From contig JANOQI010000057.1 of assembly GCA_031414775.1 (NCBI GenBank), forward strand, positions 37,709 to 101,708: 64,000 nt of DNA, in the 5' to 3' direction. The position numbers were made by a program, and so were the translations under genes. The notes beneath the pieces are model-generated. The model ran no database searches, was not told where the DNA came from, and worked only from the letters and a program-made list of their open reading frames with translations. The DNA comes from Synechococcales cyanobacterium VAR_4_metabat_354 (lineage in GTDB: Bacteria; Cyanobacteriota; Cyanobacteriia; Cyanobacteriales; Chamaesiphonaceae). Positions 1 to 64,000 of this stretch are shown here, one piece after another (positions within the stretch are counted from its first letter, which is position 1; the number at the start of each line of letters is the position of its first letter).

Positions 1-76
1 CGAACCGACCAATAATTTCGCTAACTAAGCCGCGCTGTACACCATCTGGTTTGATCGCGATAAATGTCCGTTCCAC
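1..76 (-). CDS. ndk: Nucleoside-diphosphate kinase, 5' part (runs off the window edge)
   Basis: Manual translation from GTG at 76 gives MERTFIAIKPDGVQRGLVSEIIGRF, the canonical NDK N-terminus; AGGAG RBS upstream. Not in the ORF track. Confidence 0.93.
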   Translation of the reverse strand, partial: MERTFIAIKPDGVQRGLVSEIIGRF

Positions 77-131
77 TGTTAACTCCTAAAATTTCACGGG
101 TTGATAGCCAACAATCCAGGATAGCGGATTA

Positions 132-500
132 TTAGCGCCGATTGAATAATCCGTTGAGGAGAGTAGAGACTAATGAAAGAATAAATGTCCCTAAAATGGC
201 TGGCAGCCAGCCGTTAATTACAAAGTCTGGCCGATACCAATCTACGGCCAGCAAACAAGCCACATTCAACACGATCGCTGACAAACCCAGGGTCAGCAAG
301 GTGAGGGGAAAAGTCAAAAGCTTTAGTACTGGCCGAATGAAAGTGTTAACCGCGCCCAAAAGTACCGCCGCCCCGATCACCGCAGTAGTATTCGCAAAAC
401 TGAACCCCTTGGGGATCAACTGGTTCACAATTTCGGCAGTAATGGGCAACGAAATCGCATTGAGTAGCCAGGTCATGAATAGTTTGATCATAGGTAGCAA
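132..500 (-). CDS. 4-TM membrane protein, YvlD / 'phage holin family IV'
   Basis: Hydrophobic 122 aa with the VNTFIRPVLKLLTFPLTLLTLGL signature. Confidence 0.85.
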   Translation of the reverse strand: MLPMIKLFMTWLLNAISLPITAEIVNQLIPKGFSFANTTAVIGAAVLLGAVNTFIRPVLKLLTFPLTLLTLGLSAIVLNVACLLAVDWYRPDFVINGWLPAILGTFILSLVSTLLNGLFNRR

Positions 501-552
501 GTGATTCTGCCATACAATAGCAGAGGCATTATGAACTTTCCTTAATTATCTC

Positions 553-1032
553 ATGTCCCAAATTTTCGCTGTTATTTTGGCCTGTTGTTTGTGGCTAATT
601 CCTACCACTGCTTGGGCACTACCCGCACCACCGCTATCTTTTAGCAATGCTGAGCTAGCCCGCAAAGACTTTTCTGGCCAAAAACTCCAAAAAGCCGAAT
701 TTTCTAATGCCAACCTCGAAAGTACTAACTTTGCGGGCGCAGACATGATTGGGGCAGTTTTGAGTACCTCATCGCTGGTTAATACCAATCTGCATGGCAC
801 CAACCTCACCCAAGCGCTGATCGATCAAGTAAAGTTCAATGGCGCTGATCTCAGCGATGCCATCTTGGTCGATAGTATTATGCTCAGATCGAGATTTAAG
901 AATGTCAACATTCATGGCACCGATTTCAGCGGTGCGATTTTGGGGAAAGTGCAAGTCAAACAACTTTGTGAGCAAGCCGATGGCGTGAATCCGACCACTG
1001 GGGTGGCCACTCGTGATTCTTTGGGTTGTTAA
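553..1032 (+). CDS. Exported (lumenal/periplasmic) pentapeptide-repeat protein
   Basis: Signal peptide ending AWA, A(D/N)LxX repeats, C-terminal LC...GVNPTTGVATRDSLGC. Confidence 0.9.
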   Translation: MSQIFAVILACCLWLIPTTAWALPAPPLSFSNAELARKDFSGQKLQKAEFSNANLESTNFAGADMIGAVLSTSSLVNTNLHGTNLTQALIDQVKFNGADLSDAILVDSIMLRSRFKNVNIHGTDFSGAILGKVQVKQLCEQADGVNPTTGVATRDSLGC

Positions 1033-1039
1033 CTGAACT

Positions 1040-2158
1040 ATGAAACGTGTAGGAATTATTGGCGGTGGTCAACTGGCTTGGATGATGGCTAAGGAGGCAG
1101 CGGCGCTGGAGTTAGAGATCAATATTCAAACCCCAGATGCTACCGATGTGGCTGTTAGCTTAGCCCAGCACACGGTTTTAGCGGCGATCGATGACGTGCC
1201 AGCCACCGCCAAATTAGCTCAGGACTGTGACTGGGTTACCTTTGAGAATGAATTTGTGGATTTAGCAGCGCTGGGTGCGCTGCCAGAGATCTGCTTCCGG
1301 CCACCCTTGGCAGCACTAGCTCCCCTGTTGGATAAATATGATCAACGGCAATACCTGAAGCAACTAGGGCTACCAGTGCCCAGATTCTGTGCTGGCTTAG
1401 ATTACCAAGCCGCCGATTGGCAGTTTCCAATTGTCGTCAAAGCTAGGCGAAATGGTTACGATGGCCAAGGCACCCACATTGTCAAAGATGCCACCGCCTT
1501 AGCCGCCCTGCCTTTAGAGCAGATGCTCATCGAAGAATTTGTACCCTTCACTTGTGAGTTGGCAGTGATGGCCGCTCGATCGATCACTGGCCAAATCGTA
1601 GTGTATCCAGTAGTGGAAACCCAACAGGTCGAACAGGTTTGTCGGCGGGTTTATACCACCATAGATATCAGCGATCAGTTGAAATTAGAGATCGATCGAT
1701 TGGCTCACCAGATTCTCGACAACTTAGCCACCGTCGGAGTAATGGGCATTGAACTGTTTTTGACAGCCGATGGTCGGGTGTTAATTAACGAACTAGCGCC
1801 CCGCACCCATAACTCTGGGCATCTCACCATTGAAGCTTGCCATACTTCGCAGTTTGCCCAACACCTGCGAGCGGTAGCCGGGATGGAACTCGGCGATCCC
1901 AGCCTCCATTGTGCCGGAGCCGTGATGGTGAATTTATTAGGTTACGAAGCTACGACTAGCGATTATCTAGATCAGCGCCAGAAAATCGCGGCGTTACCCC
2001 ACACTTATCTTCATTGGTATGAAAAAAATCAAGCCAGACCAGGCCGCAAGCTCGGCCATGTGACAGTCATTCTCGATCAGAACAATCGGGAAATGGCAAT
2101 TGCGATCGCTCAACAAATTGAAGACCTGTGGTACCCAGCTCATGACAAACATGTCTAA
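1040..2158 (+). CDS. purK: N5-carboxyaminoimidazole ribonucleotide synthase
   Basis: GIIGGGQLA, TFENEF, GYDGQG, NELAPRTHNSGH and RKLGHVT motifs. Confidence 0.95.
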   Translation: MKRVGIIGGGQLAWMMAKEAAALELEINIQTPDATDVAVSLAQHTVLAAIDDVPATAKLAQDCDWVTFENEFVDLAALGALPEICFRPPLAALAPLLDKYDQRQYLKQLGLPVPRFCAGLDYQAADWQFPIVVKARRNGYDGQGTHIVKDATALAALPLEQMLIEEFVPFTCELAVMAARSITGQIVVYPVVETQQVEQVCRRVYTTIDISDQLKLEIDRLAHQILDNLATVGVMGIELFLTADGRVLINELAPRTHNSGHLTIEACHTSQFAQHLRAVAGMELGDPSLHCAGAVMVNLLGYEATTSDYLDQRQKIAALPHTYLHWYEKNQARPGRKLGHVTVILDQNNREMAIAIAQQIEDLWYPAHDKHV

Positions 2159-2984
2159 ATCTGCGATCGGACGAAATATTGCTAACTATGCGCTCCTAGG
2201 TGGCTTAGCCACCTTAACTCTTGCTCCCTTATTGTGGCTTGGTAGCACTGCCCTCAAATCCAGCTCTGAAAATGTCTTTCAGTCGCCACCCCAGCTGTTA
2301 CCCAGCGCCCCGACTCTCGATAATTTCGTAGAGGTGTTTCAGAGTAGCAATTTTGGACAGGCTTTGTGGAATAGCTTGGTGGTGGCCGTGCTCAGTGTTG
2401 GCTGTAATTTATTGTTTTGTAGCTTGGCGGCCTATCCTCTGGCCAGACTTCAGTTTTCTGGCAATAAAATTATCTGGGCAATGGTGCTGTCAACCCTGAT
2501 GATTCCTTTTCAAATTGTGATGATTCCGCTTTACATCATCACGGTGCAGCTAGGACTGGTCAATAGTTATCTGGGAATTGTATTACCCAACGTGGTCTCC
2601 GCTTTTGGAATTTATCTGTTGCGCCAAGCTTTTCAAGGGGTGCCCCAAGAACTAGAGGAAGCCGCGCGGCTAGATGGCTGTTCTGACTTGGGAATCTGGT
2701 GGCACATTATGCTACCCGCCATTCGCCCCGCCCTGATTACGCTCTCGATTTTTGTTTTCATTGGAGCCTGGAGCGATTTTCTGTGGCCATTGATCGTAGC
2801 CAGCGATGAGAATTATTATACTTTGCCCCTAGCAGTCTCCAAGTTGGCAACTGGCGCTTTTGGTTCTAACTGGCGGCTCATAGCAGCAGGGGCGATCGTA
2901 TCGATCGCCCCCGTGTTAATTCTTTTCCTGTTTGTCCAGAAATACATTGTGCCCACCGATATCAGCAGCGGGGTCAAAGGCTAA
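2151..2984 (+). CDS. Carbohydrate ABC transporter permease (MalG/LacG type)
   Basis: EAA loop EEAARLDG, WSDFLWPL, C-terminal SGVKG; ATG at 2151 overlaps the purK end (start chosen by eye). Confidence 0.9.
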   Translation: MSKSAIGRNIANYALLGGLATLTLAPLLWLGSTALKSSSENVFQSPPQLLPSAPTLDNFVEVFQSSNFGQALWNSLVVAVLSVGCNLLFCSLAAYPLARLQFSGNKIIWAMVLSTLMIPFQIVMIPLYIITVQLGLVNSYLGIVLPNVVSAFGIYLLRQAFQGVPQELEEAARLDGCSDLGIWWHIMLPAIRPALITLSIFVFIGAWSDFLWPLIVASDENYYTLPLAVSKLATGAFGSNWRLIAAGAIVSIAPVLILFLFVQKYIVPTDISSGVKG

Positions 2985-3781
2985 GCTGTTTCATCCAAGT
3001 ATTCTTGATTGATAGTATCTTCGCCATTGAGAGGCAATACATTAATAGTTCGAGTTACCATCACAGCTTCATGAGCGTGATAATTTCCCAGGGTGTTTTT
3101 GACCTGGGGCGAATAACGTTCCTGCAAGATATTTTCTAACTGATACAAATAAGCGGTGATCGTTAACCATAGCGCCCAGGTATAGAACTGGAAGTTATAA
3201 GCATCGATGCTAGCTGCCAAGTCCTGAATTCCTGTTGGTGCAAACTGACCCATACAAACATTGGACGAAGTGAACGATTGAACTATTTGACAGATAGAAT
3301 TTTCAATTATAGTGGTAATGCTGACCGTGCCTGCAAAAGACAAAAAGATGATCGCTATAGTGGAGATCGCGAACCAAGCAGTTCGGTACGCCGAACGATT
3401 GGAACTCCTTCGCCAAGACATTACTAGCTGATAAAGACCAGCCAAAATCAGGACTGGAATAGCCACATGCATAGTCATGAACATCACAGCTGCCAATAGC
3501 CAACTAAAGGGAAAGCTCATCCAAGTAAACCAAGATAAACCCGATGCTACAACCCTCATGCCTGGCAGCACTAGTGGCAATAGACACAAAGCTCGAATCC
3601 AAGAGGTTTTGGTGGGTAACCAGGCGGTAGATAACTTGATAGGGGATCGACGACGGCGGGGCTGAGGCGAATCTATATCTGGCAGTACAGGCGAATTCAT
3701 AAACTGAGAATTGTTTGTAGGCGGTAAACTTGAAGCTGGTAGTTTTATCATTCCCCGTTCCTGAAAATAAGAACACGCCAT
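2981..3781 (-). CDS. Hypothetical membrane protein (real start may be 3700 or 3751)
   Basis: 266-aa ORF with about 4 hydrophobic segments; family not recognised. Confidence 0.6.
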   Translation of the reverse strand: MACSYFQERGMIKLPASSLPPTNNSQFMNSPVLPDIDSPQPRRRRSPIKLSTAWLPTKTSWIRALCLLPLVLPGMRVVASGLSWFTWMSFPFSWLLAAVMFMTMHVAIPVLILAGLYQLVMSWRRSSNRSAYRTAWFAISTIAIIFLSFAGTVSITTIIENSICQIVQSFTSSNVCMGQFAPTGIQDLAASIDAYNFQFYTWALWLTITAYLYQLENILQERYSPQVKNTLGNYHAHEAVMVTRTINVLPLNGEDTINQEYLDETA

Positions 3782-3888
3782 ATGTTGAGATTGTGATAGT
3801 TCACAAACCGCTCAATAGATTCTATTTATAAACGAGAGAGGATGTGGTTATGGAGACTACATCCGAGCAACTACTAGGAATTTCTTAT

Positions 3889-5145
3889 TCAAATATAACA
3901 AGAACTTAATTTCTTTAAACTGGTCAGAGCATAGTTTACGGCTTCTGGCTTAGTACGAATTTTGTTACATACTTGAGCCAGCTGTAGTTCTTGTAATAAC
4001 TGACCAACTAGGGGAGACGGTTGTAGAGCTAGGGCTTGCATTAACTCGGTACCATTCAGCAATGGGAGCGGATGAGCAAGGGGATCAGTAGGATCTAGAT
4101 ATCGATCAATCAAATGGCTGATCTCTGACAGGGGCTGACCGCTGGCCAAACTCAAAATCACCACCAGGGGAAATACGGCGCCCACTTCTCGGAACAGGTG
4201 ATATTGAGCCACCGGCTCCACTGATGATAATTTTGCCAGTTGGGGAAAGCATTTGAGAGCTGTCTGAATCGCTTTGATTTCGGTAATACTGGCCGTGAGA
4301 TTAGTCAGCAACTGGCCACTACCGGCAGCGATGGGTTGCAGTAAATAAGCGAGTAAAGCTGCACCGGCACCGGTCATATTAATAGTAGGGCGCAAATTTT
4401 GGTGGAGAATATTGCTCAAGGCTGGATAGGTATGATCGATCAGTTGCAAGGCGGCAACCACCATGTTTAATTTATCTACCAATCTGGAGTCACTATAGTT
4501 ACTATTAATACCAGGTAGCCAACTATCGGATAGTCCAGTCTCCACCACGGCCGCTAATTGGCAGGGATCGCTGAGGCTGCTGCTGATCAAGTAGCGGATT
4601 TCGGCAAAAACTCGCTCGGCGGCGACCTGACTCAACAGCGGGGCTAGTTTTTGAATGGTTCTTTGAGTGGCTGGATCGATCGAGAAGCCCAATTGAGCTG
4701 CTTGGCGATACCCCCGCAATAACCGCAGGGGATCAGCGGCCAGATTGTCCACCGCAATCATCCGTACCACCCGCTGTTCAATATCGGCCACGCCTCCCAG
4801 CGGATCAACTAGTTGCTGGGTGAGCAGATGGTAGGCAATCGCGTTCATCCGATAATCCCGGCGGTGGAGATCGGACTCTAAGCTACCCCCAACCTGCTGA
4901 GCAAAGTCTACAGTCATTTCAGAAAATACCAGGCGGGCGATCGATCGATCAGCATCTAGAATCACAAATCCAGCATTATATTGGCTGGCAATGGTGCGGG
5001 CCAGTTCGATCGCGTCTACCGGTACTACTAGATCTAGATCGATCGGATAACGCTGTCTATTTAATAGAGCATCCCGCACAGCCCCACCAACGAGGTAAGC
5101 ATCGGTTGGTAAGAACGCCAAGCTAAAAGGTAAAGGGAATTCCAT
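3889..5145 (-). CDS. Class II tRNA nucleotidyltransferase (probably the CC-adding enzyme)
   Basis: LVGGAVRD..DLD, DLHRRDYRMNA, DPLRLLRGYR, VAAERV; short form with no DHH/CBS domains. Confidence 0.88.
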   Translation of the reverse strand: MEFPLPFSLAFLPTDAYLVGGAVRDALLNRQRYPIDLDLVVPVDAIELARTIASQYNAGFVILDADRSIARLVFSEMTVDFAQQVGGSLESDLHRRDYRMNAIAYHLLTQQLVDPLGGVADIEQRVVRMIAVDNLAADPLRLLRGYRQAAQLGFSIDPATQRTIQKLAPLLSQVAAERVFAEIRYLISSSLSDPCQLAAVVETGLSDSWLPGINSNYSDSRLVDKLNMVVAALQLIDHTYPALSNILHQNLRPTINMTGAGAALLAYLLQPIAAGSGQLLTNLTASITEIKAIQTALKCFPQLAKLSSVEPVAQYHLFREVGAVFPLVVILSLASGQPLSEISHLIDRYLDPTDPLAHPLPLLNGTELMQALALQPSPLVGQLLQELQLAQVCNKIRTKPEAVNYALTSLKKLSSCYI

Positions 5146-5326
5146 AGAATGGCGTTGGAGTAGAATACTTTTAATATCTAGTGAATATTTAGTGCTAGCA
5201 AGGATGATCTGACTTAACTGCTAGCCCACTATACCAATATACAATTTCATCATACAGTCCATGAAAAGTGCATGAAATGATAGCCTTCATCGGCCACTTG
5301 TTCAGAAAATCGCTCTCCAAAACTAA

Positions 5327-6112
5327 TCAACTAGAAGCGCTGGTATAAAAACGCAAAGCAAAACGCCAAAAGCGATTGGCGAGGAACATCAATAAAATTG
5401 CCAGTCCGATCGAACCACTCAAACTGGCCATATTGACCCGACCCAATAAAGTCTCCGCTGGCACCGTAGTAATAAAAGTCACTGGTACCACAAAAGTAAA
5501 AAAGAACCGATAAGCCACCGGATAAGCCACCAGCGGATAGCGACCGGCTTCCAACAACCCCCGCAACACCTCAGTAACGTTGTAGATTTTGACAAACCAA
5601 ATGCTAGTGGCACCGAGCATAAACCACAGACTATAGAGAATCAAAAAAGCCGCAGTGAGCGGAATCAAGCTCAAAAAGTAATTACTCACCGGCAAATGAA
5701 GTTGATTACCAGCATAAATGACCAACGCTATCCCCAGAAAGACATCCGGCAAACCCCAGGGCGAGATCGATCGAGTAGATAACCAAAACTGACTACTCAC
5801 CGGTTTTAATAGCACAAAATCTAGGGTGCCTTTTTGGATTTGTTCAATGATTTTGCTGAGGTTGGGACTAAGGAAAGCTGCCGACACACCCTGGAAAAAA
5901 GTGAACACTCCCACCACAATCAAGGCTGAAGACCAAGACCAGCCTGGAAACTGATAGCCCCGCTGATAAAACAAGTACAGCCCAAACAAACTGCCCACAA
6001 AGTTACCCACACTGGTGAAGGTTTCGATCCAAAAATTCAGACGGTATTCCATTTCAGCAGCGATCGCCGCTGTCCAAAACCGCTGGATAATCGAGAGGTA
6101 TTTGGGAATCAT
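5327..6112 (-). CDS. ABC-2 family permease (DUF990-like)
   Basis: MEYRLNF, GTLDFVLLKP, C-terminal RFYTSASS. Confidence 0.88.
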   Translation of the reverse strand: MIPKYLSIIQRFWTAAIAAEMEYRLNFWIETFTSVGNFVGSLFGLYLFYQRGYQFPGWSWSSALIVVGVFTFFQGVSAAFLSPNLSKIIEQIQKGTLDFVLLKPVSSQFWLSTRSISPWGLPDVFLGIALVIYAGNQLHLPVSNYFLSLIPLTAAFLILYSLWFMLGATSIWFVKIYNVTEVLRGLLEAGRYPLVAYPVAYRFFFTFVVPVTFITTVPAETLLGRVNMASLSGSIGLAILLMFLANRFWRFALRFYTSASS

Positions 6113-6200
6113 GGTAATTAATCGATTTTCGCGGCAGACAACTTAACTGACTACTAACATTGTGCCGGATTATTGTGAAAGCTTACCTCGATCGTCATCT

Positions 6201-6222
6201 TATTGATATTCTTTCTCATAAA
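6201..6222. promoter_or_regulatory. Fur-box-like site upstream of the feoB remnant
   Basis: TATTGATATTCTTTCTCATAAA resembles a GATAATnATTnTC Fur box and lies about 50 bp upstream of an iron-transporter fragment. Confidence 0.45.
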
Positions 6223-6270
6223 AGTTAAGATACACACATCGCTAGCAACTTAGCAAGGCACTAAGTTAAG

Positions 6271-6505
6271 ATGCCGAATATGGGCAAGTTAGCAGGCGTG
6301 ATTGCTAAAGAAATTGACTGGGTGCAAGCCTTATAGCTTCATGCTATTCACTTTGCTCTACGTACCCTGTCTCTCAACGGTAGCTGTGATTAAAACAGAA
6401 TCCAAGAGCATCAAATTTGCCCTGCTCTCAGTTTCTTGGTCGATCGGCTTAGCCTGGGTCGTAAGCTTTTTGTTCTATCAAGGTGCCAGAGCATTGGGTT
6501 TTTAA
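6271..6505 (+). pseudogene. feoB: feoB remnant: C-terminal ~75 codons only, with a frameshift
   Basis: YSFMLFTLLYVPCLSTVAVIKTES...LAWVVSFLFYQ is the FeoB C-terminus. The preceding ...LAGVIAKEIDWVQA is in another frame because of an extra T at about 6331 (CAA GCC T TAT AGC). Confidence 0.82.
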
Positions 6506-6506
6506 A

Positions 6507-6917
6507 ATGGCGACTGTTGGCCAACAAGGTGAAGAATTAGTCGGAGCCTGGCTGCAAACTAAAAATGCTCAGGTTTTGTACTATCGCTGGCGCAGCCGTC
6601 GAGCGGAGATTGATCTGATCGCGCAAAAGCAAGATGGTACAGTGCTTTTTATTGAGGTCAAAACCCGCAGTAGGAGAAACTGGGATGCTAATGGATTACT
6701 ATCGATCGATCATCACAAGCAGTCTAAAATTATCCACGGTGCTCAGATGTTTTTGGGACTTAACCATGCTTTAGCCGAGTATCCCTGCCGTTTTGATGTC
6801 GCTTTAGTCAGCCTAGGCAAAGTAAAAACAGAGGCTTTGTACTCCATTCAGCTAGAGAATGGTAGTTACTTACATTTGCAAAAGTATTTGGTAAATGCTT
6901 TTGACGGAGATGGTTAG
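6507..6917 (+). CDS. YraN family (UPF0102) nuclease-fold protein
   Basis: GQQGE, EIDLIA, FIEVKTR, CRFDV; ATG at 6507. Confidence 0.9.
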   Translation: MATVGQQGEELVGAWLQTKNAQVLYYRWRSRRAEIDLIAQKQDGTVLFIEVKTRSRRNWDANGLLSIDHHKQSKIIHGAQMFLGLNHALAEYPCRFDVALVSLGKVKTEALYSIQLENGSYLHLQKYLVNAFDGDG

Positions 6918-6986
6918 AATCGGCCTAGAACTCAATTACCTAGAGATTAATGAGATACTGAATGTTTGCCCTCCGACTTACTATCC

Positions 6987-7805
6987 ATGCGTCGAGACAC
7001 GATCTTTTTCCAACTATTCCAACAGTTACCGACCCTTTTATTTGAGCTACTGCCTCAGATGCCTGATCGGGCTAATGAATATACTTTTGATTCGGTGGAG
7101 GTGAAGGAAACTTCTTTTCGGATAGACGGGGTTTTTATTCCGCCTGATTCGGCAGGAATAGTTTATTTTTGCGAAGTACAATTTCAACCGGATGAGTTGC
7201 TTTACGAGCGAATGGTCAGCGAGATTTCGATTTACGCTTATCGTCACCGTAGTTTGTTCTCAGATTGGCGAGCAGTAGCGATCTATCCATCACGTAGTTT
7301 AGAGCAATCAAACAGAGAAATAGTTGCGGAGATACTAGCAAGTGGCAGAATCACGCCGATTTATCTTGATGAGTTAGAACGTGAAGAGGAATTACCAATA
7401 GGATTGGGCTTAATGGTTTTGACTACGCTGGAAGGCGATCGAGCTACGGCTGAGGCCAGGAGGTTAATCGGACAGGCACAGGGTAGTAGAGATATAATTA
7501 ATCTGGTATCAACGATCGTCTTGTATAAGTTCAATACTCTGAGTAGGGATGAGGTAGATCTGATGTTAGGAATTGAATTGCAGCAAACAAGGGTTTATAG
7601 GGATGCCATAGCTGAGGGCGAGCTTAAAGGAGAACAAGCCCTGATTCTTCGTTTATTAAATCGACAGGTGGGGAATGTTTCGATCGAGGTGGAGGCTCAG
7701 GTGAGAGCGTTACCGTTGTTATTGTTGGAGGAGTTGGGTGAGGCTTTGTTAGATTTTAGTGAAATGTCGGATTTGTTGGCTTGGCTAGGTGCCGATCGAT
7801 CGTGA
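6987..7805 (+). CDS. Rpn-like PD-(D/E)XK protein (DUF2887 plus C-terminal DUF4351)
   Basis: MRRDTIFFQLFQQLP, VKETSFRIDGVF, EVQFQ; C-terminal LEELGEALLDF. Confidence 0.88.
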   Translation: MRRDTIFFQLFQQLPTLLFELLPQMPDRANEYTFDSVEVKETSFRIDGVFIPPDSAGIVYFCEVQFQPDELLYERMVSEISIYAYRHRSLFSDWRAVAIYPSRSLEQSNREIVAEILASGRITPIYLDELEREEELPIGLGLMVLTTLEGDRATAEARRLIGQAQGSRDIINLVSTIVLYKFNTLSRDEVDLMLGIELQQTRVYRDAIAEGELKGEQALILRLLNRQVGNVSIEVEAQVRALPLLLLEELGEALLDFSEMSDLLAWLGADRS

Positions 7806-7832
7806 GTATATGCTTGTGGGCAATACCCACCG

Positions 7833-8501
7833 TTACTTTTCTACTCTCGCCATAATAAAGCCATCATAGCCTTTACAACCCACAGTTTGTAAGGCTGTAG
7901 CACTAACACGCGGTTCTGCTGCAAGCAATTCACTAAAACGGCGCACACCCTGAACCTTAGCATCTTTACTGTTTGGGTTAATAACCTCACCGTTACGAAC
8001 TACGTTGTCTCCGATAATGATTGTACCTATGCGAGATAGCTTGAGCGCCCAAGCCAAATAGTCGGGGTTGCTGGGTTTGTCTGCATCGATAAAAATGAAA
8101 TCGAATGACTCGCCACCCTCTGCATCAAGCTTCTGCAAGGATTCCAGTGCGTTGCCCAATCGAAGTTCGACCAAGTGACTAAGACCTGCCCGTGTGATGT
8201 TGGCCTGTGCAACTTCAGCATGTGTTGGATTGGATTCCAGCGTAACTAGGTGACCATTGGTAGGCAATGCGCGTGACAGCCAAATGGTACTGTAACCCGC
8301 CAAAGTTCCAATTTCGAGAATATTGCGTGCGCCTTGAACCTGTGCCAGTAATTGCAGCAATTTACCTTGATTGGGTGCTACATGATGAGAAGGTAAACCA
8401 GCTTCATCGCTGCTTTTAATGGCAGCATCTAATGCTGTATCAGATGGCACTAGCAAATCACAGAAATAGGTGTCAACATTTGTCCACTGCTGTTGGTTCA
8501 T
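7833..8501 (-). CDS. SAM-dependent O-methyltransferase (caffeoyl-CoA OMT-like)
   Basis: LEIGTLAGYS, FIDADK, DNVVRNG, KGYDGF. Confidence 0.92.
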   Translation of the reverse strand: MNQQQWTNVDTYFCDLLVPSDTALDAAIKSSDEAGLPSHHVAPNQGKLLQLLAQVQGARNILEIGTLAGYSTIWLSRALPTNGHLVTLESNPTHAEVAQANITRAGLSHLVELRLGNALESLQKLDAEGGESFDFIFIDADKPSNPDYLAWALKLSRIGTIIIGDNVVRNGEVINPNSKDAKVQGVRRFSELLAAEPRVSATALQTVGCKGYDGFIMARVEK

Positions 8502-8685
8502 TGATACGGTCTCCTAATAACCATCTATGCTGACGGGTTCAGTCTAACATTTCACATAGGGTATTTATGCAGACAGACTCCCAATCTAAACTAATTTTTC
8601 AAGGTATTAAAGCGTCAATTTGGACACTCTAACTATGTATCAGATATTTGTAATCGTTGTGCCAAGCGATCGATCTCAACCAAAC

Positions 8686-9483
8686 TCAAACTATTGGCTC
8701 CCCAGGCACCAAAATACCTTCCTCATCAAATTTCTTCTTAATCGCCTCTTGCGTCTCAAAATACACATCCCAATAGTCCGAAGTTTTCACCCAAGGACGC
8801 ACCGCAAAGCGAATACCAACACTACCCCAATCCAAAATCCCAATCAAAGTCTTCGGCTCCTCTAAAACTCGCCGATCCTGTGCCAAAACATCTGAGATAA
8901 CTTTTTTTACTCGATCGACATCATTTTCATACTTAGTCCCAAACACCAAATCGATCCGACGGTAGGGCTGAGCAGAATAATTGGTCAAACAATCATCAAA
9001 CAACTTGCGATTGGGAGCAATCACGGTGCGATTATCAGCGGTAAGTAAAGTAGTGGTAAGAGGATGAATTTTTTTAACTGTGCCTCCAATGCCCAAACCT
9101 TCAATGTAGTCGCCAACTTTAAAGGGTCGCAGCAAAATAATCAAAATTCCAGCAGCAAAGTTAGATAAAGAACCTTGCAAAGCCAGTCCGATCGTTACCC
9201 CTACTGAACCCAAAATAGCGATAAATGACGCGGTCTGCACCCCTAACTGGCTCAGAGCTACAATCGCTGTCATCGTCACCACAGCGATATACACCAAATT
9301 GCTGGCGAATGAGGCCAAGGTGGCATCTATTCTGGCTTTTTGAACAGCTTTACTAACGATAGCTTGGAGAAAGTGGGCGAGCTGGATACCAATCATCATG
9401 ATCAGAAAAGCAGCAATTGCTTTCAAGCCTAAATCAGCAATCCAGGTCTGGAGTTGAGGAAGAATATCTGTTTTATTGTCCAT
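8686..9483 (-). CDS. mscS: Small-conductance mechanosensitive channel
   Basis: IGLALQGSLSNFAAG, RPFKVGDYIE, RRIDL. Confidence 0.9.
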   Translation of the reverse strand: MDNKTDILPQLQTWIADLGLKAIAAFLIMMIGIQLAHFLQAIVSKAVQKARIDATLASFASNLVYIAVVTMTAIVALSQLGVQTASFIAILGSVGVTIGLALQGSLSNFAAGILIILLRPFKVGDYIEGLGIGGTVKKIHPLTTTLLTADNRTVIAPNRKLFDDCLTNYSAQPYRRIDLVFGTKYENDVDRVKKVISDVLAQDRRVLEEPKTLIGILDWGSVGIRFAVRPWVKTSDYWDVYFETQEAIKKKFDEEGILVPGEPIV

Positions 9484-9666
9484 AGAAAATGCAGTTCAAG
9501 GGCGAGTTGTCCCACTCTACCCCATACATGACAAATCCGGCAAAGCTGTTAGCTCAAAAGCCTATTCTAGTAAGCAGTTGAGGATTAAGGAAAGTATTTG
9601 TAGTACAAGTTTTAACCAAATCCACTAGAATAATGCAAATGCCATCTTCACCCCACCGCTAGTTTC

Positions 9667-10779
9667 ATGGCTCAGAAATCTGCTACTGCCACAACTCGGA
9701 AAACCAAATCGGCCAGCACTCGACCGGTTGCTCATGAGGGTCTAGCCCTTTCTGACTTGCGAATTAGACTGGAGTTTCTAGAAAAAAATAATGAAAAACT
9801 ACTCAAGCAAATTAATAAAAAACGTACTGAGCTAGAGAATCTGATCGATCGAATTCAAGAGCTTGGCCGCGAATTAGCTCAGCGCAGTGCGCCGGTCTTA
9901 CAACAGCTGTTTGAAATTGACCAACAGATCCATGCCGTTTTTGCCGAGATTTTCAATGGTAGGAAATTGGGTAAACAGACCCGGCAAAACATCCAGCGCA
10001 TCTATCAAAATATGCAGATTTCCGGTCTCATTAGCCCTAATTTGGATGACGCTGGCCAGCCAGATAAAGATGGGATGTTTGATTTTGACATGGATGATTT
10101 CCCTGATTTTGGAGAGGCCGATTCAGAGTGGCCGGGGAATCGATCGATCAATGATTTAGGTGATTCCGCGTCCAAGCCCGATCGAGATGAACTGAAAAAA
10201 ATTCGCCAGTTGTTTTTGCGCTTAGCTGATGTCTTTCACCCGGACAAGGCCGGAGTCGATGCCGATCAGGAATATCACGCCGAGGTGATGAAGGAAATTA
10301 ACCAAGCTTACCAAAATGGTGATTTGGCAAAGCTACTGGCGATCGAAAAACAGCATCAGATGGGAGAAATGATCGATCGCGATAACGAAGATGATCTAAC
10401 GCGGCGTTGCGCTCGCGTCGAGCAAGAAAATGAATTTCTCCAAAGCCAGTTTGATAGCCTCAAACAAGAACTACGGCTAGCGAAGAATTCCCAGGAAGGA
10501 GCAATGGCCACAGAACATCGCCAACTAATCAAAGCTGGCATTGACCCGATTAGTGATGCGATTGCTGAAGCCGAAGAGCAATGCCAACTAGTAAAAGATG
10601 TTCACGAATTTGTAGTTAAATTTCGCGATAAACGGATCACCATTAAAGAGTTTTTGCTGGGACCACCCATACTTCAGCAGCCGGATGAAATTGATATAGA
10701 AGAATTATTGATGGAATATTTAGAGTTTTCGGATATGCCACGATACGCCAAAACCCAACCACCACGGCGTAAAAGGTAA
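9667..10779 (+). CDS. Coiled-coil protein with an internal J-domain
   Basis: LADVFHPDK...MKEINQAY flanked by heptad-rich segments. Confidence 0.8.
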   Translation: MAQKSATATTRKTKSASTRPVAHEGLALSDLRIRLEFLEKNNEKLLKQINKKRTELENLIDRIQELGRELAQRSAPVLQQLFEIDQQIHAVFAEIFNGRKLGKQTRQNIQRIYQNMQISGLISPNLDDAGQPDKDGMFDFDMDDFPDFGEADSEWPGNRSINDLGDSASKPDRDELKKIRQLFLRLADVFHPDKAGVDADQEYHAEVMKEINQAYQNGDLAKLLAIEKQHQMGEMIDRDNEDDLTRRCARVEQENEFLQSQFDSLKQELRLAKNSQEGAMATEHRQLIKAGIDPISDAIAEAEEQCQLVKDVHEFVVKFRDKRITIKEFLLGPPILQQPDEIDIEELLMEYLEFSDMPRYAKTQPPRRKR

Positions 10780-10833
10780 GTAAACGCTGTCGGTCTCAAT
10801 ATAGTTCTTTGTGACCAAATTGAGGATAACAAC

Positions 10834-13080
10834 ATGTCAGTAGATCCAAAGCTAAATAAATCGCCCGACAAGCCAACGATGGGAGGCGGCTTCCCCATTA
10901 TTAGATATTGGGCTGAACAAACGATCACACCCACTGGCAGCAAACTATGGCAAATCCTCAATCACAAAAGTGCCTGTCTGTCTTGTGCCTGGGGCACCGG
11001 TGGCCAAAAAGGGGGCTTTGCCAACGAACTCGGTGAAACTCTCCAGCGTTGCGCGAAAAGTGTCGAAGCGATCGCGGCTGAATTGCAACCGGGGATTGAA
11101 AAACATTACTTCGATCGGCATAGTTTAAATGAACTTCAGAGCTTAACTTCCCTAGAGTCCGATCGTCTGGGAAGGCTGAGTTTTCCCGTAATTAAACGAG
11201 CGGGTAGTAGTCACTATCAAAGAATTAGCTGGCCAGAAATTTATCAGATTGCCGCCACGGCCTTTCGTCAACCAGCCCATCGAGTGGCTTCCTATAGCTC
11301 TGGTCGTTCTTCCAACGAGGCCGCTTTTTTACTGCAGTTAATGATGCGATCGATCGGTTCTAATCACTTAGCCGATTGCTCCGATCTCTGTCATGTCCCC
11401 TCCACCATTGGCTTACAGAATATGTTTGGCACTGGCACCTCGATGGTTAGCCTAGAGAGTCTCCGTCAAGCCGACTGTGTGGTGCTGATTGGTTCCAACG
11501 CCCCCGCGAACCATCCCCGCCTCATGAATGAACTAATTGCCTTGCGCGATCGCGGTGGTCAGGTGCTGGTGATCAATCCTATCGTTGAAGTAGGACTGGT
11601 AAAATTCGCCTCGCCCGCCCATCCACTCACTTCCCTATTAACCGGTTCAGAGATTTCTTCCCTCTATTTGCAGCCCATTCCCGGCAGCGATGTAGCATTG
11701 TTCGTCGGAATTCAAAAGGCTCTTATTGAACACAACCTCATTAAACCAAATTATTTGGAGGCTCATACGATCGACTGGCCAGCAGTAACCCAGCAAGCAC
11801 AAGCCACCAGTTGGCAGCAAATTACTAGCACTTGTGGTGTGGAGCAGAGTGCCATCGAAGCAGCAGCACGAATGATTGGTCAAGCTCAGGCGGTAGTTTT
11901 TGCTTGGGCGATGGGGGTCACCCAGCAAACCAATGGAGTAGACAATGTCCATGCGATTGCTAACACGGCCTTGCTCACTGGTAACGCCGGTTGGAAAGGT
12001 ACTGGCTTAATGCCCATTCGTGGCCACTCCAATGTCCAGGGCTTTGGTTCCATGGGAGTAACAGCGCATTTGCAACCCCGGATTTTGCAGGCGCTAGAAA
12101 AATTACTGGGTCGTCCGCTCAATTCCCAACCGGGCTACCGCACCCGGCAATTAATTGACGCCGCGAATGCCAACCAGGTGGATACCCTGATTTGTTTAGG
12201 CGGCAATCTCTACGGCGCGAATCCTAACCTAGCAGAAGCTCAAGCAGCGCTCGGCAAAATCGAGACGATTATCTACTTGGCCACCAAACCCAATCCAGGA
12301 CATTTCCACGGCCTAGCCAAACAAAACACGATTATTATTCCGGTCTTTAACCGCTTTGAAAATCCCCAGGCTACCACTACAGAATCTGGTAACAATTTTG
12401 TGCGGCTCAACAATCCAGGAACTACGCATTTAGACCAAGCTGATTTAATTGCAGAAGTAGAATTTATTGCCCAGCTAGCCCACCAATTACATGGAGAGCA
12501 ACCAATTGATTGGCGGTTGTTGCAAGATCCAGTTTATGTTCGACAATTAATTTCCCAGACTATTCCAGGCTATGAAAAGATTGCGGAGATCGATCGAACT
12601 AAAACGGAGTTCACCATCTCAGGCCGGATCTGCACCGCTGGCGAATTTCCGACCCCAACAGGCAAAGCCCAGATGTTTGTGACCCCGCTTCCCAATTTAG
12701 ACTTACCAATACCCGCTCAACCGGGCGGTGATGGGACGGGCATTATGCTAGCACTAATTACTGGTCGTAGTTATTCTCAGCACAATACAGTGGTTTATAA
12801 AGAGGGCGATCGCTATCGCGGGATGCCCCATCGCAATTGTATTTTGATGAATGCTACAGATGCGCAGGCTGCTAATTTTGCAGAGCATCAACGGGTGACA
12901 GTGCAAGGAGATGCCGGTCAGCTGGAGCAGGTGGAGATCATTTTGGGGGATGTGCGATCGGGAGCCGCTTTGATGTTTTATCCCGAAGTCAATGTGATTT
13001 TCCAAGCACGTACCGATCCAAAGTCTAGGATTCCAGCATATAAGCGAGTACCAGTTTGGGTATATCCGACAGTCGGATAA
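10834..13080 (+). CDS. FdhF/YdeP family molybdopterin oxidoreductase
   Basis: CLSCAWG, YSSGRSSNEA, DCSDLCH, PIRGHSNVQG, TGRSYSQHNT. Confidence 0.9.
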   Translation: MSVDPKLNKSPDKPTMGGGFPIIRYWAEQTITPTGSKLWQILNHKSACLSCAWGTGGQKGGFANELGETLQRCAKSVEAIAAELQPGIEKHYFDRHSLNELQSLTSLESDRLGRLSFPVIKRAGSSHYQRISWPEIYQIAATAFRQPAHRVASYSSGRSSNEAAFLLQLMMRSIGSNHLADCSDLCHVPSTIGLQNMFGTGTSMVSLESLRQADCVVLIGSNAPANHPRLMNELIALRDRGGQVLVINPIVEVGLVKFASPAHPLTSLLTGSEISSLYLQPIPGSDVALFVGIQKALIEHNLIKPNYLEAHTIDWPAVTQQAQATSWQQITSTCGVEQSAIEAAARMIGQAQAVVFAWAMGVTQQTNGVDNVHAIANTALLTGNAGWKGTGLMPIRGHSNVQGFGSMGVTAHLQPRILQALEKLLGRPLNSQPGYRTRQLIDAANANQVDTLICLGGNLYGANPNLAEAQAALGKIETIIYLATKPNPGHFHGLAKQNTIIIPVFNRFENPQATTTESGNNFVRLNNPGTTHLDQADLIAEVEFIAQLAHQLHGEQPIDWRLLQDPVYVRQLISQTIPGYEKIAEIDRTKTEFTISGRICTAGEFPTPTGKAQMFVTPLPNLDLPIPAQPGGDGTGIMLALITGRSYSQHNTVVYKEGDRYRGMPHRNCILMNATDAQAANFAEHQRVTVQGDAGQLEQVEIILGDVRSGAALMFYPEVNVIFQARTDPKSRIPAYKRVPVWVYPTVG

Positions 13081-13278
13081 ATTTTTATAGTTAAAAGGAA
13101 AGATCTTAAATTGATTGCCAAATCTAGGTATTCTAGGTGTGCTGTGTAAGCTATGTAAATTTACTGAGTAAAAAATTGCTTATTTTGGGAAGTTCCGTAG
13201 ATCAACCCTATTGACTCGATCGCCATTTAGGGAAAATGTGAATGTTCAAAACATCACATCTACTAGTTACCAACCCCG

Positions 13279-14079
13279 ATGGCCACTGCAAACGCTGCTA
13301 CCCCCGCTGCCGACAATCGCAACACGGAATCAATATCCTTATTGATGACCTATCACGAAAAACCGAGTGTCCCGGTTCGCAACAAATTAGTCCTACTCAA
13401 TGCTGGTTTAGTTCGACAAGTAGCCCATCGTTTGAGTCGCCAGTGTGTAGAAAATTACCAAGATTTAGAACAAATTGGTTACTTAGGCTTGATTCGAGCG
13501 ATCGAGCGATTCAATCCTTATCAAGGCTGTGCCTTTAGCTCCTTTGCCATCCCCTACATTCGCGGCGAAATTCTGCACTTTTTACGGGATCGGAGCAGTG
13601 CCGTCAAGATTCCCCGCCGCTGGCAAGAACTAAAAAGAGAAGGCGAAAAAATGCGGCAACATCTCACCTTAATTCTCGATCGGAAGCCCAGCGATGTCGA
13701 AATTGCTGATGCCCTGCAAGTTACCATTGAAGAATGGTGCGCAGCCCAAGCCGCTGATCGCAACCGTCAAACTTTGAGCTTAGATGCCACGATCGGTCAC
13801 ATGATGGATTATCCAGTAACTTTAGGTGATAGTCTTCCTGATATTTATGAACAGAATCGGCAACATGTAGAAGAAGAACGTCAACAGCTGGTAGGTATGA
13901 TTAATCAGCTAGAGCGAAAAACGCAACAGGCGATCGAATGTGTCTATATCCAGGGGATGCCGCGAAAAGAAGCTGCCGAAAAAATTGGTGTTAGTCCCAT
14001 GACTGTTACCCGCCACTTGCAAAAAGGAGTCAAACAGCTCTCCACCATGATGAATAACAATTGTAGTGTGGCAATCTAG
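13279..14079 (+). CDS. sigF: Group 3 sigma factor, SigF/SigJ family (from memory closer to the SigJ type)
   Basis: DLEQIGYLGLIRAIERF, AFSSFAIPYIRGEI, region 4 HTH GVSPMTVTR. Confidence 0.88.
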   Translation: MATANAATPAADNRNTESISLLMTYHEKPSVPVRNKLVLLNAGLVRQVAHRLSRQCVENYQDLEQIGYLGLIRAIERFNPYQGCAFSSFAIPYIRGEILHFLRDRSSAVKIPRRWQELKREGEKMRQHLTLILDRKPSDVEIADALQVTIEEWCAAQAADRNRQTLSLDATIGHMMDYPVTLGDSLPDIYEQNRQHVEEERQQLVGMINQLERKTQQAIECVYIQGMPRKEAAEKIGVSPMTVTRHLQKGVKQLSTMMNNNCSVAI

Positions 14080-14086
14080 CAATTAG

Positions 14087-16171
14087 TTATTTTTCTGGCT
14101 GGAGATCATCCACTCGATCGATAATCGTCAGTTGTCCACCGCGCAAGTCTTGGTAATCAAATTCTACGCGGCGATCAAGAGCATAAGGCTGGTTTCCCTG
14201 TTCATTGCTACGGCGTTTGTTAAATCCAAAAGAACGCGTTGTCAACCGTTGGGAAGCAATACCCTGCTTCAGTAGATAGTTACGAACTGCTACTACCCGG
14301 CGCATTCCTAAAGCTTGGTTATAGGCTTGGGAGGCACGAGGATCGGTATGACCAGACAAATCCACAGAAATGTAAGGATGGTCTTTTAGCACCCGGGCAA
14401 TTTCGATTAGTACTCGCGCCGAAGCTGGGCTAATAGTAGATTTGTTTAAGGCAAAATGCACATTGCGCGAAATGGTGAGCTTAGTCACAATCGAGGGTGA
14501 CACAACTGCCAACGGTGGTGTAGGAACTTCATCTGGCGACTTCACTGTCAAAGAAGTCTCGGCCAGAGCACAATCGGCTGGAACCAGGTAAGTAGCTTTA
14601 GGCTTAACAGCAATACCCGGCATTGTAATCACGATATTATCAGCTGGTTCGGAAGTACCATATTTACGATCGCTGGCAATCGCACTTACAACAGTACCAG
14701 GCAATAAATTTTGGAAAGTAGCTTGGAAGCGACCCTGGGAGTCGGCCATCACCTTTTTCAAGGGTTGAGATAGCGGCCCATTATTACTATCATCGGGGTT
14801 GACTTGATAAATTTCCACTTCCGAGCCAGGATCAGCAACTCCATCTAAATTGACGCGATCGCCAATCAGATAAAATTCTGAGGCTAAAAAGCGGGGGGCA
14901 TTAATGGCAGCATTCCCAGTATCGGAACGACGATTTTCGGTATTACGCGGCGGGTTAAGGCCATCACCATTTTGGAAGTCTTCGACAGCTTCGTTCCGAT
15001 AAGTAATTAGATCAATACTTAAACCAGCGATTTTTTGAAAGCGATTGTTCGTAATCAGGTTGCGCCGGGATAAAGATTCTTCACTGGCAGCAAAAGCTGT
15101 AACGGCCACCCCAGAACCATTTTGGAATTCGATCGAGTTGTTAGTGACCTGGTGATCGTTGCCCATTAAGTAGATAGCCGCTCGCCGTAACCGCCGACCA
15201 TTAGATTGCAGATGATTATTAGTAATTTTGACACTGCCAGCAGCAGGCTTAAAGACAAAAATTCCGCTACCATCGTTACCACAAATCAAATTACCTTGAA
15301 TTTTGTTTTGTCTCAAATTGCCTTCTAAGCGAATAGCATCAGGCATGCCTTGCGAGCCATTGCCGAAAATAGCGTTATTGGCAATTAATAAATTGTTGGC
15401 ATTGGCTTGGCTAATAATACCACTAGCACTATGGTATCCGATCGCATTGTGCCGAATCGTGGTGCCTTGGGAATTAAATACATACACCCCAAAATCGGAG
15501 GTTTGGTCAGGGATATTCCGATTAGGTAGAATACCTAGCCAGTTATTTTCAATTAGCACCCGCTGGGGAGCCGACCTGTCATCAAGCTGGGGGTAATTAC
15601 TGGTACCGACAAAAATATCTGCAGCTGGGATGTTTTGGGTCGCAGCTTGGTTGCCGACCCGAAAGCCATAGATACTCAGACCAGTCACCGTAATATCGTC
15701 AGCCATAATCGACAGACCACGATTAATTTGCTGGCCGGGAGCCGGAGTAATTTCCACCGACGGCGTAGCAAAAGTCAGATTTTGAATAGCTGCTTGGCTA
15801 CGGCTCTTGCCACCATCGATCGTCACTTTACTCTTAATAATCGCCGGTAGTTCGGAGCGCAGAGCAATCTGGCTTTGGCCTTCAGATAATTGAAATTCCA
15901 GAAGATGACCGTTAGCGTTGGTCAGTACTTTTACTTGAAGTTGTTCAGCAGGGCTGAGTCGATCGAACTGAAGTTGGCCATTACTGATACTGATGGCTTC
16001 TCTCAAAGTGAGAAATTGATCAGCAACAATTTCATCGCGATTACTGTTGATAGTAATTTTGAAATATTGCTCTGGAGCCGCGAGACTGACTGATGGCCAT
16101 AGTCCTACTAGACTAACCAGAAACAGCCGCGACAGGGAAGAATAACTAATCGGGAATAAAGTGTTTTTCAT
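14087..16171 (-). CDS. Secreted beta-helix (pectin-lyase-like) + Ig-like + C-terminal OmpA peptidoglycan-binding protein
   Basis: Signal peptide, CSLREA-like LTLREAI, Asn-ladder repeats (NNAIFGN, GNLICGN), VHFALNKS..GHTD..RRVE. Confidence 0.85.
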   Translation of the reverse strand: MKNTLFPISYSSLSRLFLVSLVGLWPSVSLAAPEQYFKITINSNRDEIVADQFLTLREAISISNGQLQFDRLSPAEQLQVKVLTNANGHLLEFQLSEGQSQIALRSELPAIIKSKVTIDGGKSRSQAAIQNLTFATPSVEITPAPGQQINRGLSIMADDITVTGLSIYGFRVGNQAATQNIPAADIFVGTSNYPQLDDRSAPQRVLIENNWLGILPNRNIPDQTSDFGVYVFNSQGTTIRHNAIGYHSASGIISQANANNLLIANNAIFGNGSQGMPDAIRLEGNLRQNKIQGNLICGNDGSGIFVFKPAAGSVKITNNHLQSNGRRLRRAAIYLMGNDHQVTNNSIEFQNGSGVAVTAFAASEESLSRRNLITNNRFQKIAGLSIDLITYRNEAVEDFQNGDGLNPPRNTENRRSDTGNAAINAPRFLASEFYLIGDRVNLDGVADPGSEVEIYQVNPDDSNNGPLSQPLKKVMADSQGRFQATFQNLLPGTVVSAIASDRKYGTSEPADNIVITMPGIAVKPKATYLVPADCALAETSLTVKSPDEVPTPPLAVVSPSIVTKLTISRNVHFALNKSTISPASARVLIEIARVLKDHPYISVDLSGHTDPRASQAYNQALGMRRVVAVRNYLLKQGIASQRLTTRSFGFNKRRSNEQGNQPYALDRRVEFDYQDLRGGQLTIIDRVDDLQPEK

Positions 16172-19100
16172 GGCGCTGACGACTCCTGTTTTTGAACGGG
16201 GGTCAACGATGGTTGACTAACATCCCCAGTGACTTGTGACTCTTTCTTGGGAGGATTTAACGGTTGTTGTGAACTAGCATTCTTAGTCACTTGCGATTCC
16301 TGTTGTTGAACAGGGTTCAACTGTTGACGACCAAAGCCGCCAAATAATTCATTAACTTTGACAGTCAAGCCGACATATGGACCATTGGCATTCCGACCAC
16401 CGCCATTCGGGTCATCAGATACCCCTAAGCTATAGCCAGCGGAGAGCCGCAAATCGGGAGTGAGATAGTAGCCAGCTTCGATCGCTGCACCAACTTCACT
16501 TTGGCCAGTGGCGAATTGATTCAACCAGCGCACATCGCCAGTCAGATCCCAGTTGTAGCCGAGGCGGTAAGTAGCCCGCAGTTGACTGATGCCGATGGCA
16601 CTTCCCGCTGTCAGGGACTCATCCAGATAACTGGTAGCGTTACGCAAAGCATATTTGCCTGCAAATTCCCATTGCCAGTTCGGGGCATAAATTCCTTCTA
16701 AGGCTAAGGTGTGGTCTTCGGAGCCAGTACCGACACTGGTTAAGATACTAGTAGGCAACAAGGATGGATTTTTGCGATATTGATAACTGAGAAAGCCATT
16801 AAATTCATCGCTAACTGGATTGCGGAAGGCCATGCCCAGCTTGAGGTTAGTGGTAGCTCCCAATTGGCTAGTAGTTCCCGATCCAGCATCCCGAATAATC
16901 TGGTTGGCGGCACTGGATTGCTGGAATCTAAACAGAGCAGTCAATTCGGGTGTTAGCTTACCCGTGGCACCAGCCGAGATGTTGCTACTGCTTGCTAAAT
17001 TAGAATTGCGGTATTCATAACGAGCATTAGCTTGGAAATTGGGGTTGTCGGTATAATTGACAGCCACACCATAACTATCGCCGCTAGTTACCCCTAATGA
17101 AGACGACGTTTGGCCTAAGCTATAGGGTTGAGAATATTGCTGACCAGCACCAGTAGAAACATTCACGCCACCACCAATCACTCGATCGTAATTCAGGTCT
17201 AGCTTTAAACCAGGACTGAGGACAATCCCTTGCTGCATTCCTACTGATCCGATCGATTGAAACGGACTGAGTGAATAGCGGCCTGTCACCTTAGTACTAG
17301 GAGTCAAACTATAACTACTGTCGAAATCCAAACTCGTATAGCTAGTATCACCATACTGGGCACTGGAAATCAGGTTTTGACTGAGGCCAAGTTTGATGCC
17401 GGGGAAGACTGTCCAGTCAATGCCTAAGGCACTACGGTTCGGATAAACAACATCTTGCTGGCTGCTCAGGTTGGTTTCGTTTTGAGCACGTAAGGCCAGA
17501 GTATTAGTCAGTGGCCAGCTAAAGCGCGATCGAATCTGATCGGAAGACACATTGGCTTGATTTGGATCTAGTGTCAATCGGTCTTGACGATTACGATTGA
17601 CATAATCCACATCTAAAGTGGCGGTGCCAAACCGCTGCTGAACACCAGCTGTAATGGTTCTTAAGTCATTATCAACTAAGCCAGTTGCCGGATTGACGGG
17701 AGTAAGTAGGTTGGCAATGTTGCCATTAACCAACGGTGGCGCACCCCGATTTTCTTCTCGATCGACCTGTAACTTTAAGCTAGTGCTGTCACTCAGCCTG
17801 GTTAACAGATCGGCACCGTAGCGAGTTTGACCCGGTACAAAGCTGGTAGTAGCATTATTGGCAAAACCCGCTTCGCTACTGCGTAGATAAGCACGACCGG
17901 TAGTAGCATCGCTAAATTTAAACTGGCCTTCCAGGCGCATCGCGCTGCCAGTAATGGGGCTACCAGCTCCGGTATTGTTAGAAGATCGAGCATATTCAGC
18001 CACGATATTACTAGTGGAACCCAGAGAAATCAGGGCATCCGCACCAAGAATACTAAAGTCGCGAATACCTTGATTCTCTTGTGTCCAGCTGGCACCGATC
18101 CAACTTTCTTGACCAGCCGATCGATTGAGATTGTATTGAGCGCGACCACCATAAATATTGCTATTAGTACCGCTAGCATACTGATAAGTAGCCACTAAAC
18201 GACGCACTAAGATAGTGCCATTATCAGCAACACTCGTCCGTAATAGAGGACGACGGAGTAAGATGGTACCTCGATCGTAATCTACCTCGTAGTCTAGACC
18301 TCGATTCAGAAACTCTTGTTTAACCACAGTGCCTGGTCGATCGAGTTCTTCTGATTCGATCATCAGGTTTTCGCTACCACCCAAAATCAGGCGCTGCGAC
18401 AAGAAATAAATGCCACTGGTGCCATCGGGGGCAATATTGTCCCGCTGGAAGCCCTGGACATTATCACCATAGAAGCCACTTACTAAAAGGTCACCAAAGT
18501 TGTAGTTTAGTTTAGCACCGTGCAAGTTGCGGTTGGTGGCGGTGAATTGCTGCGATCGATTAGCAAACTCGTTGGTGCCATAATCGCCCCACATGGCCAT
18601 ATTTGGCACATTTCCTAACACCCCAGTAGAGCTTTCTACTTTTAAGAAAACGCTATCGCGGGAAGGAGTCAACACGTCTACTTTAGAAGTATCACCATAA
18701 ACTGGATAAACTTCTTCGCAAGATTGACTACTGTAAGTATCACGAGAGAGTCGATCGTTAGTACCACACAGTTTATTAAGTGGCCGATCGGTATTTAGAG
18801 CACCAGTTACCGCCCAGTCTCCAATGCGACTAGTGGCAAAAGCCTGGCCTCGTACTTGGAGTTGAGTACTATTATCTCGATCGATCGGCAAGAATTCGGT
18901 GAAAGGCCGATAGTAATCGGTACCCCGCGCTCCCAGGCGGAAGTCTACTACACCAGTAGCGATCGAACTGCGTAAGTTGGTTTCAAACTGTACCTGGGCA
19001 AAGGCTTCCAGATTTAGGTTGGTGGCACGGACGCGGACTGTTTGGGCATCTAAGCCTGCTCGCAACTTGGCAGTGAATCTTCCTTTTTGGACAGGTACCT

Positions 19101-19788
19101 GAAATCCCGGTTGATCCTTGTTAGTGTCAATACCGGCAAACTCACCAGCACTAGTATAGAGAGTAACGATGCCATCTTGTTTGGTAACGTTACCATTGTC
19201 ATCGAGTAGCTGACCATCTAAGTTAACTAGAGACCGACCATCAGCTGGAATGCGAGTTTCGGCGCTGTTCAGTTGGATCTTAGTTGGTGTCCCGGTTACT
19301 TGGATCGTAGTGGTGGATACTTCGCCTTGGCTGGTTTTGGCGGTAACAGTATTTTTACCAGCACCGAGGGATACCCCATACCAAGTCTGGGTAATTAGCT
19401 TAGTGCGGCTATCAGTTTCGGTACGACCAATTAGTTTACTATCGACTGGTTGATTGTTGACTTTTAGCTCAACTGTGCTACCAACTTGATATTGTAAAAC
19501 GACGGTAGTCGCTGGAATATCTAAGACACTATTGGGGGTAGGAGCCAGAATCTGGACGGCTGGCGAACGCTGATTTTCAGGAGCGGGCGGTGCTGGCGCT
19601 GTTCCTACAGGAACAACTATAGTAGGTGTAGCTGGTGAAATATTTTGTTCAGCTGGGGCTGACGATTTCACTGGTGCCACGGCATCAGTTTGAGCAAGGG
19701 CAGGGTTGACTAGTAGCAGTCCGAGGCTACTAATTGCTGTACCCAGGCATAAAGCTCTGAGCATTGTGACTATCAGTTGATGCTGCAT
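16168..19788 (-). CDS. Large outer-membrane beta-barrel protein with N-terminal Ig-like domains
   Basis: Signal peptide, Pro/Ala linker, IPADGRS (Big_1-like), YPVYGD, then a long run of amphipathic beta strands ending GPYVGLTVK. Confidence 0.75.
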   Translation of the reverse strand: MQHQLIVTMLRALCLGTAISSLGLLLVNPALAQTDAVAPVKSSAPAEQNISPATPTIVVPVGTAPAPPAPENQRSPAVQILAPTPNSVLDIPATTVVLQYQVGSTVELKVNNQPVDSKLIGRTETDSRTKLITQTWYGVSLGAGKNTVTAKTSQGEVSTTTIQVTGTPTKIQLNSAETRIPADGRSLVNLDGQLLDDNGNVTKQDGIVTLYTSAGEFAGIDTNKDQPGFQVPVQKGRFTAKLRAGLDAQTVRVRATNLNLEAFAQVQFETNLRSSIATGVVDFRLGARGTDYYRPFTEFLPIDRDNSTQLQVRGQAFATSRIGDWAVTGALNTDRPLNKLCGTNDRLSRDTYSSQSCEEVYPVYGDTSKVDVLTPSRDSVFLKVESSTGVLGNVPNMAMWGDYGTNEFANRSQQFTATNRNLHGAKLNYNFGDLLVSGFYGDNVQGFQRDNIAPDGTSGIYFLSQRLILGGSENLMIESEELDRPGTVVKQEFLNRGLDYEVDYDRGTILLRRPLLRTSVADNGTILVRRLVATYQYASGTNSNIYGGRAQYNLNRSAGQESWIGASWTQENQGIRDFSILGADALISLGSTSNIVAEYARSSNNTGAGSPITGSAMRLEGQFKFSDATTGRAYLRSSEAGFANNATTSFVPGQTRYGADLLTRLSDSTSLKLQVDREENRGAPPLVNGNIANLLTPVNPATGLVDNDLRTITAGVQQRFGTATLDVDYVNRNRQDRLTLDPNQANVSSDQIRSRFSWPLTNTLALRAQNETNLSSQQDVVYPNRSALGIDWTVFPGIKLGLSQNLISSAQYGDTSYTSLDFDSSYSLTPSTKVTGRYSLSPFQSIGSVGMQQGIVLSPGLKLDLNYDRVIGGGVNVSTGAGQQYSQPYSLGQTSSSLGVTSGDSYGVAVNYTDNPNFQANARYEYRNSNLASSSNISAGATGKLTPELTALFRFQQSSAANQIIRDAGSGTTSQLGATTNLKLGMAFRNPVSDEFNGFLSYQYRKNPSLLPTSILTSVGTGSEDHTLALEGIYAPNWQWEFAGKYALRNATSYLDESLTAGSAIGISQLRATYRLGYNWDLTGDVRWLNQFATGQSEVGAAIEAGYYLTPDLRLSAGYSLGVSDDPNGGGRNANGPYVGLTVKVNELFGGFGRQQLNPVQQQESQVTKNASSQQPLNPPKKESQVTGDVSQPSLTPVQKQESSAP

Positions 19789-19791
19789 GAC

Positions 19792-21396
19792 TTATTTGAC
19801 CTCACGCGCGGTAGGTGTAACGCCAAAGTTCATACGAGCTATTCCACCTGGTGCTAGTTTTACTAATCGCGATCGACTGTTTCGTTCGCTAAAATATAAG
19901 TTGGGAGCAGGGCTGTATCCGGGTAGGCTGCTGAGGTCTAGTGCGCCAGTCCGATAACCAGCGACGACTGATTGCACGGAGAACAGGCCATTGGGATCGG
20001 TAGTGATTCGGTTGCCATCATCCATGAAGATGACGGCGTTAGGAATACCGGGTTCGTTGCCCTGTTGTTGGCCATCGAAGTTTTTATCGACGAAGACACG
20101 GCCAATGAGGGTGCCGGTATCACGAATCAAACCTGGGCGAATACTCAATGTATGAGTAGCCGGACCATCAATTAGAACAGTAATATTGCTATTATTATTG
20201 GCACTACTAACGTTATTGTAAGTACCGCTCAAGGTGGCAAGATTAAGACCAGTACCACGAATGGCATCTGTGCCTAAAGTGACGGCGTAGACCAAATCAA
20301 CAACCTTTCCAGCAGGAATGACAAATTTAGGTGCGCCGACACTACTACACAAACCATTAGCTATAGTTATCGGTACGAGCAGAGCTGTTACAGGAGTAGT
20401 CCCGATCTGGAAGCAAGCAATATTGCCTTCTTGCTTCAGAGTAACTGGCTCAGTCCTCAGACCAAAAGGAGTTGTACTACCAGGAAGAATCCTGTCATCG
20501 TACCATTGAGCCTTAATCGAATTCGGACGTATCGACATCCCGAGAGGTAAAGTATCTGTAACTATTGGGTTTAAAATATCATCAGGAGAATTATTCTTGA
20601 GGGCAATGCGATAAACTACGGTATCACCTACTTCAGCAGTAGCTCGATCGGCACTTTTAGTAATCTTGGCAGGTTGGCTGTCACATACTCCAATCCCAAC
20701 CAAAGCGACTCTCGCCGCATCACTGACATCCACCACAACATTTTGGGTAACTCCCTCAGTAGTACTAAGCGGTTTGCCATCGAGAGAAGTAGCTCTGTAA
20801 CTCAAGATACCGCCATTAAAGCCAGTAATATCTATCCGGACGCGACGTTCACCATAAGTGGAACCAGCTGGTGTTTTAACGATGAGAATATAGCTCTTGC
20901 CGATCGCAATTTGGCTCCGATTAAAAAGGAAGTTGTATCGACCTTCACCATCGGGATCGAGCGGGTATGGATTAATGTTGTCAAGGTTCGGTGGAATACG
21001 ATCTTGCTGAGGAGAGCCGGCAGTGGAAGTAAGCTGTAATAAAGTAGTGGGGTCTAGATTGTTAGGTGCTACATTGTACAATCCAACAGAGAAGTCTTTA
21101 TAACTAGATAAGCGTTCACCCTGACAGCCTGTGATAATACCCAGTGGATCGATTAATCCAGAAGGATCAGCGATAACTTTATTGCTAACACCCTCGATTA
21201 GGGTGTTTGGATTACCTGGATCGACGTATTGGTAATCAGCTTCGTTGATAATTTTTGGTGGTGGTGGCGGATCTACTATGGGTGGGTTATTTTGAGCGAT
21301 CGAAGGCTGAGTAGAAACCAAAGTGGCCAGAACCAGCCCCGTGACACAATTTTTAAATAAATGAGATTTTGGCCGAAAGGGCTGGAATCTGGACAC
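19792..21396 (-). CDS. DUF11 domain + SdrD-B-like secreted protein
   Basis: GTG at 21396 with AGGA RBS; signal peptide; ITKSADRATAEVGDTVVYRI..DTLP (DUF11); GRVFVDKNFDG.QQ.NEPGIP. Confidence 0.85.
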   Translation of the reverse strand: MSRFQPFRPKSHLFKNCVTGLVLATLVSTQPSIAQNNPPIVDPPPPPKIINEADYQYVDPGNPNTLIEGVSNKVIADPSGLIDPLGIITGCQGERLSSYKDFSVGLYNVAPNNLDPTTLLQLTSTAGSPQQDRIPPNLDNINPYPLDPDGEGRYNFLFNRSQIAIGKSYILIVKTPAGSTYGERRVRIDITGFNGGILSYRATSLDGKPLSTTEGVTQNVVVDVSDAARVALVGIGVCDSQPAKITKSADRATAEVGDTVVYRIALKNNSPDDILNPIVTDTLPLGMSIRPNSIKAQWYDDRILPGSTTPFGLRTEPVTLKQEGNIACFQIGTTPVTALLVPITIANGLCSSVGAPKFVIPAGKVVDLVYAVTLGTDAIRGTGLNLATLSGTYNNVSSANNNSNITVLIDGPATHTLSIRPGLIRDTGTLIGRVFVDKNFDGQQQGNEPGIPNAVIFMDDGNRITTDPNGLFSVQSVVAGYRTGALDLSSLPGYSPAPNLYFSERNSRSRLVKLAPGGIARMNFGVTPTAREVK

Positions 21397-21456
21397 GAGA
21401 TTATTCCTGTAATAATTAATCGATGGGAGCTTTCGAGGGGAACCCCCCATAAGTAA

Positions 21457-21963
21457 TTAGCGAATCCGAACTTCGTAGCTCAAATTGCTTTGAGACCGGG
21501 GTGCAACACTACTGGTAAAAGCCCAACGGACGTTGGTATAGTTGCCAGCAGCTGCTGGCTTTTTATCGAACATTGGTTGTGCGCTATAGCTTCTACCACC
21601 ATCAGTACTAAAAGTCAGTTGTGCGCCTTTAACAGGAGTAGCAGAATTCAGGACGTAGGACGTGCCGGGGCGAATTTTCTGGTTGAGAATTAGTTTGTTC
21701 ACTGGCTTGGTGCTAACGTTGTTGGCAGCAATTCGATAGACAATGACATCACCAGGCTTAGCACTAGCAACGGATACTAGCTTGAAGCCTTTTTTATCAG
21801 CAACTTTTTTGAATTGAGAAAGCTTCAGCTGAATAGATTTCTTGGCGGCTACTTGCGCTCCTACTGGCTGAGTGAATTGGCCGATAACTGGCAAATTACC
21901 GCTGACTAAAACAGTAGTGGATAGTGCCATCATGGCGATGGTGGTAGAAAGTAAACGTTTCAT
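21457..21963 (-). CDS. Small secreted single DUF11-like domain protein
   Basis: ATG at 21963 (MKRLL signal peptide, GGAG RBS); AKPGDVIVYRI, FSTDGG, YTNVRW, LSYEVRIR. Confidence 0.82.
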   Translation of the reverse strand: MKRLLSTTIAMMALSTTVLVSGNLPVIGQFTQPVGAQVAAKKSIQLKLSQFKKVADKKGFKLVSVASAKPGDVIVYRIAANNVSTKPVNKLILNQKIRPGTSYVLNSATPVKGAQLTFSTDGGRSYSAQPMFDKKPAAAGNYTNVRWAFTSSVAPRSQSNLSYEVRIR

Positions 21964-22017
21964 ACGTGGGATTACTCCGGTATAGATGTAAAAGGTCGGG
22001 CACAGCCCATGCAAACT

Positions 22018-22026
22018 AGTATTCCC
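22018..22026 (-). promoter_or_regulatory. GGGAATACT SigJ/SigF-type promoter motif
   Basis: Exact GGGAATACT on the minus strand, about 55 nt upstream of the ATG at 21963. Confidence 0.55.
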
Positions 22027-22148
22027 AGAGAGGATGCTAGACTTGCTATGGCTTAACGGGCAAGAATAAAAATATATTGGGGCTATGAGTAATAGCCGTT
22101 TTATTTATGTACTTAATTAATTATTTACTGGTCTAGATCTAGAAGGCA

Positions 22149-22176
22149 GGAGATAGAAACCGTGGCTTCTATCTCC
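22149..22176 (-). terminator. Stem-loop directly after the 822-aa DUF11 gene
   Basis: GGAGATAGAA-N8-TTCTATCTCC perfect 10-bp inverted repeat; no clear U-tract. Confidence 0.6.
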
Positions 22177-22185
22177 CGTAAGTAT

Positions 22186-24654
22186 CTAGTTCAATTTACG
22201 TTTGAAGCTAAATGTACCAGTGCTACCAGGAGCAACTACAGTTGTGACAGTATCAACATATTTAGTGATGTCAGTAGCAGCAGTTGTACCAGATTGGTCA
22301 ACCGAAGTAGTACCACCAGCTGGGTCTTTAAACAAACCAATGGTGGAGGTAGTGTCTGGATCAACCGCTGAACCTACGACGTTACTAGTATCTAGCGCGC
22401 CGTTACTATCAGTATCTTTAGCCCAAGTATTAGTACCAGTAGTACCATTCTCAGTAATTACTAAATTGGCAGCCTTCATGACAGAGCTACCAGTACCAAC
22501 TAACTTATCCGAAATATTTTCGTAAGTAATGCGATACTCAATGATATTGCCGGAAGCTGGCTTCTTATCGGCAGTGCTGAAGTTAACGTCAGCTGGTAAA
22601 ACTGCTGGGCCGGTGCCTTGCAAAATACGAGTTTCTTTGGTCAGTTTGACGAAACCGGTGTAAACACGATCGATCGTTTTGTTAGTAGCTGTTGGTGCTG
22701 CCAGTGCAATATCCCCACCAGTAGGAGCAGTTACAGTACCACCAGTAAAGGCATTAATTACAACAGGGAAACTTTCTAGTGGCTTGGTGGTAGCATCTTG
22801 AGCCAGGTCAACGCTGACTTGGTATGCAGCAAGCGCATCAGGTGCCACAGCATTTAAGGTAACTGGGTTAGTAGCGCTAATGGGGCCATTGGCATTACTA
22901 CCAACACCAGAAAGTGGCTTGAAAGTAAAACCAGTAGCAGTGGCTACATAAGTAGCTTCTTGACCATTAGCAGAAATTTTAACTTCAGTGCCTACTGGTA
23001 ATGGATCACCAGCTAATAATTCTGGCAACAGAGAAATGTTAGCAGCAGCACCACCAGTATTTCTGACAGTATTGTTGAAGCCAGCAGCAGCTGGATCAAA
23101 AGTAGCCGTTGGTGCAGTACCAGCAGGTACGGTGGTGGACTTATTCGTAAAGTCATCGTTAGTGTTAGTTGGACCAATTGCTTCTGGTACACCTACTGGA
23201 CCATTCAACAGGGAATTTGTTGCTGCAGCAGTGAACGTATATTTGTATTCGTTGATTTCACCAGCAAGGCTACCAACAGCACTGTTGTCGTTAGCAGTAT
23301 CAACCACAAACGCCGGATCAGCTACACCAGTGGTAATAGCACTGGAGCTAGGAGCAGCAGGCGTAATGGGAGTAGCCGAATCGAAGTTGTTAGGAGTTTG
23401 GTCACCAGATTCGTCATAAACAATCGCAGTTGGTGAACCACCAGCAGTAGTACCAAAAGCTTGTGCCATACTATCGATCGTGTAGGTAGTAGCAGTAGGC
23501 GCAACACCACTAGTGACAACCTTGAAGTTGAAACCAGTAACTTCGGCACCAGGCGCTACAACAGCAGCATTAGTATCGGTGATAAAGCCTACGCGCTTGT
23601 AAACTGCTGCTGGATCAAAGGTTGTTACCCAGGCAGTAGTCGGATCGTTAGCAAATGTGCTGGTTGAAGTAGTTGTGTAAACTGCTGTCCAGCCAATTGG
23701 TGCAGTCGCTGCTGCGGCTAACTTAGTACCATCAGGAATTGCACTAGAAACCAAGATCCGGTTAACGGTGCTAGGGCCAGAGCCAGTGTCTACTGTCAGA
23801 GCTGAACCGGCTAAAGCACTAGGAGTAATACCAGAGTTAGTAATATCTGTGCTCGCAACTTTCAAACCAAGGCCGTAGCTGATTACATCATCAGATAAGT
23901 TGGCTGGAGTAGCATTATCACTAACGCCAGTACGAGTTTCAGTGACAGTGGCCAAGGCAATATTCTTGACTACGGTACCAATATTAACTGATTGAGTCGC
24001 ACTACTTTCGCGTTGACCGTTGGCTGGAGCACCACCAGTAGTATTAACGTTATTGGGGTTACCATCAGCTACCAGGGGCTGGTTTGGTTGGTCACTAGGA
24101 GTGTTACCTAATTGAACGGCAATAGTAGAGCCAGTACCATTATTAACAGTCACTTCTGCGCGGACTTGGACAACACCACCGGCAGCAACGTTCGGTACAT
24201 CTACACCAGCTGCTGGTACAGGCTTCCAGATATTATCAGCAGGGTCTAGGTACTCCAATTTGTTAAAAGTACCAGGACCGGTCACAGTGGGCTGACCAGG
24301 AATGCGTATAGTAGTGGAAGTGTTACCAACGTTGGTAACAGTGTAGTCAAACTCTAGCTTGTCGCCAACAGTAACAGCACCACCAGGGTTAGTTTTATTA
24401 ACGATACCGCTACCGGAAACATCAATACCGGCAACATCAGCAACAATCACCTTAACTTCGTTAGAAGTAGCGTTGATGGGAGTACCGGGGTTACCTGGAT
24501 CATCATAGCTAGCAGTAGCCGTGTTGGAAATAGCAGTACCGGCAGCTGTCTCAGCCAACACTGGTGCCACTAACTGTAAAAGACCACCACTCACCAAAAG
24601 AGTAACCAGAAGAGGGCGAGAGTATTTCATCATATTAATATTGTTTACTTTCAT
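22186..24654 (-). CDS. Large secreted Thr/Ala/Gly-rich DUF11-repeat protein, candidate major fibre subunit
   Basis: Signal peptide, TAAGTAISNTATASY N-terminal motif, GDKLEFDYTVTNVGN and GNIIEYRITYEN DUF11-like repeats; T-ending codons such as GCT/ACT/GGT are conspicuous. Confidence 0.85.
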   Translation of the reverse strand: MKVNNINMMKYSRPLLVTLLVSGGLLQLVAPVLAETAAGTAISNTATASYDDPGNPGTPINATSNEVKVIVADVAGIDVSGSGIVNKTNPGGAVTVGDKLEFDYTVTNVGNTSTTIRIPGQPTVTGPGTFNKLEYLDPADNIWKPVPAAGVDVPNVAAGGVVQVRAEVTVNNGTGSTIAVQLGNTPSDQPNQPLVADGNPNNVNTTGGAPANGQRESSATQSVNIGTVVKNIALATVTETRTGVSDNATPANLSDDVISYGLGLKVASTDITNSGITPSALAGSALTVDTGSGPSTVNRILVSSAIPDGTKLAAAATAPIGWTAVYTTTSTSTFANDPTTAWVTTFDPAAVYKRVGFITDTNAAVVAPGAEVTGFNFKVVTSGVAPTATTYTIDSMAQAFGTTAGGSPTAIVYDESGDQTPNNFDSATPITPAAPSSSAITTGVADPAFVVDTANDNSAVGSLAGEINEYKYTFTAAATNSLLNGPVGVPEAIGPTNTNDDFTNKSTTVPAGTAPTATFDPAAAGFNNTVRNTGGAAANISLLPELLAGDPLPVGTEVKISANGQEATYVATATGFTFKPLSGVGSNANGPISATNPVTLNAVAPDALAAYQVSVDLAQDATTKPLESFPVVINAFTGGTVTAPTGGDIALAAPTATNKTIDRVYTGFVKLTKETRILQGTGPAVLPADVNFSTADKKPASGNIIEYRITYENISDKLVGTGSSVMKAANLVITENGTTGTNTWAKDTDSNGALDTSNVVGSAVDPDTTSTIGLFKDPAGGTTSVDQSGTTAATDITKYVDTVTTVVAPGSTGTFSFKRKLN

Positions 24655-25016
24655 CGGGAGAAGAACTCGGGGTTTAAACTAGGCTTGTTTAACTAATCGG
24701 CATCGCACAGACTAGCTTCAAATTCATGATTCACCCAAACTCAGTCAAAATTACTACACCTCTCACCTTTTTTCTAAAGTTCAGTGGAAATAGCAAAAAC
24801 AACATTAGATAGTTTTGAAAAACCAGCTATAAATACGGAGCAGGCAATAAGAATACTGTAATTTAATCTTGTCTTCAGGGGCTTTCAGGCCGTTACTAAG
24901 TACCTTTACTGAATCAAGTAAATCCGGACGAAAATATATTTATCTTAGTGATATTAAGACTTGACAATCTAAATAAATATGATAATCCGGTCTTTTATTG
25001 CTATCTCTAAAAACCC

Positions 25017-25052
25017 AAAAAAAGGGGCACGTCCCTGCGGAAACGCACCCTT
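25017..25052 (-). terminator. Rho-independent terminator of the Rpn-like gene
   Basis: Minus strand AAGGGTGCGTTTC-CGCA-GGGACGTGCCCCTT (hairpin with G-U pairs) followed by a T-run. Confidence 0.7.
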
Positions 25053-25077
25053 AGCAAAATTCATGAATCTATTTGAA

Positions 25078-25983
25078 CTATATTTCCTGAGACTGGATGG
25101 CTTGGACTCGATCGTTAGCGAAGCGTTCCACCTCGGAAATTGATAGCTCTGTAATTGAGGCAACATCTTCTACAGACATACCCTTTTTCAACATTTTCAG
25201 TGCAATCTCTTTTTGAGTTTCCTGCTGGCCGCGCTTAAAACCAATTTTTTCAACACTGGTAACGTAAGTCATCTTTTTATCCTCTTCGTAAGCTTTAAAG
25301 TCATTCCAAAAACTGTTACTCAATCCTTCAGGCAAAACCAGAATCCAGTCAATGAACTTAAACAAATCTACTACCTGGCTTCTATTGTAGCCCCTTTCAT
25401 AGAGTCCCCTCACCAGCTGAAACTTCCAATTCTTCCGCTCCTGATCCTTACTTTTCATCTCCTGCGCCTTTAGGTGAGCCATCACCACAACCGCAAACGG
25501 GTTGGCATTAGACTCCAATTCTTCCCATTGCTCTTGGTAATCTAGCAACTTCACTGCGGTGAAATTAAATTCCAACGAAGAGCCTGGAGCAGTTAATAAA
25601 TGCTCTTTCGGTCGCCAGGTAGAATTAGAATCACACAAGATAGCTAAACTGCTGGGTAATTGATTGAACCTATCATAGATACGCATCGCATAGGTCAGCA
25701 TCCTCTCTTCAAAGTTTTTCTCTTTGCTAGCTTGGATTTCCAAGTGCAAAAGTAGCATCAAAGACTTACCCCGCCTGAGCTTCACCTCCACCAACTGGTC
25801 GGCGTATCTCTTACCCACTTCAGCATTGGGCGAGAGCTGCTGAAACTCCTTGTCTAAAAAGACTGGCGGCGATTGCCAATCAATTAATTGTGCAATCATG
25901 GGAAAGAAGAATTCGATGGCTTCTGGAAAATATGCACGCAGCATCGACTTCCAAGGGGAATCTGCATCATTAAATTTAGCCAC
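25078..25983 (-). CDS. Rpn/YhgA-like (transposase_31-type) PD-(D/E)XK protein
   Basis: DSPWK, FLDKEFQQL, YADQLV, HLEIQ, NPFAVVVMAHL, C-terminal IALKML..HTH. Confidence 0.85.
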   Translation of the reverse strand: MAKFNDADSPWKSMLRAYFPEAIEFFFPMIAQLIDWQSPPVFLDKEFQQLSPNAEVGKRYADQLVEVKLRRGKSLMLLLHLEIQASKEKNFEERMLTYAMRIYDRFNQLPSSLAILCDSNSTWRPKEHLLTAPGSSLEFNFTAVKLLDYQEQWEELESNANPFAVVVMAHLKAQEMKSKDQERKNWKFQLVRGLYERGYNRSQVVDLFKFIDWILVLPEGLSNSFWNDFKAYEEDKKMTYVTSVEKIGFKRGQQETQKEIALKMLKKGMSVEDVASITELSISEVERFANDRVQAIQSQEI

Positions 25984-26113
25984 GATACTTCACTAAAAAA
26001 CAAGCGCCCTGATTCTATCCCGTAATTGGTCGGTTGTTGAATTTCCCTTTAGCCACAAACCATTAGTCGATTGACAGCTCTGCAATTAGCTTGAAAGATT
26101 ATATAATAGGAAA

Positions 26114-26515
26114 ATGACCCATACTTTTAATCGCGATCGATATAAAGATTTATTATCTGAATATCAGCCCAAACTAGTTAAAACAGAAGCCGAGAACGAT
26201 CAAGCATTAGCCATGATAGAACGGTTGATGCATCTATCTCATCGTACTCCCGAACAGCAAGAACTTTATGAATTACTAATTGTTTTGGTTGAGAAATTTG
26301 AGCAAGAATTTTATCGTCCAACACTGGGAAACAACTCAAAATCGATGCTGTCGTTCTTGCTGGAACAGAGAGATATGCAACCATCTGAACTAGTAGATAT
26401 TTTGGGGTCGAGAGAAGTGGTTGAAGATATCTTGACTGGTAAAACTCAGATTGATCGATCGGATGCTGAGTTACTGGGTCAGTTATTTCACGTCGATCCA
26501 ATGTTATTTCTTTGA
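26114..26515 (+). CDS. higA: HigA-like antitoxin / HTH regulator (no cognate toxin gene)
   Basis: YQPKLVKTEAEND.AL, LLIVLVEKFEQEFY, C-terminal HTH ending LFHVDPMLFL. Confidence 0.8.
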   Translation: MTHTFNRDRYKDLLSEYQPKLVKTEAENDQALAMIERLMHLSHRTPEQQELYELLIVLVEKFEQEFYRPTLGNNSKSMLSFLLEQRDMQPSELVDILGSREVVEDILTGKTQIDRSDAELLGQLFHVDPMLFL

Positions 26516-26569
26516 TGTGGCCATATAGCCACTAAAGTCACACTTCCCCAGACCCCCTCAGATATCTCA

Positions 26570-27406
26570 ATGTCAGCAACCCCTTCTCGCACCACCCCCA
26601 ACACCAAAATCCTGATTGCGATCGCGATCGGCTACCTGGCCTTAATTATTTTGCTGCCAGCCATTAACGTCTTAATCCAAGCCTTCGCTGGTGGCCTGCC
26701 CAGCTTACTTAGCTCCTACGCTAACCCCGAATTCTTCCAGGCTCTAATCTTGACGCTATCGATCGCCCTCCTCGTTCTGCCCATCAACATCATCTTTGGA
26801 CTCTGCGCCGCCTGGGTGATCGCCCGTCATCAATTCCCTGGTCGCACTCTCCTAATTAGCGTGCTAGATCTACCTTTTTCCATCTCCCCGGTCGTCGTCG
26901 GCCTCATGATGATCTTGCTCTATGGCAACAAAGGTTGGTTGGGGGGATTTTTGCAATCGATCGGACTCAAAGTAATTTTCGCTTGGCCAGGGATGGTGTT
27001 AGCGACGGCCTTTGTCACCCTGCCCTTTATTGCCAAAGAAGTAATTCCCGTCCTAGAAGAAATCGGCACCGACCAAGAAGAAGCCGCCCGTACTCTAGGA
27101 GCTAGCGAATGGCAGATCTTCTGGCGGGTTACTTTGCCCAATTTGCGCTGGAGCTTACTATACGGCGTAATTCTGACCAATGCCCGCGCCATGGGCGAGT
27201 TTGGGGCAGTGTCGGTGGTTTCTGGCAATATCGCTCGCAAGACCCAAACCTTATCTTTATATGTGGAAGATGCTTACAAACAATATCAAACCCAAGCGGC
27301 TTTTGCCGCTGCTCTACTGCTAGCCGCTCTGGGATTAGTTACGCTGTTAATTCAAGAATGGATTAATTATCGCAATAGCAAGCTGCAAGGCTCCGATTCG
27401 GAGTAG
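26570..27406 (+). CDS. cysW: Sulfate ABC transporter permease CysW
   Basis: DLPFSISPVV, EEAARTLGA, LTNARAMGEFGAVSVVSGNI. Confidence 0.93.
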   Translation: MSATPSRTTPNTKILIAIAIGYLALIILLPAINVLIQAFAGGLPSLLSSYANPEFFQALILTLSIALLVLPINIIFGLCAAWVIARHQFPGRTLLISVLDLPFSISPVVVGLMMILLYGNKGWLGGFLQSIGLKVIFAWPGMVLATAFVTLPFIAKEVIPVLEEIGTDQEEAARTLGASEWQIFWRVTLPNLRWSLLYGVILTNARAMGEFGAVSVVSGNIARKTQTLSLYVEDAYKQYQTQAAFAAALLLAALGLVTLLIQEWINYRNSKLQGSDSE

Positions 27407-27407
27407 A

Positions 27408-28325
27408 TTATGGTAACTCTACCGAAGTGGGTTTGGCAATATGCGGTAGCCCCCAACCAAGTTTCTCTCGGAGGATGCGGAAAAATTCCGGTGGTTGCAA
27501 ACGAATGAAATTGGCAGTGTAGATCGATCGAACAATATGTACGTAGTAATCCGGCAAAATAAAGCAGCCACCATTACCATCTACAACCATCACCAATCGG
27601 TTTGGATTAGCTGGGTAGATCGTAACTGGCTCTGTATCGGGGAAAACTAGTGCCCGTGAAGCTAGAGAATGAGGACAAATCGGTACCAATTGCAGAGCCT
27701 CTACCCCCGGAGCAATTACTGGTCCCCCAGCACTCAAAGAATAGGCCGTCGAACCGGTTGGAGTGGAAAGAATAATACCATCAGCGGCGATATCCACCGG
27801 GGCATGTCGCCCCACCTCAATCTCGAAGTGGCACATACTGGTAAGTGGTTCGCGATGGATCACCATCTCATTTAGGCACAGCGCTTCCCATAGCAGAGTG
27901 TCTTTATGACGCACCTGCACCGTGAGCATGGCACGTTCTTCAACTTGATAATCCCCAGCGATCGCTTGCTCTAAAGCGTCTGGTAATTGGTTGACAAAAG
28001 TCTCGGTCAAGAAACCCATATGGCCAGTATTAACGGCCAACAACGGAATCCCCAAAGGAGCTAACTGACGGACTGCCGCCAGGACAGTGCCATCGCCGCC
28101 CAGCACCAAGGCAAACTTCATGGTGGAATCAAAACCAGGAGCGGCCAGGGATTCGATCGGAGTATAGCTAGCGGTAGCCGAGGGGTGAGCATACCCCAAA
28201 ATGCCCCGTTTACCCATCGCTAGACAGACTTCCCAGCCTAGACCAGTTAATTTATCCTGCAACTCGGTGGCAATGTTGCAGGCTAAGGGCTTGCCTTCAT
28301 TATAAATAATGCCTATTTTGGGCAC
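27408..28325 (-). CDS. nadK: NAD(+) kinase
   Basis: [30 protein letters not shown]. Confidence 0.95.
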
Positions 28326-28429
28326 GTGAGCACTGGGGCTGAATGTTTATGTTTCTGGAACAAGCAACGATGCTTCAGAGTGGAGCTATTCTATCACGAT
28401 CCAGCGGCGGGGATCGTTGACCACTATGG

Positions 28430-29416
28430 TTAGTAGAATGCCTTCTTTTTTTTGCTTTTGCCCGCTTTGGCTTGCTTTTGCTTTTCTTTTTCGTATTCCA
28501 ACTCCCGCAGCTTTTTCACAATGCGGCTGAAGTATTCTTGGAAATAGGATTCTAAAGTAGTGTTCTCTTGCGGATCCAAGCCCAAAATTTGATAGGTTTC
28601 CGTCATATCAGCATTTAAAGGCTGGCCAGTAGCCAACACTTCCGCAAAAGCTAACCGGTCGGCAGAATTCCAACTCCACTCAAAAAACTGAGCAAATCGG
28701 CGCACCGCACTCAGCAATCCCAACGGCACTCTCGTAACCTTCGCTTCCTTGCCAGAAAGCCGCTCACACAAACCAATGATTTCATCCCCACTCCAAGCTT
28801 TATTGCCAACTACTGGCAAGGTTTTGTTAATTGCTGCCGGGACAGCCAAAGCTTTGACAGCAAACTTGGCCACATCTTGAGTATCCATAAAGGCAGTCGG
28901 TGCAACCTGACCAGCCATCCAGACTGCTTGACCTTCTAAAATGGGAATGGCATACTGGCCAACCAATCCTTGCAAAAAGCCACAAGGCTTCAAAATGGTG
29001 TAGTTCAGGCCAGATTCTGCTAAAAACTTTTCTGTGCAGTACTTAATGTCCATAAGCGGTACCGATCGATATTTATCGGCATCTAGCACCGACATAAAAA
29101 CAAACCTATTGACCTTGGCCGCTACTGCCGCCTGAATTAAATTGACTTTACCTTGCCAGTCTACTTGGTAAATACTGAGAGAATCATTCGCCCGCGCCGT
29201 AGCCGCATCAACCACCGCCGTAATTCCTTCCATGGCGGGCTTCAACGACTCCGGCTTGCACAAATCGCCCAGAAACAACTCAGCACCCCATTCCTTCAGG
29301 AAAGCGGCTTTTCTAAAACTCCGTACCAAACAACGTACCTCGTAGCCTTCATCTAAGGCGCGTCGTACTATTTGTCTGCCCAGAGTGCCGGTAGCACCAA
29401 CGATTAGTAAAGTCAT
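28430..29416 (-). CDS. ycf39: Ycf39 atypical SDR (PSII assembly factor)
   Basis: MTLLIVGATGTLGRQIVRRALDEGY, AAFLKEWGAEL, QYAIPILE. Confidence 0.9.
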   Translation of the reverse strand: MTLLIVGATGTLGRQIVRRALDEGYEVRCLVRSFRKAAFLKEWGAELFLGDLCKPESLKPAMEGITAVVDAATARANDSLSIYQVDWQGKVNLIQAAVAAKVNRFVFMSVLDADKYRSVPLMDIKYCTEKFLAESGLNYTILKPCGFLQGLVGQYAIPILEGQAVWMAGQVAPTAFMDTQDVAKFAVKALAVPAAINKTLPVVGNKAWSGDEIIGLCERLSGKEAKVTRVPLGLLSAVRRFAQFFEWSWNSADRLAFAEVLATGQPLNADMTETYQILGLDPQENTTLESYFQEYFSRIVKKLRELEYEKEKQKQAKAGKSKKKKAFY

Positions 29417-29535
29417 TTATATAAAATTAAATAATGTTAAGCATTCCCTCAAATATTAACAGAATTTATCAGTTTCTGATACGAAACGTTACATTAATAG
29501 CAAATGGGGGATCACGCCCCCAACATTCATCCCGC

Positions 29536-29643
29536 TTATTCTTCTTCGGGGCCTTGAATCTTGAGAATCAAGAAACCCAAGCTCAAACCTACCAAAATTA
29601 AGGTAAAAGGAATAATTGCCGCCGTAAAAATTTCACCAATCAT
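29536..29643 (-). CDS. petM: Cytochrome b6f subunit VII (35 aa, missed by the ORF track)
   Basis: Manual translation MIGEIFTAAIIPFTLILVGLSLGFLILKIQGPEEE*; AGGAG RBS; sits between pdxA and ycf39. Confidence 0.93.
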   Translation of the reverse strand: MIGEIFTAAIIPFTLILVGLSLGFLILKIQGPEEE

Positions 29644-29668
29644 TTTATTAACTCCTGATTATTAAGCT

Positions 29669-30718
29669 ATGACATTCTCTCATAAAGATCGGCCCCGGTT
29701 AGCGATCGCCCTCGGTGATCCCGCCGGAATCGGTACCGAAGTCGTACTTAAAGCCTTAACACCGGAAATTACGGCTGGAGCGACATTAACATTAGTCGGA
29801 AATAGACAATTACTGGCTAATTATCATCAGCAGTTGATGGCGATGGGAGCAACTGATTTGCCCGGTCTGGCGCAGCTGAAATTGTGGGAAGTACCGCTGG
29901 CTACTGCTACGACTAGTCAAATTCAGCTTGGTCAAGAGCATACAGCCAGTGGCGAGGCTAGTTTTCAGTTTTTGCAAACGGCGATCGCCCAAACCCTGGC
30001 AGGAAATTTTGATGGCGTGGTCACGGCGCCGATCGCCAAGTCGGCCTGGGCAGCAGCGGGTCATTACTATCCCGGTCAGACGGAGTTGCTAGCCGAAATG
30101 GCCGGTGTAGATAAATCTGGAATGATGTTTGTGGGACGGTCGCCCCATACCGGCTGGCAGTTGCGGATGTTGTTGGCGACGACGCATATTCCGTTGAGGG
30201 CAGTGTCCGACAGGTTAACACCGCAATTACTCAGTGATAAGTTGGCATTACTAATTCATTGTCTACAAGATGATTTTGGCATTGCTCAACCCCAAATTAA
30301 TGTGGCCGGTTTGAATCCACATAGCGGCGAACAAGGTCAGATCGGGCGCGAAGAAGTAGATTGGTTGCAAGATTGGTTACGCTCGGAGCAGCAACGCTAT
30401 CCGCAAGTGAAATTAGTGGGTTTATTGTCGCCAGATACCATGTGGGTAGCGCCAGGTCAGGCTTGGTTTGGCACTGGGCAACAGGCGGTAGCTGATGGCT
30501 ATTTGGCGCTATATCACGATCAGGGGCTAATTCCAGTGAAGTTGATGGCGTTCGATCGAGCGGTGAACACCACGATCGGGTTGCCGTTTGTAAGAACTTC
30601 TCCCGATCATGGAACGGCTTTTGATATTGCCGGTCAGAATAAAGCGGATGCGACGAGTATGCGAGAGGCTATTTTGCTGGCGATAGAATTGGTCAATAAA
30701 CGAAGATCAGGATCTTAA
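29669..30718 (+). CDS. pdxA: 4-hydroxythreonine-4-phosphate dehydrogenase
   Basis: [43 protein letters not shown]. Confidence 0.95.
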
Positions 30719-31614
30719 GGAACAGTAGTGTTGTAATAGCCAACACGGATAACAATCGGTCCAGTCAGATTGTAATTGCCACTATTGGCGATCGCTGACC
30801 AGACATCTACCCTTGTAACCGTTTCTGCCCAAGCCTTCCGAGTAGATCGATCGTGGGAACGAGATAGATGTGTCCGTCGTATTTGCAAAAAGGCAGTTAA
30901 CCAAGCTTTTTCATCTACACCCGTGCGGGGTGTTCCACCCATGCGCTCCTGCGTCTCCCTTAAAAGAACGGATAAAGAGTCTGGGTCATTTCCATTGCCA
31001 TGTTGAATTATCGTATCGTATAAAGCCGAGCGAGATAGAGCAAACTGCAATCCTTGGGCTGTGGCGTGAACCATTGCTGGTAAATAATACATTTGATTCA
31101 TATTCCGATCTTGAATCGATCGAAACATGGGATCTTGAGCAGCATTTTGCCAAGCGGTCATAAATCCGTCTAGCCCGCTAACATCATCTCTATTATCAGC
31201 TGTAAGTAAGCGCTCCAACTCCGCTAAATACTTAGCCAAGGAATTCTGCGGAACTTTCTCGGTATATTGTTTCACCACAATATAGGCATCTCCAGTGCCA
31301 GTGGTAAAACCAGCCCGTCCAGCAGTAATCCCCCGCCCGTCACGCAAAACTTCAGCATAGCCATATTGAAACTCTAAAGTGTTATTTTCAAACAAACTAA
31401 TTAGTTGTTCAGCTCGCAGTTTTTGCTGGGGAGAAAATCTGGTATTGTCAACAGCTTTCGTCTGATGGGTAGATGCCTGACGATTTTTAGGAATAGTAGG
31501 TGTGGAGGATAATAGTATCCATAGGATAAGTATGGTGGCGCTCAAAATTAGTAATAACGGCATCCTGTTGGTTAAATATTCAATTAAGTATTTAGATTGA
31601 TTACTTTTGTACAA
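30715..31614 (-). CDS. GH46 chitosanase with N-terminal membrane anchor/signal
   Basis: LISLFEN (catalytic Glu), [21 protein letters not shown] (catalytic Asp), YDTIIQHG; hydrophobic N-terminal segment. Confidence 0.9.
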
Positions 31615-31652
31615 TTCTCTCCTGAGTTAAAATTACGGCAATTAGCTGGCAA

Positions 31653-34600
31653 TCATAGCAAGGTGATAGATTCAAATACCTGATTCGCCTCTTCCCCGAT
31701 ATTCTTGACGCTAGCGGTACGTTCTAGTTTATTCCAGCCCATCATCCGACCTTGAATGGCGGCTAACACGGCTTTAATCGCTACAAAATACATCAGTTGG
31801 CGATAGAAAAAACGCTGGGGAAATAGCCAGATTAGCTGGCTCCAATCTTCTTTAGTCGGTTCCAAAGCAAAGGCGATGCCAGCAGCCAGATAGTCAACAG
31901 CTACAAACAACAGATAGTAGCCCAATAAATGGAATAACACCTCTGGTGAAAATTGGTCGGGATGCTGCTGTTTTTGCCAAATGCTCCACCCTAACGATAG
32001 CAACATAAATAGATCCATCAGCGGTGAAACCAAAGATAAAACAACTTGAAATATCAGGATATTTGGCAAGGTAATCATGCCCATTGCTTTATAGCGGGGG
32101 CGCAAGATGGCATGGCGGTGTTTCCAAATAGCTTGAAAAGTTCCAAACATCCAACGAAACCGCTGTTTTAATAAGCTGTTGATATTTTCTGGTGCTTCTG
32201 TATAGGAAATAGCTGACTCTTCAGAGCGAATTTTATAACCCATGCTCAAGAGAGTTAGGGTCAAGTCAGCATCTTCCGCGAGAGTATCGTGGGCAAACAA
32301 TCCAGCTGCTAGCAGGTATTCTCTCCGCCAAGCACCGATTGCCCCAGGTACTACTCCGATTCCATTCAGAACACTCATTGCCCGTCGTTCTAGATTTTGG
32401 CTGGTTATATATTCTAGGGACTGCCAGTAGGTTAGTAGATTTACCCGATTACCCACCTTCACGTTACCAGCAACAGCGGCTACTTGATGGTCGGAAAAGT
32501 GACGAATGAGCTTCCGGATCGCACTCGGTTCTAAGATGGTGTCGGCATCGATCGTGAGAATTATTTCAGCATTAGATTGTAAAATGCCATAGTTAATAGC
32601 TGTTGATTTGCCCCCATTTTCCTTACTCAGAATATGTACTCGTTGATGATTTCCAAACTCTTGTACCACTTGGTAGTGGGTCAGGTCAGTCGAACCATCA
32701 TCAACGACGATCACCTCTACGTTAGGATAGTCCGAATTAAGCAAAGAATGGATCGTACGACAAATCACCTTGTCTTCATTAAAGGCCGCCACCACTACAG
32801 TCACTAATGGTTGGTATTCATCAGACTTAGAGGTGTGTTTGCGGTGGTGATGAGGTTGATAAAGTGCTAATCCTCCAATAAAGATTAACCGCAGAACACT
32901 AAACCAAATCCCCACGATGAACAAATAATAAATTGCTGAACCCAAGTAACTAAATATCTGAAAAACGATCAAATTAGAGGAAGCCAGCAGAATATCGCGC
33001 TCTGAAACAAGGGGCATGACTGCATCCCGATCTAATCCAAGAAGATTAGATACTGTCACTAATTCAAAACCCTGATCGCGTAATCCTTGGATGATTTTTG
33101 GCAGAGCAGCAACGGTTTGAGATCTGTCGCCACCGCTATCGTGTAGCAAGACAATATTGCCCTGATGATCGATCGCCTGCTTAATGGTGGCTGCCATCAG
33201 TTTATCTGCCCCGAAATTACGCCAATCTTGGGGGTCAATCTTTAGCCCTACCGTATAATAACCAAGCTGGCCAGTTGCCTCGACTGGGACAATTTGCTCC
33301 ACTGTATCCGGTTCCATATCTTCGGCATAAGGCGGACGAAATAGCAGCACTTTTCGTCCTAAATGACTTTCTAACAAACGCTCGGTGGCATTGAGTTCAA
33401 AGTGCAATTGCTCTTTAGAAACTTTAGAAATATTGGGGTGAGTGAAGGTATGAGAACCAATTTCATGACCTTCATCGACAATCCGATGTAGTAAATCAGG
33501 ATGCTGTTTGGCATTCATTCCCACCACGAAAAAGGTGGAAGGGGCGTGATATTGATTCAAAATATCCAGTATCCGACCAGTGTACTCAGCACTGGGGCCA
33601 TCATCAAAAGTTAGGGCAATTTTTTTGCTGTTCTCACCGCCCCAGCGTTGGATTGTGTAGGGAGAAGGATAGGAATAAAACTTTTGATCGATAATCAAAC
33701 CAGATTGTTGATTGTAAACAATTTTTCTTTTGCCATCAGTCGGTGGAGCGGTCACCTTCAGAACTTCTCCAGTACCTTTATACTCAATGCCATATCCAAC
33801 ATTCACAGTTTCTAGAGATTTAGCTACCGATCGATCTAACTTACTCCGCCGATCAAAGACCTGCCAAATGGAGGGATCCTCTGCGCCCAATCGCCACATA
33901 GCAAATCCTCGCACACCATGTTTCTGAGCAGTGACAACTTGGTTAAATCCAGTCACAGCGTCCAATAAATAAACTTGATGATGTTCTTTTTGCTCATCAT
34001 CATAATCAAAGGTTTGATTGAGAGAAGTCGGATCTAGCTTAATCTCTTGGCTAAATTTACGCGCAAGCTGAGTCGCATCTTGAAAAGTAACAGTAGACAT
34101 GTTTTTACCATGCCAATCGGAACCATAGCTGCCGATCGCTATCACATATTTATCGGCGGGTAAGTCGATTAACCGATGCTCTAAATGTTGAGTGTACCAA
34201 CTCTGAGCAGCAAGCGGTCCAGCTAGTTGGTCAGTGACATGTTGGTCATAAGCTATCAAGATCAAATAGTCGTTAAATTGAGCCAGAGTACGATAATCTA
34301 TGATGGGATCATTTAAAGGTAAACTTTGGGACACTTCCAATCCCAGAGGAGAAAAGCGATCGTGCAATTCCCGCATATAGACTACCAAGTCTGGATAATT
34401 AGCTGATGCCAAATTCTGAAAGTCAATACTAATACCCGCAAAGTGATTGCTTTGAACAAATCTTAGTAAGTTTTGGATATTCCGTTGACGGGCTTCAGGA
34501 CTAGCTAGCATGGCACCGAGCTTTTCTAGTTGCCAACTTTGAGTGGAGCGATCAAAATTATTAATTAAGGGGACAATTTTTAGATCAGGACGATGCTGGC

Positions 34601-35072
34601 GGGTATAGGCCAATACTTGCTCTTGCTTGTGGCGATCATCGATCGAGATCGTGCCATCGGCTTGCTCTAGGTGTAGCCATTCTGGAATAAGTTTATCGAT
34701 CTGGGAAACATGCTGCTGGAGGGAGGAGAAACTATGATCATCCCAATTGACGAAAAATCCAATGATCTCTGATTTATTGGCAACGGCTGTGGACATTTTG
34801 GCAGCGGCAGCTATTAATTCATTGGTTTTTGAGTCTGGAAGCAAGTCATTTTGATTAAATTTGGGATGCCCATCCCGATGAGCCGAAGATAAGCTATCTC
34901 TTTTTGTCCCTAAAGACAGACTAGGGAGGTGGGGATTATGGAAAACACTAAAAATTAAAATACTTAAAAAAGTGATGATTCCAATACTAATAAATATCGT
35001 CATTCGCCGAAAAATAGCACTACGTTTTTGCTCTGGATCGTAAAAAGTAGGATGAGTTGTAAAACGAGTCAT
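31653..35072 (-). CDS. Three-domain fusion: GH18-like + CE4 polysaccharide deacetylase + processive GT2 synthase
   Basis: GISIDFQ/AYDQH/WRLGAED (GH18-like); TFDDGP, HTFTH, FRPPY, DPQDW, LLHD (CE4); DDGSTD, DAD, AED, QRFRW (GT2); several TM segments. Confidence 0.92.
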   Translation of the reverse strand: MTRFTTHPTFYDPEQKRSAIFRRMTIFISIGIITFLSILIFSVFHNPHLPSLSLGTKRDSLSSAHRDGHPKFNQNDLLPDSKTNELIAAAAKMSTAVANKSEIIGFFVNWDDHSFSSLQQHVSQIDKLIPEWLHLEQADGTISIDDRHKQEQVLAYTRQHRPDLKIVPLINNFDRSTQSWQLEKLGAMLASPEARQRNIQNLLRFVQSNHFAGISIDFQNLASANYPDLVVYMRELHDRFSPLGLEVSQSLPLNDPIIDYRTLAQFNDYLILIAYDQHVTDQLAGPLAAQSWYTQHLEHRLIDLPADKYVIAIGSYGSDWHGKNMSTVTFQDATQLARKFSQEIKLDPTSLNQTFDYDDEQKEHHQVYLLDAVTGFNQVVTAQKHGVRGFAMWRLGAEDPSIWQVFDRRSKLDRSVAKSLETVNVGYGIEYKGTGEVLKVTAPPTDGKRKIVYNQQSGLIIDQKFYSYPSPYTIQRWGGENSKKIALTFDDGPSAEYTGRILDILNQYHAPSTFFVVGMNAKQHPDLLHRIVDEGHEIGSHTFTHPNISKVSKEQLHFELNATERLLESHLGRKVLLFRPPYAEDMEPDTVEQIVPVEATGQLGYYTVGLKIDPQDWRNFGADKLMAATIKQAIDHQGNIVLLHDSGGDRSQTVAALPKIIQGLRDQGFELVTVSNLLGLDRDAVMPLVSERDILLASSNLIVFQIFSYLGSAIYYLFIVGIWFSVLRLIFIGGLALYQPHHHRKHTSKSDEYQPLVTVVVAAFNEDKVICRTIHSLLNSDYPNVEVIVVDDGSTDLTHYQVVQEFGNHQRVHILSKENGGKSTAINYGILQSNAEIILTIDADTILEPSAIRKLIRHFSDHQVAAVAGNVKVGNRVNLLTYWQSLEYITSQNLERRAMSVLNGIGVVPGAIGAWRREYLLAAGLFAHDTLAEDADLTLTLLSMGYKIRSEESAISYTEAPENINSLLKQRFRWMFGTFQAIWKHRHAILRPRYKAMGMITLPNILIFQVVLSLVSPLMDLFMLLSLGWSIWQKQQHPDQFSPEVLFHLLGYYLLFVAVDYLAAGIAFALEPTKEDWSQLIWLFPQRFFYRQLMYFVAIKAVLAAIQGRMMGWNKLERTASVKNIGEEANQVFESITLL

Positions 35073-35527
35073 AAGTTGCCGAGTATTACGGTTTTTACTA
35101 GGTCAGAATATAAAAATAGATAACTCAAAATTTCAGCATTTTGACCGAAACACATTGTTCATCTCTTGCCGGGTAGATGTTTCACACTGCAAATCAGTAA
35201 TGCTAATTATTGATGTTATTTAGAAAAAAATATTTATCGGCATTCCTATTTTGAGAAAATCAAAATAGCGAAATATATAGGTGTCTATAGCTATAGAGAT
35301 ACTGCTCACCAAAATTGAGATATATCCGTCGCATAATGCCATGTTGCACGACAATTTAAAAATCATGTTATAGGCAAAATGCTTAAAAAACTTGTCTCTA
35401 ATTAAGCCTTTTGCCGATTCCATCTAGTCAATCAGCAGACCCAAAGATATAGTCGATAAAAAGCTACTGTTCGGCGTATTGAGCACTCTATATTTACTAA
35501 TTAGCCTGGGCAAAAAACCACCTACAA

Positions 35528-37369
35528 ATGAAAAGAAATAAATTGAATTTACTTGCAACTATTGTGAGTGTCTTGATTATCAATATTTTTGGAATTCAGG
35601 GCGTACAAGCAAACAAAGTGAAATCATTAGTTACTGCTGACTTGCTATCCGACTCTTTGACTAACTTTGCGGATCAGAACAGTCTGAAGACTAAACCAAA
35701 ATCAGCGAGCGAATCACCACAGAATAAGACCAAGCCTGAGTCAATTGTTAAACTAATCAGTGCTGAAGCCTACAACGATCGAGGCAATGAACGCGCTGCC
35801 GCCGGAGATAACCAAGGCGCAATCGCCGATTTTACCGAAGCCATCAAACTTCAACCTAACTATGCCGAAGCCTACAAAAATCGTGGAGGGCTACGATGGA
35901 GCTTGGGAAATAAGCAAGGCGCACTGGCCGATTTCAACCAAGTAATTCAACTCAATCCCAAACCAGAAGCTGACGATTACAAAAGTCGCGGGAATTTACA
36001 GTGGGATTTAGGAGATAAACAAAAGGCGATCACTGACTTTGATCGAGCACTTGCTTTAAATCCCAAAGATGCCAGCATTTACAATAGTCGGGGTAATGTC
36101 CGAGCTGAATTAGGAGATAAACAGGGCGCACTTGCCGACTTCAATCAAGCGGTTCAACTCAATTCTAACGATGCCCAAGCTTATAATAATCGGGGCAATA
36201 TCCGTGCCGAACTAGATGATCGTCCAGGCGCGATCGCTGATTATACTCAAGCCTTAAAAATCAATCCGAACTATACCGAAGCTGATCGTAATCGCCGTGG
36301 TTTACTGTTTTCTACGACACCTCAAATCCAAGGAGAGCTGATTTTTGGTGGAGGTAGTGTGAGTGGAGGAAATGCGGCTCGCGATCTGAGTGCTCTGAGC
36401 AGAGAATCGCTCAGTCTCCTAGCTAGTGTAACTGTCACTCATAGTTTTACAGGGTACGATCAGCTGCTGGCCAGATTTCAAGCCTCTGCTTTTGGTGCAC
36501 CAACATCGATCGATCCAGGTGGTTATACACCCGAAGGTCGTTTATCCTGGACAGATGGCACGCTGAATAATCAGCCTGGTTTACAAGCTCTCACCTACCA
36601 ATTTCCAGTATCGCCGACCACCGAAGTCGCTCTAGCTCTTAGGGGTGGAGATGGGATCGAAACTATTGCGGGCAAAAATATTAATCCCTACTTTAGCGGT
36701 GGCGGATCGAGTGGCTCTATTTCTTATTTTGGGAGTTCACCTTCGTTTTATAATCATGCATCTGGAACGGGATTTGGTATTCAACAAAAGCTGGGTAGCC
36801 AATTTGAACTAGGAGTGGGCTATTTGAGTTCAAGTGGTTTGTTTAGTGGGGAATCAGCTGGATTAGCCCGACTGCTTTATAAGCCCAACGATCAATCCAA
36901 AATTGGTCTGACCTATGTGAATTCCGATCGGACTTCAACTTTTACCGGAAGTAGAAATGTCAACAATGTCTACGCTCAGAGCACCAATCAAGCTCTAGGT
37001 TTAGAAGGATATTATCAAGTCAGTTCTAACTTTGGATTGGGTGGTTGGATTGGACACACAACTAGTAATGTCTCTGGTGGAAATGCCACAAGTTTGAGTT
37101 GGGCAGTGAGTGCGGCTTTCCCTAATAATGGTAATATCGCTGGTTTATTAGTAGGGCAAGAGCCTCATGTTACTAATGCTTCAGGTAGTTTGAGTTCTTT
37201 TGCTGATCAAAGTAGCTCTCTGCATTTAGAAGCTTTCTATCAGTACAAAATTAACGATATTCTCTCTATTACCCCTGGTGTGATTTATGTGACGGCACTT
37301 GATAGCAATGGGCAAAATGGAGCAGCCTTAATTGGCGTGATCCGCACTAATCTCAGTTTCAGTTTTTAG
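35528..37369 (+). CDS. TPR-repeat + cyanobacterial porin (SomA/OprB-like) beta-barrel fusion
   Basis: Signal peptide; 5-6 TPRs (AY.NRG..R..LGD.QGA.ADF..A); then FSTTPQIQGELIFG...LHLEAFYQYKIND.LSITPG...IRTNLSFSF with terminal Phe. Confidence 0.85.
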   Translation: MKRNKLNLLATIVSVLIINIFGIQGVQANKVKSLVTADLLSDSLTNFADQNSLKTKPKSASESPQNKTKPESIVKLISAEAYNDRGNERAAAGDNQGAIADFTEAIKLQPNYAEAYKNRGGLRWSLGNKQGALADFNQVIQLNPKPEADDYKSRGNLQWDLGDKQKAITDFDRALALNPKDASIYNSRGNVRAELGDKQGALADFNQAVQLNSNDAQAYNNRGNIRAELDDRPGAIADYTQALKINPNYTEADRNRRGLLFSTTPQIQGELIFGGGSVSGGNAARDLSALSRESLSLLASVTVTHSFTGYDQLLARFQASAFGAPTSIDPGGYTPEGRLSWTDGTLNNQPGLQALTYQFPVSPTTEVALALRGGDGIETIAGKNINPYFSGGGSSGSISYFGSSPSFYNHASGTGFGIQQKLGSQFELGVGYLSSSGLFSGESAGLARLLYKPNDQSKIGLTYVNSDRTSTFTGSRNVNNVYAQSTNQALGLEGYYQVSSNFGLGGWIGHTTSNVSGGNATSLSWAVSAAFPNNGNIAGLLVGQEPHVTNASGSLSSFADQSSSLHLEAFYQYKINDILSITPGVIYVTALDSNGQNGAALIGVIRTNLSFSF

Positions 37370-37387
37370 ATGATGTGGCGATTAAAA

Positions 37388-37461
37388 TGGGTGAAGAGGG
37401 ACTCGAACCCCCGACCAGCTACTTAGAAGGTAGCTGCTCTATCCGGCTGAGCTATTCACCC
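37388..37461 (-). tRNA. trnR: tRNA-Arg(TCT)
   Basis: GGGTGAA acceptor stem, GCTAC-CTTCTAA-GTAGC anticodon arm, GGTTCGAGTCC T-arm; CCA not encoded. Confidence 0.95.
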
Positions 37462-37502
37462 CCGTCCTCTATCTTACCCCAGCACCAGCAAAAGTTAAAG
37501 CG

Positions 37503-38264
37503 ATGGCCACAATTGCCAGTATTTGGATCTTTCCAATTAAGTCTCTTGATGGAGTAATGGTTGAGACTGCCTCGATCGAACGGGGCGGTTCTCTAGCAGA
37601 TGACCGACGGTGGGCAATTGCTGACCTTCAGGGCAAGTTTGTGAATGGCAAAAAATACCCCCAAATTCAACAAATTCGAGCGCAGTTTGATTTAGATACG
37701 GGGACAGTGAAACTGTCTGCGCCCGGTCAGCCAACAGGCCAATTTCAGGTTGCTATCGAGAATACTGCCCTTATTGACTGGCTGAGTAGCTATTTGGGCT
37801 TTGCCACTCAGCTGATCGAAAATGTCGAAATTGGCTTCCCTGATGACACGAAATCACCGGGGCCAACAATTATTAGTACAGCTACTCTGAGTACGATCGC
37901 CAGCTGGTATCCAGATTTAGAGATAGCCGAAGTGCGCCGCCGGCTCCGCACCAATATTGAATTGGATGGATGCACAGCTTTTGAGGAAGATCGGCTCTTT
38001 GACCAAGGATCATTTCAGCTCGGTCAGGTAAAAATACTCGGCATCAACCCCTGTCAGCGCTGCGTAGTGCCCACCCGCGACTCTCTGACCGGAGTACCAG
38101 ACAGCCAATTCCAGAAAGTTTTTAGCCAACAACGATCGGCGACCCTCCCGGCTTGGACAAAATTAAGTCTGTTCAACCATTTTTACCGAGCTGCCGTCAA
38201 CACCAAAATTCCGACGACAGAAGTCGGTAAACTGCTGCAACCTGGCGATATTTTGCAAGATTAA
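37503..38264 (+). CDS. MOSC domain protein
   Basis: IFPIKSLDG, DRRWA, RRLRTNIEL, CQRCVVPTRD. Confidence 0.9.
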   Translation: MATIASIWIFPIKSLDGVMVETASIERGGSLADDRRWAIADLQGKFVNGKKYPQIQQIRAQFDLDTGTVKLSAPGQPTGQFQVAIENTALIDWLSSYLGFATQLIENVEIGFPDDTKSPGPTIISTATLSTIASWYPDLEIAEVRRRLRTNIELDGCTAFEEDRLFDQGSFQLGQVKILGINPCQRCVVPTRDSLTGVPDSQFQKVFSQQRSATLPAWTKLSLFNHFYRAAVNTKIPTTEVGKLLQPGDILQD

Positions 38265-38270
38265 TTCAGT

Positions 38271-39179
38271 TTAAGGCGTGCCACTAGTCAGAGCATTATT
38301 CAAAGATTTTTCTTCTGCCGACAACGACTTGTAGCCACGCAACATCTGATTGTATGCCTGAGACTGTTGATTGATTTCTCGCACGAACTGATTGTAAGTA
38401 TTTACCTGTTGGTTATATTCATAGCGCCTACCGGGATCTATCCGATCGAGTGTTGTCCGGTGCTCTTGTGCCCGACTTTCTAGCCGTTTGAGGCTAGCTT
38501 GCAGTGCCAGTAACTGCCGTTCTAGTTGTTGGGCTTTGGTCTCGAATTGGGTAAAAGCTTTTTCGTAGTTTTTGGAAAGTGCTACAACTGCTGATCGATC
38601 GCTAAAGTAATTGCGATAGTGTTTCTCGAGTTCCGGACTAAGATTAGCCACTTTAGTACCCAAGAGTGAATGCAGCTCGTTACTTACCACATCAGGATCA
38701 CGCTGCCGATAGATATTTACCAGCTTGTGCAGTCCAGGGTCTGGCGCATGATCAAAAGCCTCTAATAGCTGTGAATTGAGTATATCTTTTTCAGAAATAG
38801 ACAACTCATGATAGGCAGCATGGAGCATTTCATGAGCCGCCGTGGTTTCCATCACGCCTTGCAGGCGCTGGTCATTTACCTCCAGGATGAAAATACCCTT
38901 GGCTGGGATGTAGCATCCTAAAGTATTAGTATTATCACTAGAACCGGACTTTTTACAAGGGGTCAGACCAGATGTTTTGGGTTCAATTTGAGGATTAGTG
39001 AGATAAAACAAGCGCCGACCTTTTTCGGTCATGCGCGTGGATTGGGCGAGTTGAGCAATCCGCTGCGGTGGCTGATATTTGGATAGCTTGATGTTGTCAC
39101 TGATCGCTTTACCCTGGGTATGCCACACATATAAGGCCAAAGCCGCCGGTACCCAAAGATATTTACGCAGATTGCTCAT
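38271..39179 (-). CDS. Secreted/anchored putative zinc metallopeptidase (HExxH) with C-terminal coiled coil
   Basis: TLGCY, TAAHEMLHAAY, NELHS; heptad-rich C-terminus. Confidence 0.7.
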   Translation of the reverse strand: MSNLRKYLWVPAALALYVWHTQGKAISDNIKLSKYQPPQRIAQLAQSTRMTEKGRRLFYLTNPQIEPKTSGLTPCKKSGSSDNTNTLGCYIPAKGIFILEVNDQRLQGVMETTAAHEMLHAAYHELSISEKDILNSQLLEAFDHAPDPGLHKLVNIYRQRDPDVVSNELHSLLGTKVANLSPELEKHYRNYFSDRSAVVALSKNYEKAFTQFETKAQQLERQLLALQASLKRLESRAQEHRTTLDRIDPGRRYEYNQQVNTYNQFVREINQQSQAYNQMLRGYKSLSAEEKSLNNALTSGTP

Positions 39180-39191
39180 AGTGGAATTGTG

Positions 39192-40724
39192 CTAAGCGGC
39201 TGGTTGCCCGAGAGTCGTAATATACAATACCGCTTCATCAGTAGGAATTCCTAGTACTTCGTTAACCTGATCATCAAAGAAACCAGCAATGCCGCTCACC
39301 CCCACACCTAAACGAATGGCCGCTAGGTTTAGGCGCTGTCCTAAGTGTCCAGCATCTAAATGCAAATAGCGGTAAGCTCGATCACCATAACGATCGATCG
39401 CCTGACTCAAATCAGCCGTGTGGAACAGCACAGCGGCTGCATCCCGGCCTAGTTCTTGACCTAAACAGAGATAGTGCAGTTCCCGCTGGAAGTTTTTGAA
39501 CCGAATTTGGCGCAATTCTTGGGTTTGAGGGGCGTAGTAATAACAACCTTCCTCCAAACCATTTACGCCCGAAACCGCAATAAAGCTTTGAATCAAGCTC
39601 AGATCAAAGTAGTCGGGAATTTCATCTAGACCACAGTCGCCATAATGCTGGGGTTGGTAAGTAAAGTCTAAAACTGCTTTCAACTGATCGAATTCCAGGT
39701 TGGTGCCGGTATAACTTCTGGTCGATCGACGCTTTAAGATCGTGTCTTCTAAACCATCTAGAAAAGCATTATCTTGCCACAAAACAGGCTGTGTCACCGT
39801 CGAAAGCTTCAGGCAAAAAGGAAAGTTATATTTATCAGCAGACTGGTTGCTGGGTTTTTCGATACCACCGGTTAGCGAAGCTATCGGTGGTGGCTGCTCC
39901 TCGGCGGCAATTTTGGTAATTTCATGACAGTAAGCCAACAGCTGACCATCGGGCAAATCAGGATATTCTTGGCTAGTGAGCGAAGGCCAAGCTGAGGGCG
40001 TAGTCGGGCTAGCAGGTAATTCGCCTTCCAGATCTACCAAAGGCATCACAGTGGTAGTACCCTCTTGATTGCTATCTAGATACAGCAAATCATCTAGTGA
40101 TCGATCGATAAAGCCACCCACCAAATAGGGGCGAAAACCATTAATCGCTCCGGCTAGTTCTAAGTTACCTAGTAAATGACCAGTATCTAAGCAGATCCGC
40201 CGATAGGCTCGGTCTTGGTAGCGCCAAGCCGATCGATTAAAAACAGCGGTGGTCACTAGCACCAAATCCGTCTCCGCCAGCAATGGATGCTGAAAACAAG
40301 CTGCTTGCAGAGCAGGCCAGACGTCACTTTCCCAAAAATGGATGAGAGAATGATCTTTAGGCTGATAGCTATATAAACCTGGTCGTAAGAGTTTAGTACC
40401 TTTAGAAATTAGGTAAATCTCGGCTGGATATAAACCGCCAGCAGAGGGAGCCGATCGTAAATAAATTGGTGCGACCGTCGTCGAAATTTTAGCCGTCAGG
40501 CCATAGCTACAGAGCAAGAAGAGAGAAAGTCGCTTCCACCATTGATCAGAGGCCGTAGTACCCTCTTCTTGTAAATAAGACTTCAGATCAAAGCTAGCAC
40601 CAATTTTATATTCTTTATAAGACAAAGGCTGTTTACTCCAATCCAACCCAGTACTTTTGCTGGAGATCGTTTCGGGGTCGTATTTAGTCCGCTGATGATA
40701 ATGCTGGACAAAGGATTCCGTCAT
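39192..40724 (-). CDS. SagB/ThcOx family nitroreductase-fold dehydrogenase
   Basis: YHQRTKY, RSAPSAGGLYP, RYQDRAYR, RRSTR; two nitroreductase domains. Confidence 0.9.
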   Translation of the reverse strand: MTESFVQHYHQRTKYDPETISSKSTGLDWSKQPLSYKEYKIGASFDLKSYLQEEGTTASDQWWKRLSLFLLCSYGLTAKISTTVAPIYLRSAPSAGGLYPAEIYLISKGTKLLRPGLYSYQPKDHSLIHFWESDVWPALQAACFQHPLLAETDLVLVTTAVFNRSAWRYQDRAYRRICLDTGHLLGNLELAGAINGFRPYLVGGFIDRSLDDLLYLDSNQEGTTTVMPLVDLEGELPASPTTPSAWPSLTSQEYPDLPDGQLLAYCHEITKIAAEEQPPPIASLTGGIEKPSNQSADKYNFPFCLKLSTVTQPVLWQDNAFLDGLEDTILKRRSTRSYTGTNLEFDQLKAVLDFTYQPQHYGDCGLDEIPDYFDLSLIQSFIAVSGVNGLEEGCYYYAPQTQELRQIRFKNFQRELHYLCLGQELGRDAAAVLFHTADLSQAIDRYGDRAYRYLHLDAGHLGQRLNLAAIRLGVGVSGIAGFFDDQVNEVLGIPTDEAVLYITTLGQPAA

Positions 40725-40763
40725 AAGAACAGGGGGCTAAAACTGCTAATCTTCTTCAGCTTA

Positions 40764-41321
40764 TCATCCAGTGATGGTCATTCCCTGAGTAGTGGCTGTC
40801 CAAATCGCCCAAACGTCCACCAGAAGCAGCAAAGCCGTCACGCCCAAGAGGATAAAATACATCCAGGGTTGGGCTAGCGGGCGCACATCTTGAGTGTCAA
40901 CACTGGTCTGGGATTGAACAATTTCTACTAACCGATTAAATCCAGCCACCCGCATTGGTAATAGGTAGCCCTGTTGGGATTTATCCATAAAGTAATAGAC
41001 CAAGCCACCCTGACCGGTAGAACGCGCCTTTAGAGCTACCACATTTTGCCAGGGCAGTGACCAACTGGTCACCAACAGCGACGGTACCCACCACGGATAG
41101 CACACTTGAATCTGTCGATCGTCCGTCACCACTTGCTGACTTAAAGCCCCTTGTAGCAAAATCAAGCCAGCACCGGCTCCCGTCAACATTAGCCAAGGTG
41201 AGGCTCCGCCCGTCATCTGAGCCAAAAAAGGCAATGGTAGCAATAGGGCAATATAAAAAAGGGTCAGAGTAATTCTGATCAGTGGCGAAATCCGAAAGGT
41301 TTGCAGAACAGTCATGCTCAA
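40764..41321 (-). CDS. Conserved cyanobacterial membrane protein
   Basis: FRISPLIRITL, TGQGGLVYYF, LLPMRVAGF; 3 TM segments. Confidence 0.75.
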   Translation of the reverse strand: MSMTVLQTFRISPLIRITLTLFYIALLLPLPFLAQMTGGASPWLMLTGAGAGLILLQGALSQQVVTDDRQIQVCYPWWVPSLLVTSWSLPWQNVVALKARSTGQGGLVYYFMDKSQQGYLLPMRVAGFNRLVEIVQSQTSVDTQDVRPLAQPWMYFILLGVTALLLLVDVWAIWTATTQGMTITG

Positions 41322-41348
41322 AATATCAAAAACTGTTCGTAAGATAAC

Positions 41349-42746
41349 CTACTTCTTCGTCGCCCAGTCCTTACCGAGCTTGATAGTGATATCAGCATAA
41401 AGATCCCCAGAGGTATCGACTTCTACTGCTCCTACGCCAATTTTTTCTTTGATCAGCTCACCAGCCACTGGTCCACCATACTGGACATTAATCTGAGTAG
41501 TCGCCAGATTTTCTTTGAGGGCTTTCGGATCGCGATCGAGGCTGACATGCTGATAGCCAGATTTTTCCAGGGTTTTCAGAAAACGCTGAGTGGCATCTGG
41601 ATAGTAGCCGGTATCTTGAACTCTGATCCGCAGTTTTTCAGGAGGAATAGGCGTATTATCAATTTCACCATGTCCGAAATATTGAGCCATTTTGCTTTTA
41701 ATACCCGCTTCATTCGGTAGCCAGTAGCTAGTACCGTGGCGGCCATCACCATTGTAGTCACCAGGCAACCGCATCATTTGAGTCTTACCTTTAGCTGATC
41801 CACTGGCAAAGCCAGCTAGAGCAATGATTTGTTCAACGTTCAAATTAGTATCAATGTGATCGCGGACGATCGACATCAGTTGCGGTACCCGAGCAACGTT
41901 CATGGGATTCACCCATTGCTCTAGCATGGCACGCATGGCAATTTGCTGACGTTGCATCCGGCCTAAATCACCATTAGCATCCTTCCGAAAACGTAAAAAT
42001 CCTAATAATTTGTTGCCATCTAGCTGCTGCTTACCAGCCTTGAGGTTGACATAAAAATGCTGAGAGTCATCTTGATACTTCATGTCTTTGGGCACCGTCA
42101 AGTTCACCCCACCCAAAGCATCAATCAGTTTTTCGAGACCGAAGTTATTCATCCGGACGTACTTATCAATTTCGATGCCATTGAGGGTAGTACTGACTAC
42201 CTTCGCTGCTTGACCAATGCCACTTTCTTGATCGATCGCATTAATTTTGACAAATTTACCATTCACTTCCACCTTAGTATCACGGGGAATTCCCATTACG
42301 ATGACCTGCTTACTGACAGGATCAAAGCGAATCAGCATCATCGTGTCCGATAATCCCTGGAGAGAATCTGATTCAGCATCATAACCAGCTTTTTTACGCT
42401 CCGTGCGATCGTCACTCCGAATGTCTGAGAGGTTGGTTTTAATACCCAACAATAAAATATTTACGGGCTTCGTAACTTCTGGTACCTGGAGAGTACTGCG
42501 CGAGAAAGAATTGCTCTGCCGAAAGATTGACGCTTCAGCGGCGCTGAGCTGGCGATGTAAAAAAGGAGTAGCGGAAAGAAAAGAACCTAATGATGCGCCC
42601 CCGATGGCGGACAAAGCTCCCACCACGGCTAAACTCTTCCATAGCCAAGATGTAGACCTCTTTTTCTGCTTAGGCCGCCGTCTTAGCGCTGGATTGGTTC
42701 GCTTACTAGAACTGAGGCGAGTATTATCTACTTTTCTAGCTTCCAC
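41349..42746 (-). CDS. LCP (LytR-CpsA-Psr) family protein
   Basis: SDTMMLIR, IPRDT, RFRKDANGDLGRMQRQQ; LytR C-terminal domain. Confidence 0.92.
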   Translation of the reverse strand: MEARKVDNTRLSSSKRTNPALRRRPKQKKRSTSWLWKSLAVVGALSAIGGASLGSFLSATPFLHRQLSAAEASIFRQSNSFSRSTLQVPEVTKPVNILLLGIKTNLSDIRSDDRTERKKAGYDAESDSLQGLSDTMMLIRFDPVSKQVIVMGIPRDTKVEVNGKFVKINAIDQESGIGQAAKVVSTTLNGIEIDKYVRMNNFGLEKLIDALGGVNLTVPKDMKYQDDSQHFYVNLKAGKQQLDGNKLLGFLRFRKDANGDLGRMQRQQIAMRAMLEQWVNPMNVARVPQLMSIVRDHIDTNLNVEQIIALAGFASGSAKGKTQMMRLPGDYNGDGRHGTSYWLPNEAGIKSKMAQYFGHGEIDNTPIPPEKLRIRVQDTGYYPDATQRFLKTLEKSGYQHVSLDRDPKALKENLATTQINVQYGGPVAGELIKEKIGVGAVEVDTSGDLYADITIKLGKDWATKK

Positions 42747-42880
42747 TAAATATCCTCGAAGTCATGATATGGAACGTGGGTACTTGGGTAAATCTGGGCT
42801 AAGTTCACGTTCAGGGTGTTCAATTTCAGCATTCCCATTTTCGACTCAAGAGTTGATGCTCTGCATCCAAAATCTTTCAG

Positions 42881-43405
42881 TTAATCTGGGTACCAAAACA
42901 TACCTTTGATGCCTTCGGGGTCTTCGACAAAGCCCATTCCTCCATAAAAGCCCACCACCTGTGGATCGGCAAATAAAGTGATGTTGCTAATATCTTCAGA
43001 GCGAATTTTTTTGATCATATATTTCATCATAGCCTTGCCCATGCGCTGACTTTGAAAGTCTGGGTGTACAACTACATCCCAGATAGTAGCGTTAAAAGCA
43101 CCATCAGATGTAGCACGAGCAAAACCTATGAGACGGCGAGTGTTACCCCTTAGTTCCCACATGGATACTACTATAAAACTATTCTGTAGTGCTTTGCGTA
43201 CTTTCCTTAGTGGCCGCCGCGACCAGCCAACGGCATCGCACAGCTCTTCTAATTCATAAATATCTAATTGTGGATCTAGGCTTAGGACAATTGGATTGAG
43301 ACCCGGCGGATTAATACCAGTGATTTGAATGGGTACAGTTTTTACCACAGCTGATGCTGAGCTATTGCCCTCTGCGCCATTAAACAAACCTTTCCAAAAA
43401 ACCAT
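42881..43405 (-). CDS. ycf52: GNAT N-acetyltransferase, Ycf52-like
   Basis: [33 protein letters not shown]. Confidence 0.85.
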
Positions 43406-43486
43406 GCTAGATGTTGAGGGTCAAAAAAGTGATAAGTTTTGTGGGTAAATCATAACACTTAAGTACTCCACAGGTGGCGGACTGTT

Positions 43487-44440
43487 TTGATAGCTATGGA
43501 CTACTTTCCCGCCGTTTTGGGTCAATCTCAAGCGATCGACATCCTCACCCAGGCAGTGAGGAAACAACGCATTGCCCCGGCCTATTTATTTGCGGGGGTA
43601 GCTGGAATTGGCAAAGGTTTAACAGCCCGCTGTTGGCTAGAAATGCTGCTGTGTATTGGTCAGGAAGAAGACCAAGTTAGTCGCACTCGCCATCAAATTC
43701 GGCAGGGAAACCATCCTGATCTGTTGTGGATTGAGCCAACTTACAATCACCAAGGAAAGTTGCTGTCGGCCACAGAAGCAACTGCCGCTGGGGTGAAAAA
43801 GAAAGCGCCACCCCAGATTCGGATTGAACAAATTCGTCAAATCACTAAGTTTTTAGCTCAGCCTCCTATGGCAAGCGATCGAGCGGTGGTGGTCATTGAA
43901 CAGGCCGAGACGATGGCCGAGGGTGCCGCCAACGCCCTCCTGAAAACGTTAGAAGAACCGGGACAAGCCACCCTAATTTTATTGGCTAGTGATAGTGCCG
44001 CTCTGCTACCCACAATTATCTCGCGTTGTCAGCGAATTTCTTTTCAGCGGTTAGCGCAACCACTAGTGGCCGAAATTCTTACTCAGGCTGGGCATGGTGA
44101 GATGGTGGCCGATCCATTAGTGATGGGGATGGCACAGGGCAGTCCGGGGCAGGCGATCGATCTCTGGGAGCAGCTCCAAACTATTCCGAGTGAGCTGAAG
44201 TCGGAGCTAGAGAATTTGCCGACGGCTCTGCCTCAGGCTTTAAGGTTGGCGAGGTGGATCGATCGAGAGCTGGATAGTGCGGTGCAGCTGACTTTGCTGG
44301 ACTATCTGCAATATTGTTACTGGCAAAAATACCAAAATCCGAACATGCTATTGGCACTAACGACCAGCCGTCAGCAATTACTGGCCTATGTCCAGCCCCG
44401 CTTGGTATGGGAATGCTTATTGATGAGTTTAATTCCTTAG
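43487..44440 (+). CDS. holB: DNA polymerase III subunit delta'
   Basis: APAYLFAG, NHPDLLWIEP, AANALLKTLEEP, TIISRCQ. Confidence 0.93.
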   Translation: MIAMDYFPAVLGQSQAIDILTQAVRKQRIAPAYLFAGVAGIGKGLTARCWLEMLLCIGQEEDQVSRTRHQIRQGNHPDLLWIEPTYNHQGKLLSATEATAAGVKKKAPPQIRIEQIRQITKFLAQPPMASDRAVVVIEQAETMAEGAANALLKTLEEPGQATLILLASDSAALLPTIISRCQRISFQRLAQPLVAEILTQAGHGEMVADPLVMGMAQGSPGQAIDLWEQLQTIPSELKSELENLPTALPQALRLARWIDRELDSAVQLTLLDYLQYCYWQKYQNPNMLLALTTSRQQLLAYVQPRLVWECLLMSLIP

Positions 44441-46035
44441 CGCATGGCGGCACTTGCTTCCAGATGTTTGATCAAAGTGCCAATCGGCAGTGGTCCCTGA
44501 ATATGACTCCAAGGCAATAGTCGATCGATCGGCCAATCTTGATGTACATAAAAATCCAGGGGCGGCACCTGGCCTTGCAATTCCTTAAAAGCCCGCTTGT
44601 AACTACCCAAAGAATCACCATATTCACGAGTCAGTTCTAGGACTTTGGTGAGCCTGCGATCGCCTCGGGCAATCAGGGCTTGAATAATTGACCAGTTATA
44701 GCTTTCTGGGCGAAACTCAATGCCTTTGGGTTTGAGACTTTTCTGAAGCAGTTGCAGGCGTTTTTCCGCAGTTTTTCTGACCCCCAACCACTGGAAAGGG
44801 GTATGAGCTTTGGGGACAAAAGTGCTACAACCGAAGGTCAGGCGTAAACCAGGAGCAGCTTTCTTGAGGCCAATCATCATCGCCACCGTGGCTTCAATAT
44901 CCTCAGCATTTTCCCCCGGAATCCCGGCCATGCCGTAGAGTTTCAAGCTTTTCAAGCCACCCGCCTTAGCATTTATCGCCGCTTGGGTAATTTCAGCAGT
45001 GGTCAGCTTTTTGTTGACAATTTCCCGCACCCGCTCCGAGCCACTTTCCACAGCAATCGTCAGGGATCGGGTATCGCGCTGGGTTAAAAGTTGAGCCAGT
45101 TCGACGGTGACGGTATTGGTGCGTACCGAAGCAATGCTCAACCGCACATCAGCAAACTGGGGCTGACCCAAATAGGCAATCAGTCGATCGAACTCCGGAT
45201 GCTGGGTCACGGAGGCACCGAGTAATCCCAATCGCTTAGTGACAGTGAGGCCACGTTCGATCGCCGGAATCAAACCATCATCTAAACTGGCTGTCCGAAA
45301 GGGCAGGGTCAGGTAACTGGCCATGCAAAACCGACACATCTCCGGGCAGCTACGCACCACCTCGACCATGAAAATGTTTTCCCAGGCGGCAGCCGGAGTG
45401 ACGACGGTGGAAGTGGAAAGCTGTTCTCCCCGATAGGTTTGCTTAACTATTTGGGCTGGAATATCGGGATCGATCGGCTGAATATTAGCAATATGGTCGC
45501 CGTCGTAGGTCACTTCGTACAGACTGGGAACATACACGCCGGGAACTTGAGCGAGGCGACGTAGTTTAGTAGCTCGATCAGCTGTGCGCACTTCAGCGTA
45601 GGCACTAATAAATTCCCCCAATAAAACTTCGCCATCGCCGATTAAGACCACATCGAAAAAAGCGGCAAAAGGTTCAGGATTGGCGCTCAAGACTGGTCCG
45701 CCGCCAAAGATTAAGGGATGCTGATTAGTTCGATCAATACCATGGGAGGGTACTTCAAGCTGTTGTAACAGATTGAGAATATTGACATAATCTAGCTCCC
45801 AGGACAGAGAAAAACCGACCAGTTCTGGCTCGCGGGGCAGATTTTCGTAGCCATCAATAAATAAGCGACTGACAGATAATAGGGGATTAGTTGCCAAATT
45901 AGCCCACACTACCTGATAACCCAAGCTAGTAATTCCTACCGAGTAAGTATTGGGGAAAGCGTAGATAGTTGGGATGGCTTGGTCGCTGGGTGCCAGGGGC
46001 TGAAACAGTAGTTTTTCGTCTGTGAACAAGGACAA
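44437..46035 (-). CDS. B12-binding-like radical SAM protein
   Basis: CPEMCRFC motif, FPNTYSVGITSLG, FVPKAHTPFQW; TTG at 46035 chosen to avoid overlap with ylqF. Confidence 0.88.
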   Translation of the reverse strand: MSLFTDEKLLFQPLAPSDQAIPTIYAFPNTYSVGITSLGYQVVWANLATNPLLSVSRLFIDGYENLPREPELVGFSLSWELDYVNILNLLQQLEVPSHGIDRTNQHPLIFGGGPVLSANPEPFAAFFDVVLIGDGEVLLGEFISAYAEVRTADRATKLRRLAQVPGVYVPSLYEVTYDGDHIANIQPIDPDIPAQIVKQTYRGEQLSTSTVVTPAAAWENIFMVEVVRSCPEMCRFCMASYLTLPFRTASLDDGLIPAIERGLTVTKRLGLLGASVTQHPEFDRLIAYLGQPQFADVRLSIASVRTNTVTVELAQLLTQRDTRSLTIAVESGSERVREIVNKKLTTAEITQAAINAKAGGLKSLKLYGMAGIPGENAEDIEATVAMMIGLKKAAPGLRLTFGCSTFVPKAHTPFQWLGVRKTAEKRLQLLQKSLKPKGIEFRPESYNWSIIQALIARGDRRLTKVLELTREYGDSLGSYKRAFKELQGQVPPLDFYVHQDWPIDRLLPWSHIQGPLPIGTLIKHLEASAAMR

Positions 46036-46057
46036 ATTAAGATTTTTAGATAGTGCT

Positions 46058-46981
46058 TTAGAGACTTTGCTCTGTAACCATATTATCGTGCAGGATTTCG
46101 CTGACCGGAAATTGAGGCTGAATAGTTGGTCGGTATTGGCAATTTGGCGGCAGCTCCAAGGGAATAGCACCCAGCAAACCGGTACGAAAATTATTCAAAA
46201 TGTTGTGGGAACCACGTTCCAAATCGCCGAGATATTTATCATTAGACACCGCATGAATAAAATCTTCGCCCGTCATAGACATAGGATCGATCGCATACCT
46301 TTCATGCAAACTTTCTTGATAGCCCAGCTTCTTGATCAATTCCACCATAGCAGCAGTAATTCGCTGTCGATCGTATCCGGCCTCCCCAATATCATCACAA
46401 ATTGCTAGCTTAATTGCCGATTTCTGATCATGCAGCTTACCTGGAATAATCCCTGGTGCATCCAATAGTTCTAATTCATCAGAAATTCTCACCCAGCGCA
46501 GCTGCCGAGTCACACCGGGCTTACGGGCACTTTCTACCACCCTTTTCTTAAGTAAGCGATTAATCAAAGCCGACTTGCCCACATTCGGAAAACCAATGAC
46601 TACGGCTCGGACAGCTCGCGGCAACATCCCTCGATCGCTGCGCCGTTGATTAACCGCAATTCCCGCCTTTTGAGCCGCTTTCATGATCGCCGCCACCCCA
46701 GTCCCTTGCCGCGCATCGGCATAATAAACCGATTCACCCTGGGTTCTAAACCAGTCTGTCCACAGTTGACGCACTTCCGGCGTAATCATATCCACCCGAT
46801 TCAAGATCAACAGCCGCATTTTGTTACCAATCCAGCCAGCCACCTCGGGGTGATGAGTCGATAGCGGAATCCGGGCATCCCGTACTTCTAATATCACATC
46901 GACCTTTTTGATTTGTTCTTGCAGTTGGCGTTGAGCTTTTGCAATGTGGCCGGGGTACCATTGAATGGCAGGAGTAGTCAT
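46058..46981 (-). CDS. ylqF: Ribosome biogenesis GTPase YlqF/RbgA
   Basis: IQWYPGHIAKA, DARIP, GFPNVGKS, DAPG. Confidence 0.95.
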   Translation of the reverse strand: MTTPAIQWYPGHIAKAQRQLQEQIKKVDVILEVRDARIPLSTHHPEVAGWIGNKMRLLILNRVDMITPEVRQLWTDWFRTQGESVYYADARQGTGVAAIMKAAQKAGIAVNQRRSDRGMLPRAVRAVVIGFPNVGKSALINRLLKKRVVESARKPGVTRQLRWVRISDELELLDAPGIIPGKLHDQKSAIKLAICDDIGEAGYDRQRITAAMVELIKKLGYQESLHERYAIDPMSMTGEDFIHAVSNDKYLGDLERGSHNILNNFRTGLLGAIPLELPPNCQYRPTIQPQFPVSEILHDNMVTEQSL

Positions 46982-47141
46982 AACTGTCCAGATTCTTACA
47001 CTGTCAGTGTAATCAATCTTGAGACTGAGCAACAGTGGCAATCAATTAGTAAAAAAATATTTATTGATATTGCCATATCACCGTGCCAGATAAGACAAAA
47101 AACTCATATTATTAATATATAGATTAATCCGAACTAATTCT

Positions 47142-47540
47142 ATGGATACAGGTAAACAAGATAAGAGTAATCGTGCCCTAGCTGCCTACCAAATTGCCAA
47201 CCAGCAACTTGGGTTGGGTCATTATTCGCAGGCACTTATTTCTTACCATGCCGCGATTAGGCTCCAGCCAGATGCGGCTCAGGCTTACCACGGTCGGGGG
47301 ACTGTTTATGCTGCACTACAAAACTTTGAATTAGCTTTGCGCGATGCTAAGCAGGCCATAATTCTCGCCCCAGATTATGCGTTGGCCTACTATTTACACG
47401 GGGCAGTGAGCTACGCGATCGGAAATCTGGAAATGGCCAAAACTGATTTGGCCTTAGCCGCAGACCTATTTCAGAAAGCCGACCAGCAAACTGACTACGA
47501 AAAAGTGACTGGATTGTTGAAGAACATCGAAAATAACTAA
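47142..47540 (+). CDS. Small TPR protein
   Basis: About 3 TPR-like repeats (AQAYHGRG, ALAYYLHG). Confidence 0.8.
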   Translation: MDTGKQDKSNRALAAYQIANQQLGLGHYSQALISYHAAIRLQPDAAQAYHGRGTVYAALQNFELALRDAKQAIILAPDYALAYYLHGAVSYAIGNLEMAKTDLALAADLFQKADQQTDYEKVTGLLKNIENN

Positions 47541-47665
47541 ATCACTATCAATCATTTTTTACTCTTACTAACTGACCAACTGCTCTTGATCCTTTGGGAT
47601 AAAATTAAATTCATAGATCGACCAAGACCCCAGCGCTGCAATCGAATCATTGGAGAGAAGTCTTT

Positions 47666-48328
47666 GTGAGTAATCCAGTTACCCTAAATCCACCCAAAAA
47701 AGTTAGTTCATGGCCTAGTGCTACCTGGACAGAATATCTACACCGTCTAGAAAATTCAATTAGCGATCGAGAGTGCGTTTTTTTCAACTTAAATAAAATT
47801 TGGATCGATATGGGCAACGAAGGCATCAACCACTCCAGATTTAACGAACTGTTTTCTCTGATACTATTTATCTGGTTTTCTAGACAATCTGAAGTGAAAT
47901 TTGATCTGCTGGGTGGTTGTGTAATCGAAAAGCCGCAGACTCAAGGTGCTGCCCCGGATAAGGTTCTATATATTGGTGGTAACTCTCCGCGCTGGAAGCA
48001 AGGACAACCTCGCCGAGTCAACTTAGAAGAATGGCGGGTGCCAGATTTAGTAGCAGAGATTTCTGACACTACTCTAGCGATCGATCTAGATGAAAAGAAG
48101 CAATTGTATTTAGCTTTGGGGATTCCAGAATATTGGGTGATTGATGTACGTGGTCGGCAAGTGATGGCTTTTCGGCTAATTGATGGCTTGTACGAACAAT
48201 GTAGTGAATCGGTGGCGTTAAAGGGACTGCCGATCGATCTCCTAGAACAAACTCTTGCCCAGATGGATAACGATAATGGGAATGCGGCTCTGTGGTTTGC
48301 TGCCCAGATTCAAGATTTATCTCTCTAA
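47666..48328 (+). CDS. Uma2 family endonuclease-fold protein
   Basis: APD, PDLVAEISDTTL, K..LY..LGIPEYWVID. Confidence 0.92.
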   Translation: MSNPVTLNPPKKVSSWPSATWTEYLHRLENSISDRECVFFNLNKIWIDMGNEGINHSRFNELFSLILFIWFSRQSEVKFDLLGGCVIEKPQTQGAAPDKVLYIGGNSPRWKQGQPRRVNLEEWRVPDLVAEISDTTLAIDLDEKKQLYLALGIPEYWVIDVRGRQVMAFRLIDGLYEQCSESVALKGLPIDLLEQTLAQMDNDNGNAALWFAAQIQDLSL

Positions 48329-48370
48329 ATACTGGCGACAAAGCACTATTTATAGCAAATTACTAACACC

Positions 48371-49846
48371 TCACAATTTTTCCAAGAAATTTTCAGCGTT
48401 CTGTAAATGCTGGTTTCTTTTCTCTTCGGTCATTTTATCAAAAGTTCTAACAAGCATTCCCAAGCGCGGATTAGAAAGAAAAAAGTCGCGATGGACATGC
48501 ATAAATCGCCAGAATAAACCATCCCAAATTGGCTGCCAATCTCCTTTACTAAAGTTGCTCATTTTCATGAGATAGTTACTACCACTAATGTAGGGCTTAG
48601 TACACATACCACCCCCATCCGCAAACTGGCTCATTGCATAAACATTGGGTACCATCACCCAGTCATAGGCATCCACAAACATTTCCATGAACCAGCGATA
48701 CACTTCATCAGGATCAAATTCGCACAGTATCATAAAATTACCCAACACCATCAACCGTTCAATGTGATGGCAGTAGCCACTCTCTAAGGTTCTTTTAATT
48801 ACAATATCTAGAGGTGCAATGCCAGTTTCGCCAGTCCAGAAACTGGGCGGGATTGGTTTATGAAATCCCCAATAGTTACGGGTGCGTTGCTGGCGACCAA
48901 CCCGCTCATAGGTAAGCCGGATAAACTCTCGCCAGCCGATGATTTGACGGATAAATCCCTCTAAGCTATTGAGAGGAATTTCGTCTGCGATCGATAAAAC
49001 TGCTGTCAAAATTTGCTGGGGCGAAAGCAAGCCAATATTCAGCATGGGTGTAAGCAGTGAATGATGGAGAATGGATTGGTCTGAAACGATCGCATCTTCA
49101 TAAGCCCCAAAATCTCGTAATCTCTCTTGCAAAAAATCTTGTAAATATTCTTCGGCTTCCACAAAAGTGGTGGGATAGTAGCCAGCGGTAAAGGGCTGCT
49201 GTGTCGATCCATAGTTGTCTGGAAAATGTCGATCGACATACACTTGCGCTTCTTTTACATAATTATTTAAATCCGGTAGCTGAACAACTGGTGGGATTTG
49301 ATTTTTTGGGTATTTTTGACGATTGTCAACGTCGTAAGTCCATTGTCCACCCACTGGTTTCCCATTACTGTCAATCAGAATCTGCCGCCGTTTGCGCTGG
49401 TCAATATAAAAATCAGTTTGCTTGTAGCTTTTACGACTGGCAAAAAACTCTGCAACTTCACGGGGTTCATTCAAGAAATTAGGCGAAGGATACTCAATAA
49501 GTTTGATTTTCGTCCCAGCAGCACTCACTAACCGCTGTTGCAGCCAGTCATCTACTACCGCAGTGTAATGTAGTTCACTGATTTCAGTGAGTTGGGGGAT
49601 CAGTTTTTGAACATCACAGATGGAGGAAGTGGCGGCGATATATCTAACTTCATAGCCCTGCTGTTGCAAGTAATCGGTATACATTTGCATGGTCGATCGA
49701 TGGATCAGCAGCTTCTGTTTATGAAAACGATACTGATGGAAATACAACCATTCTTCAACTAGATAAACTGGGCGACCGAGAGATAGTGCTGGATGATTTT
49801 GGTAGAGCTGATGGGGGAAAACAATACTAGCAGCGGACATAATCAA
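48371..49846 (-). CDS. Bacterial cryptochrome/(6-4) photolyase, PhrB-related
   Basis: FPHQL, FHKQKL, GGQWTYDVDNR, EGFIRQIIGWRE, HHIERLM, DAYDWVM.PNV, KPYISGSNY. Confidence 0.9.
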   Translation of the reverse strand: MIMSAASIVFPHQLYQNHPALSLGRPVYLVEEWLYFHQYRFHKQKLLIHRSTMQMYTDYLQQQGYEVRYIAATSSICDVQKLIPQLTEISELHYTAVVDDWLQQRLVSAAGTKIKLIEYPSPNFLNEPREVAEFFASRKSYKQTDFYIDQRKRRQILIDSNGKPVGGQWTYDVDNRQKYPKNQIPPVVQLPDLNNYVKEAQVYVDRHFPDNYGSTQQPFTAGYYPTTFVEAEEYLQDFLQERLRDFGAYEDAIVSDQSILHHSLLTPMLNIGLLSPQQILTAVLSIADEIPLNSLEGFIRQIIGWREFIRLTYERVGRQQRTRNYWGFHKPIPPSFWTGETGIAPLDIVIKRTLESGYCHHIERLMVLGNFMILCEFDPDEVYRWFMEMFVDAYDWVMVPNVYAMSQFADGGGMCTKPYISGSNYLMKMSNFSKGDWQPIWDGLFWRFMHVHRDFFLSNPRLGMLVRTFDKMTEEKRNQHLQNAENFLEKL

Positions 49847-49854
49847 ACTAAAAC

Positions 49855-50109
49855 CTATTTTTTGGTGTTGTGAGACTGGAAACGGCCAGCAATAAATTCG
49901 CGCTGTTGCAAGTGTTTAGTTTTACGACTAGTGACTCGCTCCCGCCACATTTTGAAGCTAGAGCGTTGCATTTCGCGACGCATTAGGGCAATTACGTGCT
50001 TTTCTTGCAGGCCAAACTGGAGTTCGATCGATTCAAAAGTCGTCCGGTCTTCCCAGGCCATTTCTACCACTCGATCGATCTCAGCCTGCGTTAAAAGTGG
50101 TAGTTTCAT
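49855..50109 (-). CDS. TIGR03643 / DUF2805 family protein
   Basis: RVVEMAWEDRTTF, SFKMWRERV..RKTKH. Confidence 0.9.
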   Translation of the reverse strand: MKLPLLTQAEIDRVVEMAWEDRTTFESIELQFGLQEKHVIALMRREMQRSSFKMWRERVTSRKTKHLQQREFIAGRFQSHNTKK

Positions 50110-50252
50110 AAAAATTTAAATAGTAATGCCAACAATCAATTTTAACCACAAAAAAATTAGATAGCCAATTAGCCGGAGCCGATAAAAATCAGAGCAGAAA
50201 ATATCCCTGCTCTGCCTTAAACTCTATAATCTTTACCCATCGGCCATCCTGA

Positions 50253-51344
50253 CTAACTGGCTACTAAAAATGGATAGTCGGTATAGCCTTTAGCTCCCGA
50301 CGTATAGAAGGTATCAAAGTCGGGGGGATTGAGAGGAGCATTATGTTTGATACGTTCAGTCAAATCGGGATTAGTTAAGAAAGGAACACCATAAGCAATC
50401 AGATCAGCTTCTTTATTAGCGATTGCTGCTTCTCCAGTCACCCCATCATAGCCACCATTAATCATCAAAGTACCCTGATAAGCTTGGCGAATGTGCGGAG
50501 TTACTCGTTCACCAGGACCAGCTAACATATGACCAGGCAAGGCTTCCATAATGTGTAAATAAGCCAAATTGAAGTTGTTTAATGACTTAGCGACTGCCGT
50601 GAAAGTAGCGATCGGATCACTATCGCGCATATCATTAAAACCGCCAGTGGGCGAAAGGCGAATACCCACCCGATCAGCACTCCACGCTTTTATTACAGCT
50701 GCTGTGACTTCTAATAATAAACGCGAGCGATTGGCCACACTGCCCCCATAGTCATCAGTGCGCTGATTGACTCCATCCCGCAAAAACTGATCTAACAAAT
50801 AACCATTAGCACTATGAATTTCTACTCCATCAAATCCGGCCTCTTGGGCGCGGTGGGTGGCGGCTACATAATCTTGCACTAAAGCAGGGATTTCGCTGGT
50901 TTCCAAGGCTCGTGGCACTGGATAAGGCTTTTTACCACTCGCGGTATGGGCTTCCCCGACAGCCGCGATCGCACTAGAAGAAACTGGAGTCTCACCATGC
51001 GGCTGAAAGTCCGGGTGGGAAGCCCTTCCACAGTGCCAAAGTTGTAAATAAATTCGACCACCTTGATTATGGACAGCCTTAGTTACTTTTTGCCAGCCTT
51101 GAACTTGAGCATCGTTATGAATACCAGGGCTATTCAGCCAGCCCGCTGCTGTTTCCGAAATGTTGGTGGCTTCGGCAATAATGAGACCAGCACTGGCTCT
51201 TTGAGCATAGTGCTCGGCCATTAATTCGTTAGGCAGGCGGTCTTGACCGGCACGGCCACGGGTGAGGGGTGCCATAATCAAGCGATGGGGTAAGGTGAGG
51301 GCACCCAATTGATAGGTGGAAAAAAGATGAGGTAATGCATTCAT
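50253..51344 (-). CDS. Old-yellow-enzyme alkene reductase (NemA-like)
   Basis: MAPLTR, QRASAGLII, QLWHCGR, EIHSANGYLLDQF, KGYTDYP. Confidence 0.93.
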   Translation of the reverse strand: MNALPHLFSTYQLGALTLPHRLIMAPLTRGRAGQDRLPNELMAEHYAQRASAGLIIAEATNISETAAGWLNSPGIHNDAQVQGWQKVTKAVHNQGGRIYLQLWHCGRASHPDFQPHGETPVSSSAIAAVGEAHTASGKKPYPVPRALETSEIPALVQDYVAATHRAQEAGFDGVEIHSANGYLLDQFLRDGVNQRTDDYGGSVANRSRLLLEVTAAVIKAWSADRVGIRLSPTGGFNDMRDSDPIATFTAVAKSLNNFNLAYLHIMEALPGHMLAGPGERVTPHIRQAYQGTLMINGGYDGVTGEAAIANKEADLIAYGVPFLTNPDLTERIKHNAPLNPPDFDTFYTSGAKGYTDYPFLVAS

Positions 51345-51442
51345 GGTTTGTTCGCGGAGCGTCTCCGCAGGAGAATCGAGCTAATTACTTAAAGTGCAAA
51401 ACCGCTCTAAGATGGAAGGTAGTAAATGCCCTTCTTCTTAAG

Positions 51443-51471
51443 TCGATAGTTCGAGTATATCGAACAATCGA
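51443..51471. promoter_or_regulatory. Palindromic operator between the divergent OYE and ArsR genes
   Basis: TCGATAGTTCGA-GTATA-TCGAACAATCGA, a 12-5-12 inverted repeat with one mismatch. Confidence 0.7.
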
Positions 51472-51496
51472 ACTTTGTGCCAAACTATTAAGATTC

Positions 51497-51814
51497 ATGC
51501 GCCCGTTAGCTCATCCCGATCGAGAACAATTGACTATAACCGCTGTGCTTTACGCACTAGGCGATCCGGTACGGTTAGAAATTGTGCGAACTTTAGTCGA
51601 TCGAGGAGAACTATGCTGTAATGCTTTCGACTCCAGTATTCCGAAATCTACGATGTCTCACCATTTTCGGATTTTGCGAGAAGCAGGAGTTATTCATAAG
51701 CGAAAAGAAGGCACCCAACATATTAATACTCTGCGCCGCACTGACTTAGAGATCAGATTTCCTGGTTTGTTAGATGTGGTGTTGAAAGCCACGAACAAGG
51801 AGCTACTGCCATAG
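51497..51814 (+). CDS. ArsR/SmtB family transcriptional regulator
   Basis: ATG at 51497; ALGDPVRLEIV, KSTMSHHFRILREAG, RFPGLL. Confidence 0.9.
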   Translation: MRPLAHPDREQLTITAVLYALGDPVRLEIVRTLVDRGELCCNAFDSSIPKSTMSHHFRILREAGVIHKRKEGTQHINTLRRTDLEIRFPGLLDVVLKATNKELLP

Positions 51815-51906
51815 TTTGAATGCTATTAAAAATCAGTCTGTAACAACCACCTCTGATACAGCAGAGTTAAATGATTGCCACAGGCTGATTCTCTAGCCAA
51901 TAAATT

Positions 51907-52569
51907 TTAGGCAGTAGCGGCCACAGCTTCCTTAACAGCCAGCATCTGGATGTTAAGGAACTGAATCTGCACAGCATCACCCGTGACCGCATCGGCCATC
52001 GTGCGTTCGTTCAAGATAAAGTAATCACCAACCTGAGTATACAGATCAGTAAACAGGGTTTTGCCACCCTTCGCTTCACCAGTAGCCGGGTCAGAATAGA
52101 CCGAATCGTATTGGTGAGACAGATAACCTGCACCAGTATCATGACTGCTAGAAGTATTGATGGTGACGATAGTGCCATGAATCTTGCGGTGTACCATACA
52201 GACTTCATTGTTGCGAAGTTTGTATTTGTCGCCGCTGGCTTTGCCGCCAATCAGGATTTCGATTGCCCCTGTCTCATCGACATCGCCATACTCAAAAGAG
52301 TTCTTGCTATGAGTCTCCTCAAAGGTACGACGCACTCGATGAACAGCGATTTCCCACAACTGACCTTTAACCACATCACTGGCTTCTTTATTATCGATGC
52401 CAGTAATGGCAGTACTGTAGTCGGCATTAACCTGAGCCTGACCGTGAAATACCTCACCGTTCTGGGTGAGCTGAACATTAGCACTGTAGCCAGGAAATTT
52501 TTTATCCCAGGTGTAGCGATTTTCATAAGCAGCCTGGAATAATTCTTGGGCAGTTCTTTGCTCTGTCAT
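51907..52569 (-). CDS. DUF3386 family protein
   Basis: AQELFQAAYENRYTWD..FPGY, HRVRRTFEETH. Confidence 0.85.
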   Translation of the reverse strand: MTEQRTAQELFQAAYENRYTWDKKFPGYSANVQLTQNGEVFHGQAQVNADYSTAITGIDNKEASDVVKGQLWEIAVHRVRRTFEETHSKNSFEYGDVDETGAIEILIGGKASGDKYKLRNNEVCMVHRKIHGTIVTINTSSSHDTGAGYLSHQYDSVYSDPATGEAKGGKTLFTDLYTQVGDYFILNERTMADAVTGDAVQIQFLNIQMLAVKEAVAATA

Positions 52570-52726
52570 ATAAATAAAGCCTGAATGTTATTTCCTCACC
52601 ATTTTAAAGTTTTTCACCAGATGTAGCTGAGGCATGAGTAGTTAAGAAAGAAGAAGACTGACCGCAAGGACATTAATCAATCTAGAATACATGTATTCTA
52701 GAAATCTCAAGTTTTAGTGCTATCAG

Positions 52727-54679
52727 GTGATGCCATCGATGCTGCGTAAAATCCAGGTTAGTAAAGTTGCTGAGGGGGTCAAAAAAAAATCATCTTGGAA
52801 AATTGCTTTGCCTTGGATGCTAATCGTACCGTTTATCATGCAAGTATCGATAATAGTTGGTTTGGTTGGTTATCTCTCTTACCGCAATGGACAACAGGCG
52901 GTACAAGATTTGACGGGTCAGATGATGGATTCATCTAGTCAGCGGCTTGAAGAAAAATTAACTGGCTATCTGGCGACTGCCAAGTTAGCAAATAAACTTA
53001 ACAGTGATGCGATTTGGCGGGGTGACTTGCAGCTCAATTTAGAGCAATCCAGTGCTCAGCGAGAAAAATATCTCTGGCAGCAAATGCAATTGTTTAATAA
53101 CCTCACCTGGATTGGCTTTGGTACAGAACAGAATGGCAACAGCTTAGGTATTTGGCGACCGGGAGCCAATCAAGATTTACAGTTTTTTATCTCTAACCAA
53201 TCAACTCAGCATGTTGGCAATTACTATGCGATCGATCAACAAGGACAGCGGACTACGCAGTTAAAAAACAAGAAGCAGGCGTTTGACACCCGTACTCGCC
53301 CCTGGTACAAAGAAGCGATCGCCGCCAAGACAGCTATCTGGACGAGTATTCATCCTGGTGTATCACCTGGAAACTTCTTTATTGCGACCAGCCAGCCGCT
53401 TTATCAACAGAACAATCAGCTTGTCGGAGTTAGTGTTATTGATATTTCGCTATTAGATATTCAAACATTTCTGGCTCAACACCCGGTCAGTCCGGCTGGA
53501 CAAACTTTTGTGATTGAGAAATCAGGGTTACTAGTAGCCAGTTCTAGCCAAGAAGAAACCTTCCAGCTCCAGGCCGACCAGCCACAACGGATCAAGGCAT
53601 TGGATAGTCAAACGCCTTTGATTAAAGCAACAATGCAAGCCTTACAGCAGCGAGTTGGCAATTTGACCAATATTCAGCAGCGCCAAAAATTTCATTTTGA
53701 GCTGGATCACCAATCACAACTTGTGCAAGTGTCCTCCTTTACCCAGAAACCAGGCTTGGATTGGTTGGTTGTGATTGTAGTACCAGAGTCAGATGTAATG
53801 ACCAAAATTTATGCTGGCACCAAAACCACCATCTGGCTGTGTTTGGTAGCATTGATCGGCATCATTGCCTTGAATATATTCATCAGTCAATGGTTGGCTA
53901 CACCAATTAGGGCGTTGAGCAAGGCCATTCAAAAAGTTGCCCAGGGCAATTTTGATTACCAGGTCAAGACTTCCAGAATTCAGGAATTATCGATGTTGGC
54001 GACCTCCTTTAGCCAAATGAGCCAGGAAATTCAGCAATCTCGGGCCCAACTGGAAGAATACTCTCGATCGCTAGAACAACAAGTTAATGATCGCACCCAA
54101 GCACTTCAGCAAGAAATTAAACAACGGCAGACAGCGGAGATATCATTGCAAGCCGCCAACCAGGAATTAAAAAGTCTGGCTTACCTGGATAGCATGACTC
54201 GCATTGCTAACCGGCGACGGTTTGATGATCAGCTGGAAAAAGAGTGGCACAGAATGAAACGAGAAAAATTACCACTCTCCTTGATTTTGTGCGATGTCGA
54301 TTATTTTAAGCAGTACAACGACACCTACGGGCACCAAGTAGGAGATGAGTGTCTTTGCCACATTGCCCGCGCCATTGCGGCCTCCGCCAAACGTCCGGCC
54401 GATCTAGTTGCCCGCTATGGCGGCGAAGAGTTTGTGATGCTCTTACCCAATACCCCTTTGGGCGGAGCCAGACAAGTAGCCAGCATCATTCAGTTAAACA
54501 TCAAAAATTTGCAACTGCATCACCAAAATTCGGATGTAAGTAAGTACGTAACAGCTAGTTATGGGATAGCTAGTATGATACCCAATGACAATAACGAGCC
54601 AAGACAATTGCTGTTGCGAGTAGATAAGGCGCTGTATTATGCCAAGCGTTCAGGCCGCGATCGAATTGCCGATAGTTGA
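52727..54679 (+). CDS. Membrane diguanylate cyclase (Cache-HAMP-GGDEF)
   Basis: Two TMs, FDTRTRPWY Cache motif, HAMP, RPAD I-site, GGEEF. Confidence 0.93.
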   Translation: MMPSMLRKIQVSKVAEGVKKKSSWKIALPWMLIVPFIMQVSIIVGLVGYLSYRNGQQAVQDLTGQMMDSSSQRLEEKLTGYLATAKLANKLNSDAIWRGDLQLNLEQSSAQREKYLWQQMQLFNNLTWIGFGTEQNGNSLGIWRPGANQDLQFFISNQSTQHVGNYYAIDQQGQRTTQLKNKKQAFDTRTRPWYKEAIAAKTAIWTSIHPGVSPGNFFIATSQPLYQQNNQLVGVSVIDISLLDIQTFLAQHPVSPAGQTFVIEKSGLLVASSSQEETFQLQADQPQRIKALDSQTPLIKATMQALQQRVGNLTNIQQRQKFHFELDHQSQLVQVSSFTQKPGLDWLVVIVVPESDVMTKIYAGTKTTIWLCLVALIGIIALNIFISQWLATPIRALSKAIQKVAQGNFDYQVKTSRIQELSMLATSFSQMSQEIQQSRAQLEEYSRSLEQQVNDRTQALQQEIKQRQTAEISLQAANQELKSLAYLDSMTRIANRRRFDDQLEKEWHRMKREKLPLSLILCDVDYFKQYNDTYGHQVGDECLCHIARAIAASAKRPADLVARYGGEEFVMLLPNTPLGGARQVASIIQLNIKNLQLHHQNSDVSKYVTASYGIASMIPNDNNEPRQLLLRVDKALYYAKRSGRDRIADS

Positions 54680-54682
54680 TCA

Positions 54683-56410
54683 CTAAGCCCCGGCCCACAT
54701 TTGGAGATTGTAAAGCTGTTGCGGTGTCACCTGAGACAGCATCGCCAATTCATATTTGGTGGGCTGGGCAGTGGCCAGCTGCACAGAATAGGTACAGAGC
54801 TGGTCTTGCTGAAAAACAGTAATTTGCACATTTTGACCGGGTTGATAGTTCAGCAACCTTTCATTTAGCTGCTCGGCGCTTACTTTATAGCCATCGATCG
54901 CTAGCAATTCATCGCCGGGATTAATCCCCACTGCTGCCGCTGGCGAACCGCTGGCCACTGTTTTAATCATGGCATGGCCATTTTCATTTTTAACGATTGC
55001 TCCCCAGAAGGGCGGCAGCGGATCGGGGTCGGCGGCGATTATCTCTAAACCAAAGGGTCGGAGATAGTCATTAAAAGGTAACTCCGTCAGTCCATAGAGA
55101 TAGTTTTGATAGAATTCTGGCAGATCCACACCAGCGACTTCTTGAATCAGCGCTTCTAGGCCAATAGCCGTAAATCCTTGGGCTGGTTGACCATACTCTA
55201 GCCATAGTTGTCTTAAGACATCATCAAAAGAGCGCTGGTTTTTGCTCCGATCGCGAATTAGTAGATCCAGCAGCAGCGCCACCATCGCCCCCTTCAGATA
55301 GTAAGACATTTGGGAATTACTGCTGTTGGCATCCTGGCGATAGAGCTTAATCCAGGCATCAAAGCTCGATGCCGTGACGGGCTGCACCCAGCGCCCTGGA
55401 GTCGTTAGATAGCGGCTAATTTCTTTGCTGAGTTCCTTTAAGAAAGTTTGTCGATCGTAGATCCCGGCCCGACAGGGAACAAGCAAATCGTAGTAGCTAG
55501 TGACTCCTTCGCTAAACCATAAACTAGGAGTATAGTTTTCTCCGTCGTAGTCAAATTTTTCTAAGCCTTGCGGGAAGATGCGTTTGACATTCCATAGATG
55601 AAAAAATTCGTGGGCAATTAATTGAATAAAGCGCTGGTAGTGTTTATCGGAGCGCATTTCCCAGCGGGGATACAACAAAGAACAACAATTTTTATGCTCC
55701 AAGCCGCCATAACTGTTGGCTGATAAATGCAATAGAAATAGATATCGATCGTAAGGCAAATCACCAAAAATCTGGGCGGTGGTGCTTACTATTTTTTGGA
55801 TATCGGTAATGGCTTTGGCCACTTCCAAATTTCCTTCGCCCCAAATCGCCAACTGATGGGGTTTCCCGCCCGCCATAAATTCATGAATTTGATGCTGACC
55901 AATCTCGAAGGGACTATCGACCAACGTATCAAAATTGGCCGCCACAAAAGTATTTAGCTGAGTGCTAGGCAACGGCGTAGTAATTTGCCAACCAACTGGT
56001 GGATCGATCGCAATCTCGATCGGCTGCTGCTCATAGCCAGGAATGTAAAAAAATAGTGCTGCTGGGTTGAAATAACCGTGGGTGGCATCCAGATGATTAG
56101 TGCGCACAGTCAACTCATTGGCAAAAACTTGATACTTTACCGTAATTTTTTGCTGACCCTGGGTCGCAATTTGCCAGTGGTTTTTCGCTACTTTAGTCGC
56201 CGACAAAACCTGCCCCGCTACACCAGTGGCGGTTAAAACCGGAATGTGACGAGCATATTCTCGCACCAGATAAGAACCAGGTGTCCACACCGGCATTTTC
56301 AGATCGAGGGTAGGCGCTGACCAATTCTCCACCTGAGCTGTCACCTCAAACAGATGGGTGTGGGGCTGGGGCATGGCCACCAAGTAGGCCAATGTGGAAG
56401 TTGCAGACAT
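54683..56410 (-). CDS. M61 glycyl aminopeptidase with PDZ domain
   Basis: PVWTPGSY, GGLEH, AHEFFHLWN, SEG.TSYY, C-terminal PDZ. Confidence 0.93.
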   Translation of the reverse strand: MSATSTLAYLVAMPQPHTHLFEVTAQVENWSAPTLDLKMPVWTPGSYLVREYARHIPVLTATGVAGQVLSATKVAKNHWQIATQGQQKITVKYQVFANELTVRTNHLDATHGYFNPAALFFYIPGYEQQPIEIAIDPPVGWQITTPLPSTQLNTFVAANFDTLVDSPFEIGQHQIHEFMAGGKPHQLAIWGEGNLEVAKAITDIQKIVSTTAQIFGDLPYDRYLFLLHLSANSYGGLEHKNCCSLLYPRWEMRSDKHYQRFIQLIAHEFFHLWNVKRIFPQGLEKFDYDGENYTPSLWFSEGVTSYYDLLVPCRAGIYDRQTFLKELSKEISRYLTTPGRWVQPVTASSFDAWIKLYRQDANSSNSQMSYYLKGAMVALLLDLLIRDRSKNQRSFDDVLRQLWLEYGQPAQGFTAIGLEALIQEVAGVDLPEFYQNYLYGLTELPFNDYLRPFGLEIIAADPDPLPPFWGAIVKNENGHAMIKTVASGSPAAAVGINPGDELLAIDGYKVSAEQLNERLLNYQPGQNVQITVFQQDQLCTYSVQLATAQPTKYELAMLSQVTPQQLYNLQMWAGA

Positions 56411-56438
56411 AGAGTTGAAAGTTGTAAATGGGGTAATT

Positions 56439-57572
56439 TTAACCGCTACGCAGTTCTTGGGCGGCCAGATAGACCTGGCTCCATTCGCTGACCACCTGAT
56501 TAGTTTTGAGGTTCAGAGCTTTAGCAATGGTATCGATCGATTCACCAGCCTTTAAACTGATCAAAATAGAATGCTGGTTAGGAGCCAAATTGTCCTGAAA
56601 AACCTGCCACTGGCTCTTGGTTAAACCCAAGTTATGTTCTTGCAAAGAAGCTTTCAGCCATTCCGCTACGATCTCCGGCTGACTTTTTACCGCAAATACT
56701 TTCACCGCATGGTAAGAAATTTTTTCACGGAGACGGTACACCTGCTTAATATCTAGTCCTAATTCTTGGGCAATTTCTTCTGGCGACTTACCCAAAAGAT
56801 AGAGCCGCAGCCACTCCTGAGCATCTCTCCCGACGTTTTCGGCCAGATAAGCCAGCATTTGATCTTTAACCTGAGTACGCATTACTTGGGTTTCTTCCCA
56901 ATCTTGCTGTTCTTGATAGTCTTCTAAAACCTGATTATCTAATAAATTAAAAGAAGTATCGCCATACTCATCAGTGATCGTATCGGAAACTAGTTTTACC
57001 GAGTCACTTTGGGGCACATTCGTTACTCCACCCCGTTGGCTACGACGTAGATAATTAACAAACCGGTAGGATAGCAACGGCTGATTTCGAATGGGACGCA
57101 GACAATATTCTTCGAGCGTGGCCAGCATCAGAGTATCGCGCAGCCGAGGATTTTTGGTACATTGCGCAATCCAGACAATCTGTTGCTGAATATATTTATC
57201 ACTTTGGAGCATTTCCTGAACGACTTCTTGTAGCACATCTACTACTGGCCGCTGTCGATCGCGACTAGAAGACAACCAAGCTCGAACTTTTTCTCGCATA
57301 ATGGACAAGCTGCCCAGTCGTTGCATCAGGTTTTTATAAGCTTTTTCGGGAGAAAATCCTAAATAGCGCTGCACCAAAATCCGATATCGATAATCCATCG
57401 ATTGAGCCATAATCGAAGTCTGCTCTGGGGTCAGCTGGGCAAAGCGCTCTTGATTTTCACCTACCAACCATTGCACCACACTCACTTGGGTAGCAGCATT
57501 CTGACCCGCGCACTCTTCGTGCAAGCGCGTTTGCCATTGTTCGATAATTTGGCTTGCTAACTTATTCATCAC
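56439..57572 (-). CDS. HetZ-related protein (type 2, sigma-like HTH)
   Basis: YRYRILVQRYL, SRDRQR.V.DVLQEV, EEYCLRPIRNQPL, VYRLREKISYHA. Confidence 0.8.
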   Translation of the reverse strand: MMNKLASQIIEQWQTRLHEECAGQNAATQVSVVQWLVGENQERFAQLTPEQTSIMAQSMDYRYRILVQRYLGFSPEKAYKNLMQRLGSLSIMREKVRAWLSSSRDRQRPVVDVLQEVVQEMLQSDKYIQQQIVWIAQCTKNPRLRDTLMLATLEEYCLRPIRNQPLLSYRFVNYLRRSQRGGVTNVPQSDSVKLVSDTITDEYGDTSFNLLDNQVLEDYQEQQDWEETQVMRTQVKDQMLAYLAENVGRDAQEWLRLYLLGKSPEEIAQELGLDIKQVYRLREKISYHAVKVFAVKSQPEIVAEWLKASLQEHNLGLTKSQWQVFQDNLAPNQHSILISLKAGESIDTIAKALNLKTNQVVSEWSQVYLAAQELRSG

Positions 57573-57657
57573 TGCTCCTCGGCACTGCCCTACATATATG
57601 TTAATGGGGAATAACGCCAGCCTACATGCTTACATTTTGTAGTATAAGGGAGGTTAG

Positions 57658-58488
57658 TCAATTATTAACTTGTCGCTTGCGCACCAATTCAATCAGCTGT
57701 TGCTGCATAGTTTGTTTAACCTGTTGGTAACAAGACCACACATAGTTTTTATCATTAGCAGCATCTCGACCGCAGTAAGAAAAAGTAATAGGTTTACAAA
57801 TACGATTGTGAATTTGGACTGGCGCCGGGATATTAGGCAAAGGACCAATGGCCACACCCCAAGGAAAGCCTAAATATACGGGTAGGGTTAAAGGATCGAC
57901 ACCGCCCAGCCACGGTAAGCCTAACGGCTTAATCTGAGAATACAAATTGCCCAAAACCAGCAAGCTATCGTGCGCCCCAGCCGAGATCACCGGCACAATT
58001 GGCACTTTTTCGCGCAGGGCTAACTTAATAAAACCAGTGCGGCTAGCAAAGTTGATGCGGTGTCGCCACTGGTGACGGCGAAAAACATCTTCTACCCCAC
58101 CGGGATAAACCAAAACCGGACAACCTTGACGCAAAGCACGGCTAGCCGCCCGGGGATGCGCGACCACTGCCCCAAATTCCATGGCCATTTCGGCGATCGG
58201 TGGTGAAATTTCCCAAACCTTGGGGTGCATTAAGCCATAAATGGGCTGCTCGGTACCATAACGCTGAAACCATTCGTACATTAGCATGTACATATCCGGC
58301 GCTGCTAACCCACCGTTATGACTACCCACCGCCAAAAAGGGCTGACCAAGAGGCACATGATCCCAACCATCGCTGGTGACCCGAAAGTAGTAGCGATAAA
58401 ACCATGACCAAATCGGCATCATGGCCTTAATCGTATCTGGGTTACGTCGATCGAGAGACCAAATATGGCGCGGATAGTGTACTTCCAA
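57658..58488 (-). CDS. Lysophospholipid/DGAT-like acyltransferase
   Basis: GSHNGGLAAPD, VYPGG, GFIKLAL, VPIVPV. Confidence 0.88.
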   Translation of the reverse strand: MEVHYPRHIWSLDRRNPDTIKAMMPIWSWFYRYYFRVTSDGWDHVPLGQPFLAVGSHNGGLAAPDMYMLMYEWFQRYGTEQPIYGLMHPKVWEISPPIAEMAMEFGAVVAHPRAASRALRQGCPVLVYPGGVEDVFRRHQWRHRINFASRTGFIKLALREKVPIVPVISAGAHDSLLVLGNLYSQIKPLGLPWLGGVDPLTLPVYLGFPWGVAIGPLPNIPAPVQIHNRICKPITFSYCGRDAANDKNYVWSCYQQVKQTMQQQLIELVRKRQVNN

Positions 58489-58574
58489 GGAGATTAGATA
58501 TTTTTTAGTTGCATTGAAATGATTAATCCATGCTTAGAGGTGTTTCGTCAACCAAAACAATTTTGGTGTACCTG

Positions 58575-58603
58575 TTGACAAACCAGCAAAAAGCATCTAA
58601 TGT
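58575..58603 (+). promoter_or_regulatory. sigma70-type promoter of tRNA-Val
   Basis: TTGACA-17 nt-TAATGT. Confidence 0.7.
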
Positions 58604-58624
58604 TGATATTCGGTGTTCAAACGC

Positions 58625-58696
58625 GGGCGGTTAACTCAGCGGTAGAGTATCTGCCTTACAAGCAGGCTGCCACAAGTTCGAATCTTGTACCGCCCA
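58625..58696 (+). tRNA. trnV: tRNA-Val(TAC)
   Basis: GGGCGGT/ACCGCCC acceptor stem, loop CTTACAA, GTTCGAATC; CCA not encoded. Confidence 0.95.
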
Positions 58697-58709
58697 TAGT
58701 ATGCACCTT

Positions 58710-58748
58710 AAAAGCTAGTCTTTAATCGAGACAGGCTTTTATTTTTTC
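58710..58748 (+). terminator. Hairpin/terminator after tRNA-Val
   Basis: AAAAGCTAGTCT...AGACAGGCTTTT followed by ATTTTTT. Confidence 0.55.
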
Positions 58749-58760
58749 ATCTCACAATAT

Positions 58761-58789
58761 TTGCATCTTCAACTAGTCTCTGATATAGT
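58761..58789 (+). promoter_or_regulatory. sigma70-type promoter of tRNA-Leu
   Basis: TTGCAT-17 nt-TATAGT. Confidence 0.6.
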
Positions 58790-58834
58790 CAGAGATCGGC
58801 AACCACAAAACCTCAAGAATCACAAAATCGATTT

Positions 58835-58917
58835 GCAGATGTGGCGGAATTGGTATACGCGCACGCTTGAGGTGCGTGTGGTCCTAGACCTTGCGAGTTC
58901 GAGTCTCGCTATCTGCA
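58835..58917 (+). tRNA. trnL: tRNA-Leu(GAG)
   Basis: GCAGATG acceptor stem, CACGC-TTGAGGT-GCGTG, long variable arm, GTTCGAGTC; CCA not encoded. Confidence 0.95.
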
Positions 58918-58994
58918 TCAAATAATAACTAGCAACTTTCAGTGCTTTTCCTTATGATTAAGGTGATCACTGGAAGTTAATTTTTATTAATATT

Positions 58995-59594
58995 TTGACT
59001 ACAATCGCTTCCCCTAGTACTTGGCATAGTTTGCAACCTATTTGGCAGGGCAGCCCAGCCACGGTGCAATCTGGTCTAGCTCACAGTCAACTGCCACCAG
59101 CTTGGCAACTTTTACTTTTGGGAGATGGTTCACCGACCCGCCACTTACAACTCCTGACCGGTGAGCCGATCGAAGTGGATGTTTTAGATATGTCGGTGGT
59201 CGGGATGGATCAAGACGGGGCACCACCCGAAATCCTGGAAATTCCAGGGCCGCGTTTGCGACGGCAAGTATGGCTGCGCACAGCCTCTGGCCAAAGGTTG
59301 GCCTATGCCACTTCCTGGTGGAATGCCGACCATGTAGATGAATATTTACAGAATCGATCGATCCCCATTTGGGCAAGTTTGGCCAGATTGCGAACGGAGC
59401 TGTATCGCGATGTACGGGGCATTTGCTGCGGTCATTCACCAATTTTGACGGCGGCCTTTGAGCCAGGACAGTTATGGAGTCGTCATTATCTCTTTTGGCA
59501 TCACGGTCAGCCCTTGACCCTGATCTATGAGGTATTTTCACCTAACCTTCAGCAATATCTGGGTCAACTGCCAGATATTGCTAAAAAATTCTGA
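58995..59594 (+). CDS. Chorismate lyase (UbiC-like, DUF98/Ycf21)
   Basis: LLGDGSPTRHL, RRQVWL, YATSWW, LTLIYEVFSP. Confidence 0.88.
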   Translation: MTTIASPSTWHSLQPIWQGSPATVQSGLAHSQLPPAWQLLLLGDGSPTRHLQLLTGEPIEVDVLDMSVVGMDQDGAPPEILEIPGPRLRRQVWLRTASGQRLAYATSWWNADHVDEYLQNRSIPIWASLARLRTELYRDVRGICCGHSPILTAAFEPGQLWSRHYLFWHHGQPLTLIYEVFSPNLQQYLGQLPDIAKKF

Positions 59595-59620
59595 ATCAGT
59601 AAATCACCAGTGTTCATACC

Positions 59621-60868
59621 GTGTCAATTTTCCGCGAACTAGCTCCCTTTCAACGTCAGCAAGTTTGGCGGCTGTTCGGGGCAGCTTTATTATTCTGGAC
59701 AAGCGTTGCCATTTTGCTGCCAACGTTGCCTATCCATTTAGAAGATATTGGTTTTGATCAGAGATCGATCGGACTAATCACCGGTGCTTTTGCTCTTGGA
59801 CTATTGCTTACCAGACCATCCCTGGGAAAAATCGCTGATATTCAGGGTCGAACGCGAGTATTAATATTAGGTAGCCTGGTCGCAACTAGTGCCCCACTGG
59901 GATATTTGGTATTGCAACAACTTTGGCCATTGTTCTTGCTCCGCGCTTATCACGGCTTAAGTATTGCCGCCTTTACCACCGCCTTCAGTGCCTTGGTAGT
60001 AGATATCGCCCCACCACAGCAGCGTGGCCAACTAATTGGCTATATGAGCCTAGCCAACCCCATTGGAGTCGCCATGGGGCCAGCGATCGGCGGCTTTTTC
60101 ATTGATAGTAATGGTACAAATAATTTTCTGGCTATTTTCCTGTTGTCGGCGGGGTTGGGGCTAGGCAGTTTACTGCTAGCAGTAAGTGTTAAAGAACAGT
60201 CCAGACCGGGTTTGGCGACGGAGCAGGATCAATCCTCAGCCTTCGATGCTGTCTGGCAAACGATTACGGCTAAACAGTTATTAGTACCAACCTTGGTTCT
60301 ATTACTAGTGGGTTTTCCCTTTGGAGCGCTACATACCTTTGTGCCGCTGTACATTAAAAGCAGTGCGGTTGCTCTTAATCCAGGTTGGTTTTATACCGCA
60401 GCGGCACTGTCTAGTTTCTCGGCGCGGTTATTCTTGGGAAGGGCAACCGATCGATATGGACGAGGGATTTTTATTGCGGGTAGTTTGATCCTCTATGCCC
60501 TCGCGATGACTTTACTAGCCACATCACATTCGGCAGTTCAGTTCTTGTTAGCAGCCGTTCTAGAAGGTCTCAGCTTCGGTACCCTAATGCCGACGATCGT
60601 AGCTTTATTGACCGATCGCTGTCCGATCGATCGGCGGGGACGAGTAATTACGATTAGTATTGCGGGCTTAGATTTGGGGATTGCGATCGCCGCCCCAGTA
60701 TTTGGTCTGATGGTGCCCCAGATTGGTTATGCCGGTATTTTTGGGCTAGGAGCAGGCATGGCGCTACTGGCACTGATTTTGTTTAGCGGCTGGGCTAATC
60801 CGAGCGTGAGCAGCTCGATCGGTTTTGCGACAGGCAAGGAAGAAGATAAATTTGTAGTTAGCCTGTAA
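59621..60868 (+). CDS. MFS transporter
   Basis: About 12 TMs; GKIADIQGR and GRATDRYGR motif A. Confidence 0.92.
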   Translation: MSIFRELAPFQRQQVWRLFGAALLFWTSVAILLPTLPIHLEDIGFDQRSIGLITGAFALGLLLTRPSLGKIADIQGRTRVLILGSLVATSAPLGYLVLQQLWPLFLLRAYHGLSIAAFTTAFSALVVDIAPPQQRGQLIGYMSLANPIGVAMGPAIGGFFIDSNGTNNFLAIFLLSAGLGLGSLLLAVSVKEQSRPGLATEQDQSSAFDAVWQTITAKQLLVPTLVLLLVGFPFGALHTFVPLYIKSSAVALNPGWFYTAAALSSFSARLFLGRATDRYGRGIFIAGSLILYALAMTLLATSHSAVQFLLAAVLEGLSFGTLMPTIVALLTDRCPIDRRGRVITISIAGLDLGIAIAAPVFGLMVPQIGYAGIFGLGAGMALLALILFSGWANPSVSSSIGFATGKEEDKFVVSL

Positions 60869-60904
60869 GAGCAAGTCCTACAGACTAGTTAAGTTAAATC
60901 TCTC

Positions 60905-61306
60905 TTAACAACCATCTTCTTGCCTAGATAACAGACGATCCATTACTTCTGTCTGATTCGGCGCAATTACTTGTAGGTGCACATAGTCTTGTTCTTGAGG
61001 CTGCCAGACCACCCGGTATTGGGTGTTGCCGTTATTCCAAGTATAAAGACGCTTGTTACCTTGATGAATGATCGTCGCTCCTCGGAGATTGATCGACTTA
61101 CCTGTTCTTAAATCGTAGGCCGAATAGCGGTAAACACCATTTTGTTCACTAACTGTGACTGTCCAATTGCCATCACGAAAAGTACCAATAGGCGGAGCAA
61201 CTGAGGCAACTGCTTGGGACTGAGCCGCAGCAGGATGAGAAAAATTGTCTGCTAGAGGTACAACTAATCCCACCATTACCGCAGTCACCAAAGCATGAAA
61301 TCTCAT
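60905..61306 (-). CDS. Small secreted beta-rich protein (paralog A)
   Basis: Signal peptide; highly similar to 61579..62010. Confidence 0.8.
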   Translation of the reverse strand: MRFHALVTAVMVGLVVPLADNFSHPAAAQSQAVASVAPPIGTFRDGNWTVTVSEQNGVYRYSAYDLRTGKSINLRGATIIHQGNKRLYTWNNGNTQYRVVWQPQEQDYVHLQVIAPNQTEVMDRLLSRQEDGC

Positions 61307-61340
61307 TCAATAATCCCCAAGTTGTCCATTGCTTAAGATT

Positions 61341-61367
61341 AACTACACTCAAGAATGTCTAAGTTCC
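61341..61367 (-). promoter_or_regulatory. ECF-type promoter, copy 1 (GGAACT-N15-GTAGTT)
   Basis: Same motif and spacing occur upstream of both paralogs. Confidence 0.6.
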
Positions 61368-61578
61368 AGAAACGTTAAAAAAATCAGCCGATTTTGGCCA
61401 TCTCTGATTAGAACAGCAGTGATTTGGTTTAACTTCGCTAGGCGACATTCAAAAGCTAGTACCAGAAACCGATACTGGTTCTGGTTTTAGGTAGTGGCTA
61501 GGCTGACCGGATCATTAATAGATCAGCCTAACCATTGATCAAAAGCAGAACGAAGTTGCAATCAACATTTAGTTATTA

Positions 61579-62010
61579 CTAACTGTGACAACCTTCTTCT
61601 TGTCTGGATAGCAAACGATTCAAAACTTCTTGCCGATTAGGTTTAATCACTTGCAGGCGTACATAATCTTGATCCTGTGGCTGCCAAGTCACCCGATATT
61701 TAGTATCACCATTATGCCAAGTATAAAGACGTTTACTACCTTGACTAGTAACTACAGCTCCTAATAGTTCGATCGACTTACTAGTTTTTTGATCGTAGCC
61801 AGTATATCGATAGACACCATTTTGTTCACTGACTGTCACGAGCCAATTGCCATCGCTAAAAGTACCCATCAATGGACTAGGCAATAGTCTGGGCAGTGGA
61901 ACTGCCTGGGTAACTTTGCGAGAATGGGCAGTGGCAGGACTAGAAAACGAAGTTACCAACGGACTAGCCATTCCCATCAAGATAGCAGCCGCCAAAGCAT
62001 AAACTTTCAT
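61579..62010 (-). CDS. Small secreted beta-rich protein (paralog B)
   Basis: GTF.DGNW.VTVSEQNGVYRY...KRLYTW.NG.T.YRV.WQPQ.QDYV.LQVI.PN...RLLSRQE.GC shared with paralog A. Confidence 0.8.
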   Translation of the reverse strand: MKVYALAAAILMGMASPLVTSFSSPATAHSRKVTQAVPLPRLLPSPLMGTFSDGNWLVTVSEQNGVYRYTGYDQKTSKSIELLGAVVTSQGSKRLYTWHNGDTKYRVTWQPQDQDYVRLQVIKPNRQEVLNRLLSRQEEGCHS

Positions 62011-62042
62011 CCGAAAACCTTTAGTATTGAGTTGTTAAAAGT

Positions 62043-62069
62043 AACTACACTTACCCAAATCTCAGTTCC
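62043..62069 (-). promoter_or_regulatory. ECF-type promoter, copy 2 (GGAACT-N15-GTAGTT)
   Basis: Identical -35 and -10 boxes to copy 1 with a diverged spacer. Confidence 0.6.
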
Positions 62070-62121
62070 GGAAATGTCTAAAACATAAATCAACAGTCAG
62101 CCAAAACGATGATGAGTACTA

Positions 62122-62724
62122 TCAGCTCAGCTTGGTAATCAACTCTTGAAGCCGCAGATGACCATGGTGGAAAACCGACCAACCATCACCAACTAGCACC
62201 GCTTCAATTTGTTTTAACTCCGCTAAACGTCGTACCGAATTAATGGCTTGGGATCGATCGAACAACTTACCATCTGGTAATAACATCAGTGAGCCAGCTT
62301 GGTGTGCTCGGACTAAATCACCAGTAATTAAAGTAGTTGTTTGTAGTAACAAGGCCAACTCGCCCGGAGTCTTAGAACCGTGGAGTTCGATCGCCTCCAG
62401 CCCTGGCAAAATCGAATCACCATCAGCCAGCCAACGTTGCACTGGAATGGGGAAAGAATCTTGCTCACCGATCGGAGCAGCAATTTGAGCACCAGTTTTT
62501 TCGGCGACTACCTGACTGGCACGCAAATGATCAGAATTAGTGATCACAATCCATTGAGCGCCACCCAAAGACTGGAGGTGTGCCCAGTCGTGGTCAGATA
62601 GCGGCAGCGGATCGATCAAGACATTTCCGGCAGGGCTAATCCAGGCCGTGCTGTGGAAATCAACATTGCGTTCGGCATCAAAAATAGACCAGCAGTAAAG
62701 ATCGTGACGGTGTAATGATTTCAT
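62122..62724 (-). CDS. MBL-fold metallo-hydrolase-like protein
   Basis: VLIDP, ITNSDH.R, GSKTPGE, ITGDL, VLVGDG; ATG at 62724. Confidence 0.85.
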   Translation of the reverse strand: MKSLHRHDLYCWSIFDAERNVDFHSTAWISPAGNVLIDPLPLSDHDWAHLQSLGGAQWIVITNSDHLRASQVVAEKTGAQIAAPIGEQDSFPIPVQRWLADGDSILPGLEAIELHGSKTPGELALLLQTTTLITGDLVRAHQAGSLMLLPDGKLFDRSQAINSVRRLAELKQIEAVLVGDGWSVFHHGHLRLQELITKLS

Positions 62725-63028
62725 TGGTAAGCCTAAAATAAGTGCCAAGGAATATAGATGAAGAAGGTCTGATTCCCTTTTGATGGTAGCCTAACAATCA
62801 TCGGCGATAGATTCAATTTATAGATAGCCTGAGTAACGTTGATTTCATCGATATTGATTTTTGGCAATAGATCGATCGACATTCCTAAAATTCTGGCCAG
62901 ATTACTTATTGGCGTTGCATAATTAGAATATGAATATTGCAATAAAAGTTGATGCAATTCCCAGAATGCGAATCTCAACATATTCGGAAAAATGGAAAGA
63001 GAACAAGGTAAAAAATTGCGGCATCAGA

Positions 63029-64000
63029 CTACTTTGCGCCAAACCACTTGTCGTAGTTCTCTTGGTAAATGCCCTTTTCCTGTAGCATCAGCAAAGCACT
63101 ATTAATGTCTTTTCGGTAAGGACTTTGATTGGGTAAAGCGATCGCATAGTTCTCTTTGCGAAAAATACTGCCTACTAATTGCACTTTGCCTTTGCCTTCA
63201 TGAGCAGCGTAGTACAGCAAAATTGGGGCATCATAAATCACAGCATCCACTTCCGAATTAATCAAAGCAGCATAAGCCCCATCAATTTTTGGAAATGTCT
63301 GAGTTTCTAAATGCTGCTGTTGCAAATATTTAGCCGAAGTACTACCAGTTACAGTCGCGACTTTTTTGCCGGGGAGGTCATTAATTCCTTTGATGTTGGT
63401 CTGTAGTTGATCCACTGTGAGAGAGGTAGTAACGGTAGCCGTAAAATAAGCAATAAACACGACGCTGATAAACATCCACAGTATGGCTGTAATTCTTCCC
63501 AAAGCTCCTTTGGGCATCTCTTCTGCCTGGGTTGCTAGAGTCGCTGCTGCCCACCAAAAAGCTTTGAAGATTCCTGGAAAATAAGAGCTATTTTGTAGAA
63601 ACCCACCTTTATGATTTCGCTCTACCAGCCATACAATATGGCCAGGAATCAAAATGATAATGAGCATAATGCCCAATAAATTGAGCAGTGCCGGGTTGAA
63701 AATCAAACTGAGCAATCGCCAGACCGAATTCTTTGTCCCCTGACTCTGCACTAATATCTGCAATCCTGAATCAAAAATCGGCTGAGAGAAATCTATTTCC
63801 TTTTCTCGCTGCGCTGTGACAGAAATTGCTCCCACTCCCAAATCTACTTGTTCAGACTTAACAGCAGCTAAGAGATCGCTAATACTTGCAGTCTTTTTAA
63901 ATTCAAACTTCACTTTCATTTCTTCAGCAATCTTGTTCCACAGATCAATGCTAAAGCCGCTTAGTTGACCATTCTCTTCGGTGACAAAAGGTGGCAGTAC
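63029..64000 (-). CDS. GluR0-like ligand-gated channel (split substrate-binding domain around a 2-TM pore); 5' end lies outside the window
   Basis: LPPFV..GFSIDLW, ISVTAQREK.IDFS, TM-pore-TM, DAVIYDAP, YAIAL..SP.RK.IN; the frame stays open to the window end. Confidence 0.88.
   Translation of the reverse strand, partial: VLPPFVTEENGQLSGFSIDLWNKIAEEMKVKFEFKKTASISDLLAAVKSEQVDLGVGAISVTAQREKEIDFSQPIFDSGLQILVQSQGTKNSVWRLLSLIFNPALLNLLGIMLIIILIPGHIVWLVERNHKGGFLQNSSYFPGIFKAFWWAAATLATQAEEMPKGALGRITAILWMFISVVFIAYFTATVTTSLTVDQLQTNIKGINDLPGKKVATVTGSTSAKYLQQQHLETQTFPKIDGAYAALINSEVDAVIYDAPILLYYAAHEGKGKVQLVGSIFRKENYAIALPNQSPYRKDINSALLMLQEKGIYQENYDKWFGAK

Follow-up and report, generated by a model that had tools for sequence, protein, structure and literature searches.

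Chaperone-usher pili (type 1, P) are built from subunits with an incomplete Ig-like domain, which is completed by a strand that the next subunit supplies from its N-terminus. The tip has a head and an acceptor without donor, the shaft subunit has both and a terminator stops growth. At the base there is an outer-membrane barrel, the barrel protein carries periplasmic Ig-type domains and the periplasm has no ATP source. We have compared the parts of the type 1 pilus, FimH-FimG-FimF-FimA(n)-FimI with FimC and FimD, with five genes which we call A to E, and find a likeness in all these features. However there are also differences: A-E would donate two strands instead of one, their fold is CLIPPER/DUF11 and the subunits are probably joined covalently; the barrel of D has about 40 strands, against 24 in the usher; B, as a candidate chaperone, would present a groove instead of a strand; and in other phyla C, the terminator, forms one polypeptide with the barrel. 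Usher, PapD and fimbrial Pfam families were found neither in the operon nor in the genome, which is 99.96% complete.

Fibres with covalent joints are described in other organisms. According to the accessible part of a preprint (bioRxiv 10.1101/2024.11.04.621531), BsaA of Clostridium perfringens, which belongs to the TasA family, forms an 'exchange and lock' fibre: the N-terminal segment of a monomer enters the next sheet and an autocatalytic intermolecular isopeptide bond is then formed, while the paralogue BsaB forms dimers only. As far as that text goes, the system differs from ours in being Gram-positive, with a TasA fold, a SipW signal peptidase, a secretion tied to type IV pilus genes and no outer-membrane barrel; none of the A-E proteins matches a TasA-type family. 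The thread filament of Sulfolobus acidocaldarius (Saci_0406) is presented, in the available sections of PMC9715654, as a head-to-tail donor-strand complementation with an apparent covalent isopeptide link, in a system without chaperone-usher genes; its neighbour Saci_0405 has a donor without acceptor and is a proposed cap. In contrast with A-E it belongs to an archaeon, a cell with one membrane only, and the bond of the filament joins the N-terminal amine to an Asn of subunit n+2; its subunits, as described there, are small, with a single domain and no sequence relation to A-E.

The domain family itself is found in CLIPPER (DUF11) fibrillar adhesins, for example B9T28_05395 of Acinetobacter silvestris (structure 9IFR). 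In the accessible part of its description (PMC12617251) we find the same Lys-Asp-Asn isopeptide triad in the same strands, GEVED-type heads, an OmpA-like anchor and a Gram-negative host. The first domain of A aligns with 9IFR with Z 9.3 and rmsd 2.8 over 115 residues. However the adhesin is described as one chain, in which all bonds are intramolecular, and a split domain, donor strands, polymerisation and a barrel go unmentioned in that part of the paper. Sortase-assembled pili (SpaA, BcpA, RrgB) also have multi-domain pilins, with CnaA/CnaB-type isopeptide domains and covalently linked subunits; the middle domain of A matches BcpA (3kpt) with Z 9.5 and SpaD with Z 9.0. They differ from our locus, since no sortase was found in the genome and inspection of the translation of A gave no LPXTG motif at its C-terminus; the link in A-E would be autocatalytic, within the reconstituted domain. 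Our literature search found no paper on such a split-domain donor-strand fibre.

The window which we have analysed is a stretch of 64,000 nucleotides from a freshwater cyanobacterium. Five adjoining genes are predicted to code for secreted proteins, with one small immunoglobulin-like domain split between them (Table 1). A preliminary description of this DNA had reported five co-oriented genes, all with signal peptides, the last three being tightly coupled. We agree with it in these points: the ORFs lie on the minus strand with identical coordinates, C and D are separated by 3 bp (19789-19791) and D and E overlap by 4 bp (16168-16171). The N-termini read off the five translations are signal-peptide-like, a hydrophobic stretch followed by an AxA-type site. 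Judged from its sequence, the terminator-like hairpin upstream of A closes the preceding gene and is the upstream boundary of the operon.

Table 1. Positions of the genes and of the main features in the window
Feature	Position	Strand	Remarks
Terminator-like hairpin with T tract	25025-25050	-	11-bp stem, 6 GC pairs, T run after
Gene A	22186-24654	-	822 aa ORF
A donor strands, residues 35-76	24427-24552	-	last two strands of CLIPPER/DUF11 domain, including Asn44
A acceptor domain, residues 656-822	22189-22689	-	DUF11-like, ends one strand before Asn strand
Perfect 14-bp hairpin, no U tract	22147-22178	-	directly past stop codon of A
Gene B	21457-22014	-	185 aa ORF
Gene C	19792-21450	-	552 aa ORF
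C donor-like motif, about residues 66-95	21166-21255	-	donor HMM from A family, E 4e-4
Gene D	16168-19788	-	1206 aa ORF
Gene E	14087-16171	-	694 aa ORF
E OmpA domain, residues 573-658	14198-14455	-	56.5 bits

The fate of the proposal had been tied to the presence of these genes together in other genomes, and their co-occurrence is widespread. We have fetched 92 loci, a few of which are duplicates (the same contig twice). C is present in 80 of the 83 testable loci, B in 74 of 83 and A in 76 of 78; E follows D in 24 of 83. Gene order is kept in the loci of all 12 relatives compared; in the two most distant of them A and B gave no tblastn match. The order A-B-C-D is repeated across dozens of cyanobacterial genomes, so that the arrangement is more than chance: A-B-C-D is a conserved cyanobacterial operon and E is accessory. 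D was found in 44 of the 301 sampled genomes of the phylum, in 33 of 134 genera.

Protein A has been predicted to be a polymerisable shaft subunit. After the signal peptide come the N-terminal donor strands, a CLIPPER-like domain (72-227), DUF7925 (234-474), an Ig domain (481-668) and the C-terminal acceptor. It had been called a DUF11-repeat protein, which does not hold in terms of Pfam: the match is to DUF7925 (182 bits), a CnaA-like predicted isopeptide domain of pilin type, and no DUF11 repeats. In this A the Asn predicted for the intramolecular isopeptide bond of DUF7925 is apparently replaced by Ser, in an alignment read by eye. The AF2 model has pLDDT 82.3 and pTM 0.45. The last domain has a CLIPPER/DUF11-like fold without its final two strands, which are found at the mature N-terminus of the same protein: residues 656-822 followed by 35-76 are collinear with the intact DUF11 domain of C in a MAFFT alignment. 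We have aligned 39 homologues of A, 34-87% identical, chosen from 120 matches listed plus the loci. In all of them I42, N44, Y50, D52, S64 and G76 of the donor stretch are invariant, as are Lys673 and Glu735 in the acceptor domain. The hairpin segment which follows A has -57.3 kcal/mol (z-score -3.9; none of 200 shuffles is equally stable). Its sequence suggests that it is possibly an attenuator or mRNA stabiliser which raises the expression of A above that of B-E.

The small protein B had been described as a single-domain DUF11-like protein, and it does match the DUF11-type repeat TIGR01451 with 31.1 bits (cut-off 24). Its start is most likely the ATG at 21963, which gives 168 aa as in close relatives, rather than 185 aa. 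It consists of one acceptor-only domain in which Gln112 replaces the catalytic Asp/Glu of other acceptors; this register, and the lack of Lys at the bond position, come from one MAFFT alignment and the predicted interface. All 76 of its homologues lack an N-terminal donor and stop at the last strand of the acceptor; in the alignment B and the proteins of a second locus terminate at the same strand as the acceptor of A. A complex prediction of A(35-232) with B(54-185) gave ipSAE 0.88, 0.87 and 0.88, the best of three controls being 0.00; of 157 solved complexes 116 reach the mark for this score, against 2 among 215 mismatched pairs, a calibration which is approximate here due to the custom alignments. 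The partner pLDDT is at least 90 and at least 99% of the contacts agree between runs: A 35-74 faces the first strand of B, 91-112 and the C-terminal end. This score may partly reflect the ease with which the model reassembles the two halves of a known fold, and the partner of B might be the donor of C instead of that of A. As Gln occupies the catalytic position of B and its predicted interface is devoid of Lys, B may hold donor strands reversibly, in the role of a cap or of a periplasmic chaperone reverse in sense to PapD.

A whole-genome census gives as donors A, C and a pair of proteins from a second locus, on another contig; the acceptors are A, B and five proteins of this other contig. The second locus contains two proteins with donor and acceptor, and three with an acceptor only and varied heads. 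The donor HMM of the A family gave four matches below E 1e-3, C among them, the next one having E 0.32; the acceptor HMM of A found only A (E 5e-74) and B (E 3e-4). There are thus four acceptor-only proteins and one donor-only protein, which makes sense only if strands are donated in trans. The heads of the acceptor-only partners are adhesin-like, GEVED and beta-helix among them; in Nostocales/Leptolyngbya the gene 3' of D has a head domain and an acceptor, without donor. The acceptor type of the second locus is present in 35 of the 44 sampled genomes with D and in none of the 257 without it.

Protein C is the donor-only one, predicted from its sequence to be an adaptor or terminator. Its start may be an internal GTG. 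The signal peptide is followed by the donor motif, shortly downstream of the predicted cleavage site, a further domain, an intact DUF11, an SdrD_B-like domain and, at the C-terminus, a conserved tail. Of the two domains attributed to it previously, DUF11 is clear (39.3 bits), while SdrD_B stays below its cut-off (18.5 bits). The donor motif is found at the start of 77 of 78 homologues. In distant relatives of other phyla the domain set of C is fused N-terminally to a D-type barrel: DUF11+SdrD_B precede the barrel in 10 of 14 distant D relatives scanned, two of which add OmpA and two SLH, and a donor-like motif opens 8 of 11 such long fused proteins. In P0232, FlgD_ig+OmpA is fused to the barrel. 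The SLH and OmpA domains would prove periplasmic only the stretch before or after the barrel; we infer an outward topology for C and A.

D is a single copy in the genome. Its signal peptide is followed by a Pro/Ala-rich linker and by two Ig-like domains (residues 81-270); then come a very large beta-barrel (about 271-1150) and, at the end, a tail rich in Gln and Pro. Its only family matches are weak Ig ones (Invasin_D3, E 0.0011); no Pfam family matched the barrel. The suggestion that it is a membrane barrel agrees with its AF2 model (pLDDT 78.1, pTM 0.67), with about 40 strands past the Ig domains, in principle wide enough for the passage of folded Ig domains. The top Foldseek matches are SlpA (8ae1), SprA, MtrB, BtuB and LptD; the best one is the outer-membrane tether SlpA of Deinococcus (E 4.2e-10). 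A specific likeness to ushers, as had been proposed, does not appear: in VIA-align FimD (Z 15.4, rmsd 11.9) is no better than porins (Z about 15). D would be a pore or anchor. E contains a right-handed beta-helix (Beta_helix/NosD), an Ig domain and an OmpA-type peptidoglycan-binding domain, as previously noted. It is a predicted accessory wall link, translationally coupled to D. The wall anchor assigned to it is acceptable in this sense, not as part of the conserved core, and the OmpA domain is absent from E in two relatives.

We lean slightly towards the view that A-E are a conserved operon of Sec-exported proteins, which are predicted to form a pilus-like fibre on the cell surface, the split CLIPPER/DUF11 domain being completed by strands donated from one protein to another; the joints of the fibre are probably locked by isopeptide bonds, and it would depend neither on sortase nor on chaperone-usher parts. 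The analysis was carried out in silico throughout: fibre formation, the covalent bond and the export through D are predictions. The chain would start at the tip with an acceptor-only protein, either B or an adhesin-like protein with a head from the second locus. Copies of A would join at the base, the N-terminal strands of each one entering the open domain of the previous subunit, where a spontaneous Lys673-Asn44 isopeptide bond, with Glu735 as catalyst, would make every joint covalent. C would end the chain, because it is a donor only and cannot accept, and would link it to D, in which the fibre would be rooted; E would anchor the complex on peptidoglycan. The roles given before (subunit, chaperone, adaptor, pore and anchor) fit the donor/acceptor logic, which is our new point, with the reservations about D and E mentioned above.

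The same logic sets the binding partners, not the number of A joined. A single A could be joined once to an acceptor-only protein and once to a C, in a long fibrillar adhesin which D holds; this would be the design of the single-chain CLIPPER adhesins spread over several chains, without a repeated shaft. The fused relatives are single long chains, and the accessible part of PMC12617251 presents CLIPPER proteins as fibrillar adhesins which are monomers and have an OmpA-like anchor. We consider it unlikely: A has a matching donor and acceptor with the three bond residues invariant, no sequence feature would prevent A-A joining, and the hairpin past A and its separate spacing from B-E fit a subunit in excess. 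It is still less probable that A closes in cis, its last domain being completed by the N-terminal strands of the same chain, as happens in nested pilin domains; A would then be a soluble or surface exoprotein, B would pair with the donor of C, D would be a secretion pore or anchor and there would be no fibre. Nested (discontinuous) isopeptide domains are common in Gram-positive pilins, as judged from the split ranges in Table 1 of PMC12617251, and in the A monomer model pLDDT values of about 90 (acceptor) and 70 (N-terminal strands) are compatible with cis docking. However acceptor-only proteins outnumber donor-only ones, the low pTM gives no hint of a closed compact body, and a ring would poorly tolerate the whole-domain differences among homologues of A (576 to 870 aa).

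The OmpA domain of E, the SLH or OmpA domains adjoining the barrel in relatives and the similarity of D to SlpA could instead indicate a periplasmic envelope scaffold: D and E would be an outer-membrane-peptidoglycan tether of the SlpA/OmpM kind, with A, B and C as attached Ig-domain struts, a role reportedly proposed for chlamydial OmcB. This we find very unlikely, since the patchy distribution of D is unlike that of a core envelope part, the acceptor-only partners have adhesin-like heads, and A has no Cys and is rich in Thr, Ser, Asn and Gly, as is often seen in secreted proteins. Hardly credible is the reading of D as an uptake receptor of TonB-dependent type, with A-C as surface binders of its substrate. 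Several D homologues are named 'TonB-dependent receptor' by NCBI and BtuB and FptA are among the Foldseek matches, but D has no TonB_dep_Rec or Plug match even up to E 10, its barrel goes far beyond 22 strands and the BtuB matches show a generic barrel likeness, with TM-scores 0.15-0.29.

A DUF11-like domain is split between the two ends of protein A, the first of five predicted secreted products (A–E) of the cluster. We have aligned 39 homologues of A (34–87% identical), chosen from 120 listed matches plus the loci. Residues I42, N44, Y50, D52, S64 and G76 are invariant at the mature N-terminus; in the last domain this is the case for K673, Y707, N713, E735, W744, F817 and R819, among others. 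Placed in the order 656–822 and then 35–76, these parts of A are collinear with the whole intact DUF11 domain of C. The chain of A stops one strand short of the strand which bears the Asn, and its mature N-terminus carries that strand and the next one. We call donor the N-terminal strands which complete such a fold and acceptor the C-terminal domain which does not have them. In a solved CLIPPER domain (the DUF11-type Ig-like isopeptide domain) the bond joins Lys715 and Asn806, with Asp748, as described in PMC12617251. Their counterparts in A are Lys673, Asn44 and Glu735.

B consists of one domain, of the kind that forms the acceptor of A. All 76 B homologues that we have read end at the last strand of A, and none of them has the donor motif at its N-terminus (five matches of the regular expression are internal). 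A profile-profile comparison of the B and A families gives a match to the first domain of A only (probability 65%). The catalytic-acid position is Asp in the intact domain of C, Glu in A and Asp in the proteins of a second locus described below; in B, as aligned, it is Gln112, invariant in 35 of 35 sequences. The mature N-terminus of C has a motif of the type Asn-x-Ala/Val-x-Tyr-x-Tyr, like the donor of A, in 77 of 78 homologues (69 by regular expression and eight by eye; the remaining ORF is truncated at the edge of its contig). In Nostocales and Leptolyngbya the gene after D codes for 717–956 aa; the head of the product varies, a donor is absent, and the acceptor at the C-terminus contains Lys and Asp.

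The ORF listing bears out the five co-oriented genes of the preliminary description, with a gap of 3 bp between C and D and an overlap of 4 bp between D and E. In all five products a hydrophobic N-terminal stretch precedes an AxA-type site, as read from the translations. The unit begins with A, since a terminator-like hairpin closes the preceding gene. The start of B is probably the ATG at 21963, which gives 168 aa, the length of close relatives; C may start at an internal GTG. The segment which contains the hairpin next to A has a folding energy z-score of -3.9, and an AT-rich spacer lies between this hairpin and B. The hairpin may raise the expression of A relative to B–E. The source genome has 3.56 Mb in 64 contigs and is 99.96% complete. 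Among the public runs listed, none of RNA contains the stretch; there are four DNA runs, from one study, and three of the four may be the source of the stretch.

Features of the cluster, of the second locus on contig C36 of the same genome and of their surroundings (positions in the window unless a contig or locus is named; L111 and L112 are stretches of C36, L013 is a locus around a D homologue in another genome)
Feature	Position	Strand	Description
A	22186–24654	minus	ORF, 822 aa
B	21457–22014	minus	ORF, 185 aa
C	19792–21450	minus	ORF, 552 aa
D	16168–19788	minus	ORF, 1206 aa
E	14087–16171	minus	ORF, 694 aa
Terminator-like hairpin with T run	25050–25025	minus	ends the gene upstream of A
Perfect 14-bp hairpin, no U tract	22147–22178	minus	directly 3' of the A stop codon
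C tail	19792–19870	minus	C-terminal 25 residues of C
D tail	16168–16338	minus	residues 1151–1206 of D
Sigma-70 family gene	13279–14079	plus	regions 2, 3 and 4; convergent with E
Second locus	C36, about 76.2–93.5 kb; L111:6277–17766 and L112:1756–7526		five tandem genes
C36 protein, 1317 aa			GEVED + DUF11; no donor
C36 protein, 1179 aa			no Pfam match; donor present
C36 protein, 866 aa			one DUF11 domain; no donor
C36 protein, 681 aa			no Pfam match; donor present
C36 protein, 1222 aa			beta-helix; no donor
Uma2-family genes	L111:2895–5261		three putative endonuclease genes
Gene of similar appearance	L013:14484–15059		between E and the sigma factor gene

The fit of the two halves has been modelled with residues 35–232 of A and 54–185 of B. 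The predicted complex has ipSAE values of 0.88, 0.87 and 0.88, versus 0.00 in three controls; the pLDDT of the partner is at least 90 and at least 99% of the contacts are shared between runs. Of 157 solved complexes 116 reach the ipSAE mark, as do 2 of 215 mismatched pairs, a scale which is only rough with user-made alignments. In the model two strands of A fill the open edge of B: residues 35–74 of A face residues 59–67, 82–87, 91–97, 101–112, 115–118, 170 and 184–185 of B. Asn44 of A contacts Leu65 and Tyr93 of B, and the near-invariant Lys69 of B falls outside the predicted interface. The model shows that the halves fit; binding in the cell is a separate matter, and such models readily reassemble the halves of a known fold. 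That B has Gln in place of the catalytic acid and a bond site with no Lys suggests that it holds donor strands without bonding to them. A Glu-to-Gln variant of SpyCatcher reportedly behaves in this way, binding its tag with no reaction.

Residues 234–424 of A are a DUF7925 domain (PF25546), a CnaA-like isopeptide domain, with 182.4 bits versus a cut-off of 26.5; it is present in all 120 A homologues among the matches listed. Its triad in the seed sequence Q8YS00 is Lys264/Asp326/Asn415, and our alignment of A homologues shows no invariant Lys or Asn in this domain. In its 'NIAQ' strand the A protein of the window has Ser, versus Asn in most homologues, as read by eye. The domains of A do not match the CLIPPER/DUF11 profiles (PF01345, TIGR01451); A is tied to this group otherwise, by the match of its domain 1 to the solved CLIPPER structure 9IFR and by the alignment of the split domain with the DUF11 domain of C. 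The model of A (pLDDT 82.3, pTM 0.45) gives fold matches to 9IFR (Z 9.3), BcpA (Z 9.5), SpaD (Z 9.0) and an Ig domain of PorA (Z 9.8). B matches TIGR01451, a DUF11-type repeat, with 31.1 bits (cut-off 24). C matches DUF11 (PF01345) with 39.3 bits (cut-off 24.6) and TIGR01451 with 51.5 bits, together with a sub-threshold SdrD_B match. E has a Beta_helix/NosD region and an OmpA domain (PF00691) at residues 573–658, with 56.5 bits versus 27.2; no NCBIfam equivalog matches it at its own cut-off, and in two relatives E does not have the OmpA domain.

D had been taken for a membrane barrel in the preliminary description, and its model agrees with this: residues 81–1150 (43-row alignment, pLDDT 78.1, pTM 0.67) form a very large barrel, with two Ig-like domains followed by about 40 long strands; a segment inserted at about residues 447–520 of the protein is a possible plug. 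Profile searches of D give only weak Ig matches. Foldseek ranks SlpA of Deinococcus first, followed by SprA, MtrB, BtuB and LptD; the TM-scores are low throughout, only 0.20–0.22 for SlpA itself. VIA-align shows a resemblance between the Ig-like domains and those at the C-terminus of GH2 enzymes (Z 15.7, rmsd 8.9, 175 residues aligned), and FimD is found with Z 15.4, rmsd 11.9 and 345 residues aligned. The match to FimD does not discriminate, because it ties with porins; since FimD, porins and the GH2 Ig domains have the same Z, no specific relative can be assigned. After the terminal 'NELF' strand of the barrel there is a tail rich in Gln and Pro. Its first part (GFG-Q...P-QQ-ES) is conserved across the cyanobacterial homologues, and the tail may be a docking site for E. 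The tail of C, which abuts the start of D, shows strong conservation in every C homologue read and could bind the Ig domains of D.

The distant relatives of D (25–31% identity, 1385–2556 aa) are fusions. Fourteen of them were scanned: ten have DUF11 and SdrD_B N-terminal to the barrel, two have an added C-terminal OmpA domain and two have three SLH domains before the barrel. A donor-like motif follows the signal peptide in 8 of 11 long fused proteins; of the other three, two are apparently truncated at the N-terminus and one has Asp for Asn. The fused relatives indicate that C and D, together with the OmpA domain of E, are elsewhere a single chain in which the tip donor is kept. Their sequences suggest that C belongs with D.

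D is found in 22 of the 41 genomes of a first sample (source genome included), among them all 11 others of the same genus. Twelve stretches around D in relatives repeat the order A-B-C-D-E, with A in one or two copies; in the two most distant of the 12, tblastn found neither A nor B. Scanning named genomes gave 598 candidate stretches, with 583 relatives among them. We have kept 80, all of them cyanobacterial (Nostoc, Fischerella, Scytonema, Leptolyngbya, Chamaesiphon and others); many Nostoc strains have A–D. There are 92 loci in all, of which at least three are the same contig fetched twice. Upstream of D we find C in 80 of 83 testable loci, B in 74 of 83 and A in 76 of 78, so that the co-occurrence of A, B and C with D expected from the preliminary description holds in most of them. 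E, found downstream of D in 24 of 83, is accessory. Across a phylum-wide sample D is present in 44 of the 301 genomes and in 33 of the 134 genera: its distribution is patchy. Among 1.84 billion proteins there are 1664 cluster representatives of the barrel family at E <= 0.001; many Nostocales, Leptolyngbya-like and Chamaesiphon-like genomes have it, and fused forms are found in other lineages. In the protein Atlas the clusters are unnamed or called only 'TonB-dependent receptor', and taxa are sparse. In two distant relatives (L023, L024) C has only 307–308 aa, the donor motif being followed directly by one DUF11 domain; tblastn finds no A or B nearby, and in L024 there is a secreted protein of 1622 aa upstream.

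With a donor HMM made from the A family, four ORFs of the genome fall below E 1e-3 and the next match lies at 0.32. They are A, C and two proteins of contig C36, where five tandem genes end in a second type of acceptor. The genome has in total three proteins with donor and acceptor, four with the acceptor only (B and three C36 proteins) and one, C, with the donor only. D is single-copy, and the C36 proteins are likely to be further subunits and tip proteins for its barrel. The second acceptor type is present in 35 of the 44 genomes of the phylum sample which have D, versus none of the 257 which do not; we take this as a pattern and not as a statistic, because related genomes are not independent.

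The predicted parts are organized as in the chaperone-usher system, with a tip that only accepts, a shaft that both donates and accepts, and, at the barrel, a terminator that only donates. An incomplete Ig-type fold completed by the N-terminus of a partner fits the sequences and the one predicted complex, but the fold is different from that of chaperone-usher pili, the donor has two strands, a covalent lock is probable and the machinery is another one. There is no match to the usher (PF00577) in D or in the whole genome, nor to the PapD-like chaperone (PF00345) in the genome, and the E. coli controls were positive for both; PapD is the chaperone there, whereas B is a DUF11-type domain. Sortase pili use LPXTG and a membrane anchor, whereas the C-terminus of A, B and C is a beta-strand motif; sortase (PF04203) was not found in the genome, and three Gram-positive controls were positive. 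Barrels of the SlpA/OmpM type have an N-terminal SLH domain before a large barrel; no SLH domain is matched in D, unlike the two distant fused relatives. The name TonB-dependent receptor comes only from the source annotation of homologues: D has no Plug or TonB_dep_Rec Pfam match with E up to 10, and we consider this identity very unlikely. Fibres of the TasA/BsaA type have a TasA fold and a SipW-type signal peptidase; no TasA-type family is present among the Pfam matches of A–E. Two systems are similar in principle, as far as the available texts describe them: C. perfringens BsaA, for which 'exchange and lock' has been proposed, and archaeal threads, in which donor strands with isopeptide links are seen. 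Other candidates have been set aside on the text available for each: the zinc exoprotein ZepA (PMC10957091) is unrelated, as is the Microcystis CT pilus with its 12-kDa pilin (PMC12397347); the DUF1102 proteins of archaeal tafi (PMC11821415) are not DUF11; for Synechocystis thin pili we found there nothing which ties them to the A–D family.

We propose tentatively, as a reading that we hold more doubtful than firm, that the cluster codes for a new class of diderm pilus, covalent and made with no sortase, chaperone-usher system or ATP. Each A would join the next A rather than close on itself: the split CLIPPER halves would snap together as a natural SpyTag/SpyCatcher pair and an isopeptide bond would form. 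D would be the pore, a barrel of about 40 strands in the outer membrane through which the fibre would be threaded to the outside of the cell and in which it would be rooted. The catalytically dead B would be a donor-strand chaperone in the reverse sense, holding the donor strands without bonding, and isopeptide formation would be the irreversible step which drives export. In the literature searched, whose coverage leaves subscription journals largely outside, no description of this operon was found. If the proposal is true, it is a widespread and undescribed Gram-negative route to covalent surface fibres. It could account for surface filaments and for adhesion or colony traits of cyanobacteria in biofilms, soil crusts and symbioses. 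It would also offer a peptide-protein ligation pair that occurs in nature and is encoded by genes, together with matching partners that do not react. Another very large barrel of the outer membrane, possibly one through which folded protein passes, would join SprA on a short list, and the powering of periplasmic assembly would become testable.

The surroundings of the two loci have some further features. A gene of 301 aa with a weak HTH match lies upstream of the cluster and is not conserved beside it in relatives. The sigma-70 family gene adjoins the cluster also in the closest relatives (L013, L025, L026), not in more distant genomes. The Uma2-family genes are found just upstream of the second locus, and a gene which looks similar to them is present in a close relative, next to the sigma factor gene.

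What the first reader, a model, noticed from the sequence alone, without database searches (positions are those of the whole stretch)
21175..24531. Shared N-terminal 'donor strand' motif plus C-terminally incomplete DUF11 domains
Seen: just after their signal peptides, the 822-aa protein has ISNTATASYDDPGNPGTPINATSNEV (24454-24531) and the DUF11+SdrD protein has IINEADYQYVDPGNPNTLIEGVSNKV (21175-21252), consensus IxNxAxxxYxDPGNPxTxIxxxSNxV. The last DUF11 domain of the 822-aa protein starts with a Lys strand (VKLTK) and stops at FSFKRKLN. The small protein likewise stops at LSYEVRIR. Both lack the terminal N-x-A strand that the complete DUF11 domain in the adaptor has (GLNLATLSG). Inference: the N-terminal Asn hairpin of one subunit completes the C-terminal domain of the next, perhaps with an intermolecular Lys-Asn isopeptide bond. 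The result would be a covalent, sortase-free polymer. Donor-strand plus isopeptide linkage has precedent in the archaeal Sulfolobus thread.
Basis: partly seen in the sequence, partly recalled or inferred. Interest (0 to 1): 0.9.

Follow-up and report, generated by a model that had tools for sequence, protein, structure and literature searches.

The report
Split-domain snap-together surface fibre operon
A cyanobacterial operon encodes surface-fibre proteins in which one adhesin domain is cut in two, so that the front end of one protein supplies the two strands missing from the last domain of the next, probably plugging the proteins head to tail and perhaps locking them with a self-made covalent bond.

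Summary
The 822-aa protein (A) and the 552-aa protein (C) share a conserved Asn-bearing two-strand motif just after their signal peptides. A and the small protein (B) both end just before the Asn strand that C's own complete DUF11 domain keeps. The strongest new evidence comes from natural fusions. In 9 of 150 database representatives, A's C-terminal domain is followed directly by this motif. In 4 of those 9 it is followed by the whole mature N-terminal part of an A-like unit, so A is a tandem adhesin cut at one fixed point. A complex model places residues 40-74 of A as two strands inside A's last domain (ipSAE 0.86, best control 0.00). K673, E735/D and N44 are kept in 63 of 63 family members. 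A predicted intramolecular isopeptide triad in the same protein is lost as a set in 22 of 63. The A-B-C-D gene order, with D a giant putative outer-membrane barrel, recurs in 71 of 80 cyanobacterial loci. No usher, PapD chaperone or sortase was found in this genome. Not shown: the covalent bond, polymer versus a single B-A-C chain, and B's role as acceptor. I found no printed description; similar notes exist in this scan.

The parts
22186..24654 (-). Gene A, 822 aa: putative shaft subunit carrying both donor and acceptor
   Evidence: ORF. Pfam DUF7925, 182.4 bits, at residues 234-424. 351 homologues at E<=0.001, and the named ones are cyanobacterial.
24553..24654 (-). A residues 1-34: signal peptide (inferred); A34 is invariant
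   Evidence: Basic n-region, hydrophobic core and V-L-A before E35, read directly from the sequence. A34 is invariant. In fused relatives the sequence after the C-terminal Asn continues with the equivalent of E35 onward.
24433..24552 (-). A residues 35-74: donor hairpin of two strands. N44 lies at 24523-24525 and N65 at 24460-24462.
   Evidence: Invariant I42, N44, Y50, S64, N65, V67. In the complex model residues 35-37, 40-51, 53, 59-60 and 62-74 touch the acceptor domain.
23383..23955 (-). A residues 234-424: DUF7925 domain; its predicted intramolecular isopeptide triad is replaced here by E239/S304/S395
   Evidence: The triad is taken from passages of PMC12617251. K/D/N is present in 41 of 63 members and lost as a set in 22 of 63, including this copy.
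22189..22659 (-). A residues 666-822: acceptor domain lacking its last two strands. K673 lies at 22636-22638 and E735 at 22450-22452. The C-terminal residue is N822.
   Evidence: K673 is invariant and E735 is E in 62 and D in 1 of 63. Interface residues are 666-675, 696-701, 726-737 and 821-822. In split relatives the domain ends exactly at the protein's C-terminus.
22147..22178 (-). 14-bp stem-loop just after A's stop codon, in the 171-nt A-B spacer
   Evidence: MFE -37 kcal/mol for 22040-22190, z -3.68, with 1 of 200 shuffles as stable. Hairpins are present in 9 of 11 other loci's A-B spacers.
21457..21963 (-). Gene B, 168 aa from MKRLL (the ORF is listed from 22014): small DUF11-type protein without a donor motif; candidate acceptor-only tip or cap (inferred)
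   Evidence: TIGR01451, 31.1 bits against a cut-off of 24. Pfam DUF11 only 14.6 bits. AF2 pLDDT above 89 for residues 41-168. No N-terminal motif in 0 of 11 and 0 of 78 orthologues.
19792..21450 (-). Gene C, 552 aa: donor-only protein; putative base or terminator. Its stop overlaps D's start.
   Evidence: DUF11, 39.3 bits at residues 263-309, and weak SdrD_B. TIGR01451, 51.5 bits. Coordinates.
21175..21252 (-). C residues 67-92: donor motif, with N69 at 21244-21246
   Evidence: N69 is invariant in 12 of 12. hhalign against A's motif gives 96%, E 4e-9.
20155..20679 (-). C residues about 258-432: complete DUF11/CLIPPER domain with its own triad. K265 lies at 20656-20658, D299 at 20554-20556 and N403 at 20242-20244.
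   Evidence: All three residues are invariant in 12 of 12.
16168..19788 (-). Gene D, 1206 aa: putative giant outer-membrane beta-barrel with an N-terminal Ig-like domain; proposed assembly and anchoring pore (inferred)
   Evidence: Weak Invasin_D3 hit. In orthologue L030, Big_1 scores 36.3 and Invasin_D3 35.9 bits, both over their cut-offs, with sub-threshold porin-type hits. The nearest Atlas clusters are auto-named TonB-dependent receptor or outer membrane protein, score 0.99. No Usher match.
14087..16171 (-). Gene E, 694 aa: beta-helix plus OmpA-type peptidoglycan-binding domain; accessory
   Evidence: OmpA 56.5 bits and Beta_helix 46.9 bits. Present after D in 2 of 11 syntenic loci and in 31 of 80 (a lower bound, because the flanks were cut).

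Best explanation
Genes A, B, C and D encode a surface fibre of a two-membrane bacterium whose joints are the two halves of one Ig-like, CnaA/CLIPPER-type domain.

A is exported by Sec. After signal-peptide cleavage its first 40 or so residues (E35-V74) form the last two strands of a domain whose first part is A's own C-terminal 155 or so residues. The hairpin of an incoming subunit inserts into the open C-terminal domain of the subunit already in place. This recreates, apart from a nick between N822 and E35', the continuous tandem-domain stalk seen in fused relatives.

K673 lies on the first strand of the acceptor. E735 lies on the strand that pairs with donor strand 1. N44 lies on donor strand 1. 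Together they would then form a self-catalysed Lys-Asn isopeptide bond that locks the joint.

C has the donor hairpin but only complete domains, so it ends the chain. C is translationally coupled to D, a giant outer-membrane barrel that would export and hold the fibre. B has no donor and ends where A ends, so it would sit at the far tip as an acceptor only, probably bound non-covalently.

Shown here in silico: the motif and the domain are two halves of one domain; the halves are modelled together with high confidence; the triad and the gene order are conserved.

Inferred: assembly in trans, polymer length, the covalent bond, and the roles of B, C, D and E.
For: 1. Natural fusions.
- A 2709-aa ORF of another cyanobacterium (L031) matches A residues 482-822 at 47% identity. 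Seven residues after its ...QRKVN it continues with L-S-N-N-A-N-A-T-Y-E-D...T-S-N-S-V.
- A search of 1.84 billion representatives with that 218-aa fused domain gave 268 hits at E<=0.001.
- Of the best 150, 9 have domain and motif contiguous and internal.
- Another 63, plus 8 filed under 'other', have the domain part ending at the protein's very C-terminus and the motif part matching residues about 40-80 of the same protein.
- A further 64 have the C-terminal domain only; many of these are short fragments. The remaining 6 are filed as other.

2. In 4 of the 9 fused proteins, A's C-terminal part is followed at once by A's mature N-terminal part. One example is A 229-822 followed by A 35-297 in P0200. 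This is a linear head-to-tail tandem, and the junction reproduces A's C-terminus plus its post-signal-peptide N-terminus.

3. Complex model of A[650-822] with A[35-233].
- ipSAE was 0.86 in each of three runs; the best of 3 controls scored 0.00.
- That mark was reached by 116 of 157 solved complexes and 2 of 215 mismatched pairs.
- The runs agree in at least 89% of contacts, and the partner's pLDDT is at least 89.
- Residues 46-50 pair with 730-734. Residues 64-71 pair with 671-673 and 696-699. Domain-1 residues 111 and 211-213 also touch the acceptor.

4. Conservation.
- K673 is K in 63 of 63, E735 is E in 62 and D in 1, N44 is N in 63 of 63, and N65 is N in 63 of 63.
- The DUF7925 triad of the same protein is K/D/N in 41 of 63 and lost together in 22 of 63.
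- Among the 150 representatives: K in 141 of 145, E/D in 141 of 149, N44-equivalent in 95 of 96, and all three in 86 of 96.

5. Division of labour. C has a donor plus a complete domain with its own invariant K265/D299/N403. B has no donor.

6. Synteny. The order A-B-C-D is found in 11 of 12 loci and exactly as ABCD or ABCDE in 71 of 80. The two sets overlap in part. The C stop and D start overlap, as do the D stop and E start.

7. No Usher, PapD_N or Sortase family was found in this 99.96%-complete genome.

8. A strong hairpin follows A's stop codon, as after major-subunit genes of pilus operons (that comparison is recalled).
Against: - No coordinates could be read, so the Lys-Asn distance is untested. 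The 25 lowest-error contacts listed put K673 against S64, N65 and V67, not N44.
- Modelling fragments cannot tell trans from cis.
- The AF2 monomer gives only pLDDT 61-73 for residues 41-70, with pTM 0.52.
- A's last domain has no Pfam match at E<=10. It resembles C's DUF11 only at 4.8% and B at 37% probability.
- B lacks an invariant Lys or acid.
- B's AF2 model is a compact eight-strand sandwich with pLDDT above 89.
- B's match to CLIPPER 9ifr (Z 8.0, rmsd 2.7, 91 aligned) is tied with many Ig-like domains.
- The one longer B relative is an uninformative A-B chimera.
- Two fused representatives have Thr in place of the Lys.
- D has no match to ushers, and its barrel is inferred only from weak hits.
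- E is present in a minority of loci.
- All evidence is computational.
Confidence: 0.6

Rival explanations
1. A defined three-piece adhesin rather than a polymer. One A plugs its hairpin into B, and one C plugs its hairpin into that A. The result is a single B-A-C chain rooted in D, with no A-to-A joints.
For: The operon holds exactly one acceptor-only protein, one protein with both donor and acceptor, and one donor-only protein. C's donor differs from A's: A's motif HMM detects C at E<=0.01 in only 3 of 80 orthologues, so the joints could be specific.
Against: A's own hairpin is modelled into A's own acceptor at ipSAE 0.86 against 0.00 for the best control. Fused relatives carry A-like units in tandem. 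A hairpin after A's stop codon fits A being made in excess, though this is only suggestive. B's ability to accept a strand is untested.
Confidence: 0.17
2. Closure within one molecule. A's N-terminal hairpin completes A's own C-terminal domain, giving a ring-shaped monomer with a discontinuous, circularly permuted domain and, if any bond forms, an intramolecular one.
For: The complex model used fragments and would look the same in cis. Discontinuous isopeptide domains with inserted domains occur in Gram-positive pilins, as shown by the domain ranges listed in PMC12617251 (passages). A closed form could serve as a storage state before strand exchange.
Against: - C carries the same hairpin, with invariant N69, but only complete domains, so at least that donor must act in trans.
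- In fused relatives the domain sits in a linear chain between the equivalents of A's third and first domains.
- The strand order is permuted, with the last strands at the N-terminus. That is natural for a cut tandem array and awkward for a ring.
- The monomer model gives the hairpin only pLDDT 61-73.
Confidence: 0.1
3. The motif is only a shared N-terminal element, such as an export or recognition signal for D or the first strands of each protein's own first domain. In this reading A and B end where they do for unrelated reasons and no strand insertion takes place.
For: The motif lies just behind the signal peptide in both proteins. A's C-terminus (F815, F817, R819, N822) is also invariant and could be a sorting signal.
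Against: - In 9 fused representatives the motif directly follows the domain, far from any N-terminus.
- In the complex model the hairpin leaves domain 1 and binds the acceptor.
- Its pLDDT in the monomer is far below that of domain 1.
Confidence: 0.05

Closest known systems
[quoted passage not shown]
   Same: An N-terminal segment of one subunit inserts as a strand into the next subunit. An Asn on the donor, with a Lys and a Glu on the acceptor, is proposed to form a self-catalysed intermolecular isopeptide. No sortase is involved.
   Different: BsaA has a different fold and family: no TasA-type Pfam hit was found here. BsaA belongs to a single-membrane bacterium and its signal peptide is cleaved by the SipW signal peptidase. 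Here the joint is a split CnaA/CLIPPER-like domain with a two-strand donor, the subunit is an 822-aa multi-domain rod, and the operon carries a giant outer-membrane barrel.
Chaperone-usher pili (type 1 Fim, P pili Pap); the comparison is recalled, supported by background passages in PMC11821415
   Same: [quoted passage not shown] The logic of an acceptor-only tip and a donor-only terminator is the same. An outer-membrane protein is encoded in the operon.
   Different: No Usher or PapD_N family was found in the genome. The donor is a two-strand hairpin, and the acceptor is only the last domain of a long rod. A conserved Lys/Glu/Asn set suggests a covalent lock, which chaperone-usher pili lack.
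CLIPPER/DUF11 (PF01345; PDB 9IFR) and DUF7925 intramolecular isopeptide domains (PMC12617251; abstract and passages read)
   Same: C has a bona fide DUF11 with the Lys/Asp/Asn triad. A's central domain is DUF7925. The Asn strand plus last strand of such domains resembles the donor hairpin. B's model matches 9ifr at Z 8.0.
   Different: In the published domains the bond lies within one chain. Here the Asn strand and the Lys/acid part sit at opposite ends of the protein, or on different proteins. A's acceptor domain itself has no Pfam match.
Archaeal thread of Sulfolobus acidocaldarius, Saci_0406 (PMC9715654; abstract and passages read)
   Same: Head-to-tail donor-strand complementation plus a proposed intermolecular isopeptide, assembled without a known enzyme.
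   Different: In the thread the bond joins Asn57 of subunit n to the N-terminal amine of Asp24 of subunit n+2. The fold is unrelated, and the organism is an archaeon without an outer membrane.
SpyTag/SpyCatcher and related engineered split isopeptide domains (recalled; not looked up)
   Same: A tag strand bearing one reactive residue docks into the rest of the domain and reacts spontaneously.
   Different: Those pairs were made by cutting a CnaB-type domain in the laboratory. Here the cut is natural, the fold is CnaA-like, and the halves sit at the two ends of a self-assembling subunit.

Membership tests
DUF11 / CLIPPER (PF01345, TIGR01451) | Profile match above the curated cut-off | tested here: met
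   This holds for C: Pfam 39.3 bits against a cut-off of 24.6 and TIGR01451 51.5 against 24. B passes TIGR01451 (31.1 against 24) but not Pfam DUF11 (14.6 bits).
DUF11 / CLIPPER (PF01345, TIGR01451) | A's C-terminal acceptor domain matches the family profile | tested here: not met
   No Pfam family at E<=10 for A residues 638-822 or for the fused 218-aa form. hhalign gives 4.8% against C's DUF11 and 37% against B.
DUF11 / CLIPPER (PF01345, TIGR01451) | Lys (first strand), Asp/Glu and Asn (penultimate strand) triad | tested here: met
   C: K265/D299/N403 invariant in 12 of 12. A, split across its termini: K673 in 63 of 63, E735 as E in 62 and D in 1, N44 in 63 of 63. The geometry was not measured.
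DUF11 / CLIPPER (PF01345, TIGR01451) | CnaA-like Ig fold | tested here: inconclusive
   B's model against 9ifr: Foldseek E 3.7e-3, TMt 0.54; VIA Z 8.0, rmsd 2.7, 91 aligned, tied with many Ig-like domains. A's acceptor domain was not folded alone.
DUF7925 (PF25546) | Profile match, and the predicted K/D/N intramolecular triad | tested here: met
   182.4 bits against a cut-off of 26.5. In this copy the triad is replaced by E239/S304/S395; K/D/N is present in 41 of 63 relatives.
Chaperone-usher pili | Usher (PF00577) | tested here: not met
   No match in the genome at 99.96% completeness; the control rings in E. coli. D has no Usher hit.
Chaperone-usher pili | PapD-like periplasmic chaperone (PF00345) | tested here: not met
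   No match in the genome.
Chaperone-usher pili | Incomplete subunit fold completed by a neighbour's N-terminal strand | tested here: inconclusive
   Supported by the model (ipSAE 0.86 against 0.00) and by the fusions, but trans assembly is not shown.
Sortase-assembled pili | Sortase (PF04203) and a C-terminal LPXTG-type signal | tested here: not met
   No sortase in the genome. A ends ...KRKLN and B ends ...VRIR, with no LPXTG or membrane anchor.
TasA/BsaA exchange-and-lock fibres | Homology to TasA/BsaA | tested here: not met
   No such Pfam family among the hits for A, B or C at E<=0.01.
TasA/BsaA exchange-and-lock fibres | Donor Asn with acceptor Lys and Glu conserved; covalent oligomers | not testable with these tools
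   Conservation is met. Covalent oligomers need a gel and mass spectrometry.

The most novel reading that the evidence does not exclude
This is a member of an undescribed class of pilus in two-membrane bacteria. A tandem-domain adhesin has been cut into subunits at one fixed point inside an isopeptide domain. The subunits re-join outside the cell as a natural Tag/Catcher polymer, covalently and without sortase, chaperone or usher. They are exported and rooted by a new kind of giant outer-membrane barrel. A second locus in the same genome would supply alternative tip adhesins for the same principle.
Probability: 0.45. Interest if true: 0.9.

Novelty: new variant of a known kind. Interest (0 to 1): 0.8.

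Why it matters
If true, this adds a new assembly route to those known for surface fibres of bacteria with an outer membrane. The joints would be made by completing a split isopeptide domain, and each joint might be self-locking. That would explain how a covalent fibre could form in an organism where no sortase was found.

It would also give a clear evolutionary path from a long single-chain adhesin to a polymer, through one cut plus a signal peptide.

It would provide natural, orthogonal Tag/Catcher pairs of the CnaA type for protein engineering.

Finally, it would assign a role to a conserved four-gene cluster, including a 1200-aa outer-membrane protein, in many filamentous and biofilm-forming cyanobacteria.

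The claim is directly testable with a gel, three point mutants and one mass spectrum.

Tried and rejected
- PDB sequence searches found nothing useful. The fused domain gave only chance rows at E about 0.6. C gave none at E<=1. D gave only weak Ig-like stretches of beta-galactosidases.
- Foldseek of the whole A model returned multi-Ig proteins at low TM-scores: PrgB, integrin legs, antigen I/II and a CfaB pilin fusion. This is not informative about the joint.
- hhalign of A's motif against C's complete DUF11 did not align it to the N403 strand (1.2%).
I therefore could not inspect where the hairpin sits in the AF2 monomer or measure the Lys-Asn distance.
- The search for longer B relatives found 1 protein, a truncated-A/B chimera seen on a single contig. 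It says nothing about B's groove.
- One Pfam call was wasted on a 110-aa N-terminal piece and gave no families.
- One call failed on a frame slip and was corrected.
- Literature searches found no description of this cyanobacterial system. The terms were: DUF11 with donor strand; DUF7925; intermolecular isopeptide with donor strand and pili; cyanobacteria with isopeptide and donor strand; CLIPPER domain; split, isopeptide, strand complementation, outer membrane, fibre; and intermolecular isopeptide, autocatalytic, filament, Gram-negative. Subscription journals are not covered.
- A C-terminal secretion-domain reading for A's last domain was considered and set aside. The fusions show it is a structural half-domain.

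Full report
WHAT IS THERE. Five genes lie head to tail on the minus strand of 14087-24654.
- A: 822 aa, 22186-24654.
- B: listed as 185 aa from a TTG at 22014, more likely 168 aa from MKRLL at 21963.
- C: 552 aa, 19792-21450.
- D: 1206 aa, 16168-19788.
- E: 694 aa, 14087-16171.

The C stop overlaps the D start, and the D stop overlaps the E start.

Pfam and NCBIfam give the following:
- A has a central DUF7925 domain (182.4 bits).
- C has DUF11 (39.3 bits) and a weak SdrD_B-like end.
- B has a TIGR01451 DUF11-type repeat (31.1 bits).
- E has a beta-helix and an OmpA-type domain.
- D has only a weak Ig-like hit.

Homologues of A are numerous: 351 at E<=0.001, and the named ones come from Nostoc, Calothrix, Pseudanabaena, Fischerella and others. 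A relative of A occurs in 20 of 201 sampled genomes of the phylum. The nearest named relatives of C are Synechococcales and Chamaesiphon genome bins.

THE OBSERVATION. They are homologous, not a chance likeness: hhalign gives 96%, E 4e-9.

An HMM of A's motif picks out 4 of 5210 ORFs in the genome at E<0.01. In 63 aligned A homologues, I42, N44, Y50, S64, N65 and V67 are invariant. In 12 C orthologues, N69 is invariant.

In 80 further cyanobacterial loci anchored on C, a motif regex gives these counts:
- It hits 78 of 84 A ORFs; the 6 misses are 5'-truncated.
- It hits 74 of 80 C ORFs; 4 of the 6 misses have Val at the small-residue position.
- It hits no B ORF at its N-terminus; 19 of 78 have an internal, unrelated match.

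A and B end just before the equivalent strand.

I correct two points. A's last domain has no Pfam match even at E<=10, and by profile comparison it is only faintly like C's DUF11 (4.8%) or B (37%). B has no invariant Lys or acid where DUF11 has them.

THE MOTIF IS THE MISSING END OF A'S LAST DOMAIN. The best evidence is natural.

One of the 12 loci fetched from relatives (L031) holds a 2709-aa ORF. Its residues 638-972 match A 482-822 at 47% identity. Seven residues after its ...QRKVN end, the ORF continues with the N-terminal motif.

I searched 1.84 billion representatives with this 218-aa fused domain and got 268 hits at E<=0.001. The best 150 sort as follows:
- 9 have domain and motif contiguous inside a larger protein.
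- 63, plus 8 that my script filed under 'other', have the domain part stopping at query residue about 175, at the very C-terminus of the protein. In these the motif part matches residues about 40-80 of the same protein.
- 64 have the C-terminal domain without a detectable motif stretch; many are short fragments.
- 6 are other.

The cut is therefore always at the same place.

In 4 of the 9 fused proteins, A's C-terminal part is followed at once by A's mature N-terminal part. Examples are A 229-822 then A 35-297 in P0200, and A 482-822 then A 37-425 in P0198. The junctions read like A's C-terminus joined to the residue that follows A's signal peptide. A is thus a tandem-domain adhesin cut at one point inside a domain, with a signal peptide added.

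MODELLING. The AF2 monomer of A has mean pLDDT 85.6 and pTM 0.52. It gives four short strands at residues 41-70 with pLDDT only 61-73, next to a first domain above 90.

The one complex job paired A[650-822] with A[35-233], so that the hairpin could have stayed with its own first domain. Results:
- ipSAE was 0.86 in all three runs; the best of 3 controls scored 0.00.
- That mark was reached by 116 of 157 solved complexes and 2 of 215 mismatched pairs.
- The runs agree in at least 89% of contacts, and the partner's pLDDT is at least 89.
- Donor residues 46-50 pair with 730-734, the strand that carries E735.
- Donor residues 64-71 lie between 671-673, the strand that carries K673, and 696-699.
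- Residues 111 and 211-213 of domain 1 also touch the acceptor, as consecutive domains of a stalk would.

The model supports binding; it does not show it. Because fragments were used, it cannot tell trans from cis.

THE CANDIDATE LOCK. K673, E735 and N44 sit where a CnaA-type domain has its Lys (first strand), its acid (the strand beside the Asn strand) and its Asn (penultimate strand). This mapping is by analogy with C's K265/D299/N403 and with the residues listed for 9IFR in PMC12617251.

They are kept in 63 of 63 A homologues, with one Asp for the Glu. Among the 150 representatives they are kept in 86 of the 96 where all three positions align.

The same protein offers an internal control. 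The DUF7925 triad predicted in that paper is K/D/N in 41 of 63 members. It is replaced as a set in 22 of 63, including this copy, which has E239/S304/S395. So isopeptide triads in this family can be lost, and when lost they go together. The triad at the joint is never lost.

What is missing is geometry. The listed best contacts of K673 are S64, N65 and V67, and N65 is also invariant. Which Asn would react is therefore open.

TRANS RATHER THAN CIS. There are three arguments, all inferential.
- C carries the hairpin but only complete domains, so its donor needs a partner on another chain.
- In fused relatives the domain sits in a linear chain between the equivalents of A's third and first domains. 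A head-to-tail polymer reproduces that chain with a nick, whereas closure in cis would need a ring.
- The halves are in permuted order, with the last strands first. That is what cutting a tandem array gives.

I cannot decide whether A joins A (a polymer) or only B-A-C forms. A's hairpin fits A's acceptor in the model, tandem A-like units exist in nature, and a 14-bp hairpin follows A's stop codon. That hairpin has z -3.68, with 1 of 200 shuffles as stable. Hairpins occur in 9 of 11 other A-B spacers, and 2 of 11 spacers are only 6-9 nt long. No RNA holder was listed to test expression levels.

THE SMALL PROTEIN. By sequence it ends where A ends and has no donor, so a tip or cap role as acceptor is reasonable.

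Against that:
- Its AF2 model is a confident eight-strand sandwich.
- Its likeness to CLIPPER 9ifr (Z 8.0) is tied with many Ig-like domains.
- It has no conserved Lys/acid pair.
- The only longer relative found is an A-B chimera.

If B accepts a strand, the joint is probably non-covalent.

MACHINERY. The A-B-C-D order is found in 11 of 12 loci. It is found exactly as ABCD or ABCDE in 71 of 80. The two sets overlap in part. E follows D in a minority of loci.

D is probably a very large outer-membrane barrel behind an Ig-like domain. In an orthologue, Big_1 and Invasin_D3 score over their cut-offs alongside sub-threshold porin-type hits. The Atlas neighbours of D are auto-named outer-membrane proteins.

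No Usher, PapD_N or Sortase family is found in this 99.96%-complete genome. How open acceptor domains are kept from reacting in the periplasm is unknown.

COMPARISON AND NOVELTY. In principle the system works like the exchange-and-lock fibres of Clostridium perfringens BsaA. More loosely it works like the archaeal thread. It has the tip, shaft and terminator logic of chaperone-usher pili.

It is not a member of any of these families. The fold differs, the donor is a two-strand hairpin, the subunit is a long rod, and the organism has an outer membrane with its own dedicated barrel.

The building blocks, DUF11/CLIPPER and DUF7925, are published only as intramolecular isopeptide domains. Seven literature searches found no description of the split form.

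Eight earlier notes of this scan describe like systems in other phyla. They are unchecked AI notes and not independent evidence, but they suggest the class is widespread.

I rate it a new variant of a known kind, with high interest. All evidence is computational.

Noticed in passing
G000 contig C36:76276-93525 (locus L033:276-17525, + strand): A second fibre-like locus in the same genome holds five large secreted proteins of 1317, 1179, 866, 681 and 1222 aa. All end in a like C-terminal domain (...S-Y-G-F-V-R-F-x-x-x-V-K) that resembles B (hhalign 93.5%, E 2.4e-7). Two of them (1179 and 681 aa) start with the donor motif (A-motif HMM E 2.6e-10 and 3e-8); three have none. Their domains include GEVED, DUF11, beta-helix and SdrD_B. 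No C-like or D-like gene lies in that locus, and the genome has only one of each. The five may be alternative tips and shafts using the same principle.
   Followed up: partly
window 13279-14079 (+) and G000 C36:94716-95516 (+): Two paralogous 266-aa sigma-70-family factors, 81.6% identical over 266 aa, each lie next to one of the two fibre loci. No such gene was seen in the fetched parts of the 12 loci from relatives. They may be dedicated regulators.
   Followed up: partly
window 23383-23955 (-), A residues 239, 304 and 395: The predicted intramolecular isopeptide triad of the DUF7925 domain (K/D/N in 41 of 63 homologues) is replaced here by E/S/S. It is lost as a set in 22 of 63 homologues. 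This looks like coordinated loss of an isopeptide bond within one clade.
   Followed up: yes
window 22147-22178 (-): A 14-bp perfect stem-loop lies directly after A's stop codon. A second small hairpin with a T-rich tail lies at about 22081-22097. Together they may act as an attenuator or RNA-stabilising element between the shaft gene and the minor genes.
   Followed up: partly
protein P0344 (471 aa, one metagenome contig): This protein is a chimera. It consists of an internally shortened A (signal peptide, donor motif, part of the acceptor domain) joined in frame to mature B. It is either a natural deletion between the two genes or an assembly artefact.
   Followed up: no
loci L028:6941-11809 and L030:7319-12742: The D orthologues in two genomes are much longer (1623 and 1808 aa), with extra C-terminal sequence. 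In L030 this includes a faint OmpA-like stretch (E 0.16). It may be a fusion of D with an E-like anchor.
   Followed up: no
window 25078-25983 (-): A 301-aa ORF just upstream of the operon has weak PD-(D/E)XK / YhgA-like transposase and HTH hits, all below their cut-offs.
   Followed up: no
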